Source of the DNA: Escherichia phage ELT1 | Sequence record: MZ892903.1 | Reading direction: 5' to 3' (one strand) | DNA: 64,000 nt | In this document: positions 1 through 64,000 of the stretch, one piece after another | Numbering within the stretch: the stretch's first letter is position 1 | How the letters are laid out: each line of letters opens with the position of its first letter | Notes under the pieces: model-generated | What the model saw: the letters and a program-made list of their open reading frames with translations, nothing else | What the model was told of the DNA's origin: nothing | Database searches by the model: none | Position numbers and translations under genes: made by a program

Positions 1-286
1 ATTGGTCTAGTATGCGATCAATCATTTTAATTGTGTCGGTAGGAAGTTTACTAGCATCTGGAATTGAAGGCGTGTATTTTCTACCAGAATACCCCAAATA
101 TTGCTCACCAAATTTATCAATCAAATCTGGCAACTCGGAGAAAATAAAATCGTATGCTTTGTGTCTAGCATAATTTTTAGTTTCAAAATGTGCAGAATGA
201 AAATAAGCTTGTGCAGCCATTAATAAACCTAAGTATTCATCTGCCTTTGAAGGTTTTCCACTTTGTGAAAAGTCGCTGAATTTCAT
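1..286 (-). CDS. hypothetical protein, truncated by window edge (ATG at 286 overlaps rI stop as ATGA; 3' end beyond position 1)
   Basis: Open minus-strand frame from ATG 286-284 running off the window; translation starts MKFSDFSQSGKPSKADEYLGLL; not in ORF track because incomplete. Confidence 0.4.
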   Translation of the reverse strand, partial: MKFSDFSQSGKPSKADEYLGLLMAAQAYFHSAHFETKNYARHKAYDFIFSELPDLIDKFGEQYLGYSGRKYTPSIPDASKLPTDTIKMIDRILDQ

Positions 287-576
287 TCAGTCTCCAATTT
301 AATGTTCATAATTCTAGCGTATGATTGTGCCATCTCCGCGCCTCGTTCTATACATTCAAAATCAGAAGAGCACGGGTCATTTTTATAGGTCGTTCTCATA
401 AAACTATAGAATTGTTCAGACGATTCTACGCTTTTATTTTCAAAAAGCATATAAACGTGCCTAATACCAGATTCCATAAATTTATCAAAATGAGGATCGA
501 CATTCGCTTCAATCGATGGAGATAAAACAAATGACAATCCTAGCATGGCAAAAAGTGCCGTTGCTTTTAAGGCCAT
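283..576 (-). CDS. rI: lysis inhibition regulator RI-like protein (N-terminal signal-anchor)
   Basis: 97-aa ORF with hydrophobic N-terminus, immediately downstream of tk as in T4; length matches T4 RI as recalled. Confidence 0.6.
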   Translation of the reverse strand: MALKATALFAMLGLSFVLSPSIEANVDPHFDKFMESGIRHVYMLFENKSVESSEQFYSFMRTTYKNDPCSSDFECIERGAEMAQSYARIMNIKLETE

Positions 577-588
577 AAAGGCCTCCTA

Positions 589-801
589 TCATTTTTGTCC
601 TGTATTTACTTTATGCCGATGCACGGCCTTAACTTTATCAAGGTATTTTTCAAAATTTCGCAATCTAGTATAGTCTGCCGGAGATTGGTTGAGTGATACT
701 TCTCGACGCAAAGCTGAAATAACATTTCCAACTTCCCTACGAATTTCATCTAATTGAAGAACAGTAAGATTGCGAAGTTGCTTTTCAGTTAATTGTAGCA
801 T
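589..801 (-). CDS. hypothetical protein
   Basis: 70-aa ORF between tk and rI, same strand. Confidence 0.5.
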
Positions 802-843
802 ATATACCCCTTTAGTTAGATAAACCTATTTATAACTTTTGCA

Positions 844-1425
844 CTAACCGAGCTTTTTAGTTAATTCATTCCAATGTTTTCTGCACAAAGAAACATAAAT
901 TTCATCACCAATACAGATTTGATTACCTTCTTTAACTGGTGTTCCATCTTCCATTAATCGAGCTGTCATAATCGCTTTTTTACCGCAATGACAAACTGCC
1001 TTTAGTTCAATAAGTTTATCTGCAATCGCCAAAAGTTCTTTAGAACCTTCAAATAATTTTCCAGCGAAATCAGTCCTTAGACCATAAGCCATAACAGGAA
1101 CATTATATGTATCGACAATTCGGCTTAATTGATGTACCTGTTCAGTTTTTAAAAACTGAGCTTCATCTACAAATACACAATGAATATCTTTTTGTGCTTC
1201 AGCCCATTTATAGAACTCAAAAATATCCATATCATCCGTAATAATATTCGCTTCCTGTTTAATTCCAATGCGAGAAACGACTTCACAGACAGAATCGCGA
1301 GTATCAATAGCAGGCTTAAGAACTAATACACTCATTCCGCGTTCTTTATAATTATGTGCAGCAGTCAAAAGAGAAGCAGATTTTCCAGCATTCATTGCTG
1401 CATAAGTAAAAATTAAACTCGCCAT
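844..1425 (-). CDS. tk: thymidine kinase
   Basis: 193-aa ORF, P-loop AMNAGKSAS, Cys cluster near C-terminus typical of Tk; T4 Tk length. Confidence 0.95.
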   Translation of the reverse strand: MASLIFTYAAMNAGKSASLLTAAHNYKERGMSVLVLKPAIDTRDSVCEVVSRIGIKQEANIITDDMDIFEFYKWAEAQKDIHCVFVDEAQFLKTEQVHQLSRIVDTYNVPVMAYGLRTDFAGKLFEGSKELLAIADKLIELKAVCHCGKKAIMTARLMEDGTPVKEGNQICIGDEIYVSLCRKHWNELTKKLG

Positions 1426-1426
1426 T

Positions 1427-1615
1427 TTAGTCCTTAGTTAAATTTTCTAAATATGTTTCTAAATCATTTTCAGCTTTATCGATAGATTTTACTAATTCGT
1501 AGTATGTTTCGGCATCTCCATATTCAGAAGATATTTCAAAAGACAAATCCTTTTCTAAACTAATAATTTCACCAACTAAAAATAATATTTCGTTCTTTTG
1601 TTCGCGAGTAATCAT
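1427..1615 (-). CDS. hypothetical protein (tk-upstream small ORF)
   Basis: 62-aa ORF, ATGA-coupled to neighbour. Confidence 0.5.
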   Translation of the reverse strand: MITREQKNEILFLVGEIISLEKDLSFEISSEYGDAETYYELVKSIDKAENDLETYLENLTKD

Positions 1616-1797
1616 AAGGAATTTATATAATCAATGAGTTCTTGTTCTTTATTATCAAATTCTTTGGAAAGTTCTTCATATTCATTTGCGCTAAAAGGAC
1701 CGCATTCATCACAAACTTTTTCCAATTCACTGTTTTTATCCATAACTTCGTGGATAAGAGAAAAGAGTTTGTCTTTTTGTTCTTTGCTTAGGCTCAT
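1612..1797 (-). CDS. hypothetical protein (tk-upstream small ORF)
   Basis: 61-aa ORF, ATGA overlap at both ends. Confidence 0.5.
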   Translation of the reverse strand: MSLSKEQKDKLFSLIHEVMDKNSELEKVCDECGPFSANEYEELSKEFDNKEQELIDYINSL

Positions 1798-1967
1798 ATA
1801 TTAATTTCCAGAAGTTTTAAAATAATTCGCTTTTGCTTAAATATTTCCATAGTTAAATGATCAGTATCTTTTTGACCAATTCCAATGGCAAAACCTTTAT
1901 TAGCAGCGAGTTCAATTAAATTATCAAGTTCACGTGACACTTCATATTGTAACTCAGAACTATTCAT
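1794..1967 (-). CDS. hypothetical protein (small, about 57 aa)
   Basis: Manually translated ORF MNSSELQYEVSRELDNLIELAANKGF...; ATG 1967 overlaps upstream stop (ATGA), stop overlaps next start; below 60-aa ORF-track cutoff. Confidence 0.4.
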   Translation of the reverse strand: MNSSELQYEVSRELDNLIELAANKGFAIGIGQKDTDHLTMEIFKQKRIILKLLEINI

Positions 1968-2170
1968 TTCGGTTTACCTTCTTTAACGAAATCTGGATAA
2001 GGATAAAATCCCGAATAAAATCCTTCACATTTATGATTGATGCATCCTTTATTAGAACAATAGCACCAATAATCGAAATCACAAGCCATTTCATCGTTAC
2101 ATAAAGCAAAAACAACCGGCCATTTACACTTTTCACAATGGGCATTTTTAAGAATACTAGTTTGGCTCAT
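1964..2170 (-). CDS. small Cys-rich (putative zinc-binding) protein
   Basis: Cys-rich frame (CEKCKW...CNDEMACDFDYWCYCSNKGCINHKC); likely start at internal Met 2170 overlapping upstream stop as ATGA; ORF track gives 1964..2191. Confidence 0.45.
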   Translation of the reverse strand: MSQTSILKNAHCEKCKWPVVFALCNDEMACDFDYWCYCSNKGCINHKCEGFYSGFYPYPDFVKEGKPK

Positions 2171-2379
2171 AACCATGTAACCTTTAAGCAATATTCTTCT
2201 ACGTGCTGTTTACGACCTTTCTTATCAATAAAGGTATATTCAACGAATGTTCCAATATAATCTTTATCTACATCATGTGGACTATTAATTGGACATTTAG
2301 TACGGCAAATGCGTTCCCATTGACGAATAATTACTGCCTTATTCTTTGGGTCATACGGATGTGGATAATGTATATTCAT
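2167..2379 (-). CDS. hypothetical protein
   Basis: ORF 2167..2394; probable start at Met 2379 overlapping the macro-domain gene stop (ATGA). Confidence 0.45.
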   Translation of the reverse strand: MNIHYPHPYDPKNKAVIIRQWERICRTKCPINSPHDVDKDYIGTFVEYTFIDKKGRKQHVEEYCLKVTWL

Positions 2380-2843
2380 AATAACGGTTCCCAATCAACA
2401 ATCACAATTTCTAATTTAGAGGAATATGTATCTAAAATCCCCTCAATAATATCCCAGTTCCCTTTACCTATGCCTGCACCAATCCTAGGCATATAGATTG
2501 TAGGTTTAATCAGTTTATTTTCACCAAACTCATTTAATTCTAACATACAATTCATTAAAGCGGAATACTCAAAATTTGGCCCTGGTTGAAATTGAGTATA
2601 AAGGTTGAAGCAATACGCTTTATGAGTCCTAAAGTATTTTTCATAGACTGAGTAAGAACCAAGTTTAGTTACATCACCCCATTCAGTCTGTAGTTTATCA
2701 GCTTCCAGAATTTTAGGGAAAGCTTTGGTTAATTGACCTGCGACTCCAGCTTTCATCGTATGAAAACAATTGCATCCATGCGCAATATTTTTACCTTCAG
2801 CGAAAAGGGCGACAATATCGCCCTTGATATATTTTACAATCAT
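2376..2843 (-). CDS. tk.4: macro-domain protein (ADP-ribose binding / hydrolase-like), T4 Tk.4 position
   Basis: 155 aa; macro-like motifs (NIAHGCNCF..., GAGIGKG); sits between vs and tk as T4 tk.4. Confidence 0.65.
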   Translation of the reverse strand: MIVKYIKGDIVALFAEGKNIAHGCNCFHTMKAGVAGQLTKAFPKILEADKLQTEWGDVTKLGSYSVYEKYFRTHKAYCFNLYTQFQPGPNFEYSALMNCMLELNEFGENKLIKPTIYMPRIGAGIGKGNWDIIEGILDTYSSKLEIVIVDWEPLL

Positions 2844-3187
2844 CTAGTACTCAATCCTCGATTATAAGAATCTACCAAACGGTCAACCATTGAATGACAA
2901 GCGGCTTTATCTTTCTCCTCCGCAACTGAACATTCTAAGGTATTCCACTTTTTAGCATATCGTTTTAATAATGTATCGTTTTTGTATCTGCTTGATTTAT
3001 CTCTTTCTCCGTCTTTATATGCATATATTAATTTCTGTGCAAATTCAGCTTGGCATGCTTTATTTTTCCCACAATAATCTGCCGCAGTGCGGTTTACATA
3101 TTCTCTAATTTCAGTATATGATGTATCTGCTGACGCAGAAGCAGAAAATGAAATTAATCCTATACATAAAACCAAAATTTTAGTCAT
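2840..3187 (-). CDS. vs: small secreted protein, Vs (valyl-tRNA synthetase modifier)-like by position and length
   Basis: 115 aa, N-terminal signal peptide MTKILVLCIGLISFSASASA; between vs.1 and tk.4 as in T4; sequence identity not verified. Confidence 0.45.
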   Translation of the reverse strand: MTKILVLCIGLISFSASASADTSYTEIREYVNRTAADYCGKNKACQAEFAQKLIYAYKDGERDKSSRYKNDTLLKRYAKKWNTLECSVAEEKDKAACHSMVDRLVDSYNRGLSTR

Positions 3188-3725
3188 TTACTATTTCCAA
3201 AAGTTTATTATTTTTAAGGTAATTAGCCTTTTCTAGGACTTCAGAAGCATATTTAGAACCAGCTTTAACATTCCATCCCGAATTATAAGAGGATATTGCT
3301 TTTCTTATATCTCCCTTGTGTATATTTAACCAATAAGAAAGTTCAATGTACGCCCAGGAAGCTGAATTGGACCGTTTATTCAACATTCTTTTTATTTCAG
3401 CATCGGTCATATTATAACCAAGTTCCTTAACTCTTGCTCGCATAGTAGGCAAATAATTTTGGAACATTCCGTAGGCGTGATGCTTTGGTTTAGATTTTAA
3501 ATTAACTCCGCCAGAGCTTTCTTGCCATAAAATAGCAGCCATTATATGACCTAATCCGCTCTTGTGGATATTTTTATGTGTTTTATATTTTCCATCCTTA
3601 GAAAATTGTTCCCCGAATTGATACGCGTAACGCATGTTATCGAGTTGGACATTACTGAAAGTATGCTCGGAGCTATGTGCCATCATAGAAATGGCCAATA
3701 GACCAGCGAGTAGTGCTTTTCTCAT
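3180..3725 (-). CDS. vs.1: secreted lytic transglycosylase-like protein (vs.1-like)
   Basis: 181 aa; signal peptide MRKALLAGLLAISMMAHS; SLT-like segment (QESSGG...YGMFQ). Confidence 0.6.
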   Translation of the reverse strand: MRKALLAGLLAISMMAHSSEHTFSNVQLDNMRYAYQFGEQFSKDGKYKTHKNIHKSGLGHIMAAILWQESSGGVNLKSKPKHHAYGMFQNYLPTMRARVKELGYNMTDAEIKRMLNKRSNSASWAYIELSYWLNIHKGDIRKAISSYNSGWNVKAGSKYASEVLEKANYLKNNKLLEIVND

Positions 3726-3732
3726 GCTTACC

Positions 3733-4194
3733 TCATTGAGTTTTAATTACTGCTTTAGAAGCCTTTCCTGGTAAACGACGACTGTTAATAATTGCCATCC
3801 TGCATTGAAGCGACGGGTCTTTGAACTTCGCATTAGGTTTACAAACTGTAAATCCAAGCCAAAGATTTCCATCTGTGATTTCTAGACGTCCAGGACGATA
3901 TTCAACCCCATCAATAAAATCCTCGTCAATGTCAGGACGCGGAGGCATACTCAGGAATTCATTAACTTCTAAAACATGGTCTTTTATTTTATGGAATAAT
4001 TCAAAAACATATGTCTCATCAATCTCCCGTTGAATTGCGCGATCAAGAAGATGTTGAGAATATTTTAGATGAAACGATGAGACCCCTGCTGCTTTTGATG
4101 CCTCACGAATCTCATTGTTAATTTGACGAAACTCCGACTCAAAGTGACGACGGAGCTTATTTCGACGAATAAAAACTTCTGTGTTGATAGTCAT
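3733..4194 (-). CDS. regB: RegB sequence-specific endoribonuclease
   Basis: 153 aa (T4 RegB length); translation matches what I recall of T4 RegB; conserved position next to vs.1. Confidence 0.8.
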   Translation of the reverse strand: MTINTEVFIRRNKLRRHFESEFRQINNEIREASKAAGVSSFHLKYSQHLLDRAIQREIDETYVFELFHKIKDHVLEVNEFLSMPPRPDIDEDFIDGVEYRPGRLEITDGNLWLGFTVCKPNAKFKDPSLQCRMAIINSRRLPGKASKAVIKTQ

Positions 4195-4253
4195 GTTATT
4201 CTCCTCTTAACTGATAGAAAAATTATACCACAGTCAAGAGGAAAAGTAAACAA

Positions 4254-4532
4254 TTATTCTTTAAATCTAATCAATTTATTCATAGACTTTGAAACTTCTG
4301 CACGAACCTCATGTAGATTTTTGAGCTGTTCAAGACGCTGCTCATAGTAAGCAATTTCATCTTCTTCGAGACAGTCCTGTGAATCTTCTTTAAGATAACG
4401 TGCATAGTCCTGGAAAGCGTTACGAACTACTTCCTGGAAGTCATCAAGACTTTGAATTTTCTTAGGAGCAACAGATATACGACGAGGGGCAGTATAATAC
4501 TCATAACCAAACCCTGCGCTTAATTGAGCCAT
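4254..4532 (-). CDS. hypothetical protein
   Basis: ORF 4254..4574; probable start at Met 4532 directly abutting upstream stop. Confidence 0.45.
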
Positions 4533-4798
4533 TAGTATTTTTCCTCTGGTTGGAACACAGCACGGCAAGCCCACATACTGGCTTCTTTGAGTTTCGTTTT
4601 AGCAATAGTTAACTGATCGAGGCTTTCAGCATAATTCTTCGCGAATTCACAGTCTTCACAATTATCTAGTGCTTCCCAGAATTCATCGTATAAAGCATCA
4701 AAGATAAGTCCTAAACGAACTTCAGCGTCTTTAATAGCATTCACTTTACCGATTTTCTCTTCAGTATGTGGCTTATAACCCTTAATATCTTCAATCAT
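4532..4798 (-). CDS. hypothetical protein
   Basis: 88-aa ORF, acidic, CxxC pair. Confidence 0.5.
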
Positions 4799-5012
4799 AT
4801 TTTACTTCCTCACCAGTACCTAAATCATATTCAACTAAACGAATAGGCTCATGAATTCCATATCCTTGAACAGAAATTTCTGTCGTGGGATAAATTCCAT
4901 CAATATCACCCATGTTCCATGCTTCGTTAAATTGCTGTTCGCCTGAATTACTAAACCATTCGGCGAAAGCATTTAGCACATCTTCAGAACCTTCAATAAT
5001 TATCTTTGCCAT
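4791..5012 (-). CDS. hypothetical protein
   Basis: 73-aa ORF abutting GrcA-like gene. Confidence 0.5.
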   Translation of the reverse strand: MAKIIIEGSEDVLNAFAEWFSNSGEQQFNEAWNMGDIDGIYPTTEISVQGYGIHEPIRLVEYDLGTGEEVKYD

Positions 5013-5374
5013 TACAAACTCTCGGTAAAGGTACGAGCGATAACGTCGCGCTGCTGTTCCGGAGTCAGAGAGTTAAAGCGAACTGCATAACCGGATACAC
5101 GGATGGTCAGCTGCGGATATTTTTCCGGATGCTTAACTGCATCTTCCAGAGTTTCACGACGCAGAACGTTAACGTTCAGGTGTTGACCACCTTCAATTTT
5201 AACTGTAGGCTGTTGCTCAATTTCAATTTCACGGGCATGCAAACCATAGAAAATTTCTGGGTCTACAAAAGAGTCCTCTTTAAAGGTTTTAGAGACAATA
5301 ATTCGTGCTTGAATACCATCTTCAAAATAAATAGTACCTTTATGTGTGCCTTCAAGAATTTGATATGCTTTCAT
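5012..5374 (-). CDS. autonomous glycyl radical cofactor (GrcA/YfiD-like; T4 Y06I-type)
   Basis: 120 aa; C-terminal ...[29 protein letters not shown] glycine-radical motif; C-terminal half matches E. coli GrcA as recalled; coding DNA visibly more GC-rich than surroundings. Confidence 0.85.
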
Positions 5375-5381
5375 ATAAACC

Positions 5382-5708
5382 TCAATTAGAAAATAAATTT
5401 ATCCAAGATTGTTCTTTAATTAAAAATGGCTCAGAATCATATGCCATTAAACTTTGGGTGATTAGTCCTTTAAAAGGCCCATCAATAAATTCCATGGTAA
5501 AATATGGAATTTTATTCATTAGCCGTGCATTAGGAGCAGTACACAAAACTCTGCATCCTTTGAATACGCCTTTTTGTAATTTGTATTGCTTAGGATAAAA
5601 TTCGCTCAAGACGTTGTTATTTGCCAAAATTTCAAAATGATTCACTAATTTATTTTTAATAGTTTTTGGCGAAAAATAAAGATATTCGAAAAGTTGCGTG
5701 TCTGTCAT
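5382..5708 (-). CDS. hypothetical protein
   Basis: ORF 5382..5762; probable start at Met overlapping upstream stop near 5708. Confidence 0.45.
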
Positions 5709-6295
5709 CATTGCATTCCGATTATGAAAAACTGTGGACGAGTAATACCACCAATGCAGCATTTACTATTGCAACAGTGGTGCACAGTTTCAATATGAAT
5801 ATCGTAAATTTTATCCATATCAGGAGATTTGACAGGCTCATCAATTATATACAAAATCCGCGAAAGCGATAAACCTCTGAACTTGCTTCCTTTATTACCG
5901 ATAAAACTGCGCACAGAATCAGTAAATAAACGAAAACGTATATCATCATTAGAATAACGCGAAAATTCCTTTTTGATGCTATTTGCAGAAATTTTAGCGT
6001 AAGCTGAAGTATTAGAAAGAACAATAACTGTTCCACCGTCATACAACCAATTAGCGGCAAAATTAGTTACTGCAGTTGATTTACCGGATTGACGTCCACC
6101 ATCTAGTCGAAGTGTGCAATACTGCTTAAGTAAGTCTTCAAATGGCGGGATATAATCGTTTTTACAAATTTCTTCTACTCTAGCATCAGAATGGTGTGTA
6201 AAAGCATTCATCAGGGATAGATAAGGACCAGTTAAAAATGTTCTCATTTTGTTCTCTCTAGGTTTGGGCCATTCCATGGCGCATGAATTGTCCAT
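5708..6295 (-). CDS. P-loop NTPase-like hypothetical protein
   Basis: Walker A-like GGRQSGKST and Walker B-like ILYIIDE; start may be internal Met at 6247. Confidence 0.5.
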   Translation of the reverse strand: MDNSCAMEWPKPRENKMRTFLTGPYLSLMNAFTHHSDARVEEICKNDYIPPFEDLLKQYCTLRLDGGRQSGKSTAVTNFAANWLYDGGTVIVLSNTSAYAKISANSIKKEFSRYSNDDIRFRLFTDSVRSFIGNKGSKFRGLSLSRILYIIDEPVKSPDMDKIYDIHIETVHHCCNSKCCIGGITRPQFFIIGMQ

Positions 6296-6388
6296 TTCTG
6301 TATTTACCCATTACCGCACTTGGGCTCGACCTTATTACAGGTTGGCGGGAATCCCTCACAGAATCATGAGGTCCAGGTTGTTCCCATA

Positions 6389-6862
6389 TTATTTGAACGA
6401 TTTAACGTACTGAATAGAACCTTTACTATTCACGAAAGCGATTTTACCATTTTTATTATACATGGTAGCAGTACGCTGATAGCCATAAGTTTGCTTACCA
6501 GATTGATAACCAACTAATGCAAAATTATCTTCACCCATTTTATTCTGTTTAGCGCGAATGCGTTCATGACCATGTGCCATAAGAACCTTAGCATCACCAG
6601 TTGCAATGGATCGACGAGTTTTTTCATCTTCAACTGTATTAACAAAGTCGTCAAATGAATCAAATTTAGCATGAGATTTATTATACAGTTTTCCATCTAC
6701 TGCATAATTATATCCCTGTACATCCATCTCAACTTCTGTACCATCATCCAATACAGCAGTGATTTTCTGTCCTTTTTTAAATTTCAAAAGATCAGTAAAA
6801 GATTCAGCAATAATTTGAGAATTAATAGCTGCTTCAGTAATAAATTCTTGATATGTTTTCAT
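6389..6862 (-). CDS. internal head protein (IPIII/IPII-like) with capsid-targeting N-terminus
   Basis: 157 aa starting MKTYQEFITE|A, the T4 internal-protein targeting sequence with an xxE cleavage context; immediately upstream of e. Confidence 0.65.
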   Translation of the reverse strand: MKTYQEFITEAAINSQIIAESFTDLLKFKKGQKITAVLDDGTEVEMDVQGYNYAVDGKLYNKSHAKFDSFDDFVNTVEDEKTRRSIATGDAKVLMAHGHERIRAKQNKMGEDNFALVGYQSGKQTYGYQRTATMYNKNGKIAFVNSKGSIQYVKSFK

Positions 6863-6955
6863 GTGTTTCCTTTAAATGTAAATATTTTAATTGGTAATTG
6901 TCTATTCAAGTAACTGTGAATATACTATCACAATTCTAAGAGAAAGTAAACAGCT

Positions 6956-7450
<495 letters not shown>

Positions 7451-7490
7451 TCATAATACCTCCTAAGTATTTATAGAAGGTATTTATAAA

Positions 7491-7946
7491 TTAAAAGAGG
7501 TTGTTCATTATTCGGTAAAGTGAAGGACCCATCACATATTGCCACTGAGTACGAGGAATAAGAGCAAAAGCGTCCATCTCTGGAATCATAACACCATCTT
7601 TATTTTCAAAATAAGACTCACAATGGCAATTTCTAAACATCTCATGCTCTACTGGAATCGTATAATAAAATAACTGTAAGTCTTTATTACTAGAATATTT
7701 AAATACACCTAGGTCTTCTAGAAGGTCTGGATTATAATTGCTAAAACCGGTCTCTTCTAAGCATTCTCTTTTTGCAGCTTCCAGTGCATTCAAATCAGAA
7801 CTTTCTACACGTCCCTTTGGAATATCCCAGCGATGTGCCATCATTCCAGGCTTACGAGAACCAGTAACCCGACCCATAAATAAATCTTTATCTTCTGTCA
7901 TGAAGATAATACCAGCTGATAATGTTTTCATTTTAATTTCCTGCAT
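7491..7946 (-). CDS. nudE: Nudix hydrolase NudE (e.1)
   Basis: Nudix box ...KRECLEETGF...; adjacent to e; alternative start Met at 7931 (ATGA-coupled). Confidence 0.85.
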   Translation of the reverse strand: MQEIKMKTLSAGIIFMTEDKDLFMGRVTGSRKPGMMAHRWDIPKGRVESSDLNALEAAKRECLEETGFSNYNPDLLEDLGVFKYSSNKDLQLFYYTIPVEHEMFRNCHCESYFENKDGVMIPEMDAFALIPRTQWQYVMGPSLYRIMNNLF

Positions 7947-8119
7947 TCAGTGATAAAGTTATTTAAATTTTGAGCATATTTCTTTTCATCAAAAATCTTT
8001 TGCTGTCTGCGTAAACGCCATGGCATTTCAATGAACATACGCCATATTCCTGATAATACTGCTGCTGTAAAAATATTAACAAGTATAGTTAAAAGAACCC
8101 AATCTCCTATTCTGTCCAT
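7928..8119 (-). CDS. small membrane protein
   Basis: 63 aa with one hydrophobic helix. Confidence 0.45.
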   Translation of the reverse strand: MDRIGDWVLLTILVNIFTAAVLSGIWRMFIEMPWRLRRQQKIFDEKKYAQNLNNFITECRKLK

Positions 8120-8415
8120 TGGATTTTTATAAAAAAGTAAAATACGAACGATGATATAGGAAGACTAATGATATACCACAGAATAACCTTCTTATCTGTG
8201 AACCAATCGGCATTCGTTAACTTAGCGCGACCATTTTGAATACACACGAATTTATCATCTGTTACAGTAAATGGTTTAGCTGCTTGATATCCCATTCTAA
8301 ACTCCCTAATTAATCGTTTCTTTGTATCTTCGGAACAACCATTCCAATCAACTCTATCAACTGAAATGCCATCATCCCCATCATCTAAATCATACCAGCG
8401 AGTTTTTAAAATCAT
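8107..8415 (-). CDS. hypothetical protein with C-terminal transmembrane anchor
   Basis: 102 aa; ATGA overlap with upstream gene. Confidence 0.45.
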   Translation of the reverse strand: MILKTRWYDLDDGDDGISVDRVDWNGCSEDTKKRLIREFRMGYQAAKPFTVTDDKFVCIQNGRAKLTNADWFTDKKVILWYIISLPISSFVFYFFIKIQWTE

Positions 8416-8774
8416 TTAATTTTCCTGCAATCGCTCACAAACTCTTTCATTGATTCATTTTCAATATAAGACATGTAGCTATTATATTCTTTTAATTGTA
8501 TTTTGTAATCCTTTTTTCTTTGCCAATTTATTTTAAAATTATCATAATGAAAATATAACATAGTACCAAAGAATGAAAACAATGAAATAATTTTAGTATA
8601 ACAAAGCTCACTCCAAACTTCTGTTATATTTACTGTGTCGTCGATGTTTAAAATAAGACAGTCAATTAACAATCCAAAAATACTACCTGCAAGAGCTGCA
8701 GCCAACGCCACAGCAAAAATTAAAAATGACTCAGGACGCGAATATTTGACTTTATTTAGTTTTGGCTTTTGCAT
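8412..8774 (-). CDS. membrane protein
   Basis: 120 aa, two predicted TM helices. Confidence 0.45.
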   Translation of the reverse strand: MQKPKLNKVKYSRPESFLIFAVALAAALAGSIFGLLIDCLILNIDDTVNITEVWSELCYTKIISLFSFFGTMLYFHYDNFKINWQRKKDYKIQLKEYNSYMSYIENESMKEFVSDCRKIK

Positions 8775-9169
8775 CGTGATTCCTTAACAAATTTCATAAT
8801 TTCATCAAATTCATACGCAGCAAGTTTAAGCTGGTGTTCCTTTTTAATCTTTTTACACTGTGCTTTCCAATCACGTACACGTTTACGATAGTGTCTTCCT
8901 TGATACCAGTATCCTATCCAATTTATAGGTACTAATAAAAGCGGAACTACAAATGGAAGAATTAATACTAACAAAAATATTACGCCAGATTCAATATCAG
9001 TCATAAAGTCTATAACCATTCCAACATTCAATAGAATTACAAATGATATAGCTGTCACAGGACCTGCTAATACGTCAGTAGGAATTAACTGGCGCTTTAG
9101 TTCATACTTTAAAGGTTTACTTGGAAGGTATAGTGATGGCTTTGACATATTCTCTACATTCCTTAACAA
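8756..9169 (-). CDS. membrane protein
   Basis: 137 aa, multiple hydrophobic helices. Confidence 0.45.
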   Translation of the reverse strand: MLRNVENMSKPSLYLPSKPLKYELKRQLIPTDVLAGPVTAISFVILLNVGMVIDFMTDIESGVIFLLVLILPFVVPLLLVPINWIGYWYQGRHYRKRVRDWKAQCKKIKKEHQLKLAAYEFDEIMKFVKESRCKSQN

Positions 9170-9731
9170 ATTTTTCTAATAATAAATCGCTTTCAAAATT
9201 GGGATTTTCCACGAATTTATCAAAAAGATCATCAACAATAGTCAAGATATTCTTTTTACTAAGAATACGCTTATTTTCATATTTTGTTTCAGAGTCAACT
9301 ATAAGAGTAAAGAAATATTTCTTTCCCTGAAATTTTACTGTAGTATCAATATAGAATAAATTTGACTTCTGTAAGTTACGTTTAAACCATGCGTCACTTA
9401 AACTATAAATGCCGAGATAATCATAATCGTCGTTTAAATAACATACTGTCCATTCAGGAGAAATGAAATCAGTAAATTCAACATCAAAATCACACGTCAA
9501 TAAATGAATTGATTCAATACTGTTAATAAGTATTCCAGGACGTATTAAAGACTTTTTACCTCTGGAAAATCTTCCAGAAAGACTTTCATTAGTTTCATAT
9601 GAAGAACCCCAATAGTAATTACGTCCTTCTGCCATGCGTTTAAGAGCATTTAGTAATTGGTCTGGAACATCAACCTGTCTTTGGAACTCTTCAAACATTG
9701 AATTGAAATCACTTTGCATTTTCATTTTCAT
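9117..9731 (-). CDS. hypothetical protein
   Basis: 204-aa ORF, no recognised motif. Confidence 0.5.
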   Translation of the reverse strand: MKMKMQSDFNSMFEEFQRQVDVPDQLLNALKRMAEGRNYYWGSSYETNESLSGRFSRGKKSLIRPGILINSIESIHLLTCDFDVEFTDFISPEWTVCYLNDDYDYLGIYSLSDAWFKRNLQKSNLFYIDTTVKFQGKKYFFTLIVDSETKYENKRILSKKNILTIVDDLFDKFVENPNFESDLLLEKFVKECREYVKAITIPSK

Positions 9732-9772
9732 TCCTATTTACTCCAAGTAATAGGGGCCGAAGCCCCTTATCA

Positions 9773-10366
9773 TTATTTCAGAGAATTAATGTATTCCTGA
9801 ACATCGGCAGAGGTAGTTTCAACCCCGGAAATATTACCGTTAAAGGTTTCAACTCGAGCAAGGGTATCTTCAATATCAACCTTAGTCAGTGCTGCAATTT
9901 CAACTACATCATCGGCAGTACTAATTCCAAGGGCATTCGCTGCACGAGTTTCACGGATATATTCCAATTTAACCGCAAGTTCTTGGCGTGCATCATCCAA
10001 TTCAACTACTTTCTTAGCGATTTCAATTCGCATTTCAGCATAACCATCAGCTTTAGTAGTCAACTGCTCAGCTGTTCGACGATATAGTAAACCGAGTTTA
10101 GCGTGCATTGTTACATCTTGACCTTCAGAAAGAAGCTTGCGAATTTCACGCTCTTTTGATTCGGCCTGTCGATTCTTTTCGACAATAAGTTCACGAATAC
10201 GCTTTTCTTCATTAATAGATTTAACAGAAGCAGTTTTTAGATCTTTAATTTTATCAAGCAATTTTGCTGCTGCAGCAGTATACTGTTCTTCGACAGATAG
10301 ATTTTTAGCCATAGCAGAACCAAGTTTAGTGCGAATAAACTCAACAATTTTCTTCAGTGTGTTCAT
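9773..10366 (-). CDS. coiled-coil protein (PspA/IM30-like architecture, tentative)
   Basis: 197 aa, long predicted coiled coil with heptad-like charged pattern; followed by a UUCG hairpin. Confidence 0.45.
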
Positions 10367-10409
10367 AGTATTTCCTTAGGTTGATTAGAAATTAAAATCT
10401 GCAGAAGAA

Positions 10410-10943
10410 TTATATCATGCTACTTAAGAGATGTAAACTATTTTTAATTTTACAAATTCGTTCAGCTTCTTCAACAGCGGCAGTGATAATGCTTTTAGCT
10501 ATAGGAGTACTAATACTAGTAGCTTTTACACTTAACACGATTTCTTTATCTTTACCAGGCCAACCCCACGATTTTTCACCATGAGTGCCTTTAATTACAG
10601 CAGACACCTCAAGTGAGCATCCATTATCACATGTTTTTACATTAACAACCCAAGTGTCACTTTTCTCAACCGGTTTATCCCAGTAAATATTAAGAATACG
10701 TGGGACATCAAATTTAGCAGGGCAAATCTTAACCGTAAGACCTTCGCTTTCTAGCCAATTAATAAGAGGGCGTTCATACATGCGGCGATGTGGGCTTTGA
10801 ACTCGACAAGCTTTGTACCCATTGCTCGCGGCTTCACTAAGCTCTTCTAATACCTGCTTTTGCATTATTGATAAGATACCATCAAAAGATTTTTCGGAAG
10901 TTTCATTCAGTTCGGTATAAAGAGACATAACAGTTTTCCTCAA
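10410..10943 (-). CDS. hypothetical protein
   Basis: 177-aa ORF. Confidence 0.5.
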   Translation of the reverse strand: MRKTVMSLYTELNETSEKSFDGILSIMQKQVLEELSEAASNGYKACRVQSPHRRMYERPLINWLESEGLTVKICPAKFDVPRILNIYWDKPVEKSDTWVVNVKTCDNGCSLEVSAVIKGTHGEKSWGWPGKDKEIVLSVKATSISTPIAKSIITAAVEEAERICKIKNSLHLLSSMI

Positions 10944-10984
10944 ATTATAGGCTCATAATATCTCAATCATGAGCCTATGTAAAC

Positions 10985-11248
10985 TTATTTCATATTATTG
11001 AAATATTCTTCTGCGATTTCATCGTTATCATGGTAAACTTTAGAAGACAGTTTAACATAACCTTCAGCAGTGAACATATTAATCACAACCTTTACAGTAT
11101 ACCACTGACCATCTTCATTACCCATTACTGCGTAAGTTTCAAACATCGGATGATCAGGACCGATAACTTTAATATCATTCACTGTACGACCAAAATCTTC
11201 TGAAACACATTTCATAAAGAAGTTGAACAGTTCGCCGTAATTATCCAT
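10985..11248 (-). CDS. hypothetical protein
   Basis: ORF 10985..11311; start moved to Met 11248 (RBS GGAGA) because an early-promoter motif lies at 11290-11325. Confidence 0.4.
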   Translation of the reverse strand: MDNYGELFNFFMKCVSEDFGRTVNDIKVIGPDHPMFETYAVMGNEDGQWYTVKVVINMFTAEGYVKLSSKVYHDNDEIAEEYFNNMK

Positions 11249-11289
11249 TTCATTCTCCAAGTTGTTTTCTGTATCAGTAGTTGATAGTT

Positions 11290-11325
11290 GTATAGTACCA
11301 TGGAAGGGCAAGGATGTAAACCGTT
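11290..11325 (-). promoter_or_regulatory. T4 early-type promoter (GTTTACA -35, 16-17 nt spacer, TACTATA -10)
   Basis: Minus strand reads ...GGTTTACATCC...TGGTACTATACA; same motif family as 15100-15136 and 15462-15500. Confidence 0.4.
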
Positions 11326-11454
11326 TTGTGAAAAAATTTTAAAAAGTTTTGGGGAATTCTAGGGCAGGGAGGGGAAATCAAAGGATAGGATAATATATTA
11401 TAAAGGGTAGAAACTAAATGATGCCTAGAGAGGTCCAGAAAGGCCTAGATACCA

Positions 11455-11482
11455 AAAAGCCCCAACCTTTCGGTCGGGGCTA
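11455..11482 (-). terminator. rho-independent terminator (minus strand)
   Basis: Minus strand reads GCCCC-GACCGAAAGGTT-GGGGC followed by TTTTTGG. Confidence 0.5.
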
Positions 11483-11531
11483 AGCCTTGCGGCAACCTTG
11501 TCGGGGTTCCACCTGCTAAGGCAAGTGTTTG

Positions 11532-11623
11532 TACGAAACGCCGGGATTCGAACCCGGTTATTAAGTAGTTGACGCTACTCAATATTTTTAAAAGGCCATA
11601 TCTCGACCATATCCGAACGTTCC
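11532..11623 (-). ncRNA. tRNA-like structured RNA (possible T4 species-1/2 stable RNA counterpart or tRNA remnant)
   Basis: Perfect T-arm CCGGG-TTCGAAT-CCCGG, 7-bp acceptor pairing CGGAACG/CGTTTCG, variable-arm hairpin GTAG-CGTCAA-CTAC; no convincing D or anticodon stem. Confidence 0.35.
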
Positions 11624-11787
11624 GTCAAAAACGCTACTCGGCTTACGGCAAAGATATTTCCTCGAATCGATAATTCGGTGCGCCGTTTCTGCTGTGATAG
11701 TAAAGAATCAGAACACAGTAAAACTGTGGGAGAAACTATACTCCAGGGAACATCAGTCCGACGACTTACCGGTAGCGACCCGGTTTC

Positions 11788-12138
11788 TTAATATTCTTTT
11801 AAAGCATCAACCTGTTCACGACGTTTACGCCATAAATCAATTGCTTCATACGCGGATTCAGCATTTCGAATTAGCCGGCATTTATGTAAAGACTTATGAT
11901 TTTGATATTGTGTAGATAACGGAATTGTATCTAAAAGGTCTTTACGATCAAAATATTCGTAACCATCTAAACCAAATGAACGATTTTTGAGAAATTGCCA
12001 ATGACCATATTCGTTTTCGACATAAACATAATCTGCATGCTGATAAAGCAAATTAATTACACGTTCAGAAATAACAGTATCATTATGATTAAAATAGAAT
12101 GTTAAATCATGAACTACTAAATAAACATTACCTTTCAT
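11788..12138 (-). CDS. hypothetical protein
   Basis: ORF 11788..12189; better RBS (GAGGA) before internal Met at 12138. Confidence 0.4.
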   Translation of the reverse strand: MKGNVYLVVHDLTFYFNHNDTVISERVINLLYQHADYVYVENEYGHWQFLKNRSFGLDGYEYFDRKDLLDTIPLSTQYQNHKSLHKCRLIRNAESAYEAIDLWRKRREQVDALKEY

Positions 12139-12217
12139 ATTTTCCTCACTTAAAGTTGGTGCCTCTAGAAAGATTTGAACTCTCACCATTAACCTTAGAA
12201 CGATTATATGCTATCCA

Positions 12218-12889
12218 TTACACTATAGAGGCAATTAAATTATTTACAATATCTTCTTTATAAACTTCAGCATAATGAAGTTCATATATTTCCCATCCTA
12301 ATGATTTTATAATATCATGGCGTTCTTTATAATAAGGGGCCAAAATCTTTTTCTTAGGATTGGAGTAATGTTGGTTTCCATTAACTTCAATAATAATCTT
12401 TTTATCTATTAAAGCAATATCCGCGCAATACGCTCGGTTTTTAACCGGTTGGTATTCTTCAATAAATGAAATTCCGTTTTCTATTAATTTAGATTTCAAA
12501 AATTCACAAGGCACAGATTTAAATTTTGTATTTTTCTTCCAAGGATGTTTATCGGGGTTTTCATTCAACCATTTTTTCCGAGCATTAGATATTTTTATTC
12601 TAGATTCCTCAGAGTGTTCTCTACCTAATGAAGCGGCTGACCATTTTTGTCTAGTCTCTTCCGAAATTACTACAGGAACACCAGTCTTTTTAGATACAAC
12701 ATACTGGTTTAAATTACCTGAAGCTATACGTGCTTTATTCATTGCTGCAATGGCTGATTTAGAACTTTCTTTATACAATTCCAATTTAGGGTTGGATTTA
12801 CACCATCTAGTGTGGTTAGCCATCCATCCTTTAGGTTTATTAGAAATATCAAATTCCATATTACAATGTTTACAAATTCTCATTACCAA
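12218..12889 (-). CDS. putative freestanding homing endonuclease: N-terminal Zn-finger-like, NUMOD3 motifs, C-terminal Vsr/DUF559-like (PD-(D/E)xK) domain
   Basis: 223 aa; CKHC...HTRWC; NUMOD3-like LGREHSEESRIKISNARKKW; C-terminus ...YCADIALIDKKIIIEVNGNQHY...ERHDIIKSLGWEIYEL; no GIY-YIG motif although it sits where T4 has segB. Confidence 0.55.
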   Translation of the reverse strand: MVMRICKHCNMEFDISNKPKGWMANHTRWCKSNPKLELYKESSKSAIAAMNKARIASGNLNQYVVSKKTGVPVVISEETRQKWSAASLGREHSEESRIKISNARKKWLNENPDKHPWKKNTKFKSVPCEFLKSKLIENGISFIEEYQPVKNRAYCADIALIDKKIIIEVNGNQHYSNPKKKILAPYYKERHDIIKSLGWEIYELHYAEVYKEDIVNNLIASIV

Positions 12890-12957
12890 TTATCTCCTAT
12901 AAAATATAGGAGTATTTATTATTTGGATAGAGCACTTAATTTACTTCGTTTAAATTA

Positions 12958-13029
12958 CTGGCGCACTTGGACTCGAACCAAGATAAAGGAGTTAACAGCT
13001 CCCCGTAATAACCTTTATACGATGCACCA
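12958..13029 (-). tRNA. tRNA-Asn (anticodon GUU), 3-bp D-stem, no encoded CCA
   Basis: Manual fold: acceptor TGGTGCA/TGCGCCA (one G-U), T-arm CTTGG-TTCGAGT-CCAAG, anticodon loop CTGTTAA. Confidence 0.55.
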
Positions 13030-13035
13030 TTTGTT

Positions 13036-13110
13036 TGGTGACCCTGGCTGGTTTCGATCCAGCTACCTATCAGTTATGAGCTGACAGCTCTCCCATTGAG
13101 CTACAGGGCC
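13036..13110 (-). tRNA. tRNA-Ile (anticodon CAU, T4 tRNA-Ile type; Met/Ile formally ambiguous), CCA encoded
   Basis: Acceptor GGCCCTG/CAGGGTC, anticodon loop CTCATAA, T-arm GCTGG-ATCGAAA-CCAGC. Confidence 0.7.
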
Positions 13111-13116
13111 TTGATA

Positions 13117-13189
13117 TGCTGATTGACGGAATCGAACCGCCGACGTCCTCATTACAAGTGAGGTGCTCTACCTACTGAGCTAAATCAGC
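13117..13189 (-). tRNA. tRNA-Thr (anticodon UGU)
   Basis: Cloverleaf GCTGATTTAGCTCAGTAGGTAGAGC...CTTGTAA...GGTTCGATTCC... Confidence 0.8.
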
Positions 13190-13196
13190 GAAATTA

Positions 13197-13283
13197 CGGA
13201 GGCGATAGGATTTGAACCTATGAGTCGCCGGAGCGACTGCCGGTTTTCAAGACCGGTGCATTAAACCACTCTGCCACGCCTCC
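13197..13283 (-). tRNA. tRNA-Ser (anticodon UGA), long variable arm
   Basis: Reverse complement matches T4 tRNA-Ser as recalled (GGAGGCGTGGCAGAGTGG...CTTGAAA...). Confidence 0.9.
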
Positions 13284-13285
13284 AG

Positions 13286-13359
13286 TCTCCGTGGCAGGAT
13301 TTGAACCTACGACATTCTGCTCCCAAAGCAGACGCTCTACCAAACTGAGCTACACGGAG
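13286..13359 (-). tRNA. tRNA-Pro (anticodon UGG)
   Basis: Acceptor CTCCGTG/CACGGAG, anticodon loop TTTGGGA, T-loop TTCAAAT. Confidence 0.85.
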
Positions 13360-13369
13360 TAAATTAAAT

Positions 13370-13443
<74 letters not shown>

Positions 13444-13448
13444 AAATT

Positions 13449-13535
13449 TGGTGCGAGAAGTGGGACTCGAACCCACAAGGAAATCATTCCGCAGCATTTT
13501 AAGTGCTGTGCCTTTACCAATTTGACCATTCTCGC
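13449..13535 (-). tRNA. tRNA-Leu (anticodon UAA), long variable arm, CCA encoded
   Basis: Acceptor GCGAGAA/TTCTCGC, anticodon loop CTTAAAA, T-arm GTGGG-TTCGAGT-CCCAC. Confidence 0.85.
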
Positions 13536-13536
13536 G

Positions 13537-13609
13537 CTGGGAATAAAGGACTCGAACCTTTGCATCTAGCAGTCAAAGTGCTATGCCTTACCAACTTGGC
13601 TAATTCCCA
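13537..13609 (-). tRNA. tRNA-Gln (anticodon UUG)
   Basis: Acceptor TGGGAAT/ATTCCCA, anticodon loop CTTTGAC; 1-nt spacer to tRNA-Leu (dimeric precursor arrangement). Confidence 0.85.
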
Positions 13610-13675
13610 ATTATTAACAAAGGCTCTCAAGCAAGAACCCTTGATGATAGAGGGTATTAATCAGTGCGGTATGAG

Positions 13676-13708
13676 TTAATAATAACAAATAATTCTTAAA
13701 GCAAATTA
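13676..13708 (-). promoter_or_regulatory. possible MotA-dependent middle promoter for the tRNA cluster
   Basis: Minus strand reads TTTGCTTTA (Mot-box-like), 12 nt, then TATTAT; about 60 nt upstream of tRNA-Gln 5' end. Confidence 0.25.
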
Positions 13709-14220
13709 AACATTTTAACAGTCGGCAAAACAATTTCTTTTTCTATATAAGAGTATTTAACACTCTCAACTACACGCAGAAAATCATAATCATAATATTC
13801 AGAAGCACTGCCTAAAATATTAATAAGTCCTTCAAGCACTTTATTACCGTTCGTAAAGAATAAGTCAAATACACGTTCTTCGTCTTCTTCGGATTTATTA
13901 CCAAGGTCAACTTCTATATCAAAGACCTTTTTAATGAATTCTGAACAAAGCTGGTCTGAGAATAGTCCTTCAACCAAGTATTCATAAATAAAAAGTGATT
14001 GCTCGCTGAACAAGCCATTACCACAATAACGTTCAGCTTTAGTACTAGAATGTCTGCTTTTAAACTTCTTTAAAAGATATTGGAATTGTAAGATTTCATA
14101 CTCTTCTACGCCAAACAATGTTTTGGTTTTATAGTTGTCACCATCATTTTCCCATGTAGTTACATCAATTACGTAACCCTGCGGAATTGTAGTACCTAAA
14201 CAAATATTCATTTTCACCAC
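13696..14220 (-). CDS. hypothetical protein
   Basis: 174-aa ORF. Confidence 0.5.
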   Translation of the reverse strand: MVKMNICLGTTIPQGYVIDVTTWENDGDNYKTKTLFGVEEYEILQFQYLLKKFKSRHSSTKAERYCGNGLFSEQSLFIYEYLVEGLFSDQLCSEFIKKVFDIEVDLGNKSEEDEERVFDLFFTNGNKVLEGLINILGSASEYYDYDFLRVVESVKYSYIEKEIVLPTVKMFNLL

Positions 14221-14504
14221 GCTGCATTAATATACGTTTTCTGAATACATTCAAGACCCAAAGGATTCTTGAAAATATCATATTCAAGAGGACCTTTTTC
14301 TGTTTCAATAAAGAAATCAAAATTTACTGTATTAAATTTACGGTCTTCCTTTACTAATTTAACTTGAGAAGATGAACGGTCAATGTAAACCTTTTCAACT
14401 TCAAAACATGTTAAAACGCCATAATCATCAATCAAGGCTTTAGCCGCGTCTTGATCATATTTATATCCATTTTCAATGGATGATACTTTAGCATAAAGAA
14501 TCAT
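14214..14504 (-). CDS. hypothetical protein
   Basis: 96-aa ORF. Confidence 0.5.
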   Translation of the reverse strand: MILYAKVSSIENGYKYDQDAAKALIDDYGVLTCFEVEKVYIDRSSSQVKLVKEDRKFNTVNFDFFIETEKGPLEYDIFKNPLGLECIQKTYINAAW

Positions 14505-14507
14505 TAT

Positions 14508-14888
14508 TTACCCTTCATCAACAATAGTATGAGTGTGGGCATTTACAATTTGCCACCAATCAAAGCGATTAGAACCATACATTGGTTTGTTCTCATTTTC
14601 TTTGATAATGTCACGGAGTTCATCTTCGGTAGCGGCTTTCGCGATTAAATCAGCATATCCACCGCGAGGATAATAATTATCACCTGCAAAAAGTAAAAAA
14701 TTTGGTTTAATATTATTGAACTCTTCAAGAGTAATAACTGTTCCACCAGGTTGAACAATATCTACATAACTATATCCTAATTTTTGAGCAGCATCTACTG
14801 CTTCAAGCAGGGTATCATGAGCCCATCCAATTTGGCAATCTGGCTTTTCAGATGGATTAGCCTGATAATCCGCGTACACTTTATACAT
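14508..14888 (-). CDS. hypothetical protein
   Basis: ORF 14508..14927; probable start at Met 14888 right after upstream stop. Confidence 0.45.
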   Translation of the reverse strand: MYKVYADYQANPSEKPDCQIGWAHDTLLEAVDAAQKLGYSYVDIVQPGGTVITLEEFNNIKPNFLLFAGDNYYPRGGYADLIAKAATEDELRDIIKENENKPMYGSNRFDWWQIVNAHTHTIVDEG

Positions 14889-14889
14889 T

Positions 14890-15075
14890 CTATTCACCTT
14901 TAGAAATTTTATCCATAACGATAGCAATTAAACCAATTAAAAATGCTACTACAAGTGAAAAAACATTTTCTGCTGTAGTCAATAATCCGCATATAAATCC
15001 AACAAACATTGAAAAACTAAAAGCGGAAGCAGAAATTGCAATAGCAACATTTCGAATTAATTCACAGCGTTTCAT
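14890..15075 (-). CDS. small membrane protein
   Basis: 61 aa, hydrophobic; RBS GAGGAG; early promoter upstream. Confidence 0.45.
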   Translation of the reverse strand: MKRCELIRNVAIAISASAFSFSMFVGFICGLLTTAENVFSLVVAFLIGLIAIVMDKISKGE

Positions 15076-15099
15076 TTTATTCTCCTCAGTAGTTGATAG

Positions 15100-15136
15100 G
15101 GTAATAGTATCACAACTAAAACCCTATGTAAACAAC
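15100..15136 (-). promoter_or_regulatory. T4 early-type promoter
   Basis: Minus strand TTGTTTACA, 17 nt, GTGATACTATTAC; near-identical to cassette at 15462-15500. Confidence 0.45.
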
Positions 15137-15182
15137 TTTGTGAAAAATTTATTACAAAAGATTTTTAGCAATAATTTTAAGC

Positions 15183-15437
15183 TCAGCTTAAAATATGCTT
15201 GGCTTTAAACAAAGCAGTTTCTTCAGCAGGGGAGATAACGATTGTAGCACCATCTTTCTTAGCGGACCATCCATCACCCAGGTAAACAGTACCTTTGATT
15301 TCTTCGCCATCAACCAGACTAATCATTGGTTTACCTTCTCGTCCTTTATTTGCTTTAATAACTTCAGAAGTAAGAGTAGCCTCGGTAATGGTAGAAACCG
15401 GGGTAGTTGTAGAAGTAAATTCTTTGAAAGTTTTCAT
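15183..15437 (-). CDS. ipI: internal protein I-like (capsid-targeted; T4 IPI is an anti-restriction protein)
   Basis: 84 aa starting MKTFKEF...ITE|A (targeting sequence and xxE cleavage context); located between tRNA region and 57B as T4 ipI. Confidence 0.6.
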   Translation of the reverse strand: MKTFKEFTSTTTPVSTITEATLTSEVIKANKGREGKPMISLVDGEEIKGTVYLGDGWSAKKDGATIVISPAEETALFKAKHILS

Positions 15438-15461
15438 TTTATTTTCCTAATTAATTTTGAT

Positions 15462-15500
15462 GAGATAATAGTATCACTACCTCATCAACGTGTAAACAAC
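15462..15500 (-). promoter_or_regulatory. T4 early-type promoter upstream of ipI-like gene
   Basis: Minus strand TTGTTTACA, 17 nt, GTGATACTATTAT. Confidence 0.45.
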
Positions 15501-15509
15501 TTTGTGAAA

Positions 15510-16194
<685 letters not shown>

Positions 16195-16195
<1 letters not shown>

Positions 16196-16920
16196 TATAG
16201 TACCTTTAGTGTATTTTTAATTTTAGAAAAAAGTTCTTCAAGAGAACCATCGTTTGTAATTACTAAATCGCCATCACGAATTGGCAATCCAGCTTCTGTA
16301 ATATGTGTATCATTGGATTTTTGACCAGGACGAACTACATGAATTACTGTAGCACCCATCGCCCTAGCCGCATCCATTTCATGATCTTGACGGGTATCAG
16401 GAACGATATAATAATCATAACCTGAGTTAAATTTATCAAGATAATCTAAAGCAAATAATTTTACCCAGTACATGCGGTCGAAGTTATTAACAATCAAATC
16501 CGTACCTAGGGCTTGCATCAGACGACGGACTGACCATTGATCTTCAATATTATTTATAACGTCAGCAATCTTGTTAAATGCTACGGAATCAACTGATTCT
16601 TGTCCTTCGTCCTCAAAAACACACACACCTTTAATTGGGCTTTTACTATTAAGATAGCAAAATGCTTGTTCCATAATCGTGATTACTTCTGATTTAGTCA
16701 GATTTAAATTAGTCTCACGATCATAGTCAATTCCTTCAAACTCTTTACGAGTTAAGCAAGGATAGTCAGTGTTTTCTGCAAATACACCCCATGCATAAGC
16801 CAATGCATCTTTAATAGGACCAGCAAGTTGATATTTAACCGCAGAATAATTGCTCATGATAAAATCAGCAGTAGTATCTTTTCCACTACGCTTTACACCA
16901 CTTAAAAAGATTAGTTTCAT
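16195..16920 (-). CDS. 1: deoxynucleoside monophosphate kinase (gp1)
   Basis: 241 aa, P-loop GVKRSGKDT; T4 gp1 length and position. Confidence 0.95.
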
Positions 16921-16969
16921 ATGTTTCTCCTCAAATTTAGTTAAGATTATAACACATGAAACTGAAGCA

Positions 16970-17500
16970 TTAAACTTCTGCTATAATTTTGCCATCTTTT
17001 TCTACTTGAAAATACGTATAAGGAATCGTTGCTGTACATACTAAAGCTGGGTCTGAATCTTCCGTGTAGCTAAATTCTACTTCAGACAAGTCAGAAACCC
17101 AAGGCTTATAAAAATTTATTGACATCACGATTTCAGTTTTACTATTATCTAAAATGTAAAGCGTGATGTATTCAGGACCTGTTTTTTGGGCAGTATTTTC
17201 ACCTGTAAGATAGTTGCTAGTTCCTAGCATCCATTCATACATTCCTATCCACGACTTAAGCTCTTCATCAACTATAAATCTCACAATGAGTGGGTCGTAC
17301 TCAAATGTAACACCTGGACGTTGTGCTCGGCCCAGTCCAAACGGCCCAGTCACGGTATCAGTAACAGGTATTCTAATTCCTGGAATAGGAACTGACTGAG
17401 CATTTAAAGTAAAAGCAGATGTAGTATTACTATGCGGTATTGATACTACAAAGTTAGTTGTATTTGCTTGGTTAAAAATTTGTTGTAGTGCTTGCGACAT
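16970..17500 (-). CDS. 3: tail completion / sheath stabiliser (tube terminator) gp3
   Basis: ORF track gives 16970..17581; Met 17500 has RBS GAGGA and gives 176 aa (T4 gp3 length as recalled). Confidence 0.8.
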   Translation of the reverse strand: MSQALQQIFNQANTTNFVVSIPHSNTTSAFTLNAQSVPIPGIRIPVTDTVTGPFGLGRAQRPGVTFEYDPLIVRFIVDEELKSWIGMYEWMLGTSNYLTGENTAQKTGPEYITLYILDNSKTEIVMSINFYKPWVSDLSEVEFSYTEDSDPALVCTATIPYTYFQVEKDGKIIAEV

Positions 17501-17606
17501 ATATTCCTCATAATGCTTTATAAATGTTGGTGGTATAATGGGTCTAAGTCCCTTCCATTCAATTCCAATTAGAACAAACAATAGAAAAGAATGGAAGATA
17601 ATAGAA

Positions 17607-18281
17607 TTAATTTATTAGACTTCTTAAACGAGCAGAAGTCATAAATGGAAATTTTTCTAAAGTTGGCTTTCGCCAATATCTTGGATGACAAGTTGATTTA
17701 AAATCAAGAACAATTTTCTTTGCTTCATCAATAGTGTTAACTCCAAAGTTATCTAACATTATTTTCTTTTCTTTTTCCCACCGTTTATTAGCTAAAGCAG
17801 ATTGAAGCTTTTTGTTTTTAAATGTGTCATTTTTTCTAGAATGAGTTGTTCCTTGTGTCGGACTCCATCCTCTTCCTAAAATAAATCCCTCAGGAATTAT
17901 ATCTCCATCATGTAATTTTATACATCTTTTACCATTATTATAATATTTTCGTCCAGTTTGTGTATTTGAAATATTATTTGCATGTTTTCTTTTTAACCAA
18001 CCATAAACTTTATTATTTCTCCTAACATATTTAGTTGAAACCGTCATTTTTATGGCTGCATAAGATAATTTTAAAGAATTTGGGTGTATTTTTACTAATA
18101 GCTGATGTGCAACATAATGCTCTTCTGGAGTTAAATCAACCAAGTTAGAAGCATCATTACTACCGCCTAAACATTTCGGAATAATATGATGTCTTTCTTT
18201 ATATCCAGTAAGGGCTCTATTGCGAGCCCTATCAATTAGTGAATTATAAATTTTTTCATAATTCATCGTACATTGCTCCAA
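17607..18281 (-). CDS. freestanding HNH homing endonuclease (mob-like)
   Basis: 224 aa; HNH motif [32 protein letters not shown]; inserted between genes 3 and 2. Confidence 0.8.
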
Positions 18282-19090
18282 ACTTTGTTTGCAGAGAAAC
18301 GTTTTCCTTTGGAGTAGAAGCTTTGGAGTGGCATTAACACAACGTTCGCCCAGTCTTTCGGGGCGATTTCAACAAGGCTACCCATAATATTACCAGGTAT
18401 ATATGCCTTAATCATTTGGTCTGCACCTCTAAATCCTTTCACTTGACTCCAATCAATTTTTAATTTCGTTTTATTAGTAATAGTAGGTGTATTTGCATAT
18501 TGCTTTAAAAGCTCTTCTAGAAATTGCTGACGAGCTTTAGGTGGAATATAGTGCAAGTTCAATCCGTACATTAAATTGTGTTTACCTAAACCGAGGTAAA
18601 TTATCAAAGGAAATTTATCCCAATAAGGAAGAGTTTCTTTGTGTTTAGCATCATAAGCAAAAGCATATATTCGTCCCGGCTGCGGGCGAACAACTTTATG
18701 TCCTTTTACCTGCTTAATAGTTTCAGCAAACCACTTTCTGGTTTTATTATTAATTGCTGCACCTTCATTACGAATTTTATCACGCAACGTTTGCCTGAAT
18801 GAATTTATCATAAGCAGTTGTCTTTCTTGCTTATTGAGTTTATTCATTGGTTTTGATTCAAGCTTTTGAATCTTTTCAGCCGTTTTAATTCCTGAAGCAT
18901 ATTTTGACATTGCCGAAGTAAACGTAGAGTATTTGATTCCTCTTTCTTCAGCAAATTGCTTTCCTGTCATTCCTTTTGCTTTGGCCTTTTTGTATTCAAG
19001 ACCTATCTGAATCCATTTCTTTTCGTTTAATGATTGCTTAACCTTTGGAACTTGGGGAGTGCTTTCATTAATTATTTGAAAAATAGCCAT
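18263..19090 (-). CDS. 2: DNA end protector protein gp2
   Basis: 275-aa ORF in conserved 3-2-4 block. Confidence 0.85.
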
Positions 19091-19542
19091 TATGCCCCCT
19101 TAAAGCCAAGAGCTCGTAATCCATCTTCTGTTAAAATTCTAAATTTTATTCCACGCTTTTCAGCTAAAGCTTGAGCTGCTTTCCATTTGTCAGTATTAAC
19201 TGAATATGTATAAATTTCATTCATAAATCTTTTCTTCGCTGCAGTTGTTAGATGTGCTGGTTTAACTGGTGGTTGTGTTTCTTTTTTAGGCTTTATTTCA
19301 ATAAAAAATTCTTGTCCAGAAGAATCTTTCATCCAAATATCCATGAAGTATCTACGTTTTTTCCCTTCTGCATTACAAAAATAAGGAATTACTGCTGTTT
19401 CACTACCCCATGCAATAATTTCTGGATTTTTATCTAACCATTCAAAAAAGAATTTTTCCCAATTTGATCTATACGTAATTTTTTTAGGGTCACCTCTATA
19501 CTTTGATATATTTTTAGGAACCCATTTTCCAGAATATGCCAT
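19090..19542 (-). CDS. 4: head completion protein gp4
   Basis: 150 aa; conserved position. Confidence 0.85.
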
Positions 19543-19553
19543 TGGATTCTCCT

Positions 19554-19576
19554 TATAAATAGATAATATATTTATA
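19554..19576. promoter_or_regulatory. divergent late promoters: TATAAATA (+, gene 53) and TATTTATA on + (TATAAATA on minus, gene 4)
   Basis: Exact TATAAATA at 19554-19561; reverse-complement copy at 19569-19576. Confidence 0.6.
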
Positions 19577-19589
19577 AACAGGAGGGCCC

Positions 19590-20180
19590 ATGCTCTTTAC
19601 ATTTTTTGATCCGATTGAATATGCGGCCAAAACGGTGAATAAAAACGCGCCGACTATTCCTATGACAGATATTTTTAGAAACTATAAAGACTATTTCAAA
19701 CGCGCTCTTGCGGGATACCGCTTACGTACTTATTATATTAAAGGTTCACCACGCCCGGAAGAATTAGCAAATGCTATATATGGAAATCCACAGTTGTATT
19801 GGGTTTTATTGATGTGTAATGATAATTATGATCCGTATTATGGATGGATTACTTCACAGGAAGCTGCTTATCAAGCATCTATACAAAAATACAAAAATGT
19901 AGGTGGAGACCAAATAGTATATCATGTGAATGAGAATGGTGAAAAATTTTATAATTTAATATCATACGATGATAATCCATATGTTTGGTATGATAAAGGC
20001 GATAAAGCTAGAAAATATCCTCAATATGAAGGAGCACTTGCTGCGGTCGATACGTATGAAGCTGCTGTTCTTGAAAATGAAAAACTTCGTCAAATAAAAA
20101 TAATAGCAAAATCAGACATCAATTCATTTATGAACGACCTTATACGTATAATGGAGAAATCTTATGGAAATGATAAGTAA
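19590..20180 (+). CDS. 53: baseplate wedge protein gp53
   Basis: 196 aa; synteny. Confidence 0.9.
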   Translation: MLFTFFDPIEYAAKTVNKNAPTIPMTDIFRNYKDYFKRALAGYRLRTYYIKGSPRPEELANAIYGNPQLYWVLLMCNDNYDPYYGWITSQEAAYQASIQKYKNVGGDQIVYHVNENGEKFYNLISYDDNPYVWYDKGDKARKYPQYEGALAAVDTYEAAVLENEKLRQIKIIAKSDINSFMNDLIRIMEKSYGNDK

Positions 20181-21891
20181 TAACCTCAACTGGTTTGTTG
20201 GCGTTGTTGAAGATAGAATGGACCCATTAAAATTAGGTCGTGTTCGTGTTCGTGTGGTTGGTCTGCATCCGCCTCAAAGAGCACAAGGCGATGTAATGGG
20301 TATTCCAACCGATAAATTGCCATGGATGTCAGTTATTCAACCGATAACTTCTGCAGCAATGTCTGGAATTGGAGGTTCTGTTACAGGGCCAGTAGAAGGA
20401 ACTAGAGTATATGGTCATTTTTTAGACAAATGGAAAACTAACGGAATTGTCCTTGGCACTTATGGCGGAATAGTTCGCGAAAAACCTAATAGACTTGAAG
20501 GATTTTCTGACCCAACTGGACAGTATCCTAGACGTCTAGGAAATGATACTAACGTATTAAACCAAGGCGGAGAAGTAGGATATGATTCGTCTTCTAATAT
20601 TATCCAAGATAGCAATCTAGACACTGCAATAAATCCCGATGATAGACCGCTATCAGAAATTCCAACTGATGATAATCCAAATATGTCAATGGCTGAAATG
20701 CTTCGCCGTGATGAAGGATTAAGACTAAAAGTTTATTGGGATACAGAAGGATATCCGACAATTGGTATTGGTCATCTTATCATGAAGCAGCCAGTTCGTG
20801 ATATGGCCCAAATTAATAAAGTTTTATCAAAACAAGTTGGTCGTGAAATTACCGGAAATCCAGGTTCTATTACAATGGAAGAAGCGGTAACTTTATTTGA
20901 ACGTGATTTAGCTGATATGCAACGTGACATTAAATCACATTCTAAAGTTGGCCCAGTTTGGAAAGCAGTTAATCGTTCTCGTCAAATGGCATTAGAAAAT
21001 ATGGCATTTCAGATGGGTGTTGGTGGTGTAGCTAAATTTAACACAATGTTAACTGCTATGTTAGCCGGAGATTGGGAAAAAGCATATAAAGCCGGTCGTG
21101 ATTCATTGTGGTATCAACAAACAAAAGGCCGTGCATCCCGTGTTACCATGATTATTCTTACAGGGAATTTGGAATCATACGGTATTGAAGTTAAAACACC
21201 AGCTAGGTCTTTGTCAGCAATGGCTGCTACCGTAGCAAAGTCTTCTGATCCAGCTGACCCTCCTATTCCGAATGATTCGAGAATTTTATTCAAAGAACCT
21301 GTTTCTTCATATAAAGGTGAATATCCGTATGTTCACACAATGGAAACTGAAAGCGGTCATATTCAGGAATTTGATGATACCCCTGGACAAGAACGATACA
21401 GATTAGTTCATCCGACTGGAACGTATGAGGAAGTATCACCGTCAGGAAGAAGAACAAGAAAAACTGTTGATAATTTGTATGATATAACAAATGCTGATGG
21501 TAATTTTTTGGTAGCCGGTGATAAAAAGACTAACGTCGGTGGATCAGAAATTTATTACAACATGGATAATCGTCTTCACCAAATAGATGGAAGCAACACA
21601 ATATTTGTCCGTGGCGATGAAACTAAGACAGTTGAAGGTAATGGAACTATCCTAGTTAAAGGTAATGTTACTATTGTAGTTGAAGGTAATGCTGACATTA
21701 CAGTTAAAGGGGATGCTACCACTTTGGTTGAAGGAAATCAGACTAATACAGTAAATGGAAATCTTTCTTGGAAAGTTGCTGGGACAGTTGATTGGGACGT
21801 TGGTGGTGATTGGACAGAAAAAATGGCATCTATGAGTTCTATTTCATCTGGTCAATACACAATTGATGGATCGAGGATTGACATTGGCTAA
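20164..21891 (+). CDS. 5: baseplate hub / tail-associated lysozyme gp5
   Basis: 575 aa; N-terminal OB domain, central lysozyme domain similar to e, C-terminal VxGxxxxx beta-helix repeats. Confidence 0.95.
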   Translation: MEMISNNLNWFVGVVEDRMDPLKLGRVRVRVVGLHPPQRAQGDVMGIPTDKLPWMSVIQPITSAAMSGIGGSVTGPVEGTRVYGHFLDKWKTNGIVLGTYGGIVREKPNRLEGFSDPTGQYPRRLGNDTNVLNQGGEVGYDSSSNIIQDSNLDTAINPDDRPLSEIPTDDNPNMSMAEMLRRDEGLRLKVYWDTEGYPTIGIGHLIMKQPVRDMAQINKVLSKQVGREITGNPGSITMEEAVTLFERDLADMQRDIKSHSKVGPVWKAVNRSRQMALENMAFQMGVGGVAKFNTMLTAMLAGDWEKAYKAGRDSLWYQQTKGRASRVTMIILTGNLESYGIEVKTPARSLSAMAATVAKSSDPADPPIPNDSRILFKEPVSSYKGEYPYVHTMETESGHIQEFDDTPGQERYRLVHPTGTYEEVSPSGRRTRKTVDNLYDITNADGNFLVAGDKKTNVGGSEIYYNMDNRLHQIDGSNTIFVRGDETKTVEGNGTILVKGNVTIVVEGNADITVKGDATTLVEGNQTNTVNGNLSWKVAGTVDWDVGGDWTEKMASMSSISSGQYTIDGSRIDIG

Positions 21892-21925
21892 TATACTTCC
21901 AATGAGCGCTGATTTAGGAGAATCC

Positions 21926-22420
21926 ATGGAAGGTTCTTCTATCGACGTCACCTTTACCGCTCAATTAGAAACAGGTGAAACGTTAGTATCTATAAATATA
22001 ACTAGTTACGAAGAAACTCCTGGGGTTTTAGTAGAAGAAAATCGTTTATATGGAACGTATGAATCTGTGTTTGGATTTGGAAATGACGCACTAAAATATC
22101 GTTTAGATAATGAATTTAAAACTGCTGCTTCATGGGAAGACCTTCCAACTGATTCTAATACTCAGTTATATCTATGGAAAGCTCCTCAAAACCTCCAGAA
22201 GACATTCACTTACGAAGTAACATTAATATATGACTATCAAGAACAAAGTGAATCTGGAGGTTCTGGTAGTAATTCTAGGTCATCTTCTGATACTACTGAA
22301 CCAACGGATCCTCCTGCTCCAATAAGAAAAACTCTTGTTAAAAATTACACAAAAACTATAGTTGGAAATTGGAGTCGTTGGGCTAATAAATTAAGAAGCT
22401 ATGTATATGAGAGGCAATAA
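21926..22420 (+). CDS. 5.1: gp5.1-like protein
   Basis: ORF 21863..22420 overlaps gp5; start at Met 21926 has RBS AGGAGA. Confidence 0.55.
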
Positions 22421-22713
22421 TGTCAGGATTAAGTTATGATAAGTGTGTTACTGCTGGTCATGAAGCGTGGCCTCCAACAGTTGTGAATGCTACACAAAGT
22501 AAAGTATTCACTGGAGGAATTGCTGTTCTCGTGGCAGGTGATCCAATTACAGAACATACAGAAATTAAAAAGCCATATGAAACACATGGCGGAGTGACAC
22601 AACCTAGAACTTCTAAGGTATATGTCACTGGAAAGAAAGCTGTTCAAATGGCTGATCCAATATCATGCGGTGATACTGTGGCTCAGGCATCATCTAAAGT
22701 ATTCATTAAATAG
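22420..22713 (+). CDS. 5.4: PAAR-repeat spike tip protein gp5.4
   Basis: 97 aa; position after gp5. Confidence 0.8.
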
Positions 22714-22721
22714 GATTTAAA

Positions 22722-24704
22722 ATGGCAAATACCCCTGTAAATTATCAATTAACAAGAACAGCAAATGCTATTCCCGAGATATTCGTCGGGGGTACATTTG
22801 CTGAAATAAAACAAAACCTCATTGAATGGCTCAATGGTCAAAATGAATTTTTGGATTATGATTTTGAAGGCTCAAGATTAAACGTTCTGTGCGACCTTTT
22901 GGCTTATAATACATTGTACATTCAACAGTTTGGTAATGCTGCCGTGTATGAAAGCTTTATGCGTACTGCTAATTTGCGTAGTTCAGTAGTTCAAGCTGCA
23001 CAAGATAATGGATATTTACCTACTTCAAAATCAGCTGCTCAAACTGAAATTATGCTAACTTGTACAGACGCATTGAATAGAAATTACATTACTATTCCTC
23101 GTGGTACTCGCTTTTTAGCATATGCAAAAGATACTTCCGTTAATCCTTACAACTTTGTATCTACCGAAGATGTTATTGCTATTCGCGATAAAAATAACCA
23201 ATATTTTCCACGTTTAAAATTAGCCCAGGGGCGTATAGTAAGAACTGAAATCATTTATGATAAATTAACACCTATTATCATTTATGACAAAAATATAGAT
23301 AGAAACCAAGTTAAACTATACGTTGATGGAGCAGAATGGATTAACTGGACAAGAAAGTCAATGGTTCATGCTGGTTCTACATCGACAATTTACTACATGC
23401 GTGAAACTATTGATGGAAATACTGAGTTTTATTTTGGTGAAGGCGAGATTTCTGTTAATGCGGCAGAAGGAGCATTGACCGCTAATTACATTGGAGGTCT
23501 TAAACCTACCCAGAACTCTACGATTGTTATTGAGTACATCAGTACTAACGGCGCAGATGCGAATGGCGCAGTCGGATTTTCATATGCAGATACATTGACA
23601 AATATAACTGTCATCAACATTAATGAAAATCCAAACGATGACCCAGATTTTGTTGGGGCAGATGGCGGCGGCGATCCAGAAGATATTGAACGTATTCGCG
23701 AATTGGGTACTATTAAACGCGAAACCCAGCAACGCTGCGTAACTGCGACTGACTATGATACATTCGTTTCAGAGAGATTTGGTTCTATTATTCAAGCAGT
23801 TCAGACGTTCACTGATTCTACTAAACCTGGTTATGCATTTATTGCTGCTAAACCTAAATCAGGGCTATATTTAACTACTGTACAGCGCGAAGATATTAAA
23901 AATTATCTCAAAGACTATAATTTAGCTCCTATTACGCCATCAATTATTTCTCCTAATTATCTTTTTATTAAGACTAATTTAAAAGTCACATATGCTTTAA
24001 ATAAGCTACAAGAATCCGAACAGTGGCTCGAAGGTCAAATAATTGATAAAATTGATCGTTATTATACCGAAGACGTAGAAATTTTTAACTCATCTTTCGC
24101 TAAATCTAAGATGTTGACATATGTAGATGATGCAGATCACTCTATCATTGGCTCATCAGCGACAATTCAAATTGTTCGTGAAGTACAAAACTTCTATAAA
24201 ACGCCTGAAGCAGGTATTAAATACAATAATCAAATAAAAGATCGTTCTATGGAATCTAATACGTTTTCATTTAATTCCGGACGAAAGGTTGTAAATCCTG
24301 ATACTGGCTTAGAAGAAGATGTATTATATGACGTTCGTATAGTATCAACAGACCGAGATTCTAAAGGAATTGGTAAAGTTATTATTGGTCCATTTGCTTC
24401 GGGTGATGTTACAGAAAATGAAAACATTCAGCCATATACAGGTAATGATTTTAATAAATTAGCAAGTTCCGATGGACGCGACAAATACTACGTTATCGGT
24501 GAAATAAATTATCCAGCTGACATGATTTATTGGAATATCGCTAAAATTAATTTAACATCCGATAAATTTGAGGTTCAGACTATTGAGCTATATTCTGATC
24601 CAATAGACGATGTTATTTTCACACGCGATGGTTCACTGATCGTATTTGAAAATGATTTACGTCCACAATACTTAACTATCGATTTGGAGCCTATATCACA
24701 ATGA
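22722..24704 (+). CDS. 6: baseplate wedge protein gp6
   Basis: 660 aa; synteny. Confidence 0.9.
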   Translation: MANTPVNYQLTRTANAIPEIFVGGTFAEIKQNLIEWLNGQNEFLDYDFEGSRLNVLCDLLAYNTLYIQQFGNAAVYESFMRTANLRSSVVQAAQDNGYLPTSKSAAQTEIMLTCTDALNRNYITIPRGTRFLAYAKDTSVNPYNFVSTEDVIAIRDKNNQYFPRLKLAQGRIVRTEIIYDKLTPIIIYDKNIDRNQVKLYVDGAEWINWTRKSMVHAGSTSTIYYMRETIDGNTEFYFGEGEISVNAAEGALTANYIGGLKPTQNSTIVIEYISTNGADANGAVGFSYADTLTNITVININENPNDDPDFVGADGGGDPEDIERIRELGTIKRETQQRCVTATDYDTFVSERFGSIIQAVQTFTDSTKPGYAFIAAKPKSGLYLTTVQREDIKNYLKDYNLAPITPSIISPNYLFIKTNLKVTYALNKLQESEQWLEGQIIDKIDRYYTEDVEIFNSSFAKSKMLTYVDDADHSIIGSSATIQIVREVQNFYKTPEAGIKYNNQIKDRSMESNTFSFNSGRKVVNPDTGLEEDVLYDVRIVSTDRDSKGIGKVIIGPFASGDVTENENIQPYTGNDFNKLASSDGRDKYYVIGEINYPADMIYWNIAKINLTSDKFEVQTIELYSDPIDDVIFTRDGSLIVFENDLRPQYLTIDLEPISQ

Positions 24705-27700
24705 CAGTAAAAGCACCTTCAGTCACTAGTCTCAGAATTTCCAAGTTATCCGCAAATCAGGTGCAAGTACGCTGGGATGACGTTGGTGCTAATTTCTACT
24801 ATTTTGTAGAAATCGCTGAGACAAAAACAGACTCGGGGGAAAATCTCCCGAGTAATCAATACAGATGGGTTAACTTAGGATATACTGCAAATAACAGCTT
24901 CTTTTTTGATAATGCTAATCCATTGACATCGTACATTATTAGAGTAGCTACCGCTGCGCAGGATTTTGAGCAGTCTGATTGGATTTATACTGAAGAGTTT
25001 GAAACTTTTGCTACAAATGCTTATACATTTCAAAACATGATTGAAATGCAATTAGCTAATAAATTCATTCAGGAAAAATTTACTCTTAATAATTCTGACT
25101 ATGTCAATTTTAACAATGACACTATAATGGCTGCATTGATGAATGAATCGTTTCAATTCAGCCCATCATATGCTGATGTTTCATCAATAAGTAATTTTAT
25201 TATTGGTGAAAATGAGTATCATGAAATACAAGGTTCTATTCAGCAAGTATGTAAGGATATTAACAGAGTTTATTTGATGGAATCAGAAGGGATTCTATAT
25301 CTTTTTGAGCGTTATCAACCTGTAGTTAAAGTATCTAATGATAAAGGACAAACCTGGAAAGCTGTAAAGCTCTTCAATGACCGCGTAGGATATCCTTTAT
25401 CTAAGACAGTATATTACCAATCTGCGAACACAGCATACGTTCTAGGATACGACAAGATTTTCTATGGCCGCAAATCGACTGATGTTAGATGGTCAGCTGA
25501 TGATGTCAGATTTAGTTCGCAGGATATAACATTCGCTAAACTCGGTGACCAATTACATCTAGGATTTGATGTAGAAATTTTTGCCACTTACGCGACTTTA
25601 CCAGCTAATGTATATCGCATTGCAGAAGCTATTACTTGCACCGATGATTACATTTACGTTGTCGCCAGAGACAAAGTTAGATACATAAAAACGAGTAATG
25701 CACCTATAGATTCTGATCCATTATCTCCAACGTATTCGGAAAGGCTATTTGAACCTGATACAATGACTATAACCGGAAATCCTAAAGCAGTATGTTATAA
25801 AATGGATTCTATTGGTGATAAAGTCTTTGCTCTTATTATTGGTGAAGTTGAAACATTAAATGCTAATCCTAGAACATCAAAAATAATTGATTCTGCCGAT
25901 AAAGGAATATATGTTTTAAATCATGCCACGAAAACATGGAAAAGAGTTTTTGGCAACACTGAAGAAGAAAGAAGACGTATTCAACCCGGATATGCGAATA
26001 TGTCAACTGACGGTAAATTAGTTTCTCTATCTTCGAGTAATTTTAAATTTTTAAGTGATAATGTTGTTAATGACCCTGAAACTGCAGCGAAATATCAGTT
26101 AATCGGTGCTGTTAAATATGAATTTCCTCGTGAATGGTTAGCTGATAAGCATTATCATATGATGGCATTTATAGCGGATGAAAAATCTGATTGGGAGACT
26201 TTTACTCCTCAACCAATGAAATACTACGCAGAACCGTTCTTTAACTGGTCTAAAAAATCTAACACACGTTGTTGGATAAACAACTCTGATAGAGCTGTAG
26301 TAGTTTATGCTGATTTAAAATATACTAAAGTTATTGAAAATTTTCCAGAAACATCTCCAGATAGATTAGTTCATGAATACTGGGATGATGGTGATTGTAC
26401 GATAGTAATGCCAAATGTTAAATTCACGGGATTTAAAAAATACGCGTCTGGGATGCTTTTTTATAAATCTTCTGGTGAAATAATTTCTTACTATGATTTT
26501 AACTATCGTGTGAGAGATACAGTAGAAATTATTTGGAAGCCAACTGAAGTATTTTTAAAAGCATTTTTACAAAACCAAGAACATGAAACCCCTTGGTCGC
26601 CTGAAGAAGAGCGTGGATTAGCTGACCCTGATTTAAGACCATTGATTGGCACAATGATGCCTGATTCTTATTTGTTGCAGGATTCGAATTTTGAGGCATT
26701 TTGCGAAGCATACATTCAATATCTTTCTGATGGATATGGAACTCAGTATAACAATTTACGAAATTTAATTCGTAACAAATATCCACGAGAAGAGCATGCA
26801 TGGGAATATTTGTGGTCAGAGATATATAAAAGAAACATTTATTTAAATGCTGATAAACGCGATGCTGTTGCGAGATTCTTTGAATCACGTAGCTACGATT
26901 TTTATTCTACTAAAGGAATTGAAGCATCATACAAGTTTCTTTTTAAAGTTCTTTATAATGAAGAAGTTGAAATTGAAATTGAATCTGGGGCTGGTACTGA
27001 ATATGATATAATCGTTCAATCTGATTCTTTGACTGAAGATTTAGTAGGACAAACGATTTATACGGCAACAGGAAGATGTAATGTTACTTATATAGAAAGA
27101 AGCTATTCTAATGGTAAATTGCAATGGACCGTAACTATTCATAATCTTTTGGGAAGATTGATTGCCGGTCAAGAAGTTAAAGCAGAAAGACTTCCTAGTT
27201 TTGAAGGCGAAATTATTCGTGGAGTTAAAGGGAAGGATTTGCTTCAAAATAATATAGACTATATTAATAGAAGTCGGTCATATTATGTAATGAAAATTAA
27301 ATCCAATTTGCCTTCTTCCCGCTGGAAATCTGACGTTATTCGTTTTGTTCATCCAGTAGGATTTGGATTTATAGCAATTACCCTTTTAACAATGTTTATT
27401 AATGTTGGTTTAACTCTTAAACACACAGAGACTATAATTAATAAATACAAAAACTATAAATGGGATTCTGGATTGCCTACTGAATATGCTGATAGAGTAG
27501 CTAAATTAACTCCAACCGGTGAAATTGAGCATGATTCAGTAACAGGCGAAGCAATTTATGAGCCTGGCCCAATGGCTGGCGTAGAATATCCTCTTCCTGA
27601 TGACTATAATGCTGAAAATAATAATTCAATATTTCAAGGTCAATTGCCATCTGAACGACGTAAATTAATGAGTCCTCTATTTGACGCTTCTGGAACAACA

Positions 27701-27799
27701 TTTGCACAATTTAGAGATTTAGTTAATAAACGTCTAAAAGATAATATAGGAAATCCAAGAGACCCTGAAAATCCAACACAGGTTAAAATAGATGAATGA
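24701..27799 (+). CDS. 7: baseplate wedge protein gp7
   Basis: 1032 aa; synteny. Confidence 0.9.
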   Translation: MTVKAPSVTSLRISKLSANQVQVRWDDVGANFYYFVEIAETKTDSGENLPSNQYRWVNLGYTANNSFFFDNANPLTSYIIRVATAAQDFEQSDWIYTEEFETFATNAYTFQNMIEMQLANKFIQEKFTLNNSDYVNFNNDTIMAALMNESFQFSPSYADVSSISNFIIGENEYHEIQGSIQQVCKDINRVYLMESEGILYLFERYQPVVKVSNDKGQTWKAVKLFNDRVGYPLSKTVYYQSANTAYVLGYDKIFYGRKSTDVRWSADDVRFSSQDITFAKLGDQLHLGFDVEIFATYATLPANVYRIAEAITCTDDYIYVVARDKVRYIKTSNAPIDSDPLSPTYSERLFEPDTMTITGNPKAVCYKMDSIGDKVFALIIGEVETLNANPRTSKIIDSADKGIYVLNHATKTWKRVFGNTEEERRRIQPGYANMSTDGKLVSLSSSNFKFLSDNVVNDPETAAKYQLIGAVKYEFPREWLADKHYHMMAFIADEKSDWETFTPQPMKYYAEPFFNWSKKSNTRCWINNSDRAVVVYADLKYTKVIENFPETSPDRLVHEYWDDGDCTIVMPNVKFTGFKKYASGMLFYKSSGEIISYYDFNYRVRDTVEIIWKPTEVFLKAFLQNQEHETPWSPEEERGLADPDLRPLIGTMMPDSYLLQDSNFEAFCEAYIQYLSDGYGTQYNNLRNLIRNKYPREEHAWEYLWSEIYKRNIYLNADKRDAVARFFESRSYDFYSTKGIEASYKFLFKVLYNEEVEIEIESGAGTEYDIIVQSDSLTEDLVGQTIYTATGRCNVTYIERSYSNGKLQWTVTIHNLLGRLIAGQEVKAERLPSFEGEIIRGVKGKDLLQNNIDYINRSRSYYVMKIKSNLPSSRWKSDVIRFVHPVGFGFIAITLLTMFINVGLTLKHTETIINKYKNYKWDSGLPTEYADRVAKLTPTGEIEHDSVTGEAIYEPGPMAGVEYPLPDDYNAENNNSIFQGQLPSERRKLMSPLFDASGTTFAQFRDLVNKRLKDNIGNPRDPENPTQVKIDE

Positions 27800-28796
27800 T
27801 TCAAGTGTTATCTATCGTGCGATAGTTACTTCAAAATTTAGAACAGAAAAAATGTTGAATTTTTATAATTCAATTGGAAGTGGTCCGGATAAAAACACTA
27901 TCTTTATCACATTTGGAAGATCAGAACCGTGGTCATCAAATGAAAATGAGGTGGGTTTTGCCCCACCTTATCCAACCGATTCTGTATTAGGCGTAACTGA
28001 CATGTGGACGCATATGATGGGAACAGTAAAAGTTCTTCCATCAATGCTTGATGCTGTTATTCCTCGTCGAGATTGGGGAGATACTAGATATCCGGATCCG
28101 TATACATTTAGAATTAACGATATTGTAGTGTGTAACTCAGCTCCTTACAACGCTACTGAATCAGGCGCAGGCTGGTTAGTATATCGTTGTTTAGATGTTC
28201 CTGATACTGGAATGTGTTCAATCGCATCTTTAACTGATAAGGATGAATGCCTTAAGCTAGGTGGAAAATGGACTCCTTCTGTTAGGTCAATGACTCCTCC
28301 TGAAGGTCGAGGAGATGCTGAAGGAACAATTGAACCTGGGGACGGGTATGTATGGGAATATCTTTTTGAGATTCCGCCTGATGTATCTATAAATAGATGC
28401 ACAAATGAATATATCGTGGTTCCTTGGCCTGAGGAATTAAAAGAAGACCCGACTAGATGGGGATATGAAGATAATCTCACTTGGCAACAAGATGATTTTG
28501 GATTAATTTACCGTGTTAAGGCAAATACTATCCGTTTTAAAGCATATTTAGATTCAGTTTATTTTCCTGAAGCTGCATTGCCAGGAAATAAAGGATTTAG
28601 ACAAATATCGATAATCACGAATCCTCTTGAAGCTAAAGTTCATCCAAATGACCCAAACGTTAAAGCTGAAAAGGATTATTATGACCCAGAAGATTTAATG
28701 AGGCATTCGGGCGAAATGATTTATATGGAAAATAGGCCACCTATTATTATGGCAATGGATCAAACAGAAGAAATCAATATTCTGTTTACATTTTAA
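27792..28796 (+). CDS. 8: baseplate wedge protein gp8
   Basis: 334 aa; synteny. Confidence 0.9.
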   Translation: MNDSSVIYRAIVTSKFRTEKMLNFYNSIGSGPDKNTIFITFGRSEPWSSNENEVGFAPPYPTDSVLGVTDMWTHMMGTVKVLPSMLDAVIPRRDWGDTRYPDPYTFRINDIVVCNSAPYNATESGAGWLVYRCLDVPDTGMCSIASLTDKDECLKLGGKWTPSVRSMTPPEGRGDAEGTIEPGDGYVWEYLFEIPPDVSINRCTNEYIVVPWPEELKEDPTRWGYEDNLTWQQDDFGLIYRVKANTIRFKAYLDSVYFPEAALPGNKGFRQISIITNPLEAKVHPNDPNVKAEKDYYDPEDLMRHSGEMIYMENRPPIIMAMDQTEEINILFTF

Positions 28797-28801
28797 ATTA
28801 A

Positions 28802-28824
28802 GGGAGCCCATGGGCTCCCTTTTT
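28802..28824 (+). terminator. rho-independent terminator after gene 8
   Basis: Palindrome GGGAGCCCATGGGCTCCC followed by TTTTTC. Confidence 0.6.
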
Positions 28825-28827
28825 CTT

Positions 28828-28835
28828 TATAAATA
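28828..28835 (+). promoter_or_regulatory. T4 late promoter TATAAATA (gene 9)
   Basis: Exact TATAAATA about 25 nt upstream of gene 9 ATG. Confidence 0.6.
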
Positions 28836-28859
28836 CTATAAACTCATAAGGAAACCGCT

Positions 28860-29726
28860 ATGTTCATTCAAGAACCAAAGAAATTGATTGATACCGGCGA
28901 AATTGGTAACGCTTCTACTGGTGATATCTTATTCGACGGTGGTAATAAAATTAATAGTGATTTTAACGCAATTTATAATGCGTTTGGCGATCAGCGCAAA
29001 ATGGCAGTAGCAAATGGCACTGGAGCAAATGGCCAAATTATCCATGCTACTGGATATTATCAAAAGCACTCTATCACAGAGTACGCAACTCCAGTAAAAG
29101 TTGGCACTAGACATGATATTGATACCTCTACTGTAGGTGTTAAAGTTATCATTGAAAGAGGCGAACTTGGTGATTGCGTTGAATTTATTAACTCAAATGG
29201 ATCTATATCAGTTACTAATCCTTTAACGATTCAGGCTATTGATTCAATTAAAGGTGTTTCAGGTAATTTGGTAGTAACTAGTCCATATAGTAAAGTTACT
29301 TTACGTTGTATTTCATCTGATAATTCTACGTCAGTTTGGAATTATTCTATTGAAAGTATGTTTGGCCAAAAGGAATCACCGGCCGAAGGTACGTGGAATA
29401 TTTCTACATCTGGATCAGTTGACATTCCATTATTTCATCGTACTGAATACAATATGGCTAAATTGTTAGTTACATGCCAATCAGTAGATGGAAGAAAAAT
29501 TAAAACGGCAGAAATAAATATTCTTGTAGATACTGTTAATTCAGAGGTCATTTCTTCTGAATATGCTGTCATGCGAGTTGGGAATGAAACCGAAGAAGAC
29601 GAAATCGCTAATATTGCATTTAGTATTAAAGAAAATTACGTAACGGCGACTATAAGTTCTTCAACTGTCGGTATGAGAGCAGCAGTTAAAGTTATCGCTA
29701 CGCAGAAAATCGGGGTGGCTCAATAA
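28860..29726 (+). CDS. 9: baseplate wedge / long tail fiber socket gp9
   Basis: 288 aa; synteny. Confidence 0.9.
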   Translation: MFIQEPKKLIDTGEIGNASTGDILFDGGNKINSDFNAIYNAFGDQRKMAVANGTGANGQIIHATGYYQKHSITEYATPVKVGTRHDIDTSTVGVKVIIERGELGDCVEFINSNGSISVTNPLTIQAIDSIKGVSGNLVVTSPYSKVTLRCISSDNSTSVWNYSIESMFGQKESPAEGTWNISTSGSVDIPLFHRTEYNMAKLLVTCQSVDGRKIKTAEINILVDTVNSEVISSEYAVMRVGNETEEDEIANIAFSIKENYVTATISSSTVGMRAAVKVIATQKIGVAQ

Positions 29727-31531
29727 TGAAACAAAATATTAATATCGGTAATGTTGTTGATGATGGTACCGGTGACTACCTGCGTAAAGGTGGTATAAAA
29801 ATAAATGAAAACTTTGATGAACTTTATTATGAACTTGGTGATGGAGATGTTCCATATTCAGCCGGTGCCTGGAAAACTTATAATGCTTCATCTGGACAAA
29901 CACTAACGGCAGAATGGGGAAAATCATATGCCATTAACACTTCATCTGGAAGAGTAACTCTACAACTTCCTAAAGGAACTGTTAATGATTATAATAAAGT
30001 AATTAAAGCTAGGGATGTATTTGCAACATGGAATGTTAATCCAGTTACTCTAGTAGCCGCTTCTGGTGATACTATTAAAGGATCATCATCGTCAGTTGAA
30101 ATTAATATTCAATTTAGTGATTTAGAGCTCGTTTATTGCGCTCCAGGACGCTGGGAGTATGTCAAAAATAAGCAAATCGATAAAATTATCAGTTCAGACA
30201 TTAGTAATGTAGCTCGTAAAGAATTTTTAGTCGAAGTTCAAGGGCAAACAGACTTTTTAGATGTTTTCCGTGGAACTAGTTATAATGTCAATAACATCAG
30301 AGTAAAACATCGTGGTAACGAATTGTATTACGGTGATGTATTTAGTGAAAACAGTGACTTTGGCTCTCCGGGGGAAAATGAAGGAGAATTAATTCCTCTT
30401 GATGGATTTAATATTAGGTTAAGACAGCCTTGTAATATTGGCGACACTGTTCAAATTGAAACGTTTATGGATGGTGTATCACAATGGAGAAGTTCATATA
30501 CTAGACGCCAAATAAAAGTACTAGATTCAAAACTAACATCAAAGACTTCTTTAGAAGGAAGCATTTATGTTACTGATTTATCGGCGATGAAATCAATTCC
30601 ATTTTCAGCTTTTGGATTAATTCCTGGCGAACCCATTAATCCTAATTCTCTTGAGGTTCGTTTTAATGGAATTTTACAGCAACAGGCTGGAACAGCTGGA
30701 TATCCTCTGTTTTTGTGTGAAGGCGCTAATTCAGATACGCAAGCAGGATGTATATCTCTTGGTGGTGAATGGAAAGAATCGAACACAGATTATTCTATAG
30801 AATACGAAGATGGAAAACCTGTCAGTCTTTTATTTGATAGAAAATTTGAATCAGGAGATATAATCGTTATAACATGGTTCAATAATGATTTAGGAACTCT
30901 TTTAGAAAAAGATGACATCATTGAATTAACTGATGACCGTTATGTTAGTAAAGGATCATCTACTGAAGTTACTGGTGATGTAGCCTTAACAGATTTTGAT
31001 AAAATCGGTTGGCCAAATGTTGAAAAAGTTGATTCTTATACTAGAACGTATAATTCAATATCATCTATTTTCGACAGCATTTATCCTGTTGGTTCAATTT
31101 ATGAAAATGCTATAAACCCAAATAATCCGGTGACTTATATGGGATTTGGTTCATGGAAATTATTTGGTAAAGGACAAGTTTTAGTAGGATGGAATGATGA
31201 TGTTACAGATCCAAACTTTGCATTAAACAATAATGATTTAGATTCTAGCGGAAATCCTTCACATACCGCCGGTGGAACAGTTGGAACAACAACAGTGACA
31301 CTTGAAAACGCAAATCTTCCTGCGACTAAAACCGACGAAAGAGTTTTAATTGAAGACGAAAATGGATCGGTTATTATTGGAGGTTGCCAATATGACCCAG
31401 ATGAAACTGGTCCTATATATACAAAATATCGTGAAGACTACGCAACAACAAACTCTTCACATACTCCTCCTGCTAATATTAGTAATATTCAACCGTCTAT
31501 TACTGTATACCGTTGGATAAGGATTGCATAA
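29726..31531 (+). CDS. 10: baseplate wedge protein gp10
   Basis: 601 aa; synteny. Confidence 0.9.
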
Positions 31532-32190
31532 TGAGTTTACTTAATAATAAAGCGGGAGTTATTTCCCGCTTAGCAGATTTTCTTGGTTTTAGAACTAAGA
31601 AAAATGATATTTCGGTTATGAATAATCAGCCAGTAGGTGCTGTAACAATTTCACAAATAGCAAAAGGTTTTTATGACCCAAATGTAGAATCTGCTATCAA
31701 TGATGTTAGAAATATGGCAGAGCAACAGGTTGGAGCTGTATTAGTTAATATAAGTGGCGTATCTCCTACTGGCGTGCAGCAAACAGACTATTGGTCATTT
31801 GAAGGAACTGTTACTGATACTTCAGCCAAACCAGGTGACCCAGTTATTGTTAATATGTTTGGCATTCCTGTTAAAGCTACTAATGGAATGACTTCAATCG
31901 AATTTACCAGTGCCGTTAGAACAGCTCTGCAGGAAATGGTTGCAAAATTTATTGCAATTGATTCATTTGAAGACCATCCTACCATAGGAAATAAAATACA
32001 AGTTAAGTATTTAGATAACCAAGAACATATCTTAGAGCAATACTCTGATAAAGGAATTACTTTCAAACAAGAAATAATTTCTCCTTCTAAACCCGGGTAT
32101 GGAACTTGGCAATTATTAGGTGCGCAAACTGTTACGCTAGATAGTCACACACAACCTACAGTATTTTATTATTTTGAGAGAATAGCATGA
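31531..32190 (+). CDS. 11: baseplate wedge / short tail fiber attachment gp11
   Basis: ORF track start 31513; Met 31531 overlaps gp10 stop (TAATG) and gives 219 aa. Confidence 0.85.
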
Positions 32191-33737
32191 GTAACAATAC
32201 ATATCAGCACGTATCAAATGAATCAAAATATGTTAAATTCGATCCCACTGGATCGAATTTTCCTGACACTGTCACGACAGTGCAGTCTGCATTATCAAAA
32301 ATAAGTAATATCGGTGTAAATGGTATTCCTGATGCAACTATGGAAGTTAAAGGAATAGCAATGATTGCGTCAGAGCAAGAGGTTTTAGATGGAACTAATA
32401 ATTCTAAAATCGTTACACCAGCTACATTAGCAACAAGATTATTGTATCCAAATGCTACTGAAACTAAGTATGGTTTAACGCGCTATTCAACAAATGAAGA
32501 AACATTAGAAGGCTCAGATAATAATTCATCAATAACGCCGCAAAAACTGAAATACCATACTGACGATGTGTTCAAAAATAGATATTCGTCTGAGTCATCA
32601 AACGGGGTTATTAAAATATCATCTACACCTGCAGCTTTAGCTGGAGTTGATGATACTACGGCAATGACTCCATTAAAAACGCAAAAACTTGCAATAAAAT
32701 TAATTTCACAAATAGCTCCTTCCGAAGATACTGCATCAGAATCTGTGAGAGGTGTAGTTCAATTATCTACTGTTGCACAAACTCGTCAAGGAACTCTCCG
32801 AGAAGGATATGCAATTTCCCCGTATACCTTTATGAATTCTGTTGCAACGCAAGAATATAAGGGTGTTATACGTCTAGGAACACAGACTGAAATTAATAAT
32901 AATTTGGGGGATGTTGCAGTAACAGGTGAAACACTAAACGGTCGAGGAGCTACCGGTTCTATGCGTGGGGTGGTAAAATTAACGACGCAAGCCGGTATTG
33001 CCCCTGAAGGTGATAGCTCTGGAGCATTAGCATGGAACGCAGATGTAATTAATACTCGTGGTGGACAAACTATTAATGGTTCTTTAAATTTAGACCATCT
33101 TACAGCAAACGGAATTTGGTCGCGCGGCGGAATGTGGAAAAATGGCGATCAACCTGTTGCCACTGAAAGATATGCGTCAGAAAGAGTTCCAGTTGGAACT
33201 ATTATGATGTTTGCGGGAGATTCGGCACCTCCGGGTTGGATTATGTGCCACGGTGGAACAGTGTCAGGAGATCAATATCCTGATTATAGAAACACAGTTG
33301 GAACAAGATTTGGTGGGGATTGGAATAATCCAGGGATTCCTGATATGCGAGGTCTTTTCGTCAGAGGAGCTGGCACAGGAGGTCATATTTTAAATCAACG
33401 AGGACAAGATGGTTATGGAAAGGATAGACTGGGCGTAGGATGTGACGGAATGCATGTTGGTGGTGTTCAGGCACAACAAATGTCATACCATAAACATGCT
33501 GGTGGTTGGGGTGAATATAACAGAAGTGAAGGCCCATTTGGCGCGTCAGTTTATCAAGGATATCTTGGAACTAGAAAATATTCCGACTGGGATAATGCTT
33601 CATACTTCACTAATGATGGATTTGAATTGGGTGGACCGAGAGATGCCCTTGGTACACTTAATCGTGAAGGATTAATTGGTTATGAAACTAGACCATGGAA
33701 TATATCATTAAACTATATTATTAAAATTCATTACTAA
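32187..33737 (+). CDS. 12: short tail fiber gp12
   Basis: 516 aa; synteny. Confidence 0.9.
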
Positions 33738-33746
33738 GGATTACAA

Positions 33747-35204
33747 ATGATTGAATTAAAAGAGTTACCTTTTGTTGATAGCGTTCCTGGCGAAGGCCAG
33801 GAACGTATTTCATGGATTAAAAACGGTGAAGAAATATTAGGAGCTAGTACTAAGTATGGAAACGATGGATCAATGAATAGACCAACTGTTTCCCTGTTTA
33901 AAAATGTTGAGGTTCTTGACGAAAATATAGGAATTCTTAAAACAGCATTAGAAACATCCCAGGAAGATATTAAAACCATTCAGGGTATCTTAGATGTATC
34001 TGGTGATATAGAAGCTTTATCGCAAATAAGTATCAATAAAAAGGATATCACTGATCTTAAAACGCTTACGAGTGAACATACCGAAATATTAAATGGAACT
34101 AATAATACTGTCGATAGCATTCTTGCTGACATTGGTCCATTTAATTCGCAAGCAAATTCAGTTTATAGAACGATTAGAAATGATTTGTTATGGATTAAAA
34201 GGGAATTAGGACAATATGCTGGGCAAGACATTAACGGTCTTCCTGTTGTAGGAAATAGCAGCACGGGTATGAAGCACCGCATCATTAATAATACAGATGC
34301 TATAACTTCCCAAGGAATACGTCTAAGTGATTTGGAAGAAAAATTTATTGAATCTGATGTAGGTTCACTGACAATTGAAGTCGGAAATCTTAGACAAGAA
34401 CTTGGACAAAGACCATCTTCATTCAGTGAAAGCATATATTCACGTGTTCATAATTTAGATCAATCGCAGATTAATCTTAGTTCCGAAATTAAATCTATCA
34501 AAACTTCTATTGGATATCCAGGAAATACTTCAATAATCACAGATGTTAACACTAATACACGAGAAGTTTCAGCTTTAAATGATGAACTAAATAAAAGCGG
34601 AGGTATTAAACAACGATTGACTGTCATTGAAACGTCAATTGGCTCAGATGATATTCCTTCTAGTATTAAAGGTAGAATTAAAGATAATACCACATCAATT
34701 GAGTTTTTAAATGGAATTGTTGGTGAAAACACTTCATCTGGACTACGAGCAAACGTTTCATGGCTAAACCAAATCGTTGGAACTGATTCTAGTGGAGGTC
34801 AGCCTTCTCCTCCTGGGTCTCTTTTAAATAGGGTTTCAACAGTTGAAACTTCAGTTAATAGACTGAACAATGATGTTCAAAACTTACAAGTTGAAATTGG
34901 TAATAACACTGCTGGAATTAAAGGCCAAGTTGTTGCACTAAATAAACTAGTAAGCGGCACAAATCCAAATGGTTCAACAGTAGAAGAGCGCGGATTAACT
35001 AATTCAATAAAGGCTAATGAAACTAACATTTCTTCTATTAATCAAGAAATGCGTAGTATTAAAAGTAATGTATCTTCATTACAGGGGGATGTTCAGACTT
35101 TACAGGAAGCAGGTTATATTCCTGAAGCTCCAAAGGATGGTCAAGCTTACGTTCGTAAAGACGGCGAATGGGTATTACTTTCTACCTTTTTATCACCAGC
35201 ATAA
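33747..35204 (+). CDS. wac: fibritin (whisker antigen control)
   Basis: 485 aa; long coiled-coil repeats. Confidence 0.9.
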
Positions 35205-35235
35205 CATGGGGCCGCAAGGCCCCAAAGGATTTTAA

Positions 35236-36937
<1,702 letters not shown>

Positions 36938-36978
36938 TAAATATTATAAACTAATTAAAGCCCAGATTAGGAGAAATC

Positions 36979-40119
<3,141 letters not shown>

Positions 40120-40147
40120 TATTAAAGCATATTAAAGAGGATTAAAA

Positions 40148-42127
40148 ATGACTTTATTATCTCCGGGCATTGAGCTCAAAGAAACTACGGTTCAAAGCAC
40201 CGTGGTTAATAACTCTACTGGTACAGCAGCTTTGGCCGGTAAATTCCAGTGGGGTCCTGCTTTTCAGATTAAACAGGTTACAAACGAAGTAGATTTAGTT
40301 AATACTTTTGGTCAACCTACAGCTGAAACTGCTGACTATTTTATGTCTGCAATGAATTTCTTACAATATGGAAATGATTTGCGAGTTGTGCGCGCTGTCG
40401 ATAGAGATACCGCTAAAAACTCATCTCCGATTGCTGGTAATATTGAATACACAATTTCTACCCCAGGTAGTAACTACGCGGTTGGAGATAAAATCACGGT
40501 CAAATATGTTTCAGAAGATGTTGAAACAGAAGGTAAAATTACCGAAGTAGATGCTGATGGAAAAATTAAGAAAATTAATATTCCTACTGCAAAAATTATT
40601 GCTAAAGCTAAAGAAGTTGGCGAATACCCAACATTAGGTTCTAACTGGACTGCAGAAATTTCTTCATCTTCTTCCGGTTTAGCTGCAGTAATAACTCTTG
40701 GAAAAATTATTACTGATTCCGGTATTTTATTAGCTGAAATCGAGAGCGCTGAAACTGCTATGACAGCAGTTGATTTTCAGGCAAATCTTGAAAAATATGG
40801 AATTCCAGGAGTAGTAGCTCTCTATCCAGGCGAATTAGGCGATAAAATTGAAATTGAAATCGTATCTAAAGCTGACTATGCGAAAGGCGCTTCTGCATTA
40901 CTGCCAATTTATCCAGGTGGTGGTACTCGTGCATCTACTGCCAAGGCAGTATTTGGATATGGGCCGCAGACTGACTCACAGTACGCTATTATAGTTCGTC
41001 GAAATGATGCTATTGTTCAAAGCGTTGTTCTTTCAACTAAGCGTGGTGAAAAAGATATTTACGATAGTAACATCTATATCGATGACTTTTTCGCAAAAGG
41101 TGGTTCAGAATATATTTTTGCAACTGCACAAAACTGGCCAGAAGGATTCTCTGGAATTTTAACTCTTTCTGGTGGATTATCATCAAATGCTGAAGTATCA
41201 GCAGGAGATTTGATGGAAGCTTGGGACTTCTTTGCTGACCGTGAATCCGTTGATGTTCAACTGTTTATTGCGGGTTCTTGTGCCGGTGAATCTTTAGAAA
41301 CAGCATCTACTGTCCAAAAACACGTCGTTTCAATTGGAGATGCTCGCCAAGATTGCTTAGTATTGTGCTCACCACCGCGTGAAACTGTTGTTGGAATTCC
41401 TGTAACTCGTGCAGTAGATAATTTAGTTAACTGGAGAACTGCGGCAGGTTCATATACTGATAATAACTTTAATATTAGTTCAACCTACGCAGCAATTGAT
41501 GGTAACTACAAATATCAGTATGACAAATATAATGATGTAAATCGTTGGGTTCCATTAGCAGCTGACATTGCTGGTTTATGCGCGAGAACTGATAACGTTT
41601 CTCAGACTTGGATGTCTCCAGCTGGTTATAATCGTGGTCAGATTCTTAACGTTATTAAACTTGCTATTGAAACTCGCCAGGCGCAGCGCGACCGTTTATA
41701 TCAAGAAGCTATCAACCCAGTAACTGGTACAGGTGGTGATGGTTATGTATTGTATGGTGATAAAACAGCTACTTCTGTTCCTTCTCCATTTGATCGTATT
41801 AACGTTCGTCGTCTGTTTAATATGTTGAAAACGAATATCGGACGTAGTTCAAAATATCGTTTGTTCGAATTAAACAACACGTTTACTCGTTCATCATTCC
41901 GCACAGAAACTTCCCAGTACTTGCAGGGAATTAAAGCTCTCGGTGGAATTTATGAATATCGTGTAGTTTGCGATACAACAAATAACACTCCATCAGTAAT
42001 TGATAGAAATGAGTTTGTTGCAACATTCTACATTCAACCGGCGCGCAGTATAAATTATATTACTTTGAATTTCGTCGCAACTGCTACTGGTGCAGACTTC
42101 GATGAGTTAACTGGTCTTGCAGGTTAA
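40148..42127 (+). CDS. 18: tail sheath protein gp18
   Basis: 659 aa; synteny. Confidence 0.95.
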   Translation: MTLLSPGIELKETTVQSTVVNNSTGTAALAGKFQWGPAFQIKQVTNEVDLVNTFGQPTAETADYFMSAMNFLQYGNDLRVVRAVDRDTAKNSSPIAGNIEYTISTPGSNYAVGDKITVKYVSEDVETEGKITEVDADGKIKKINIPTAKIIAKAKEVGEYPTLGSNWTAEISSSSSGLAAVITLGKIITDSGILLAEIESAETAMTAVDFQANLEKYGIPGVVALYPGELGDKIEIEIVSKADYAKGASALLPIYPGGGTRASTAKAVFGYGPQTDSQYAIIVRRNDAIVQSVVLSTKRGEKDIYDSNIYIDDFFAKGGSEYIFATAQNWPEGFSGILTLSGGLSSNAEVSAGDLMEAWDFFADRESVDVQLFIAGSCAGESLETASTVQKHVVSIGDARQDCLVLCSPPRETVVGIPVTRAVDNLVNWRTAAGSYTDNNFNISSTYAAIDGNYKYQYDKYNDVNRWVPLAADIAGLCARTDNVSQTWMSPAGYNRGQILNVIKLAIETRQAQRDRLYQEAINPVTGTGGDGYVLYGDKTATSVPSPFDRINVRRLFNMLKTNIGRSSKYRLFELNNTFTRSSFRTETSQYLQGIKALGGIYEYRVVCDTTNNTPSVIDRNEFVATFYIQPARSINYITLNFVATATGADFDELTGLAG

Positions 42128-42165
42128 TTGATTATGGGGCTTCGGCCCCTATTCTCGAGGAAACA

Positions 42166-42784
42166 AGTGATTATTTCTAAGTTTGTTAAAGTGAAAATTG
42201 TACCATCAAATTTTAAACATTATCAATCAAAGGGTTATAAATTAACACCTCTTGGAGCGGTTAAACATGGATTTAGGTATTATGAAATTGATGTTAAAGT
42301 TGAAGACATTAAAGGTAGTACCGCGTATGTAAAATGCCGTTGCGATAAATGTGGAATTGAATATAACCAACGCATTGGAAGAAACACTGATATTTGTCGT
42401 GATTGCCGTCATAAAGATAAAATGCGCAATAATTCATATGGTTCCGCGAATAAAGGAAAAACAGTAGAATGTATGCATGGCGTAAATCATCCAAGATGGA
42501 ACCCAAATAAATCTGAAATGCGTGAATATATTTCATTGGTATATAAAGAAACTCGTAAGCATAAGAAAATTTGGTCAAAATGGCCAAATGCTGATAAAAT
42601 AGGAGTGTGCGGTACAAAAGGTGCTTACCAACTTGATCATAAGGTATCTATCAAATACGGTTTTGATAATTTAATTCCTGCTGAAATAATTGGCGGTATT
42701 AATAATTTAGAAATAATCACTTGGGAATCTAACCGAGAAAAGTCAAAAAGAAATAGTGTAGATCTTTGGGATTTACTAGAATGA
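42166..42784 (+). CDS. freestanding HNH endonuclease with CxxC zinc-binding pairs
   Basis: ORF track 42128..42784; first codons overlap a GGGGC-UUCG-GCCCC hairpin, so GTG 42166 (RBS AGGA) is the likelier start; C-terminal HNH-like ...YQLDHKVSIKYGFDNLIP...NNLEIITWESNREK; CRCDKCG...CRDCRH. Confidence 0.7.
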
Positions 42785-42810
42785 TTCTAAAGGCCTGTTT
42801 CGGCAGGCCA

Positions 42811-42877
42811 TATAAATACACTATATCCTTAATTCTTTAATTCTATATGCCCTAGGTTAAACATAGGGATATAAATA
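42811..42877 (+). promoter_or_regulatory. two T4 late promoters TATAAATA upstream of gene 19
   Basis: Exact TATAAATA at 42811-42818 and 42870-42877. Confidence 0.55.
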
Positions 42878-42891
42878 CTACAGAGGCTAAT

Positions 42892-43383
42892 ATGTTTGTA
42901 GATGATGTAACACGAGCGTTTGAATCTGGTGATTTTGCTCGACCTAACTTATTCCAAGTAGAAATTTCTTATCTTGGACAAAATTTTACGTTTCAATGTA
43001 AAGCCACTGCTTTACCAGCTGGTATTGTAGAAAAAATTCCAGTCGGATTTATGAACCGTAAAATTAACGTAGCAGGCGATCGTACATTCGATGACTGGAC
43101 TGTTACAGTAATGAACGATGAGGCACATGATGCTCGCCAGAAGTTTGTTGATTGGCAAAGCATTGCTGCTGGGCAAGGGAACGAAATTACTGGTGGAAAA
43201 CCAGCAGAGTATAAAAAGAGCGCTGTTGTTCGCCAATATGCTCGTGACGCTAAAACTGTAACAAAAGAAGTCGAAATTAAAGGTCTGTGGCCTACTAACG
43301 TGGGTGAACTTCAATTAGATTGGGATTCAAACAATGAAATCCAAACGTTTGAAGTAACTCTCGCTCTCGATTATTGGGAATAA
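42892..43383 (+). CDS. 19: tail tube protein gp19
   Basis: 163 aa; synteny. Confidence 0.95.
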   Translation: MFVDDVTRAFESGDFARPNLFQVEISYLGQNFTFQCKATALPAGIVEKIPVGFMNRKINVAGDRTFDDWTVTVMNDEAHDARQKFVDWQSIAAGQGNEITGGKPAEYKKSAVVRQYARDAKTVTKEVEIKGLWPTNVGELQLDWDSNNEIQTFEVTLALDYWE

Positions 43384-43415
43384 AATGAATGGGGAGAAAT
43401 CCCCATCCTGCTTAA

Positions 43416-45040
<1,625 letters not shown>

Positions 45041-45041
<1 letters not shown>

Positions 45042-45280
45042 TGGAAGGTTTAATTGAAGCTATTAAATCAAACGACCTCGTAGCCGCTCGTAAATTATTT
45101 GCTGAAGCCATGGCTGCAAGAACGACTGATTTAATTAAAGAAGAAAAAATCGCTATCGCTCGTAATTTCTTAATCGAAGGTGAAGAACCTGATGACGAGG
45201 ATGATGACGAAGACGAAGATAGTGATGATAAAGACGACAAAAAAGACAAAGACTCTGACGAAGACGAGGATGATGAATAA
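45041..45280 (+). CDS. 67: prohead core protein gp67 (poly-acidic C-terminus)
   Basis: 79 aa; C-terminal D/E-rich tail. Confidence 0.8.
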
Positions 45281-45705
45281 TGCTTCTGATCCCTGAAACT
45301 CATGAATTAGTTCTCGAGAATGTCGAAGCACTTATTCCTGAAGCACAGGGTCGCTTTGACGAATTGTCTTCTGCTTTAAATAAAGACGATATAAATACAA
45401 TTGTCGAGAATATGCTTGATGATGAAACTGATTTAGCGGTTGCATTAGCTTCTATTAATGAAAATATGCCGTTAAATGAATTTATCGTTAAACATGTTTC
45501 TGCCCGTGGTGAAATTACTCGCACTAAAGATCGCAAAACCCGCGAACGTAATGCATTTCAAACTACCGGGTTGTCTAAAGCAAAACGTAGACAAATTGCT
45601 CGTAAAGCTACCAAAACGAAGATTGCCAATCCAGCAGGTCAATCTCGTGCTCAGCGTAAGCGTAAAAAAGCTCTTAAACGCCGTAAAGCATTAGGATTAA
45701 GCTAA
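45280..45705 (+). CDS. 68: prohead core protein gp68
   Basis: 141 aa; synteny. Confidence 0.8.
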
Positions 45706-46343
45706 TGAATGAACCCCAATTACTAATTGAAACTTGGGGTCAACCTGGCGAAATTATTGATGGCGTACCAATGCTTGAATCTCATGATGGAAAAGACTTA
45801 GGTTTAAAACCGGGTTTATACATCGAAGGAATATTCATGCAAGCGGAAGTCGTCAATAGAAATAAACGTCTTTATCCAAAACGTATATTAGAAAAAGCGG
45901 TAAAAGACTATATTAATGAGCAAGTTTTAACTAAACAAGCTCTCGGAGAATTAAATCATCCTCCACGCGCTAATGTTGACCCGATGCAAGCCGCTATCAT
46001 TATAGAAGATATGTGGTGGAAAGGAAATGACGTATACGGACGAGCTCGTGTTATTGAAGGTGACCACGGTCCTGGAGATAAATTAGCAGCTAATATTCGT
46101 GCCGGATGGATTCCAGGAGTTTCTTCTCGTGGATTAGGTTCATTGACTGACACAAATAAAGGTTATCGTATCGTAAACGAAGGATTCAAATTAACTGTAG
46201 GTGTTGATGCAGTATGGGGTCCAAGTGCTCCAGATGCATGGGTAACTCCTAAGGAAATTACAGAATCACAGACGGCGGAAGCCGATACAAGTGCCGATGA
46301 CGCCTATATGGCTCTCGCAGAGGCCATGAAAAAAGCGTTATAA
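45705..46343 (+). CDS. 21: prohead core protease gp21
   Basis: 212 aa; synteny. Confidence 0.9.
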   Translation: MNEPQLLIETWGQPGEIIDGVPMLESHDGKDLGLKPGLYIEGIFMQAEVVNRNKRLYPKRILEKAVKDYINEQVLTKQALGELNHPPRANVDPMQAAIIIEDMWWKGNDVYGRARVIEGDHGPGDKLAANIRAGWIPGVSSRGLGSLTDTNKGYRIVNEGFKLTVGVDAVWGPSAPDAWVTPKEITESQTAEADTSADDAYMALAEAMKKAL

Positions 46344-46346
46344 ATA
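46339..46346 (+). promoter_or_regulatory. T4 late promoter TATAAATA (gene 22)
   Basis: Exact TATAAATA upstream of gene 22. Confidence 0.6.
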
Positions 46347-46373
46347 TTATTATCTAAACAACAGGACTACAAA

Positions 46374-47183
46374 ATGCTTAAAGAACAACTGATTGCCGAA
46401 GCGCAGAAAATTGATGCTTCCGTTGCTCTTGATAGTATTTTCGAATCAGTTAATATTTCTCCGGAAGCAAAAGAAACTTTCGGCACTGTATTCGAAGCTA
46501 CCGTCAAGCAGCACGCCGTTAAATTAGCTGAATCTCATATCGCTAAAATTGCTGAAAAAGCAGAAGAAGAAGTAGAAAAAAATAAAGAAGAAGCAGAAGA
46601 AAAAGCTGAGAAGAAAATCGCTGAGCAAGCTTCTAAATTCCTTGACCATCTTGCAAAAGAATGGCTCACTGAAAATAAATTAGCAGTAGATAAAGGTATC
46701 AAAGCCGAACTGTTTGAATCCATGCTTGGTGGATTGAAAGAGCTCTTCGTTGAACACAACGTTGTTGTTCCAGAAGAATCAGTTGATGTTGTAGCTGAAA
46801 TGGAAGAAGAACTGCAAGAACATAAAGAAGAATCAGCTCGTCTGTTCGAAGAACTCAATAAGCGTGACGCATATATCAATTATGTGCAGCGTGAAGTGGC
46901 ATTGAGCGAAAGTACTAAAGATCTGACTGAGTCTCAAAAAGAAAAAGTCTCTGCTCTGGTCGAAGGTATGGATTATTCAGATGCATTCTCAAGTAAATTG
47001 AGTGCAATCGTAGAAATGGTGAAGAAATCTAATAAAGATGAAAGCACTATTACTGAGAGTATAAATACTCCTGATACTGAAGCAGCCGGACTGAATTTCG
47101 TCACTGAAGCTGTAGAAGATAAATCTGCACAAGGTGCAGAAGATATTGTAAGTGTATATGCGAAAGTCGCATCTCGTTTCTAA
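46374..47183 (+). CDS. 22: prohead core scaffold protein gp22
   Basis: 269 aa, acidic coiled-coil. Confidence 0.9.
   Translation: MLKEQLIAEAQKIDASVALDSIFESVNISPEAKETFGTVFEATVKQHAVKLAESHIAKIAEKAEEEVEKNKEEAEEKAEKKIAEQASKFLDHLAKEWLTENKLAVDKGIKAELFESMLGGLKELFVEHNVVVPEESVDVVAEMEEELQEHKEESARLFEELNKRDAYINYVQREVALSESTKDLTESQKEKVSALVEGMDYSDAFSSKLSAIVEMVKKSNKDESTITESINTPDTEAAGLNFVTEAVEDKSAQGAEDIVSVYAKVASRF
47060..47067 (+). promoter_or_regulatory. T4 late promoter TATAAATA inside 3' end of gene 22 (gene 23 promoter)
   Basis: Exact TATAAATA about 135 nt upstream of gene 23 ATG. Confidence 0.55.
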
Positions 47184-47201
47184 TTTTAAAGGTTAACACA
47201 A

Positions 47202-48767
47202 ATGACTATCAAAACTAAAGCTGAACTTTTGAACAAATGGAAGCCATTACTGGAAGGTGAAGGTTTACCGGAAATTGCTAATAGCAAACAAGCGATTATC
47301 GCTAAAATCTTTGAAAACCAGGAAAAAGATTTCCAGACAGCTCCGGAATATAAAGACGAAAAAATTGCTCAGGCATTCGGTTCTTTCTTAACAGAAGCTG
47401 AAATCGGTGGTGACCACGGTTACAATGCTACCAACATCGCCGCAGGTCAGACTTCTGGCGCAGTAACTCAGATTGGCCCAGCTGTTATGGGTATGGTACG
47501 TCGTGCTATTCCTAACCTGATTGCTTTCGATATTTGTGGTGTTCAGCCAATGAACAGCCCGACTGGCCAGGTATTCGCGCTGCGCGCAGTATATGGTAAA
47601 GATCCAATCGCTTCCGGCGCTAAAGAAGCATTCCACCCAATGTATGGTCCAGATGCAATGTTCTCTGGTCAGGGTGCTGCTAAGAAATTCGCTGCTTTGA
47701 AAGCAAGTGATACTCTTGAAGTCGGAACTATTTACACTCACTTCTTCCAGGAAACTGGTACAGTATATCTGCAAGCTACAGCAGCTAAACAAATTGGTTC
47801 AGGCGCATCTGACGCAGACAAATTAGATGCTGAAATTAAGAAACAAATGGAAGCTGGTGTACTGGTAGAAATCGCTGAAGGTATGGCTACTTCTATCGCT
47901 GAACTTCAGGAAGGTTTCAACGGTTCTACCGATAACCCATGGAATGAAATGGGCTTCCGTATCGATAAACAAGTTATCGAAGCTAAATCTCGTCAGCTGA
48001 AAGCTGCTTACTCTATTGAATTAGCACAAGACCTCCGCGCTGTTCATGGTATGGATGCTGATGCTGAACTGTCTGGTATTCTGGCTACAGAAATTATGCT
48101 GGAAATCAACCGCGAAGTTGTTGATTGGATTAACTACTCCGCTCAGGTTGGTAAATCTGGTATGACCCTGACTCCGGGTTCTAAAGCTGGTGTATTTGAC
48201 TTCCAGGACCCAATCGATATTCGTGGTGCTCGCTGGGCAGGTGAATCCTTTAAAGCTCTGTTGTTCCAGATTGACAAAGAAGCAGTTGAAATTGCTCGTC
48301 AGACTGGTCGCGGCGAAGGTAACTTCATTATCGCTTCCCGTAACGTAGTTAACGTTCTGGCTTCAGTTGATACCGGCATTTCTTATGCTGCACAGGGTCT
48401 GGCTACCGGCTTTAACACTGATACTACCAAGTCAGTATTTGCTGGTGTTCTGGGTGGTAAATACCGTGTATATATCGACCAGTATGCTAAACAGGATTAT
48501 TTCACTGTAGGTTATAAAGGTCCGAACGAAATGGATGCTGGTATTTACTATGCTCCATATGTAGCTCTGACTCCGCTGCGTGGTTCCGATCCGAAGAACT
48601 TCCAACCAGTAATGGGATTCAAAACTCGTTACGGTATCGGTATCAACCCATTTGCAGAATCCGCTGCTCAGGCTCCGGCTTCTCGCATCCAGAGCGGTAT
48701 GCCTTCTATTCTGAATAGCCTTGGTAAAAACGCTTACTTTAGACGTGTATATGTTAAAGGTATCTAA
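47202..48767 (+). CDS. 23: major capsid protein gp23
   Basis: 521 aa; synteny. Confidence 0.97.
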   Translation: MTIKTKAELLNKWKPLLEGEGLPEIANSKQAIIAKIFENQEKDFQTAPEYKDEKIAQAFGSFLTEAEIGGDHGYNATNIAAGQTSGAVTQIGPAVMGMVRRAIPNLIAFDICGVQPMNSPTGQVFALRAVYGKDPIASGAKEAFHPMYGPDAMFSGQGAAKKFAALKASDTLEVGTIYTHFFQETGTVYLQATAAKQIGSGASDADKLDAEIKKQMEAGVLVEIAEGMATSIAELQEGFNGSTDNPWNEMGFRIDKQVIEAKSRQLKAAYSIELAQDLRAVHGMDADAELSGILATEIMLEINREVVDWINYSAQVGKSGMTLTPGSKAGVFDFQDPIDIRGARWAGESFKALLFQIDKEAVEIARQTGRGEGNFIIASRNVVNVLASVDTGISYAAQGLATGFNTDTTKSVFAGVLGGKYRVYIDQYAKQDYFTVGYKGPNEMDAGIYYAPYVALTPLRGSDPKNFQPVMGFKTRYGIGINPFAESAAQAPASRIQSGMPSILNSLGKNAYFRRVYVKGI

Positions 48768-48782
48768 TCTTTGACGATTTAA

Positions 48783-48811
48783 GGGACCTTCGGGTCCCTT
48801 TAGTTGTTTTT
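48783..48811 (+). terminator. rho-independent terminator after gene 23
   Basis: GGGACC-UUCG-GGUCCC followed by U-rich tract. Confidence 0.6.
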
Positions 48812-48825
48812 ATGGTATAAATAAA

Positions 48826-48833
48826 TCATATAA
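48826..48833 (+). promoter_or_regulatory. T4 late promoter TATAAATA (gene 24)
   Basis: Exact TATAAATA upstream of gene 24. Confidence 0.6.
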
Positions 48834-48850
48834 ACCAAAAGGAAAGCGCA

Positions 48851-50134
48851 ATGGCTAAAATCAACGAACTTCTGCGCGAATCAACCACAACGAATAGCAA
48901 CTCAATCGGTCGCCCAAATCTCGTTGCTTTGACTCGCGCTACCACTAAATTAATATATTCTGACATTGTAGCAACGCAAAGAACTAATCAACCTGTTGCT
49001 GCTTTTTATGGTATCAAATACCTTAATCCAGATAACGAATTTACATTTAAAACTGGTGCTACTTACGCTGGCGAAGCTGGATATGTAGACCGAGAACAAA
49101 TCACAGAATTAACAGAAGAGTCTAAATTAACTCTCAATAAAGGCGATTTATTCAAATATAATAATATCGTTTATAAAGTATTAGAAGATACACCATTTGC
49201 TACCATTGAAGAAAGTGATTTAGAATTAGCTCTTCAGATTGCAATTGTTCTTTTAAAGGTTCGTCTATTTTCTGATGCTGCAGTAACAAGCAAATTTGAA
49301 AGCTCTGATAGCGAAATTGCGGATGCTAGATTCCAGATTAATAAATGGCAAACCGCAGTTAAATCTCGTAAACTTAAAACTGGCATTACAGTTGAATTAG
49401 CGCAAGATTTAGAAGCAAATGGATTCGATGCTCCTAATTTCTTGGAAGATTTGCTTGCAACTGAAATGGCGGATGAAATCAATAAAGATATTCTGCAATC
49501 TTTGATTACAGTATCAAAACGCTATAAAGTTACAGGAATTACTGATACTGGATTCATTGATTTGAGTTATGCATCTGCACCTGAAGCTGGTCGTTCATTA
49601 TACCGAATGGTATGTGAAATGGTTTCGCATATCCAAAAAGAATCAACTTATACAGCAACGTTCTGTGTTGCTTCTGCTCGTGCCGCTGCGATTCTTGCTG
49701 CATCAGGTTGGTTAAAACATAAACCAGAAGATGACAAATATCTTTCACAAAATGCCTATGGGTTTTTAGCTAATGGTTTACCACTTTATTGCGATACTAA
49801 CAGCCCATTAGATTATGTAATCGTTGGCGTAGTAGAAAATATCGGTGAAAAAGAAATTGTTGGATCAATTTTCTATGCTCCGTATACAGAAGGTCTCGAC
49901 TTAGATGACCCTGAACATGTAGGTGCATTTAAAGTTGTTGTTGATCCAGAAAGCTTACAGCCGTCTATCGGTTTATTAGTTAGATATGCTTTATCTGCAA
50001 ATCCTTACACTGTAGCAAAAGATGAAAAAGAAGCAAGAATAATTGATGGTGGAGACATGGATAAAATGGCGGGTCGTTCAGATTTGTCTGTTTTATTAGG
50101 TGTTAAGCTACCAAAAATTATTGTTGATGAATAA
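48851..50134 (+). CDS. 24: capsid vertex protein gp24
   Basis: 427 aa; synteny. Confidence 0.95.
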   Translation: MAKINELLRESTTTNSNSIGRPNLVALTRATTKLIYSDIVATQRTNQPVAAFYGIKYLNPDNEFTFKTGATYAGEAGYVDREQITELTEESKLTLNKGDLFKYNNIVYKVLEDTPFATIEESDLELALQIAIVLLKVRLFSDAAVTSKFESSDSEIADARFQINKWQTAVKSRKLKTGITVELAQDLEANGFDAPNFLEDLLATEMADEINKDILQSLITVSKRYKVTGITDTGFIDLSYASAPEAGRSLYRMVCEMVSHIQKESTYTATFCVASARAAAILAASGWLKHKPEDDKYLSQNAYGFLANGLPLYCDTNSPLDYVIVGVVENIGEKEIVGSIFYAPYTEGLDLDDPEHVGAFKVVVDPESLQPSIGLLVRYALSANPYTVAKDEKEARIIDGGDMDKMAGRSDLSVLLGVKLPKIIVDE

Positions 50135-50163
50135 AACAAAGGGACCGAAAGGTCCCTTTTTTA
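50133..50163. terminator. bidirectional rho-independent terminator between convergent gene 24 and rnlB
   Basis: GGGACC-GAAA-GGUCCC flanked by A-run upstream and T-run downstream. Confidence 0.6.
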
Positions 50164-50164
50164 T

Positions 50165-51169
50165 TTAACTTACCAATTCAATCCAAGTCGGACGAAGTAC
50201 ATCTTGTACCATTTTAACTAATTCCTTTTTAATCAAAGAAGGATTATCCGCTTGAGTTAAAGTAATACCTTCACGAGAAGTTTCTTCCAAAATATCTTGA
50301 ACAGTTAGTCCCATCACCTTTCCAAAATCTTTTGGACCAATTTCGCCAATTTTAGAAATAACGTTATTTACTCGGTTCAGTGTAACGTAACAAGCTAAAA
50401 TTCCCAGCAATTTATTATCAGCTTCTGACAGTTCAACTTTAGCTTTAATAGGCTTATCAGACTTTTTCTTTTCGCTAAATTTAGAGTTCTTGCATTTAAT
50501 CGCTACACGATTGCCATTAGGCATCCAAAAAGGATAACAAGGTTTCAATACATATCCTTCAGCAGTAAATACTTCGCCTTTTGCTTCGGCATTCCAAACG
50601 CATTTATTTGCATCAACTAATCCAGCGTGGTCTACCGTAAAATTATAATCCTGGACGACAGAATCTAAATCATTTGGCAATTTAATAAGTTCTTCAAATT
50701 TACCACGACCCAAAAGTGGAGCCATTTTAAATTTGAATGTATTACAGAATGATTCCATCATATAATCATCGACATAAGTCACATCACCACTTTCTGTAGT
50801 AACAATAATGTCAAATACATAAAAATCTTTATCACCATAATCAACATTCTTCTGAATGCCAGGTCCAGCGAATTCGCCGAAGACTTGATAAGATACAACT
50901 GCCGAAGTTTCCATAATATCTTGTACTGCTTTAATGGAATCAGCGTAATTCTTCAAAATAATTTCATACCCAAAGAAATCTTCAGCAGGAAGAATCGGTC
51001 CAGTACGTTTAGCACAAGTTGCTTTATCGCGTTCAATAATCAGTGAGAAATTTGTGCCATGAATCTTTTCACGAGCTACCCATTCGCCGCCAGTCAATCC
51101 TAAACTGTAAAGTTTTTCAATGAATTTAGAATTGTAATGATTTTCAAGACTGCTATACTTTTTAAACAT
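50165..51169 (-). CDS. rnlB: RNA ligase 2 (Rnl2)
   Basis: 334 aa; nucleotidyltransferase lysine motif ...EKIHGTNF... Confidence 0.9.
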
Positions 51170-51178
51170 AATTAATCC

Positions 51179-51457
51179 TCAAAATGTAATTTCTAACCAA
51201 TCACCATCACGCTGATCACTATTGACTTTAAAGCTAAATCCTTCTTTTCTCAGCCAATCACCAATTTCTTCAGTAATCAATTTATCGCGAGCGGTACAAT
51301 AATAACTAAAATATGTTTTACCTTGTTCAGCTGCTTTATTAGCAAGTTCCGAAAAATCTTTAATAAAACACTCTAGTTTAAACTGTTTACTTTTAAGTGC
51401 TTTTTCGCGTAATTGATTAGCGAAAGATTCATTTTCATAAAGATCATACTGTTCCAT
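51179..51457 (-). CDS. hypothetical protein (24.2-like)
   Basis: 92-aa ORF; synteny. Confidence 0.5.
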   Translation of the reverse strand: MEQYDLYENESFANQLREKALKSKQFKLECFIKDFSELANKAAEQGKTYFSYYCTARDKLITEEIGDWLRKEGFSFKVNSDQRDGDWLEITF

Positions 51458-51659
51458 TTTTCACCTTTTTATTAATATGTCTTTTTCTATAGACAACTTT
51501 TTCTCGAGTCTCAAATTTATTCTTAGCAGTCATAGCTCGAGCCCATAATACAGCCACTTCTTTCGCCTGTAAGTTCAATTCACGAGCAATTTCAATGAAT
51601 GACTTTCCAGACTCATGAAGAGTAAACACCACAACCTCAGTTCTCATAATCAATCTCAT
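51444..51659 (-). CDS. hypothetical small basic protein (24.3-like)
   Basis: 71-aa ORF; synteny. Confidence 0.5.
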   Translation of the reverse strand: MRLIMRTEVVVFTLHESGKSFIEIARELNLQAKEVAVLWARAMTAKNKFETREKVVYRKRHINKKVKNGTV

Positions 51660-51714
51660 GTTATCGAGTTGGTGCCATTATATACATCATTTTCTGAGTG
51701 TGTTTTGTGTGCTT

Positions 51715-51742
51715 TCAAAATGAAGAAAGGGGCCGAAGCCCC
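51715..51742 (-). terminator. hairpin terminator downstream of hoc (minus strand)
   Basis: Minus strand GGGGC-UUCG-GCCCC followed by UUUCUUCAUUUU. Confidence 0.45.
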
Positions 51743-51747
51743 TAAGA

Positions 51748-52878
51748 TTATGGATAGGTATAGATGATACCAGTTTCTAAAGCAGTTTTATGAATGATGT
51801 ATCCATTACGTGATTCTTGAACATCAACTTCTGGATAATCTTGCAACATCTTCTGAAGAGTGTAACGATGCAAGTAATATTTACTATCTGGATCTTCAGT
51901 TTTCCAATCTTTACCTTCTTCGGTCATTTTTTGGATTTCATCCATAACCCACCAACCGCACCAGATATAAGCTGAAGTACGATGTGGAAGAGGATGAACA
52001 TAAGGCAATTCACCTTCTGGTTCTGGAGCAACTTTATCAGTTACCTGAACTTGACCTTCTGCTGTGATAGTTTTGCTATCATAATCAGTAGCGGTAACAG
52101 TTGCAGTAACTTCAATAGTTTGACTTCCAATAGATGATGTATCAACGGTGTATACATTAGTTGACCCTTCTACAGGAGAAGAATCTTTCTTCCATGAATA
52201 CGTAATTTGCGCTTCTTCCGGGGCATCAGTGACATTAGCAGTAAATGTAGCCGAAGCATCTTGCTGAACGTTAATAGAAGGAGGAGTCAATGTAACCTGT
52301 GGATTCATTGTCTTCTTATTAACAGTCAGTGATACTTCATTAGAAGTAACTTCCTTTGCATCATAATCTGTCGCGGTTACTTGAGCTACACACTTAATTG
52401 TTTTAACTCCACTTGTAGTTGGAGTATAGCTAAATGTAGCGGAAGTTGCTTCACTAACAGGAGAATCATCTACATGCCACTGATACGTAGCAGATGCGCC
52501 TGGTGGTTGAGAAGCTAAAGCAGCGGTAAATTCAACAGCTGTTCCGATTACTCCAGCATCAGGGCTACCAGGAGTTACTGCCAAGGTAGTTGTTTGTGTC
52601 TTATTTTGAACTGTGATAGTTGTACTAATTTCAGCTGTTTCGGGACTACTATCGGCAACTTGATTGGTTGCAACTACTTTAATAGTCTTTTGACCGGCAG
52701 GTCCTTTTAGTACATAACTAAAAGTTGCTTCAGCTCCATCCTGTGGAACATCGTCTACAGTCCAAGCATAGGTAATAGTTCCACCTCCAGTTTCACCACT
52801 GGGTGTAGCAGTAAACTGCTGAGTCTGATCTATAACTCCAGTAGGTGTTTTAGGAGTTATATCAACTGTAAAAGCCAT
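51748..52878 (-). CDS. hoc: Hoc outer capsid decoration protein (Ig-like domains)
   Basis: 376 aa; T/S/V-rich repeated beta-strand segments, C-terminal capsid-binding region. Confidence 0.85.
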   Translation of the reverse strand: MAFTVDITPKTPTGVIDQTQQFTATPSGETGGGTITYAWTVDDVPQDGAEATFSYVLKGPAGQKTIKVVATNQVADSSPETAEISTTITVQNKTQTTTLAVTPGSPDAGVIGTAVEFTAALASQPPGASATYQWHVDDSPVSEATSATFSYTPTTSGVKTIKCVAQVTATDYDAKEVTSNEVSLTVNKKTMNPQVTLTPPSINVQQDASATFTANVTDAPEEAQITYSWKKDSSPVEGSTNVYTVDTSSIGSQTIEVTATVTATDYDSKTITAEGQVQVTDKVAPEPEGELPYVHPLPHRTSAYIWCGWWVMDEIQKMTEEGKDWKTEDPDSKYYLHRYTLQKMLQDYPEVDVQESRNGYIIHKTALETGIIYTYP

Positions 52879-52887
52879 AAGTTATCC

Positions 52888-53568
52888 TTATTTTAATGTT
52901 ACGAAAGAAGAGTTGCGTGTTTCACGAATTAGAACTGATCCGTCACGGTTAATGTAGTAAATTAAGCTAAATAAAGTTTGATGTGCCGACGCGTGTTCAA
53001 AACTAGTTGGGTGAGATTTCCAATCCGGAGTTTCAGCAATCCACTGGTAAATCCACCAAGGAACAGTACAGAATCCTGGATTTTTTCCAATCAGCTGAAG
53101 ATTCGGACTAAAGTTTTCCGGAAGAGTAAATACAGACGGCTTTTCAGATTCAATAATCTCAGCTACAGCCTGTTCAAATTTTTCTTCAACAAAAGGAGTA
53201 TCTTCAATCAAAACATCGGTATTTTCGGGAATTTTATCCATTTCTACTACTTCAATTTTAATGTCAGATTTAACCGGAGAATCAATCAGAAGTGCTGCCT
53301 CTGGATTGACTTCTTCATCGTCATATTTTAACCCCTCTGCAGCATCAGCAGCATCAATTAAGTCTTTAATAGATAACCCATCAGTCTCTGGCATAGGTTC
53401 ACTAGCGAGCTTCTGGAGGGCTTCTTCAATATCATTAACGATATTATCAAAAGATTTATTCTTTTTGACCTTTATACCAAACTGTTCAGCATATTCAGCT
53501 AATTTAGCCTTAGCTTCTTTATTATCATCAAGAGCCTTCAGCTCTGCAATATAATCTTTATCTATCAT
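52888..53568 (-). CDS. inh: Inh, inhibitor of prohead protease
   Basis: 226 aa; synteny between hoc and segE. Confidence 0.7.
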   Translation of the reverse strand: MIDKDYIAELKALDDNKEAKAKLAEYAEQFGIKVKKNKSFDNIVNDIEEALQKLASEPMPETDGLSIKDLIDAADAAEGLKYDDEEVNPEAALLIDSPVKSDIKIEVVEMDKIPENTDVLIEDTPFVEEKFEQAVAEIIESEKPSVFTLPENFSPNLQLIGKNPGFCTVPWWIYQWIAETPDWKSHPTSFEHASAHQTLFSLIYYINRDGSVLIRETRNSSFVTLK

Positions 53569-53617
53569 AATATTTCCTCAGTATAAATATAGATATATTT
53601 ATTACTCGGAAAATAGT

Positions 53618-54235
53618 ATGTACCACTTTGTATATGAAACAACAAATCTAATAAACGGTAAAAAGTATATAGGAAAGCATTCTACTGACGACTTGAATGA
53701 TGGTTACCTTGGTTCCGGTAAGGCAATTCAGCAGGCTATAAAGAAATATGGTGAAAACAATTTCTCTAGAAAAATACTAAAAGAGTTTAAAACTTCCGAA
53801 GAAGCGTACATGTATGAAGAAGAAATTATAACTCCTGAACTAATAAAAAGCAAAAATTATTATAATATGAAACCCGGTGGAATTGGTGGAATTGTTATGA
53901 CTACAGAGGTTATAGCAAAGATGAAAGAATCTTCCGCTAAAAGATTTGAAAACTCACCAGGCACGGTATTAGGTAAAACTTGTTACACTAATGGAACTAA
54001 AAATATTTTTATTAAACCTGGAGAACTTGTTCCAGAAGGATTTGTAAAAGGGATGGTTCATCCTAATAGAAAGTCTAGAAAAGGATGTAAAGTTAAACCG
54101 ACTACCACAGGAACTTTTTGGGTCAATAATGGCGTAATAAATAAATTAATACAACCAGACGGTATTATTCCCGACGGATTTATTAAAGGTCGTCTCATGA
54201 AAAGAGACTCTAAAGGCAAATTTAGTAAGGCATAA
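53618..54235 (+). CDS. segE: GIY-YIG homing endonuclease SegE-like
   Basis: 205 aa; N-terminal ...FVYETTNLINGKKYIGKH...; basic C-terminal region; located between inh and uvsW. Confidence 0.8.
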   Translation: MYHFVYETTNLINGKKYIGKHSTDDLNDGYLGSGKAIQQAIKKYGENNFSRKILKEFKTSEEAYMYEEEIITPELIKSKNYYNMKPGGIGGIVMTTEVIAKMKESSAKRFENSPGTVLGKTCYTNGTKNIFIKPGELVPEGFVKGMVHPNRKSRKGCKVKPTTTGTFWVNNGVINKLIQPDGIIPDGFIKGRLMKRDSKGKFSKA

Positions 54236-54237
54236 TT

Positions 54238-55746
54238 ATGGATATTAAAGTACATTTTCACGACTTCAGTCATGTACGCATCGATTGTGAAGAGAGCACG
54301 TTCCACGAATTAAGAGATTTCTTTTCGTTTGAGGCCGATGGATATAGGTTTAATCCTCGCTTCAGATATGGCAACTGGGATGGACGAATCCGTCTTTTAG
54401 ATTATAATCGCCTTCTTCCATTCGGTTTAGTCGGGCAAATTAAAAAGTTCTGCGATAACTTTGGCTATAAAGCCTGGATTGACCCACAAATTAACGAAAA
54501 AGAAGAATTATCAAGAAAAGATTTTGATGAATGGCTTTCTAAATTAGAAATCTATTCAGGAAATAAAAGAATTGAACCGCACTGGTATCAAAAAGATGCA
54601 GTGTTCGAAGGATTAGTTAATCGTCGTAGAATTCTTAATCTTCCAACATCCGCTGGTAAATCTTTAATTCAAGCTTTGCTTGCGCGTTATTATTTGGAAA
54701 ATTATGAAGGTAAAATTCTTATCATTGTTCCAACAACTGCTTTAACAACTCAGATGGCTGATGACTTTGTTGACTATCGTTTATTCAGTCATGCAATGAT
54801 AAAGAAAATCGGTGGTGGAGCATCAAAAGATGATAAATATAAAAATGATGCACCGGTAATTGTTGGTACATGGCAAACTGTAGTAAAACAACCGAAAGAA
54901 TGGTTCTCACAGTTTGGAATGATGATGAATGATGAATGCCATCTTGCTACAGGAAAAAGTATTTCATCCATCATATCAGGTTTAAATAACTGCATGTTCA
55001 AATTCGGTTTGTCTGGTTCATTACGTGATGGAAAAGCCAATATCATGCAGTATGTTGGAATGTTTGGTGAAATATTTAAGCCAGTAACGACTTCTAAATT
55101 AATGGAAGATGGGCAAGTAACTGAGCTAAAAATTAATAGTATTTTTCTTCGCTATCCTGATGAGTTCACTACTAAATTAAAGGGAAAAACTTACCAAGAA
55201 GAAATAAAAATTATTACTGGACTCAGTAAAAGAAATAAATGGATTGCTAAATTAGCTATTAAACTTGCACAAAAAGATGAAAACGCTTTTGTCATGTTTA
55301 AGCATGTATCACATGGTAAAGCTATTTTCGATTTAATTAAAAATGAATACGATAAAGTTTATTACGTATCAGGGGAAGTTGATACCGAAACACGCAACGT
55401 AATGAAAACCTTAGCTGAAAACGGTAAAGGAATAATTATAGTAGCTAGTTATGGTGTATTTTCTACTGGTATTTCAGTTAAAAATCTGCATCACGTTGTT
55501 TTAGCGCACGGCGTTAAATCAAAAATCATTGTATTACAAACAATCGGTCGTGTATTACGTAAGCATGGTTCTAAAACAATCGCAACAGTCTGGGACCTCA
55601 TAGATGACGCGGGCGTCAAGCCAAAATCTGCTAATACGAAAAAGAAATATGTTCATTTGAACTATCTTTTAAAACACGGCATTGATCGTATTCAGCGCTA
55701 CGCAGATGAAAAATTTAATTACGTAATGAAAACAGTTAATTTATAA
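54238..55746 (+). CDS. uvsW: UvsW DNA/RNA helicase (SF2)
   Basis: 502 aa; helicase motifs (PTSAGKS, DECH). Confidence 0.9.
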   Translation: MDIKVHFHDFSHVRIDCEESTFHELRDFFSFEADGYRFNPRFRYGNWDGRIRLLDYNRLLPFGLVGQIKKFCDNFGYKAWIDPQINEKEELSRKDFDEWLSKLEIYSGNKRIEPHWYQKDAVFEGLVNRRRILNLPTSAGKSLIQALLARYYLENYEGKILIIVPTTALTTQMADDFVDYRLFSHAMIKKIGGGASKDDKYKNDAPVIVGTWQTVVKQPKEWFSQFGMMMNDECHLATGKSISSIISGLNNCMFKFGLSGSLRDGKANIMQYVGMFGEIFKPVTTSKLMEDGQVTELKINSIFLRYPDEFTTKLKGKTYQEEIKIITGLSKRNKWIAKLAIKLAQKDENAFVMFKHVSHGKAIFDLIKNEYDKVYYVSGEVDTETRNVMKTLAENGKGIIIVASYGVFSTGISVKNLHHVVLAHGVKSKIIVLQTIGRVLRKHGSKTIATVWDLIDDAGVKPKSANTKKKYVHLNYLLKHGIDRIQRYADEKFNYVMKTVNL

Positions 55747-55759
55747 GGGCTTCGGCCCT

Positions 55760-56002
55760 TTGGAGAAAAAGATGTTACTAGGATTTAAACAATTTCTTTA
55801 TGAAGCTTCTATTGATGAATTTATGGGTAAAATTGCCTCTTGTCAAACATTAGAAGGTTTAGAAGAACTTGAAGCTTATTACAAGAAAAGAGTCAAAGAA
55901 ACTGAATTAAAAGATACTGATGACATCTCAGTCAGAGATGCTTTGGCAGGAAAAAGAGCTGAATTAGAAGATTCAGACGATGAAGTAGAAGAAAGCTTTT
56001 AA
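55760..56002 (+). CDS. uvsW.1: UvsW.1 small acidic protein
   Basis: 80-aa ORF directly after uvsW. Confidence 0.7.
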   Translation: MEKKMLLGFKQFLYEASIDEFMGKIASCQTLEGLEELEAYYKKRVKETELKDTDDISVRDALAGKRAELEDSDDEVEESF

Positions 56003-56035
56003 ATTAAAAAAAGGCCCAACCAAAAAGGAAGGGCC
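56001..56035 (-). terminator. rho-independent terminator (minus strand) downstream of uvsY.-2
   Basis: Minus strand GGCCC-(13 nt loop)-GGGCC followed by UUUUUUU. Confidence 0.5.
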
Positions 56036-56058
56036 AAAACTATAGACTAAAGGTCACA

Positions 56059-56226
56059 CTATAGCAAAAGTTGTGTTTCATTTAATTGTTCTTCCGAACT
56101 TTCTGAAACTGGTAGTTCTTTAATGTAATTATAGCAAGGCCCAGGATGTACAGGACCTTTGTCTGTTTCAACAACCAATGCAGAATCGATTGGAGTTTTA
56201 CAGACAACACAAATCTTATCTGACAT
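56059..56226 (-). CDS. small zinc-ribbon protein (uvsY.-2-like)
   Basis: Manually translated 55-aa ORF MSDKICVVCKTPIDSALVVETDKGPVHPGPCYNY...; two CxxC-like pairs; below ORF-track cutoff. Confidence 0.45.
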   Translation of the reverse strand: MSDKICVVCKTPIDSALVVETDKGPVHPGPCYNYIKELPVSESSEEQLNETQLLL

Positions 56227-56254
56227 GATTGTCTCCTCTAAATTATATATCTAT

Positions 56255-56479
56255 TTATATAACTCTCATATGCATATCAATGCCCATATCTTTAGAATAA
56301 AAATATTCATCAAGATATCCGGCAAATTTTCCTTTAATATAAAGTACATCTTCACCGCATGGGTGGTCGGCCAGGATACGAATATCCTGACGCTTGAGAT
56401 TATACTTTTTCATTAAGAATTGAATTTCCGTTTCGAATTCTTCTTCATAATTAAAAGCATCATCAATGCTATATCTCAT
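56255..56479 (-). CDS. hypothetical protein (uvsY.-1-like)
   Basis: 74-aa ORF abutting uvsY. Confidence 0.55.
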   Translation of the reverse strand: MRYSIDDAFNYEEEFETEIQFLMKKYNLKRQDIRILADHPCGEDVLYIKGKFAGYLDEYFYSKDMGIDMHMRVI

Positions 56480-56892
56480 TATTTTCCAGCCTCAAATGCT
56501 CGCATGTCTTGAATATGCTTAATAGCAAATCCACGTGATTTTATAGCATCAAGAGCTCCGCTACAAAAATCCAATAAAATTCCCCAATATTGTAATGAAG
56601 TATCAACTTTTAAAACATCCTTATCAGCTGATAGAACTGTCTTCATTTCTGATTTCTCATAACGATCCATACTAAATTCATCACCATCTCCTCGTCCCGA
56701 GTAGTAGTCTAATTTAGCTTTAAGAGCAACTTTTTTCTGTGCGTCAATTCTAAGCATTTCCTTTTTAATACTTGAATGCTTATTAAGCCATTTACTATAT
56801 AACATCACATTATTAGCTGCTTCATACTGTAATTTAGTCGAATCTATAAACACATCTTTCTTCAATTCTTCTTGAAGATCTTCTAATTTCAT
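56479..56892 (-). CDS. uvsY: UvsY recombination mediator
   Basis: 137 aa; synteny. Confidence 0.9.
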   Translation of the reverse strand: MKLEDLQEELKKDVFIDSTKLQYEAANNVMLYSKWLNKHSSIKKEMLRIDAQKKVALKAKLDYYSGRGDGDEFSMDRYEKSEMKTVLSADKDVLKVDTSLQYWGILLDFCSGALDAIKSRGFAIKHIQDMRAFEAGK

Positions 56893-56958
56893 ATTGTTCT
56901 CTATTCAATTGTTATTGGATGGACTTAGATTCATTATACCACGTTTATACGTGAAGCA

Positions 56959-57357
56959 TTATACTCTGTTACTGGAAGCCAGTTGTAGTTTTATCTGCTC
57001 AATATCATCAGGGTTATCGATGACCGAAAAGCGTATTTCTACTATCAGAGTATAATCATCATAAACTGGTATTACATTAACTGCTAATTTATCAATACGT
57101 GGCTCGTAGTTTCTTACTGCGCTTTCAATGTTACGCTCAACAGTATCAGCAGTAAGAGGAGTCATATTCTCAAAAAGCTGATCAGATAAATCACATCCAA
57201 ATTCCGGGTCAAATGGTCTCGACCCTTTTCTGGTTGTAATAATTCCCAAAAGGCTATTTTTAATTGACCTTAATCCAAGAGATCTAGAAACATCTTTGTC
57301 CCAATCCATTTTCATTTCTGGGTCAATGTCAGAATAAAGTTTATTGATATTTGCCAT
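56959..57357 (-). CDS. 25: baseplate wedge protein gp25
   Basis: 132 aa; synteny. Confidence 0.9.
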   Translation of the reverse strand: MANINKLYSDIDPEMKMDWDKDVSRSLGLRSIKNSLLGIITTRKGSRPFDPEFGCDLSDQLFENMTPLTADTVERNIESAVRNYEPRIDKLAVNVIPVYDDYTLIVEIRFSVIDNPDDIEQIKLQLASSNRV

Positions 57358-57983
57358 TACAATAGCTCAAAGAATTCTTTGAGTCCTCTTATTACATGAG
57401 CGTGAGATTTTCCACACTCTGGACATTTAATTGGAACAGCCAAATAAACAGTAGGCTTTAAAAGCATATCTTTTATAGCTACAATATCTGACTCTGTGAT
57501 GATAGAATATAAATCTTCCAACTCTTTTTCATTCAAGTCTTCAATTGGAATGCTTTCACCGTTAGCATGAATCGTTTCTATACATGATACTATCATGTGG
57601 GCTATATTTTTATCATCAAAAATTTTAGGGTATCGGAACTTAATTTTAATGTCACCCAGTGTATACCAGAGGTCTTCTGGTGCATCTATTTGTGTATGTA
57701 ATAGATTTATATGGGTTGGTATTTCAGTTCCACAGGTGCACTTCCAGGAGTTTTCGTGATTAACTTCACCGAGAGAATGTGCCCATAAATGAATCAGCAG
57801 TAGTTCTGATTCTTGGCGGTTTAAATCTTTTGCATTTGTGCAGTCTTTGATTAGCTTTTTAACAATTACTTCTACAGAACCATTATTTTTGGCAGTAATA
57901 AGTTCTAGATATTCTTTAAGTGTGAATGCGCGACAATTGATTATTTTAGAACCAACTCTCACATCAAATTTGTATTCATACAT
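57357..57983 (-). CDS. 26: baseplate hub protein gp26
   Basis: 208 aa; synteny. Confidence 0.85.
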
Positions 57984-58004
57984 ATTTAGCTCCTTTATTT
58001 ATCA

Positions 58005-58016
58005 TATTTATAAATA
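58005..58016. promoter_or_regulatory. bidirectional late promoter TATTTATAAATA (TATAAATA on both strands) between genes 26 and 51
   Basis: 12-mer is its own reverse complement; lies in the 50-bp divergent intergenic region. Confidence 0.55.
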
Positions 58017-58033
58017 GAATAAAAGGAGCATCT

Positions 58034-58783
58034 ATGGCAAACATTATTCGTTGTAAATTACCAGATGGTGTTCATCGTTTTAAACCATTTACGGTAGAAG
58101 ATTATCGAGATTTTTTGTTAGTTCGAAACGATATAGAACATCGGTCACCACAAGAACAAAAAGAAATAATTGCTGATTTAATTGCCGATTATTTTGGAGA
58201 CTATCCGAAGACTTGGCAACCATTTATATTTTTGCAGGTATTTGTAGGGTCAATAGGTAAAACTAAAGTACCGGTCACATTTGTATGTCCAAAATGTAAA
58301 AAAGAAAAGACAGTTCCATTTGAAATATATCAAAAAGAATTAAAGGAACCTGTTTTTGATGTAGCTAATGTTAAAATTAAATTAAAGTTTCCTTCTGAGT
58401 TTTATGAAAATAAAGCAAAGATGATTACTGAAAATATTCATTCCGTTCAAGTAGATGAAATGTGGTATGATTGGAATGAAATTAGCGAATCAAGTCAAAT
58501 AGAACTTGTTGATGCCATCGAGATAGAAACATTAGAAAAAATTCTCGATGCAATGAATCCTATTAATTTAACATTGCATATGTCATGTTGTAATAAGTAT
58601 GTAAAAAAATACACTGATATAGTAGATGTGTTTAAGCTATTAGTTAACCCAGATGAAATATTTACTTTTTATCAAATTAATCACACACTCGTAAAAAGTA
58701 ATTATAGCTTAAATTCAATAATGAAAATGATTCCTGCTGAGCGCGGATTCGTATTAAAACTGATTGAGAAGGATAAACAATAA
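58034..58783 (+). CDS. 51: baseplate hub assembly catalyst gp51
   Basis: 249 aa; synteny. Confidence 0.85.
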
Positions 58784-59958
58784 TGAGTATGTTGCAACGC
58801 CCAGGATATCCAAATCTCAGCGTTAAATTGTTTGATAGCTATGACGCTTGGAGTAATAATAGATTTGTTGAATTAGCTGCTACTATTACTACATTAACTA
58901 TGCGGGATTCTCTTTATGGCCGAAATGAAGGAATGCTGCAGTTTTATGATTCTAAAAACATCCATACAAAAATGGATGGAAATGAAATAATTCAGATTTC
59001 TGTAGCTAATGCAAATGATATTAATAATGTTAAAACACGAATTTATGGATGTAAGCATTTTTCCGTGTCAGTAGATTCAAAAGGTGATAACATCATTGCT
59101 ATTGAATTGGGAACTATTCATTCTATAGAAAATCTTAAATTTGGTAGACCATTTTTCCCTGATGCAGGTGAATCTATAAAAGAAATGCTTGGCGTCATTT
59201 ATCAAGATCGCACATTATTAACTCCAGCGATAAATGCTATAAATGCTTATGTTCCTGATATTCCATGGACTAGTACATTTGAAAACTATTTGTCATATGT
59301 CAGAGAAGTTGCTCTAGCTGTAGGAAGTGACAAATTTGTATTTGTGTGGCAAGACATCATGGGAGTTAACATGATGGACTATGATATGATGATAAATCAA
59401 GAACCGTATCCAATGATTGTCGGTGAGCCATCTTTAATAGGTCAATTCATCCAAGAATTAAAATATCCATTAGCATATGATTTCGTTTGGTTGACTAAAT
59501 CGAATCCTCACAAACGTGACCCAATGAAAAATGCTACTATCTATGCGCATTCATTTTTAGATTCTTCATTGCCAATGATTACTACAGGAAAGGGCGAAAA
59601 CTCTATTGTAGTGTCAAGGTCAGGTGCTTATTCTGAAATGACTTATAGGAATGGATATGAAGAAGCTATTCGTCTTCAAACTATGGCACAATATGACGGC
59701 TATGCTAAATGTTCTACTGTCGGTAATTTTAACTTGACTCCTGGTGTTAAAATTATTTTTAATGATAGTAAAAACCAATTTAAAACAGAATTTTACGTTG
59801 ATGAAGTTATCCATGAATTATCCAATAATAATTCAGTAACTCATCTATATATGTTCACTAATGCAACGAAACTGGAAACAATAGACCCAGTTAAGGTTAA
59901 AAATGAATTTAAATCTGATACTACCACTGAAGAAAGTAGTTCTTCCAATAAGCAATAA
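58783..59958 (+). CDS. 27: baseplate hub protein gp27
   Basis: 391 aa; synteny. Confidence 0.9.
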
Positions 59959-60436
59959 AGAAGTTTCTATTCCTAAAATGGGTCTTAAACATTATAACAT
60001 TTTAAAGGATGTTAAAGGTCCTGATGAAAATTTAAAACTTCTTATTGATTCTATTTGTCCGAATTTATCACCGGCAGAAGTTGATTTCGTTTCTATTCAT
60101 TTATTGGAATTTAATGGAAAGATTAAATCTCGTAAAGAAATAGATGGCTATACTTATGACATTAATGATGTTTATGTATGCCAAAGATTGGAATTTCAAT
60201 ACCAAGGAAATACATTTTATTTTAGACCGCCTGGAAAATTTGAACAATTTTTAACTGTGAGCGATATGTTATCTAAATGCTTGCTTAAGGTCAATGATGA
60301 AGTTAAAGAAATTAATTTTCTTGAGATGCCAGCATTCGTTTTAAAATGGGCAAATGATATTTTTACAACTTTAGCAATTCCTGGCCCTAATGGTCCAATA
60401 ACTGGAATTGGCAATATTATTGGATTATTTGAATGA
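59903..60436 (+). CDS. 28: baseplate hub distal subunit gp28
   Basis: 177 aa; synteny. Confidence 0.85.
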
Positions 60437-62205
60437 AAAAGCCACAAGAAATGCAAACGATGCGTAGAAAAGTTATTTCAGATAATAAACCAACACAGGA
60501 AGCGGCTAAATCCGCTTCCAACACTTTATCTGGACTTAATGATATATCTACGAAATTGGATGATGCTCAAGCTGCTTCTGAACTAATTGCTCAAACTGTC
60601 GAAGAAAAATCGAATGAAATAATTGGAGCAATTGATAACGTAGAAAGCGCAGTGAGTGATACTACTGCTGGTTCTGAGTTAATTGCTGAAACTGTCGAAA
60701 TTGGCAACAATATTAATAAAGAAATTGGTGAATCACTCGGAAGCAAATTAGATAAATTAACAAGTTTACTGGAGCAAAAAATCCAGACAGCCGGAATTCA
60801 ACAAACAGGAACTAGTTTAGCCACGGTTGAAAGCGCTATTCCTGTTAAAGTTGTTGAGGACGATACAGCTGAATCTGTGGGTCCTTTATTACCGGCTCCT
60901 GAAGCAGTTAATAATGATCCTGATGCTGATTTTTTCCCTACCCCTCAGCCAGTTGAACCTAAACAAGAATCGCCAGAAGAAAAACAGAAAAAAGACGCAT
61001 TTAACTTAAAATTATCTCAAGCTTTAGATAAATTAACAAAGACTGTTGATTTCGGATTTAAGAAATCTATTTCAATTACTGATAAAATATCAAGCATGCT
61101 ATTTAAGTATACCGTCAGTGCTGCTATTGAAGCTGCTAAAATGACTGCAATGATATTGGCTGTTGTTGTTGGAATAGACCTGTTGATGGTTCACTTTAAA
61201 TATTGGTCAGATAAATTTTCGCAGGCTTGGGATTTGTTTAGTACAGACTTTACTAAATTCTCTAGCGAAACCGGAACATGGGGTCCTTTATTACAGAGCA
61301 TCTTTAGTTCTATTGATGAAATTAAAAAGTTCTGGGAAGCGGGAGATTGGGGTGGATTGACGGTAGCTATTGTAGAAGGGCTTGGAAAGGTTCTTTATAA
61401 TTTAGGAGAACTTATTCAGCTTGGAATGGCTAAATTATCTGCTGCAATTCTTCGAGTCATTCCTGGCATGAAGGATACCGCTGATGAAGTAGAAGGAAGA
61501 GCACTAGAAAATTTCCAAAATTCTACTGGAGCATCTCTCAATAAAGAAGACCAGGAAAAAGTTGCAAATTATCAAGATAAACGAATGAACGGAGACCTTG
61601 GTCCGATAGCAAAAGGATTAGATAAAATTGCTAATTGGAAAACTCGTGCATCTAACTGGATTCGTGGCGTTGATAATAAAGAATCACTAACTACCGACGA
61701 AGAACGCGCAGCAGAAGAAGAAAAATTAAAGCAACTTTCACCAGAAGAAAGAAAAAATGCTTTAATGAAGGCTAATGAAGCTCGGGCCGCGATGATTCGT
61801 TTTGAAAAATATGCTGATTCAGCTGATATGAGTAAAGACTCAACGGTTAAATCAGTTGAAGCTGCCTATGAAGACCTTAAAAAACGAATGGATGACCCGG
61901 ATTTAAACAATTCACCGGCAGTTAAAAAAGAACTTGCTGCTAGATTTTCTAAAATTGATGCTACTTATCAAGAGCTCAAGAAAAATCAGCCTAATGCCAA
62001 ACCTGAAACTTCTGCTAAATCGCCAGAAGCAAAACAAGTCCAGGTAATAGAAAAGAACGAAGCGCAGCAAGCTCCTGTTCAGCAAGCATCTCCTTCAATC
62101 AATAATACTAATAATGTTGTTAAGAAAAATACTGTCGTTCATAATATGACACCTGTCACAAGCACAACTGCTCCTGGTGTATTTGATGCGACTGGAGTTA
62201 ATTAA
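60433..62205 (+). CDS. 29: baseplate hub / tail length determinant gp29
   Basis: 590 aa; synteny. Confidence 0.9.
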   Translation: MKKPQEMQTMRRKVISDNKPTQEAAKSASNTLSGLNDISTKLDDAQAASELIAQTVEEKSNEIIGAIDNVESAVSDTTAGSELIAETVEIGNNINKEIGESLGSKLDKLTSLLEQKIQTAGIQQTGTSLATVESAIPVKVVEDDTAESVGPLLPAPEAVNNDPDADFFPTPQPVEPKQESPEEKQKKDAFNLKLSQALDKLTKTVDFGFKKSISITDKISSMLFKYTVSAAIEAAKMTAMILAVVVGIDLLMVHFKYWSDKFSQAWDLFSTDFTKFSSETGTWGPLLQSIFSSIDEIKKFWEAGDWGGLTVAIVEGLGKVLYNLGELIQLGMAKLSAAILRVIPGMKDTADEVEGRALENFQNSTGASLNKEDQEKVANYQDKRMNGDLGPIAKGLDKIANWKTRASNWIRGVDNKESLTTDEERAAEEEKLKQLSPEERKNALMKANEARAAMIRFEKYADSADMSKDSTVKSVEAAYEDLKKRMDDPDLNNSPAVKKELAARFSKIDATYQELKKNQPNAKPETSAKSPEAKQVQVIEKNEAQQAPVQQASPSINNTNNVVKKNTVVHNMTPVTSTTAPGVFDATGVN

Positions 62206-62213
62206 GGAATAAT

Positions 62214-63308
62214 ATGGCAATTGTTAAAGAAATAACTGCTGATTTAATTAAAAAGTCCGGTGAGAAAATTTCAGCCGGACAGAGTACTAAATCAGAAGTA
62301 GCAACTAAAACATACACTGCCCAGTTTCCAACTGGGCGTGCTAGTGGTAATGACACTACAGGGGACTTCCAGGTAACAGATCTATATAAGAATGGATTAT
62401 TATTTACTGCATACAATATGTCATCTAGGGATTCTGGAAGTCTTAGATCGATGAGATCTAACTACTCTTCTTCATCTTCGAGTATTTTAAGTACAGCTAG
62501 AAACACTATTAGTAGTACAGTATCAAAACTATCAAATGGATTAATATCAAACAATAATTCAGGAACAATAAGTAAAGCTCCTGTGGCAAATATTCTTTTA
62601 CCGAGATCTAAATCTGACGTTGATACATCATCACATAGATTTAATGATGTTCAAGAAAGCCTTATCAGTAGAGGCGGAGGTACTGCTACTGGTGTGCTAA
62701 GTAATATTGCTTCAACCGCAGTATTTGGGGCACTGGAAAGTATAACACAAGGTATAATGGCTGATAATAATGAACAGATTTATACGACAGCCAGAAGTAT
62801 GTATGGTGGTGCTGAAAATAGAACTAAAGTGTTTACATGGGATTTGACTCCACGTTCAACAGAAGATTTAATGGCTATTATTAATATCTATCAATATTTT
62901 AACTATTTTTCTTATGGTGAAACAGGTAAATCTCAATACGCTGCTGAAATAAAGGGGTATTTAGATGATTGGTATCGTTCTACGTTAATTGAACCTTTAT
63001 CTCCGGAAGACGCAGCTAAAAATAAAACACTATTTGAGAAAATGACAGCAAGTTTAACGAACGTTCTTGTAGTTTCAAACCCGACAGTTTGGATGGTGAA
63101 AAACTTTGGTGCAACATCTAAGTTTGATGGAAAAACGGAAATATTTGGTCCATGCCAAATACAGAGCATTAGATTTGATAAAACACCTAATGGTAACTTT
63201 AATGGATTAGCTATTGCTCCAAACCTCCCTAGTACATTTACTCTCGAGATTACTATGAGAGAAATTATCACGTTAAACCGTGCTTCTTTATATGCGGGGA
63301 CTTTTTAA
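62214..63308 (+). CDS. 48: baseplate tail tube cap gp48
   Basis: 364 aa; synteny. Confidence 0.9.
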   Translation: MAIVKEITADLIKKSGEKISAGQSTKSEVATKTYTAQFPTGRASGNDTTGDFQVTDLYKNGLLFTAYNMSSRDSGSLRSMRSNYSSSSSSILSTARNTISSTVSKLSNGLISNNNSGTISKAPVANILLPRSKSDVDTSSHRFNDVQESLISRGGGTATGVLSNIASTAVFGALESITQGIMADNNEQIYTTARSMYGGAENRTKVFTWDLTPRSTEDLMAIINIYQYFNYFSYGETGKSQYAAEIKGYLDDWYRSTLIEPLSPEDAAKNKTLFEKMTASLTNVLVVSNPTVWMVKNFGATSKFDGKTEIFGPCQIQSIRFDKTPNGNFNGLAIAPNLPSTFTLEITMREIITLNRASLYAGTF

Positions 63309-64000
63309 TGTATTCTTTAGAGGAATTTAATAATCAAGCAATAAACGCAGATTTCCAACGTAATAATATGTTTAGCTGCGTTTTTGCAACAACTCCATCA
63401 ACTAAAAGCTCTTCGTTGATAAGTTCAATTAGCAACTTTTCTTATAATAACTTGGGCCTAAATTCAAATTGGTTAGGATTAACCCAAGGTGATATTAATC
63501 AGGGAATTACCACGCTAATTACAGCTGGCACACAAAAACTGATAAGAAAATCAGGGGTTAGTAAATATCTTATTGGTGCCATGAGTCAACGTACTGTCCA
63601 GAGTTTATTAGGCTCATTTACAGTTGGTACATATTTAATTGACTTCTTTAACATGGCATATAACTCATCTGGATTGATGATATACTCTGTAAAAATGCCA
63701 GAGAATAGATTATCCTATGAAACTGACTGGAACTATAATTCTCCTAATATTCGTATAACTGGGAGAGAATTAGACCCTTTGGTTATTTCATTTAGGATGG
63801 ATTCAGAAGCTTGTAACTATCGTGCGATGCAAGACTGGGTTAACGCTGTTCAAGACCCAGTAACTGGATTGCGTGCTTTACCACAAGATGTCGAGGCAGA
63901 TATTCAGGTTAATCTTCATGCTCGTAATGGATTACCTCATACTGCTGTGATGTTCACCGGATGCATTCCAGTGTCAGTGAGCGCTCCTGAGTTATCATAT
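63308..64000 (+). CDS. 54: baseplate tail tube initiator gp54 (3' end beyond window)
   Basis: ATG 63308 overlaps gp48 stop (TAATG); open frame to window end (MYSLEEFNNQAINADFQRNNMF...). Confidence 0.85.
   Translation, partial: MYSLEEFNNQAINADFQRNNMFSCVFATTPSTKSSSLISSISNFSYNNLGLNSNWLGLTQGDINQGITTLITAGTQKLIRKSGVSKYLIGAMSQRTVQSLLGSFTVGTYLIDFFNMAYNSSGLMIYSVKMPENRLSYETDWNYNSPNIRITGRELDPLVISFRMDSEACNYRAMQDWVNAVQDPVTGLRALPQDVEADIQVNLHARNGLPHTAVMFTGCIPVSVSAPELSY

Follow-up and report, generated by a model that had tools for sequence, protein, structure and literature searches.

A putative freestanding HNH homing endonuclease gene of the gp19.1 family at the tail sheath–tail tube junction of a T4-like phage

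The tail sheath gene (gene 18) and the tail tube gene (gene 19) are separated by 116 nt in T4. In the 64,000-nucleotide stretch of Escherichia phage ELT1 (MZ892903.1) analysed here, a T4-like (Tequatrovirus) genome segment referred to below as the window, the same two genes are 764 nt apart, which raises the question of what the additional DNA encodes, where it begins and ends, and how it came to lie in this position. The locus is arranged as follows:

38284-40116, gene 17
40112-40119, + strand, late promoter TATAAATA 5' of gene 18, the presumed source of the transcript entering the insert
40148-42127, + strand, gene 18 (tail sheath), upstream flank, 98.7% amino acid identity to T4 gp18
42128-42784, + strand, inserted segment of 657 bp, standing where the empty T4-type site has the 9 bp TACGGTGCA
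42892-43383, + strand, gene 19 (tail tube), downstream flank

Gene 18 ends with the stop codon TAA at 42125-42127, the ATG start of gene 19 is at 42892, and gene 20 starts at 43455.

The boundaries of the insert were determined by alignment with T4 (AF158101) and RB3, and comparison of the whole 18-19 region limited it to 42128-42784. The TACGGTGCA of T4 is located directly after the gene 18 stop codon, and the two junctions of the insert read TAA/TTGATT... and ...GAATGA/TTCTAAAGG, with the 3' end of the insert formed by the stop codon of its own open reading frame (42784). Direct reading and alignment of the junctions revealed no target-site duplication, terminal inverted repeats or transposase. 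Twelve empty-site genomes were examined (T4, T2, FriedrichZschokke, OES_C-3, TB004, FN, RB51, and five IMG/VR contigs). All 12 shared the 116-nt junction, nine of them base for base, while three (RB51, IMGVR6, and one other) deviated at 1-2 positions, confirming the expectation that the 18-19 junction is normally short. The last 200 nt of gene 18 were 99% identical between the window and FriedrichZschokke, which is empty. The original prediction of an optional gene inserted between genes 18 and 19 was thus borne out: 657 bp stood in place of 9 bp between flanks that were otherwise identical, and the presence/absence polymorphism concerned one exact intergenic site in otherwise near-identical genomes, with no gene disrupted.

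The original prediction also placed a stem-loop and two late promoters downstream of the gene in a complete mobile cassette that would restore the expression of gene 19. These elements are present in the sequence:

42792-42809, + strand, native T4 hairpin GGCCUGU-UUCG-GCAGGCC 3' of gene 18, outside the insert; UUCG loop, -12.8 kcal/mol, z -3.7
42811-42818, + strand, native gene 19 late promoter TATAAATA, distal
42870-42877, + strand, native gene 19 late promoter TATAAATA, proximal

The segment 42785-42891, however, was base for base the intergenic sequence of the empty sites of T4 and T2. Since the same sequence occurs in empty-site phages and lies outside the insert boundaries, the stem-loop and both promoters are not cargo but part of the native T4 intergenic region, and the cassette claim had to be abandoned. 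Judged by this comparison, the hairpin at 42792-42809 is the native terminator or stabilizer of gene 18, and the promoters are native to gene 19. The late promoter motif TATAAATA occurred 22 times in the window, compared with 10.4 copies expected.

The open reading frame at 42128-42784 (+ strand) comprises 218 codons from TTG, 216 codons from ATG 42134, and 205 codons from GTG 42167. The features around its start are as follows:

42136-42149, + strand, hairpin GGGGC-UUCG-GCCCC, part of the insert, separated by 8 nt from the gene 18 stop and by 7 nt from the ribosome-binding site
42157-42161, + strand, ribosome-binding site GAGGA, 5 nt upstream of GTG
42167-42784, + strand, CDS of a 205-aa gp19.1-like protein, GTG start, TGA stop

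The proposal that translation starts at GTG rather than at the upstream ATG held, with the position corrected from 42166 to 42167-42169. The RefSeq annotation of RB3 begins at the same GTG, and the alignment to the PHROG 5104 profile begins at codon 14 of the long open reading frame. Homologs in other genera start with MII(S/T/D)K or MIT, with I2 invariant. PP01 and ECML-134 have AAG in place of the upstream ATG as well as a 1-nt frame shift, leaving no in-frame start other than GTG in these two phages. Because the RB3 annotation, the PHROG alignment, the N-termini of the homologs, and the two phages devoid of the ATG all agree, GTG 42167 is, on sequence comparison, the start codon.

The ATG at 42134-42136 had been placed within the hairpin, and it does overlap it, as the first G of the stem is the G of this ATG. 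The hairpin was kept in all eight occupied Tequatrovirus loci examined, and analogous hairpins of different sequence lie directly before AAGGA-GTG in L018 and VR7. Its folding energy was about -10.8 kcal/mol, which was not exceptional compared with shuffled sequences (z -0.9). Its distance of 8 nt from the gene 18 stop resembles that of the native UUCG hairpin of T4, which follows the stop by about 10 nt. Sequestration of the ribosome-binding site or the start codon by the hairpin was considered and rejected, as the predicted fold leaves the ribosome-binding site free. No late promoter TATAAATA was found within the insert, and matches to sigma-70-like promoters were present only in chance-level numbers. 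With no TATAAATA in the insert and the nearest upstream late promoter at 40112, the gene is probably expressed late by read-through.

The original prediction had described the protein as an HNH/zinc-finger endonuclease on the basis of CxxC pairs and an HNH-like C-terminal segment, and the protein does contain two such pairs and, near its C-terminus, LDH...NNLEIITWESNREK. Three conserved elements could be distinguished:

42341-42406, + strand, C4 zinc ribbon C59-x2-C62, C77-x2-C80, conserved in the homolog alignment
42479-42508, + strand, G-x-NHPRWNPN motif in the linker, NUMOD3-like, conserved in the 23-homolog alignment
42626-42742, + strand, HNH (beta-beta-alpha-metal) core, YQLDH (D157, H158), N180, N189-x2-K192

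In the alignment of 23 homologs, C59, C62, and C77 of the zinc ribbon were invariant and C80 was at least 90% conserved. D157, H158, N180, L181, W186, N189, and K192 of the HNH core were invariant in the same alignment. Among 148 more distant relatives, the conservation of D157, H158, N180 (in NLE), and N189 (in NRxK) was still at least 90%. AlphaFold2 modeled the whole protein with a mean pLDDT of 83 and the C-terminal domain alone with a pLDDT of 87.6 and a pTM of 0.75. In the model, the motif was distributed over strand 154-158, strand 181-185, and helix 186-192 in a beta-beta-alpha-metal topology, with the features of the HNH superfamily: a beta-hairpin followed by a helix, an Asp-preceded His ending strand 1, an Asn in strand 2, and an Asn in the helix. 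Cas9 HNH domains, McrA, T5 SciA, VcaM4I, DraIII, and Vvn appeared lower in the list of the structure search, and Foldseek with the full model against the PDB returned nothing with E < 1. The alignment of the gp19.1 family with the SpCas9 HNH domain by hhalign, for which the SpCas9 sequence was checked against PDB entries, was not significant; the non-significant local alignment paired N180 and N189 with N854 and N863 of SpCas9.

Profile searches were performed with the single protein and with profiles of 23 and 148 sequences. The Pfam HNH profiles (PF01844, PF13395, PF14279, and similar) gave no match to the window protein even at E <= 10, and searches of Pfam and NCBIfam gave sub-threshold zinc-ribbon noise and no significant HNH match. 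PDB sequence and profile searches returned zinc fingers and the trypanosomal treble-clef protein mS66, and no HNH protein. The zinc ribbon region matched the DUF4379 treble clef and mS66 weakly. Among the 23 relatives, two matched HNH_5 (best 0.22). Among the 148 relatives, marginal Pfam matches were obtained for HNH_4 in three (best E 3.5e-4) and HNH in one (E 0.003), NUMOD3 matched two (best E 2.6e-4), DUF4379 matched 10, and DUF7487 matched 6. The zinc ribbon, the C-terminal HNH motif, and the predicted fold stood, but homology to HNH proteins did not show in the curated profile searches. Motif and predicted structure, in place of curated profiles, make it highly probable that the C-terminal domain has an HNH-type nuclease fold.

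The protein belongs to PHROG 5104, which it matched with E = 3.2e-91 over residues 14-217 of the 218-codon open reading frame and which is annotated as "unknown function". The family profile gathered 6295 cluster representatives at E <= 1e-3, and no paralog of the open reading frame was found within the window. The same gene family at the same 18-19 locus is known as T6 gp19.1, with members in T6, RB3, PP01, VR7, and others. The window protein was 98.6-99.5% identical to the open reading frames of RB3, RB5, and pSs-1. Because scans of IMG/VR gave few T-even loci, the population counts were drawn from the GenBank phage collection, with roughly 500-700 Tequatrovirus records, in which tblastn showed the copies as unbroken single matches. 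About 117 Tequatrovirus records (about 17-23%) were occupied, and the open reading frame was intact in more than 100 phage records; the sampled matches included no truncated remnants. Several hundred other Tequatrovirus records, among them T4, T2, and RB51, were empty, and gp18 and gp19 of occupied and empty phages were otherwise about 98-99% identical.

The occupied records carried two alleles. Allele A, the form of the window, was present in 47 records, including RB3, RB5-7, RB9, RB10, pSs-1, HY03, HP3, and Sf22, and allele B in 70 records, including PP01, ECML-134, PST, and T6 itself. Both alleles had the same insert boundaries. The first approximately 60 nt (hairpin, ribosome-binding site, GTG, and 8 codons) and the last approximately 225 nt (HNH domain) were about 90-100% identical between them, and the middle approximately 370 nt showed only about 40-50% DNA identity. 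At the amino acid level, the identity was 39% in the N-terminal part (130 residues) and 89% in the C-terminal part. The divergent part corresponds to the following segment:

42189-42560, + strand, allele-specific module (approximately residues 8-131: N-terminal beta/alpha domain, zinc ribbon, and linker)

The N-terminal part of allele A was nearest to L018 and Acinetobacter phage AbTZA1, and that of allele B to Gaprivervirus VR7; these affinities indicate two deep subfamilies at one site in one genus that have recombined with each other. The allele-specific N-terminal module is presumed to be the DNA-recognition module.

The polymorphism was accompanied by unusual variation at the 3' end of gene 18:

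42038-42090, + strand, hypervariable patch of gene 18 in which nearly all variation is synonymous, located 38-90 nt before the insertion point

This patch of about 45 nt occurred in at least four haplotypes with up to 12 differing positions, all of them synonymous except T639Q, and the window differed from T4 by a cluster of 12 synonymous differences at 42046-42090. It was the most diverse stretch of the gene in 16 genomes (pi 0.186 against a mean of 0.045), a contrast inflated by the choice of these genomes, which were partly selected for variation in the same region. Of the 47 allele-A records, 35 had the window-type patch, and at least 60 of the 70 allele-B records had the patch of the PP01 type. 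The other 12 allele-A records had different patch haplotypes, the T4 type included: YwIITB1 and, by identity, sb1 combined allele A with the T4-type patch, and sb3 combined it with a non-window patch. Most empty sites had the T4-type or the FN-type patch, and every patch type was also found with empty sites, as in FriedrichZschokke, T2, and HY01, which are empty and carry the window-type patch. That the patch serves as an immunity haplotype in strict association with the insert was ruled out by allele A on other haplotypes and by the empty window-type phages, and no cleavage site could be derived from the haplotypes. The patch was retained solely as a linked diversity hotspot, and it may be a trace of co-conversion or the footprint of a target site. 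The linkage of patch and allele is compatible with co-conversion or hitch-hiking, and identifies no target or immunity determinant.

Outside Tequatrovirus, all full-length homologs with readable context were located directly downstream of a sheath gene. The gene was found in this position in at least seven genera (Tequatro-, Gapriver-, Dhaka-, Winkler-, Hadassah-, Ceceduo-, and Emdodecavirus), in the phages VR7 (annotated "19.1"), Bp7, CHI14, AbTZA1, Aeromonas AS-zj, and Sinorhizobium phiM7, in the IMG/VR contigs L012 and L018-L022, and in three metagenomic contigs whose sheath proteins measure 570, 669, and 1307 aa. L011 and L013, sister genomes of L012, lacked it. The precise position differed. 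In Tequatrovirus, L018, and VR7, the gene followed the gene 18 stop; a lineage-specific hairpin and the ribosome-binding site (A/G)AGGA preceded its GTG start. In Bp7, CHI14, AbTZA1, and L022 it stood after a late promoter, immediately before gene 19, and began with ATG. In some metagenomic contigs the gene lay within 2 nt of both neighbors, like an ordinary operon member. The identity of the gp19.1-family proteins ranged from 37 to 60% at a near-constant gp18 identity to the window (70-73%), which shows that the family did not simply co-diverge with its hosts. In L022, compared with L011 and L013, 9 synonymous differences were clustered in the first 14 codons of gene 19, adjoining the insert.

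The sequence comparisons and the structural model directly show the open reading frame with its start, the limits of the insert, the invariant motif and its predicted fold, the patchy occurrence in two alleles, and the fidelity to the site. We consider it likely that 42128-42784 carries a freestanding gene that has colonized the sheath-tube intergenic region and encodes a homing endonuclease of an uncharacterized HNH family (T6 "gp19.1", PHROG 5104), and we infer its late co-transcription, its nuclease activity and cleavage, its target, and its homing. The homing reading is favored by the precise presence/absence polymorphism, the patchy distribution, the intact copies, the fidelity to one site combined with phylogenetic incongruence, the linkage of alleles to haplotypes, and a hairpin placed as in seg43(25) of Aeromonas phage 25. 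Against it stand the HNH domain unseen by curated profiles and PDB sequence searches, the patch not strictly tied to occupancy, the tight packing in some contigs, and the unremarkable folding energy of a hairpin that leaves the ribosome-binding site open. In the proposed working, the gene would have no promoter of its own; late transcription starting at the 40112 promoter would run through gene 18 and include it at the end of that message. The stable UUCG hairpin after the gene 18 stop and the GTG start would keep its expression low, and this hairpin, which belongs to the insert, may also protect the gene 18 message at its 3' end. The 205-aa protein would bind DNA via its N-terminal domain, the C4 zinc ribbon, and the NUMOD3-like linker, and its C-terminal HNH site (D157, H158, N180, and N189) would nick or cut. 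In a mixed infection, a related genome with an empty 18-19 junction would then be cut, and T4-type recombinational repair would give it a copy of the gene along with some of the adjoining gene 18 sequence. The likeliest target would span ...GGTTAA/TACGGTGCA/TTCTAAAGG... and would be disrupted by the insert itself; a sequence spanning the junction would be the most parsimonious choice of target, given that occupied and empty genomes do not otherwise differ in either flank.

Other explanations of the locus would dispense with homing. The HNH nuclease might be kept as an accessory weapon against the DNA of competitor phages or the host, or act as a DNA-binding regulator, without spreading itself, with ordinary recombination and loss producing the patchiness. 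The operon-like packing in some lineages, the very long-lived tie to a single locus across families, the open reading frames intact wherever sampled, and an insert not strictly linked to a flanking "immune" haplotype would agree with such a role. We nevertheless regard it as unlikely in view of the exact all-or-none polymorphism at one junction, the two competing alleles with identical boundaries, the linkage to flanking haplotypes, and the incongruence with the gp18 phylogeny, which together form the classic signature of intronless homing. For the seg and mob genes of T4, moreover, exclusion does not preclude homing (PMC2993671). We find it improbable that the gene is instead an ancestral, vertically inherited member of the tail module that was repeatedly lost, is not mobile, and perhaps encodes no active nuclease. 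It does hold the same position in such distant phages as Sinorhizobium phiM7 and Aeromonas AS-zj, and it also occurs beside sheaths of 570-1307 aa; curated HNH profiles gave no match. However, only about 17-23% of the Tequatrovirus records were occupied at about 98-99% identity of gp18 and gp19, and repeated independent deletions would not yield one 116-nt junction, the same within 1-2 nt, at 12 empty sites. The insertion point, right after gene 18 or right before gene 19 depending on the genus, the protein identity of 37-60% at a constant gp18 distance, the two deep subfamilies in one genus, and the invariant catalytic residues also argue against mere vertical descent.

A part in DNA packaging, as a terminase-associated HNH factor like the HK97-type and GVE2 proteins, would fit the closest structural matches and yet appears very improbable. 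The HNH nicking endonucleases Gme HNH (PDB 4h9d) and GVE2 HNH (PDB 5h0o) shared only 9-16% sequence identity with gp19.1. They are small single-domain proteins of 97 and 92 residues, respectively, without the N-terminal zinc-ribbon module of gp19.1, and have a terminase-associated role, different from the one proposed for gp19.1. The gene is absent from most Tequatroviruses, including RB51 as well as T4 and T2, which package normally, and gp17 of T4 has a nuclease of its own and packages by headful. Gene 18 lies between the gene and gene 17, at a sheath-tube locus and not at the terminase or portal, and the extra N-terminal DNA-binding module is typical of site-specific enzymes. As for a cassette in which the hairpin, the HNH gene, the terminator stem-loop, and the two late promoters arrived together, all these elements do lie physically between genes 18 and 19, but the alignment refutes their joint arrival, and we give it next to no credence.

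Compared with known systems, the homing endonuclease reading describes no new type of element, as the working outlined above would match that of the T4 genes of the mob and seg type, which are also freestanding. MobA-E of T4 are freestanding HNH homing endonucleases, with MobE as the tested example (PMC2988022, Table 1). Like the Mob genes, the gp19.1 gene is freestanding, intergenic between conserved genes, patchy in close relatives, of the predicted HNH type, and probably expressed on the transcripts of host genes (PMC2988022). Unlike the Mob proteins, by description, gp19.1 is located at 18/19 and has the DNA-binding module first and the HNH domain last, unseen by Pfam HNH. As a sequence family it appears distinct, and the Pfam HNH models miss it. 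Phage HNH enzymes are built as "beads-on-a-string" from small modules (PMC2988022). The enzymes of the I-TevIII (RB3) and I-HmuI type also combine a beta-beta-alpha-metal unit with small modular DNA-binding units, as is predicted for gp19.1, but they are intron-encoded, whereas gp19.1 is freestanding. The seg43(25) gene of Aeromonas phage 25 has a very stable hairpin just upstream of the ribosome-binding site that does not cover it (PMC2988022). The hairpin layout of gp19.1 in the window, L018, and VR7 matches this arrangement, with a putative regulatory effect, although seg43(25) encodes a GIY-YIG enzyme at another locus and gp19.1 is of the HNH type.

If active, gp19.1 would constitute a new sequence family among the T-even HNH homing endonucleases, invisible to Pfam HNH models, and would explain a common polymorphism in a conserved block of tail genes, present in roughly a fifth of the sequenced Tequatroviruses, many of which are candidates for therapeutic phages. 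Alleles A and B occupy one site and share a catalytic domain but differ in their presumed recognition modules; they would provide a system for studying how specificity is changed or retained, which also bears on marker exclusion and mosaicism between co-infecting phages. More tentatively, and with considerable doubt, a single homing-endonuclease lineage may have remained faithful to the sheath-tube junction across the T4 superfamily and persisted by exchange of its N-terminal module, with the gene 18 patch as the footprint of an arms race. Such a lineage would span the enterobacterial Straboviridae to the Sinorhizobium Emdodecavirus, with sheaths of 570-1307 aa, and, keeping its leader and HNH domain as alleles A and B do within Tequatrovirus, would illustrate how a domain swap can re-target an enzyme in nature.

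The annotation of the locus may be corrected in three respects: GTG should be given as the start, putative HNH homing endonuclease as the product, and the hairpin and promoters downstream should be assigned to gene 19. At present the database labels are "hypothetical protein" or, by analogy with T6, "gp19.1", the name used in the records of VR7 and JE01, and a few records are automatically labeled as HNH, homing, or type II restriction endonuclease. Our literature search for gp19.1 or an endonuclease between genes 18 and 19 retrieved no paper on the open reading frame and no expression data, and the review of T4 mobile elements makes no mention of the 18/19 locus (PMC2988022). The 2010 census of homing endonuclease genes lists no "other HNH" for RB3 (PMC2993671, Table 5). 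RB3 carries the gp19.1 gene, which apparently went uncounted in that census.

In the 16 Tequatrovirus genomes, which were partly chosen for variation in this very region, the top-diversity 45-nt stretch of gene 18 (sheath) lay within window 42038-42090 (codons ~631-648), upstream of gp19.1, the putative HNH homing endonuclease gene. At least four haplotypes were found at this patch among these genomes, and their differences were nearly all synonymous, with T639Q as the sole protein change. The gp19.1 allele (A or B) was linked to the patch haplotype, but not strictly.

In another T4-like lineage, the 5' stretch of gene 19 (tube) was compared between the occupied IMG/VR contig L022 and its empty sisters L011 and L013:

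L022:4688-4730, 5' stretch of gene 19, occupied junction
L011 and L013:3001-3043, the same stretch, empty junctions

Nine synonymous differences were located within codons 1-14 of gene 19. This cluster directly adjoined the inserted gene, and identity was reached farther downstream.

Directly 5' of the hairpin preceding the gp19.1 homologue, L018 and VR7 each had an extended -10-like sequence, which could be an early promoter; no counterpart was present in the window.

L018:3960-3975, extended -10-like sequence TGGTATAAT
L029 (VR7):2365-2380, extended -10-like sequence GTTATAAT

In several relatives outside Tequatrovirus, the tube-portal junction was longer by ~600-700 bp:

L034 (Bp7) 4170-4751, extra DNA between genes 19 and 20
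L009, L018 and L019, likewise between genes 19 and 20

Because of these additions, and since the Bp7 ORF there showed a marginal, below-threshold Pfam match to SegE GIY-YIG (E 0.0046), the 18-19-20 block seems to be a recurrent landing place of endonuclease-like genes. Gene 20 (portal) was itself annotated as two adjoining CDSs in two phages, which could reflect a frameshift, a sequencing error or an interruption:

L034 (Bp7) 4809-6382
L040 (Ptacy1496) 3332-3865

In longer, distant relatives of gp19.1 (P0117, P0121, P0141, P0169, P0173 and P0184), the same HNH-like C-terminal domain was joined to DUF7487, a Pfam family of unknown function, and this fusion suggests that DUF7487 is a further N-terminal module of gp19.1-type nucleases.

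DNA of this coliphage region was also matched at 95-99% identity in three GenBank records under other phage names, which are probably mislabelled or contaminated:

MG010123.1 (H4), "Staphylococcus phage SAJK-IND", 32 kb
PV654520.1 (H136), "Pseudomonas phage vB_PSGBLB0006"
OR584013.1 (H170), "PsgM02F"
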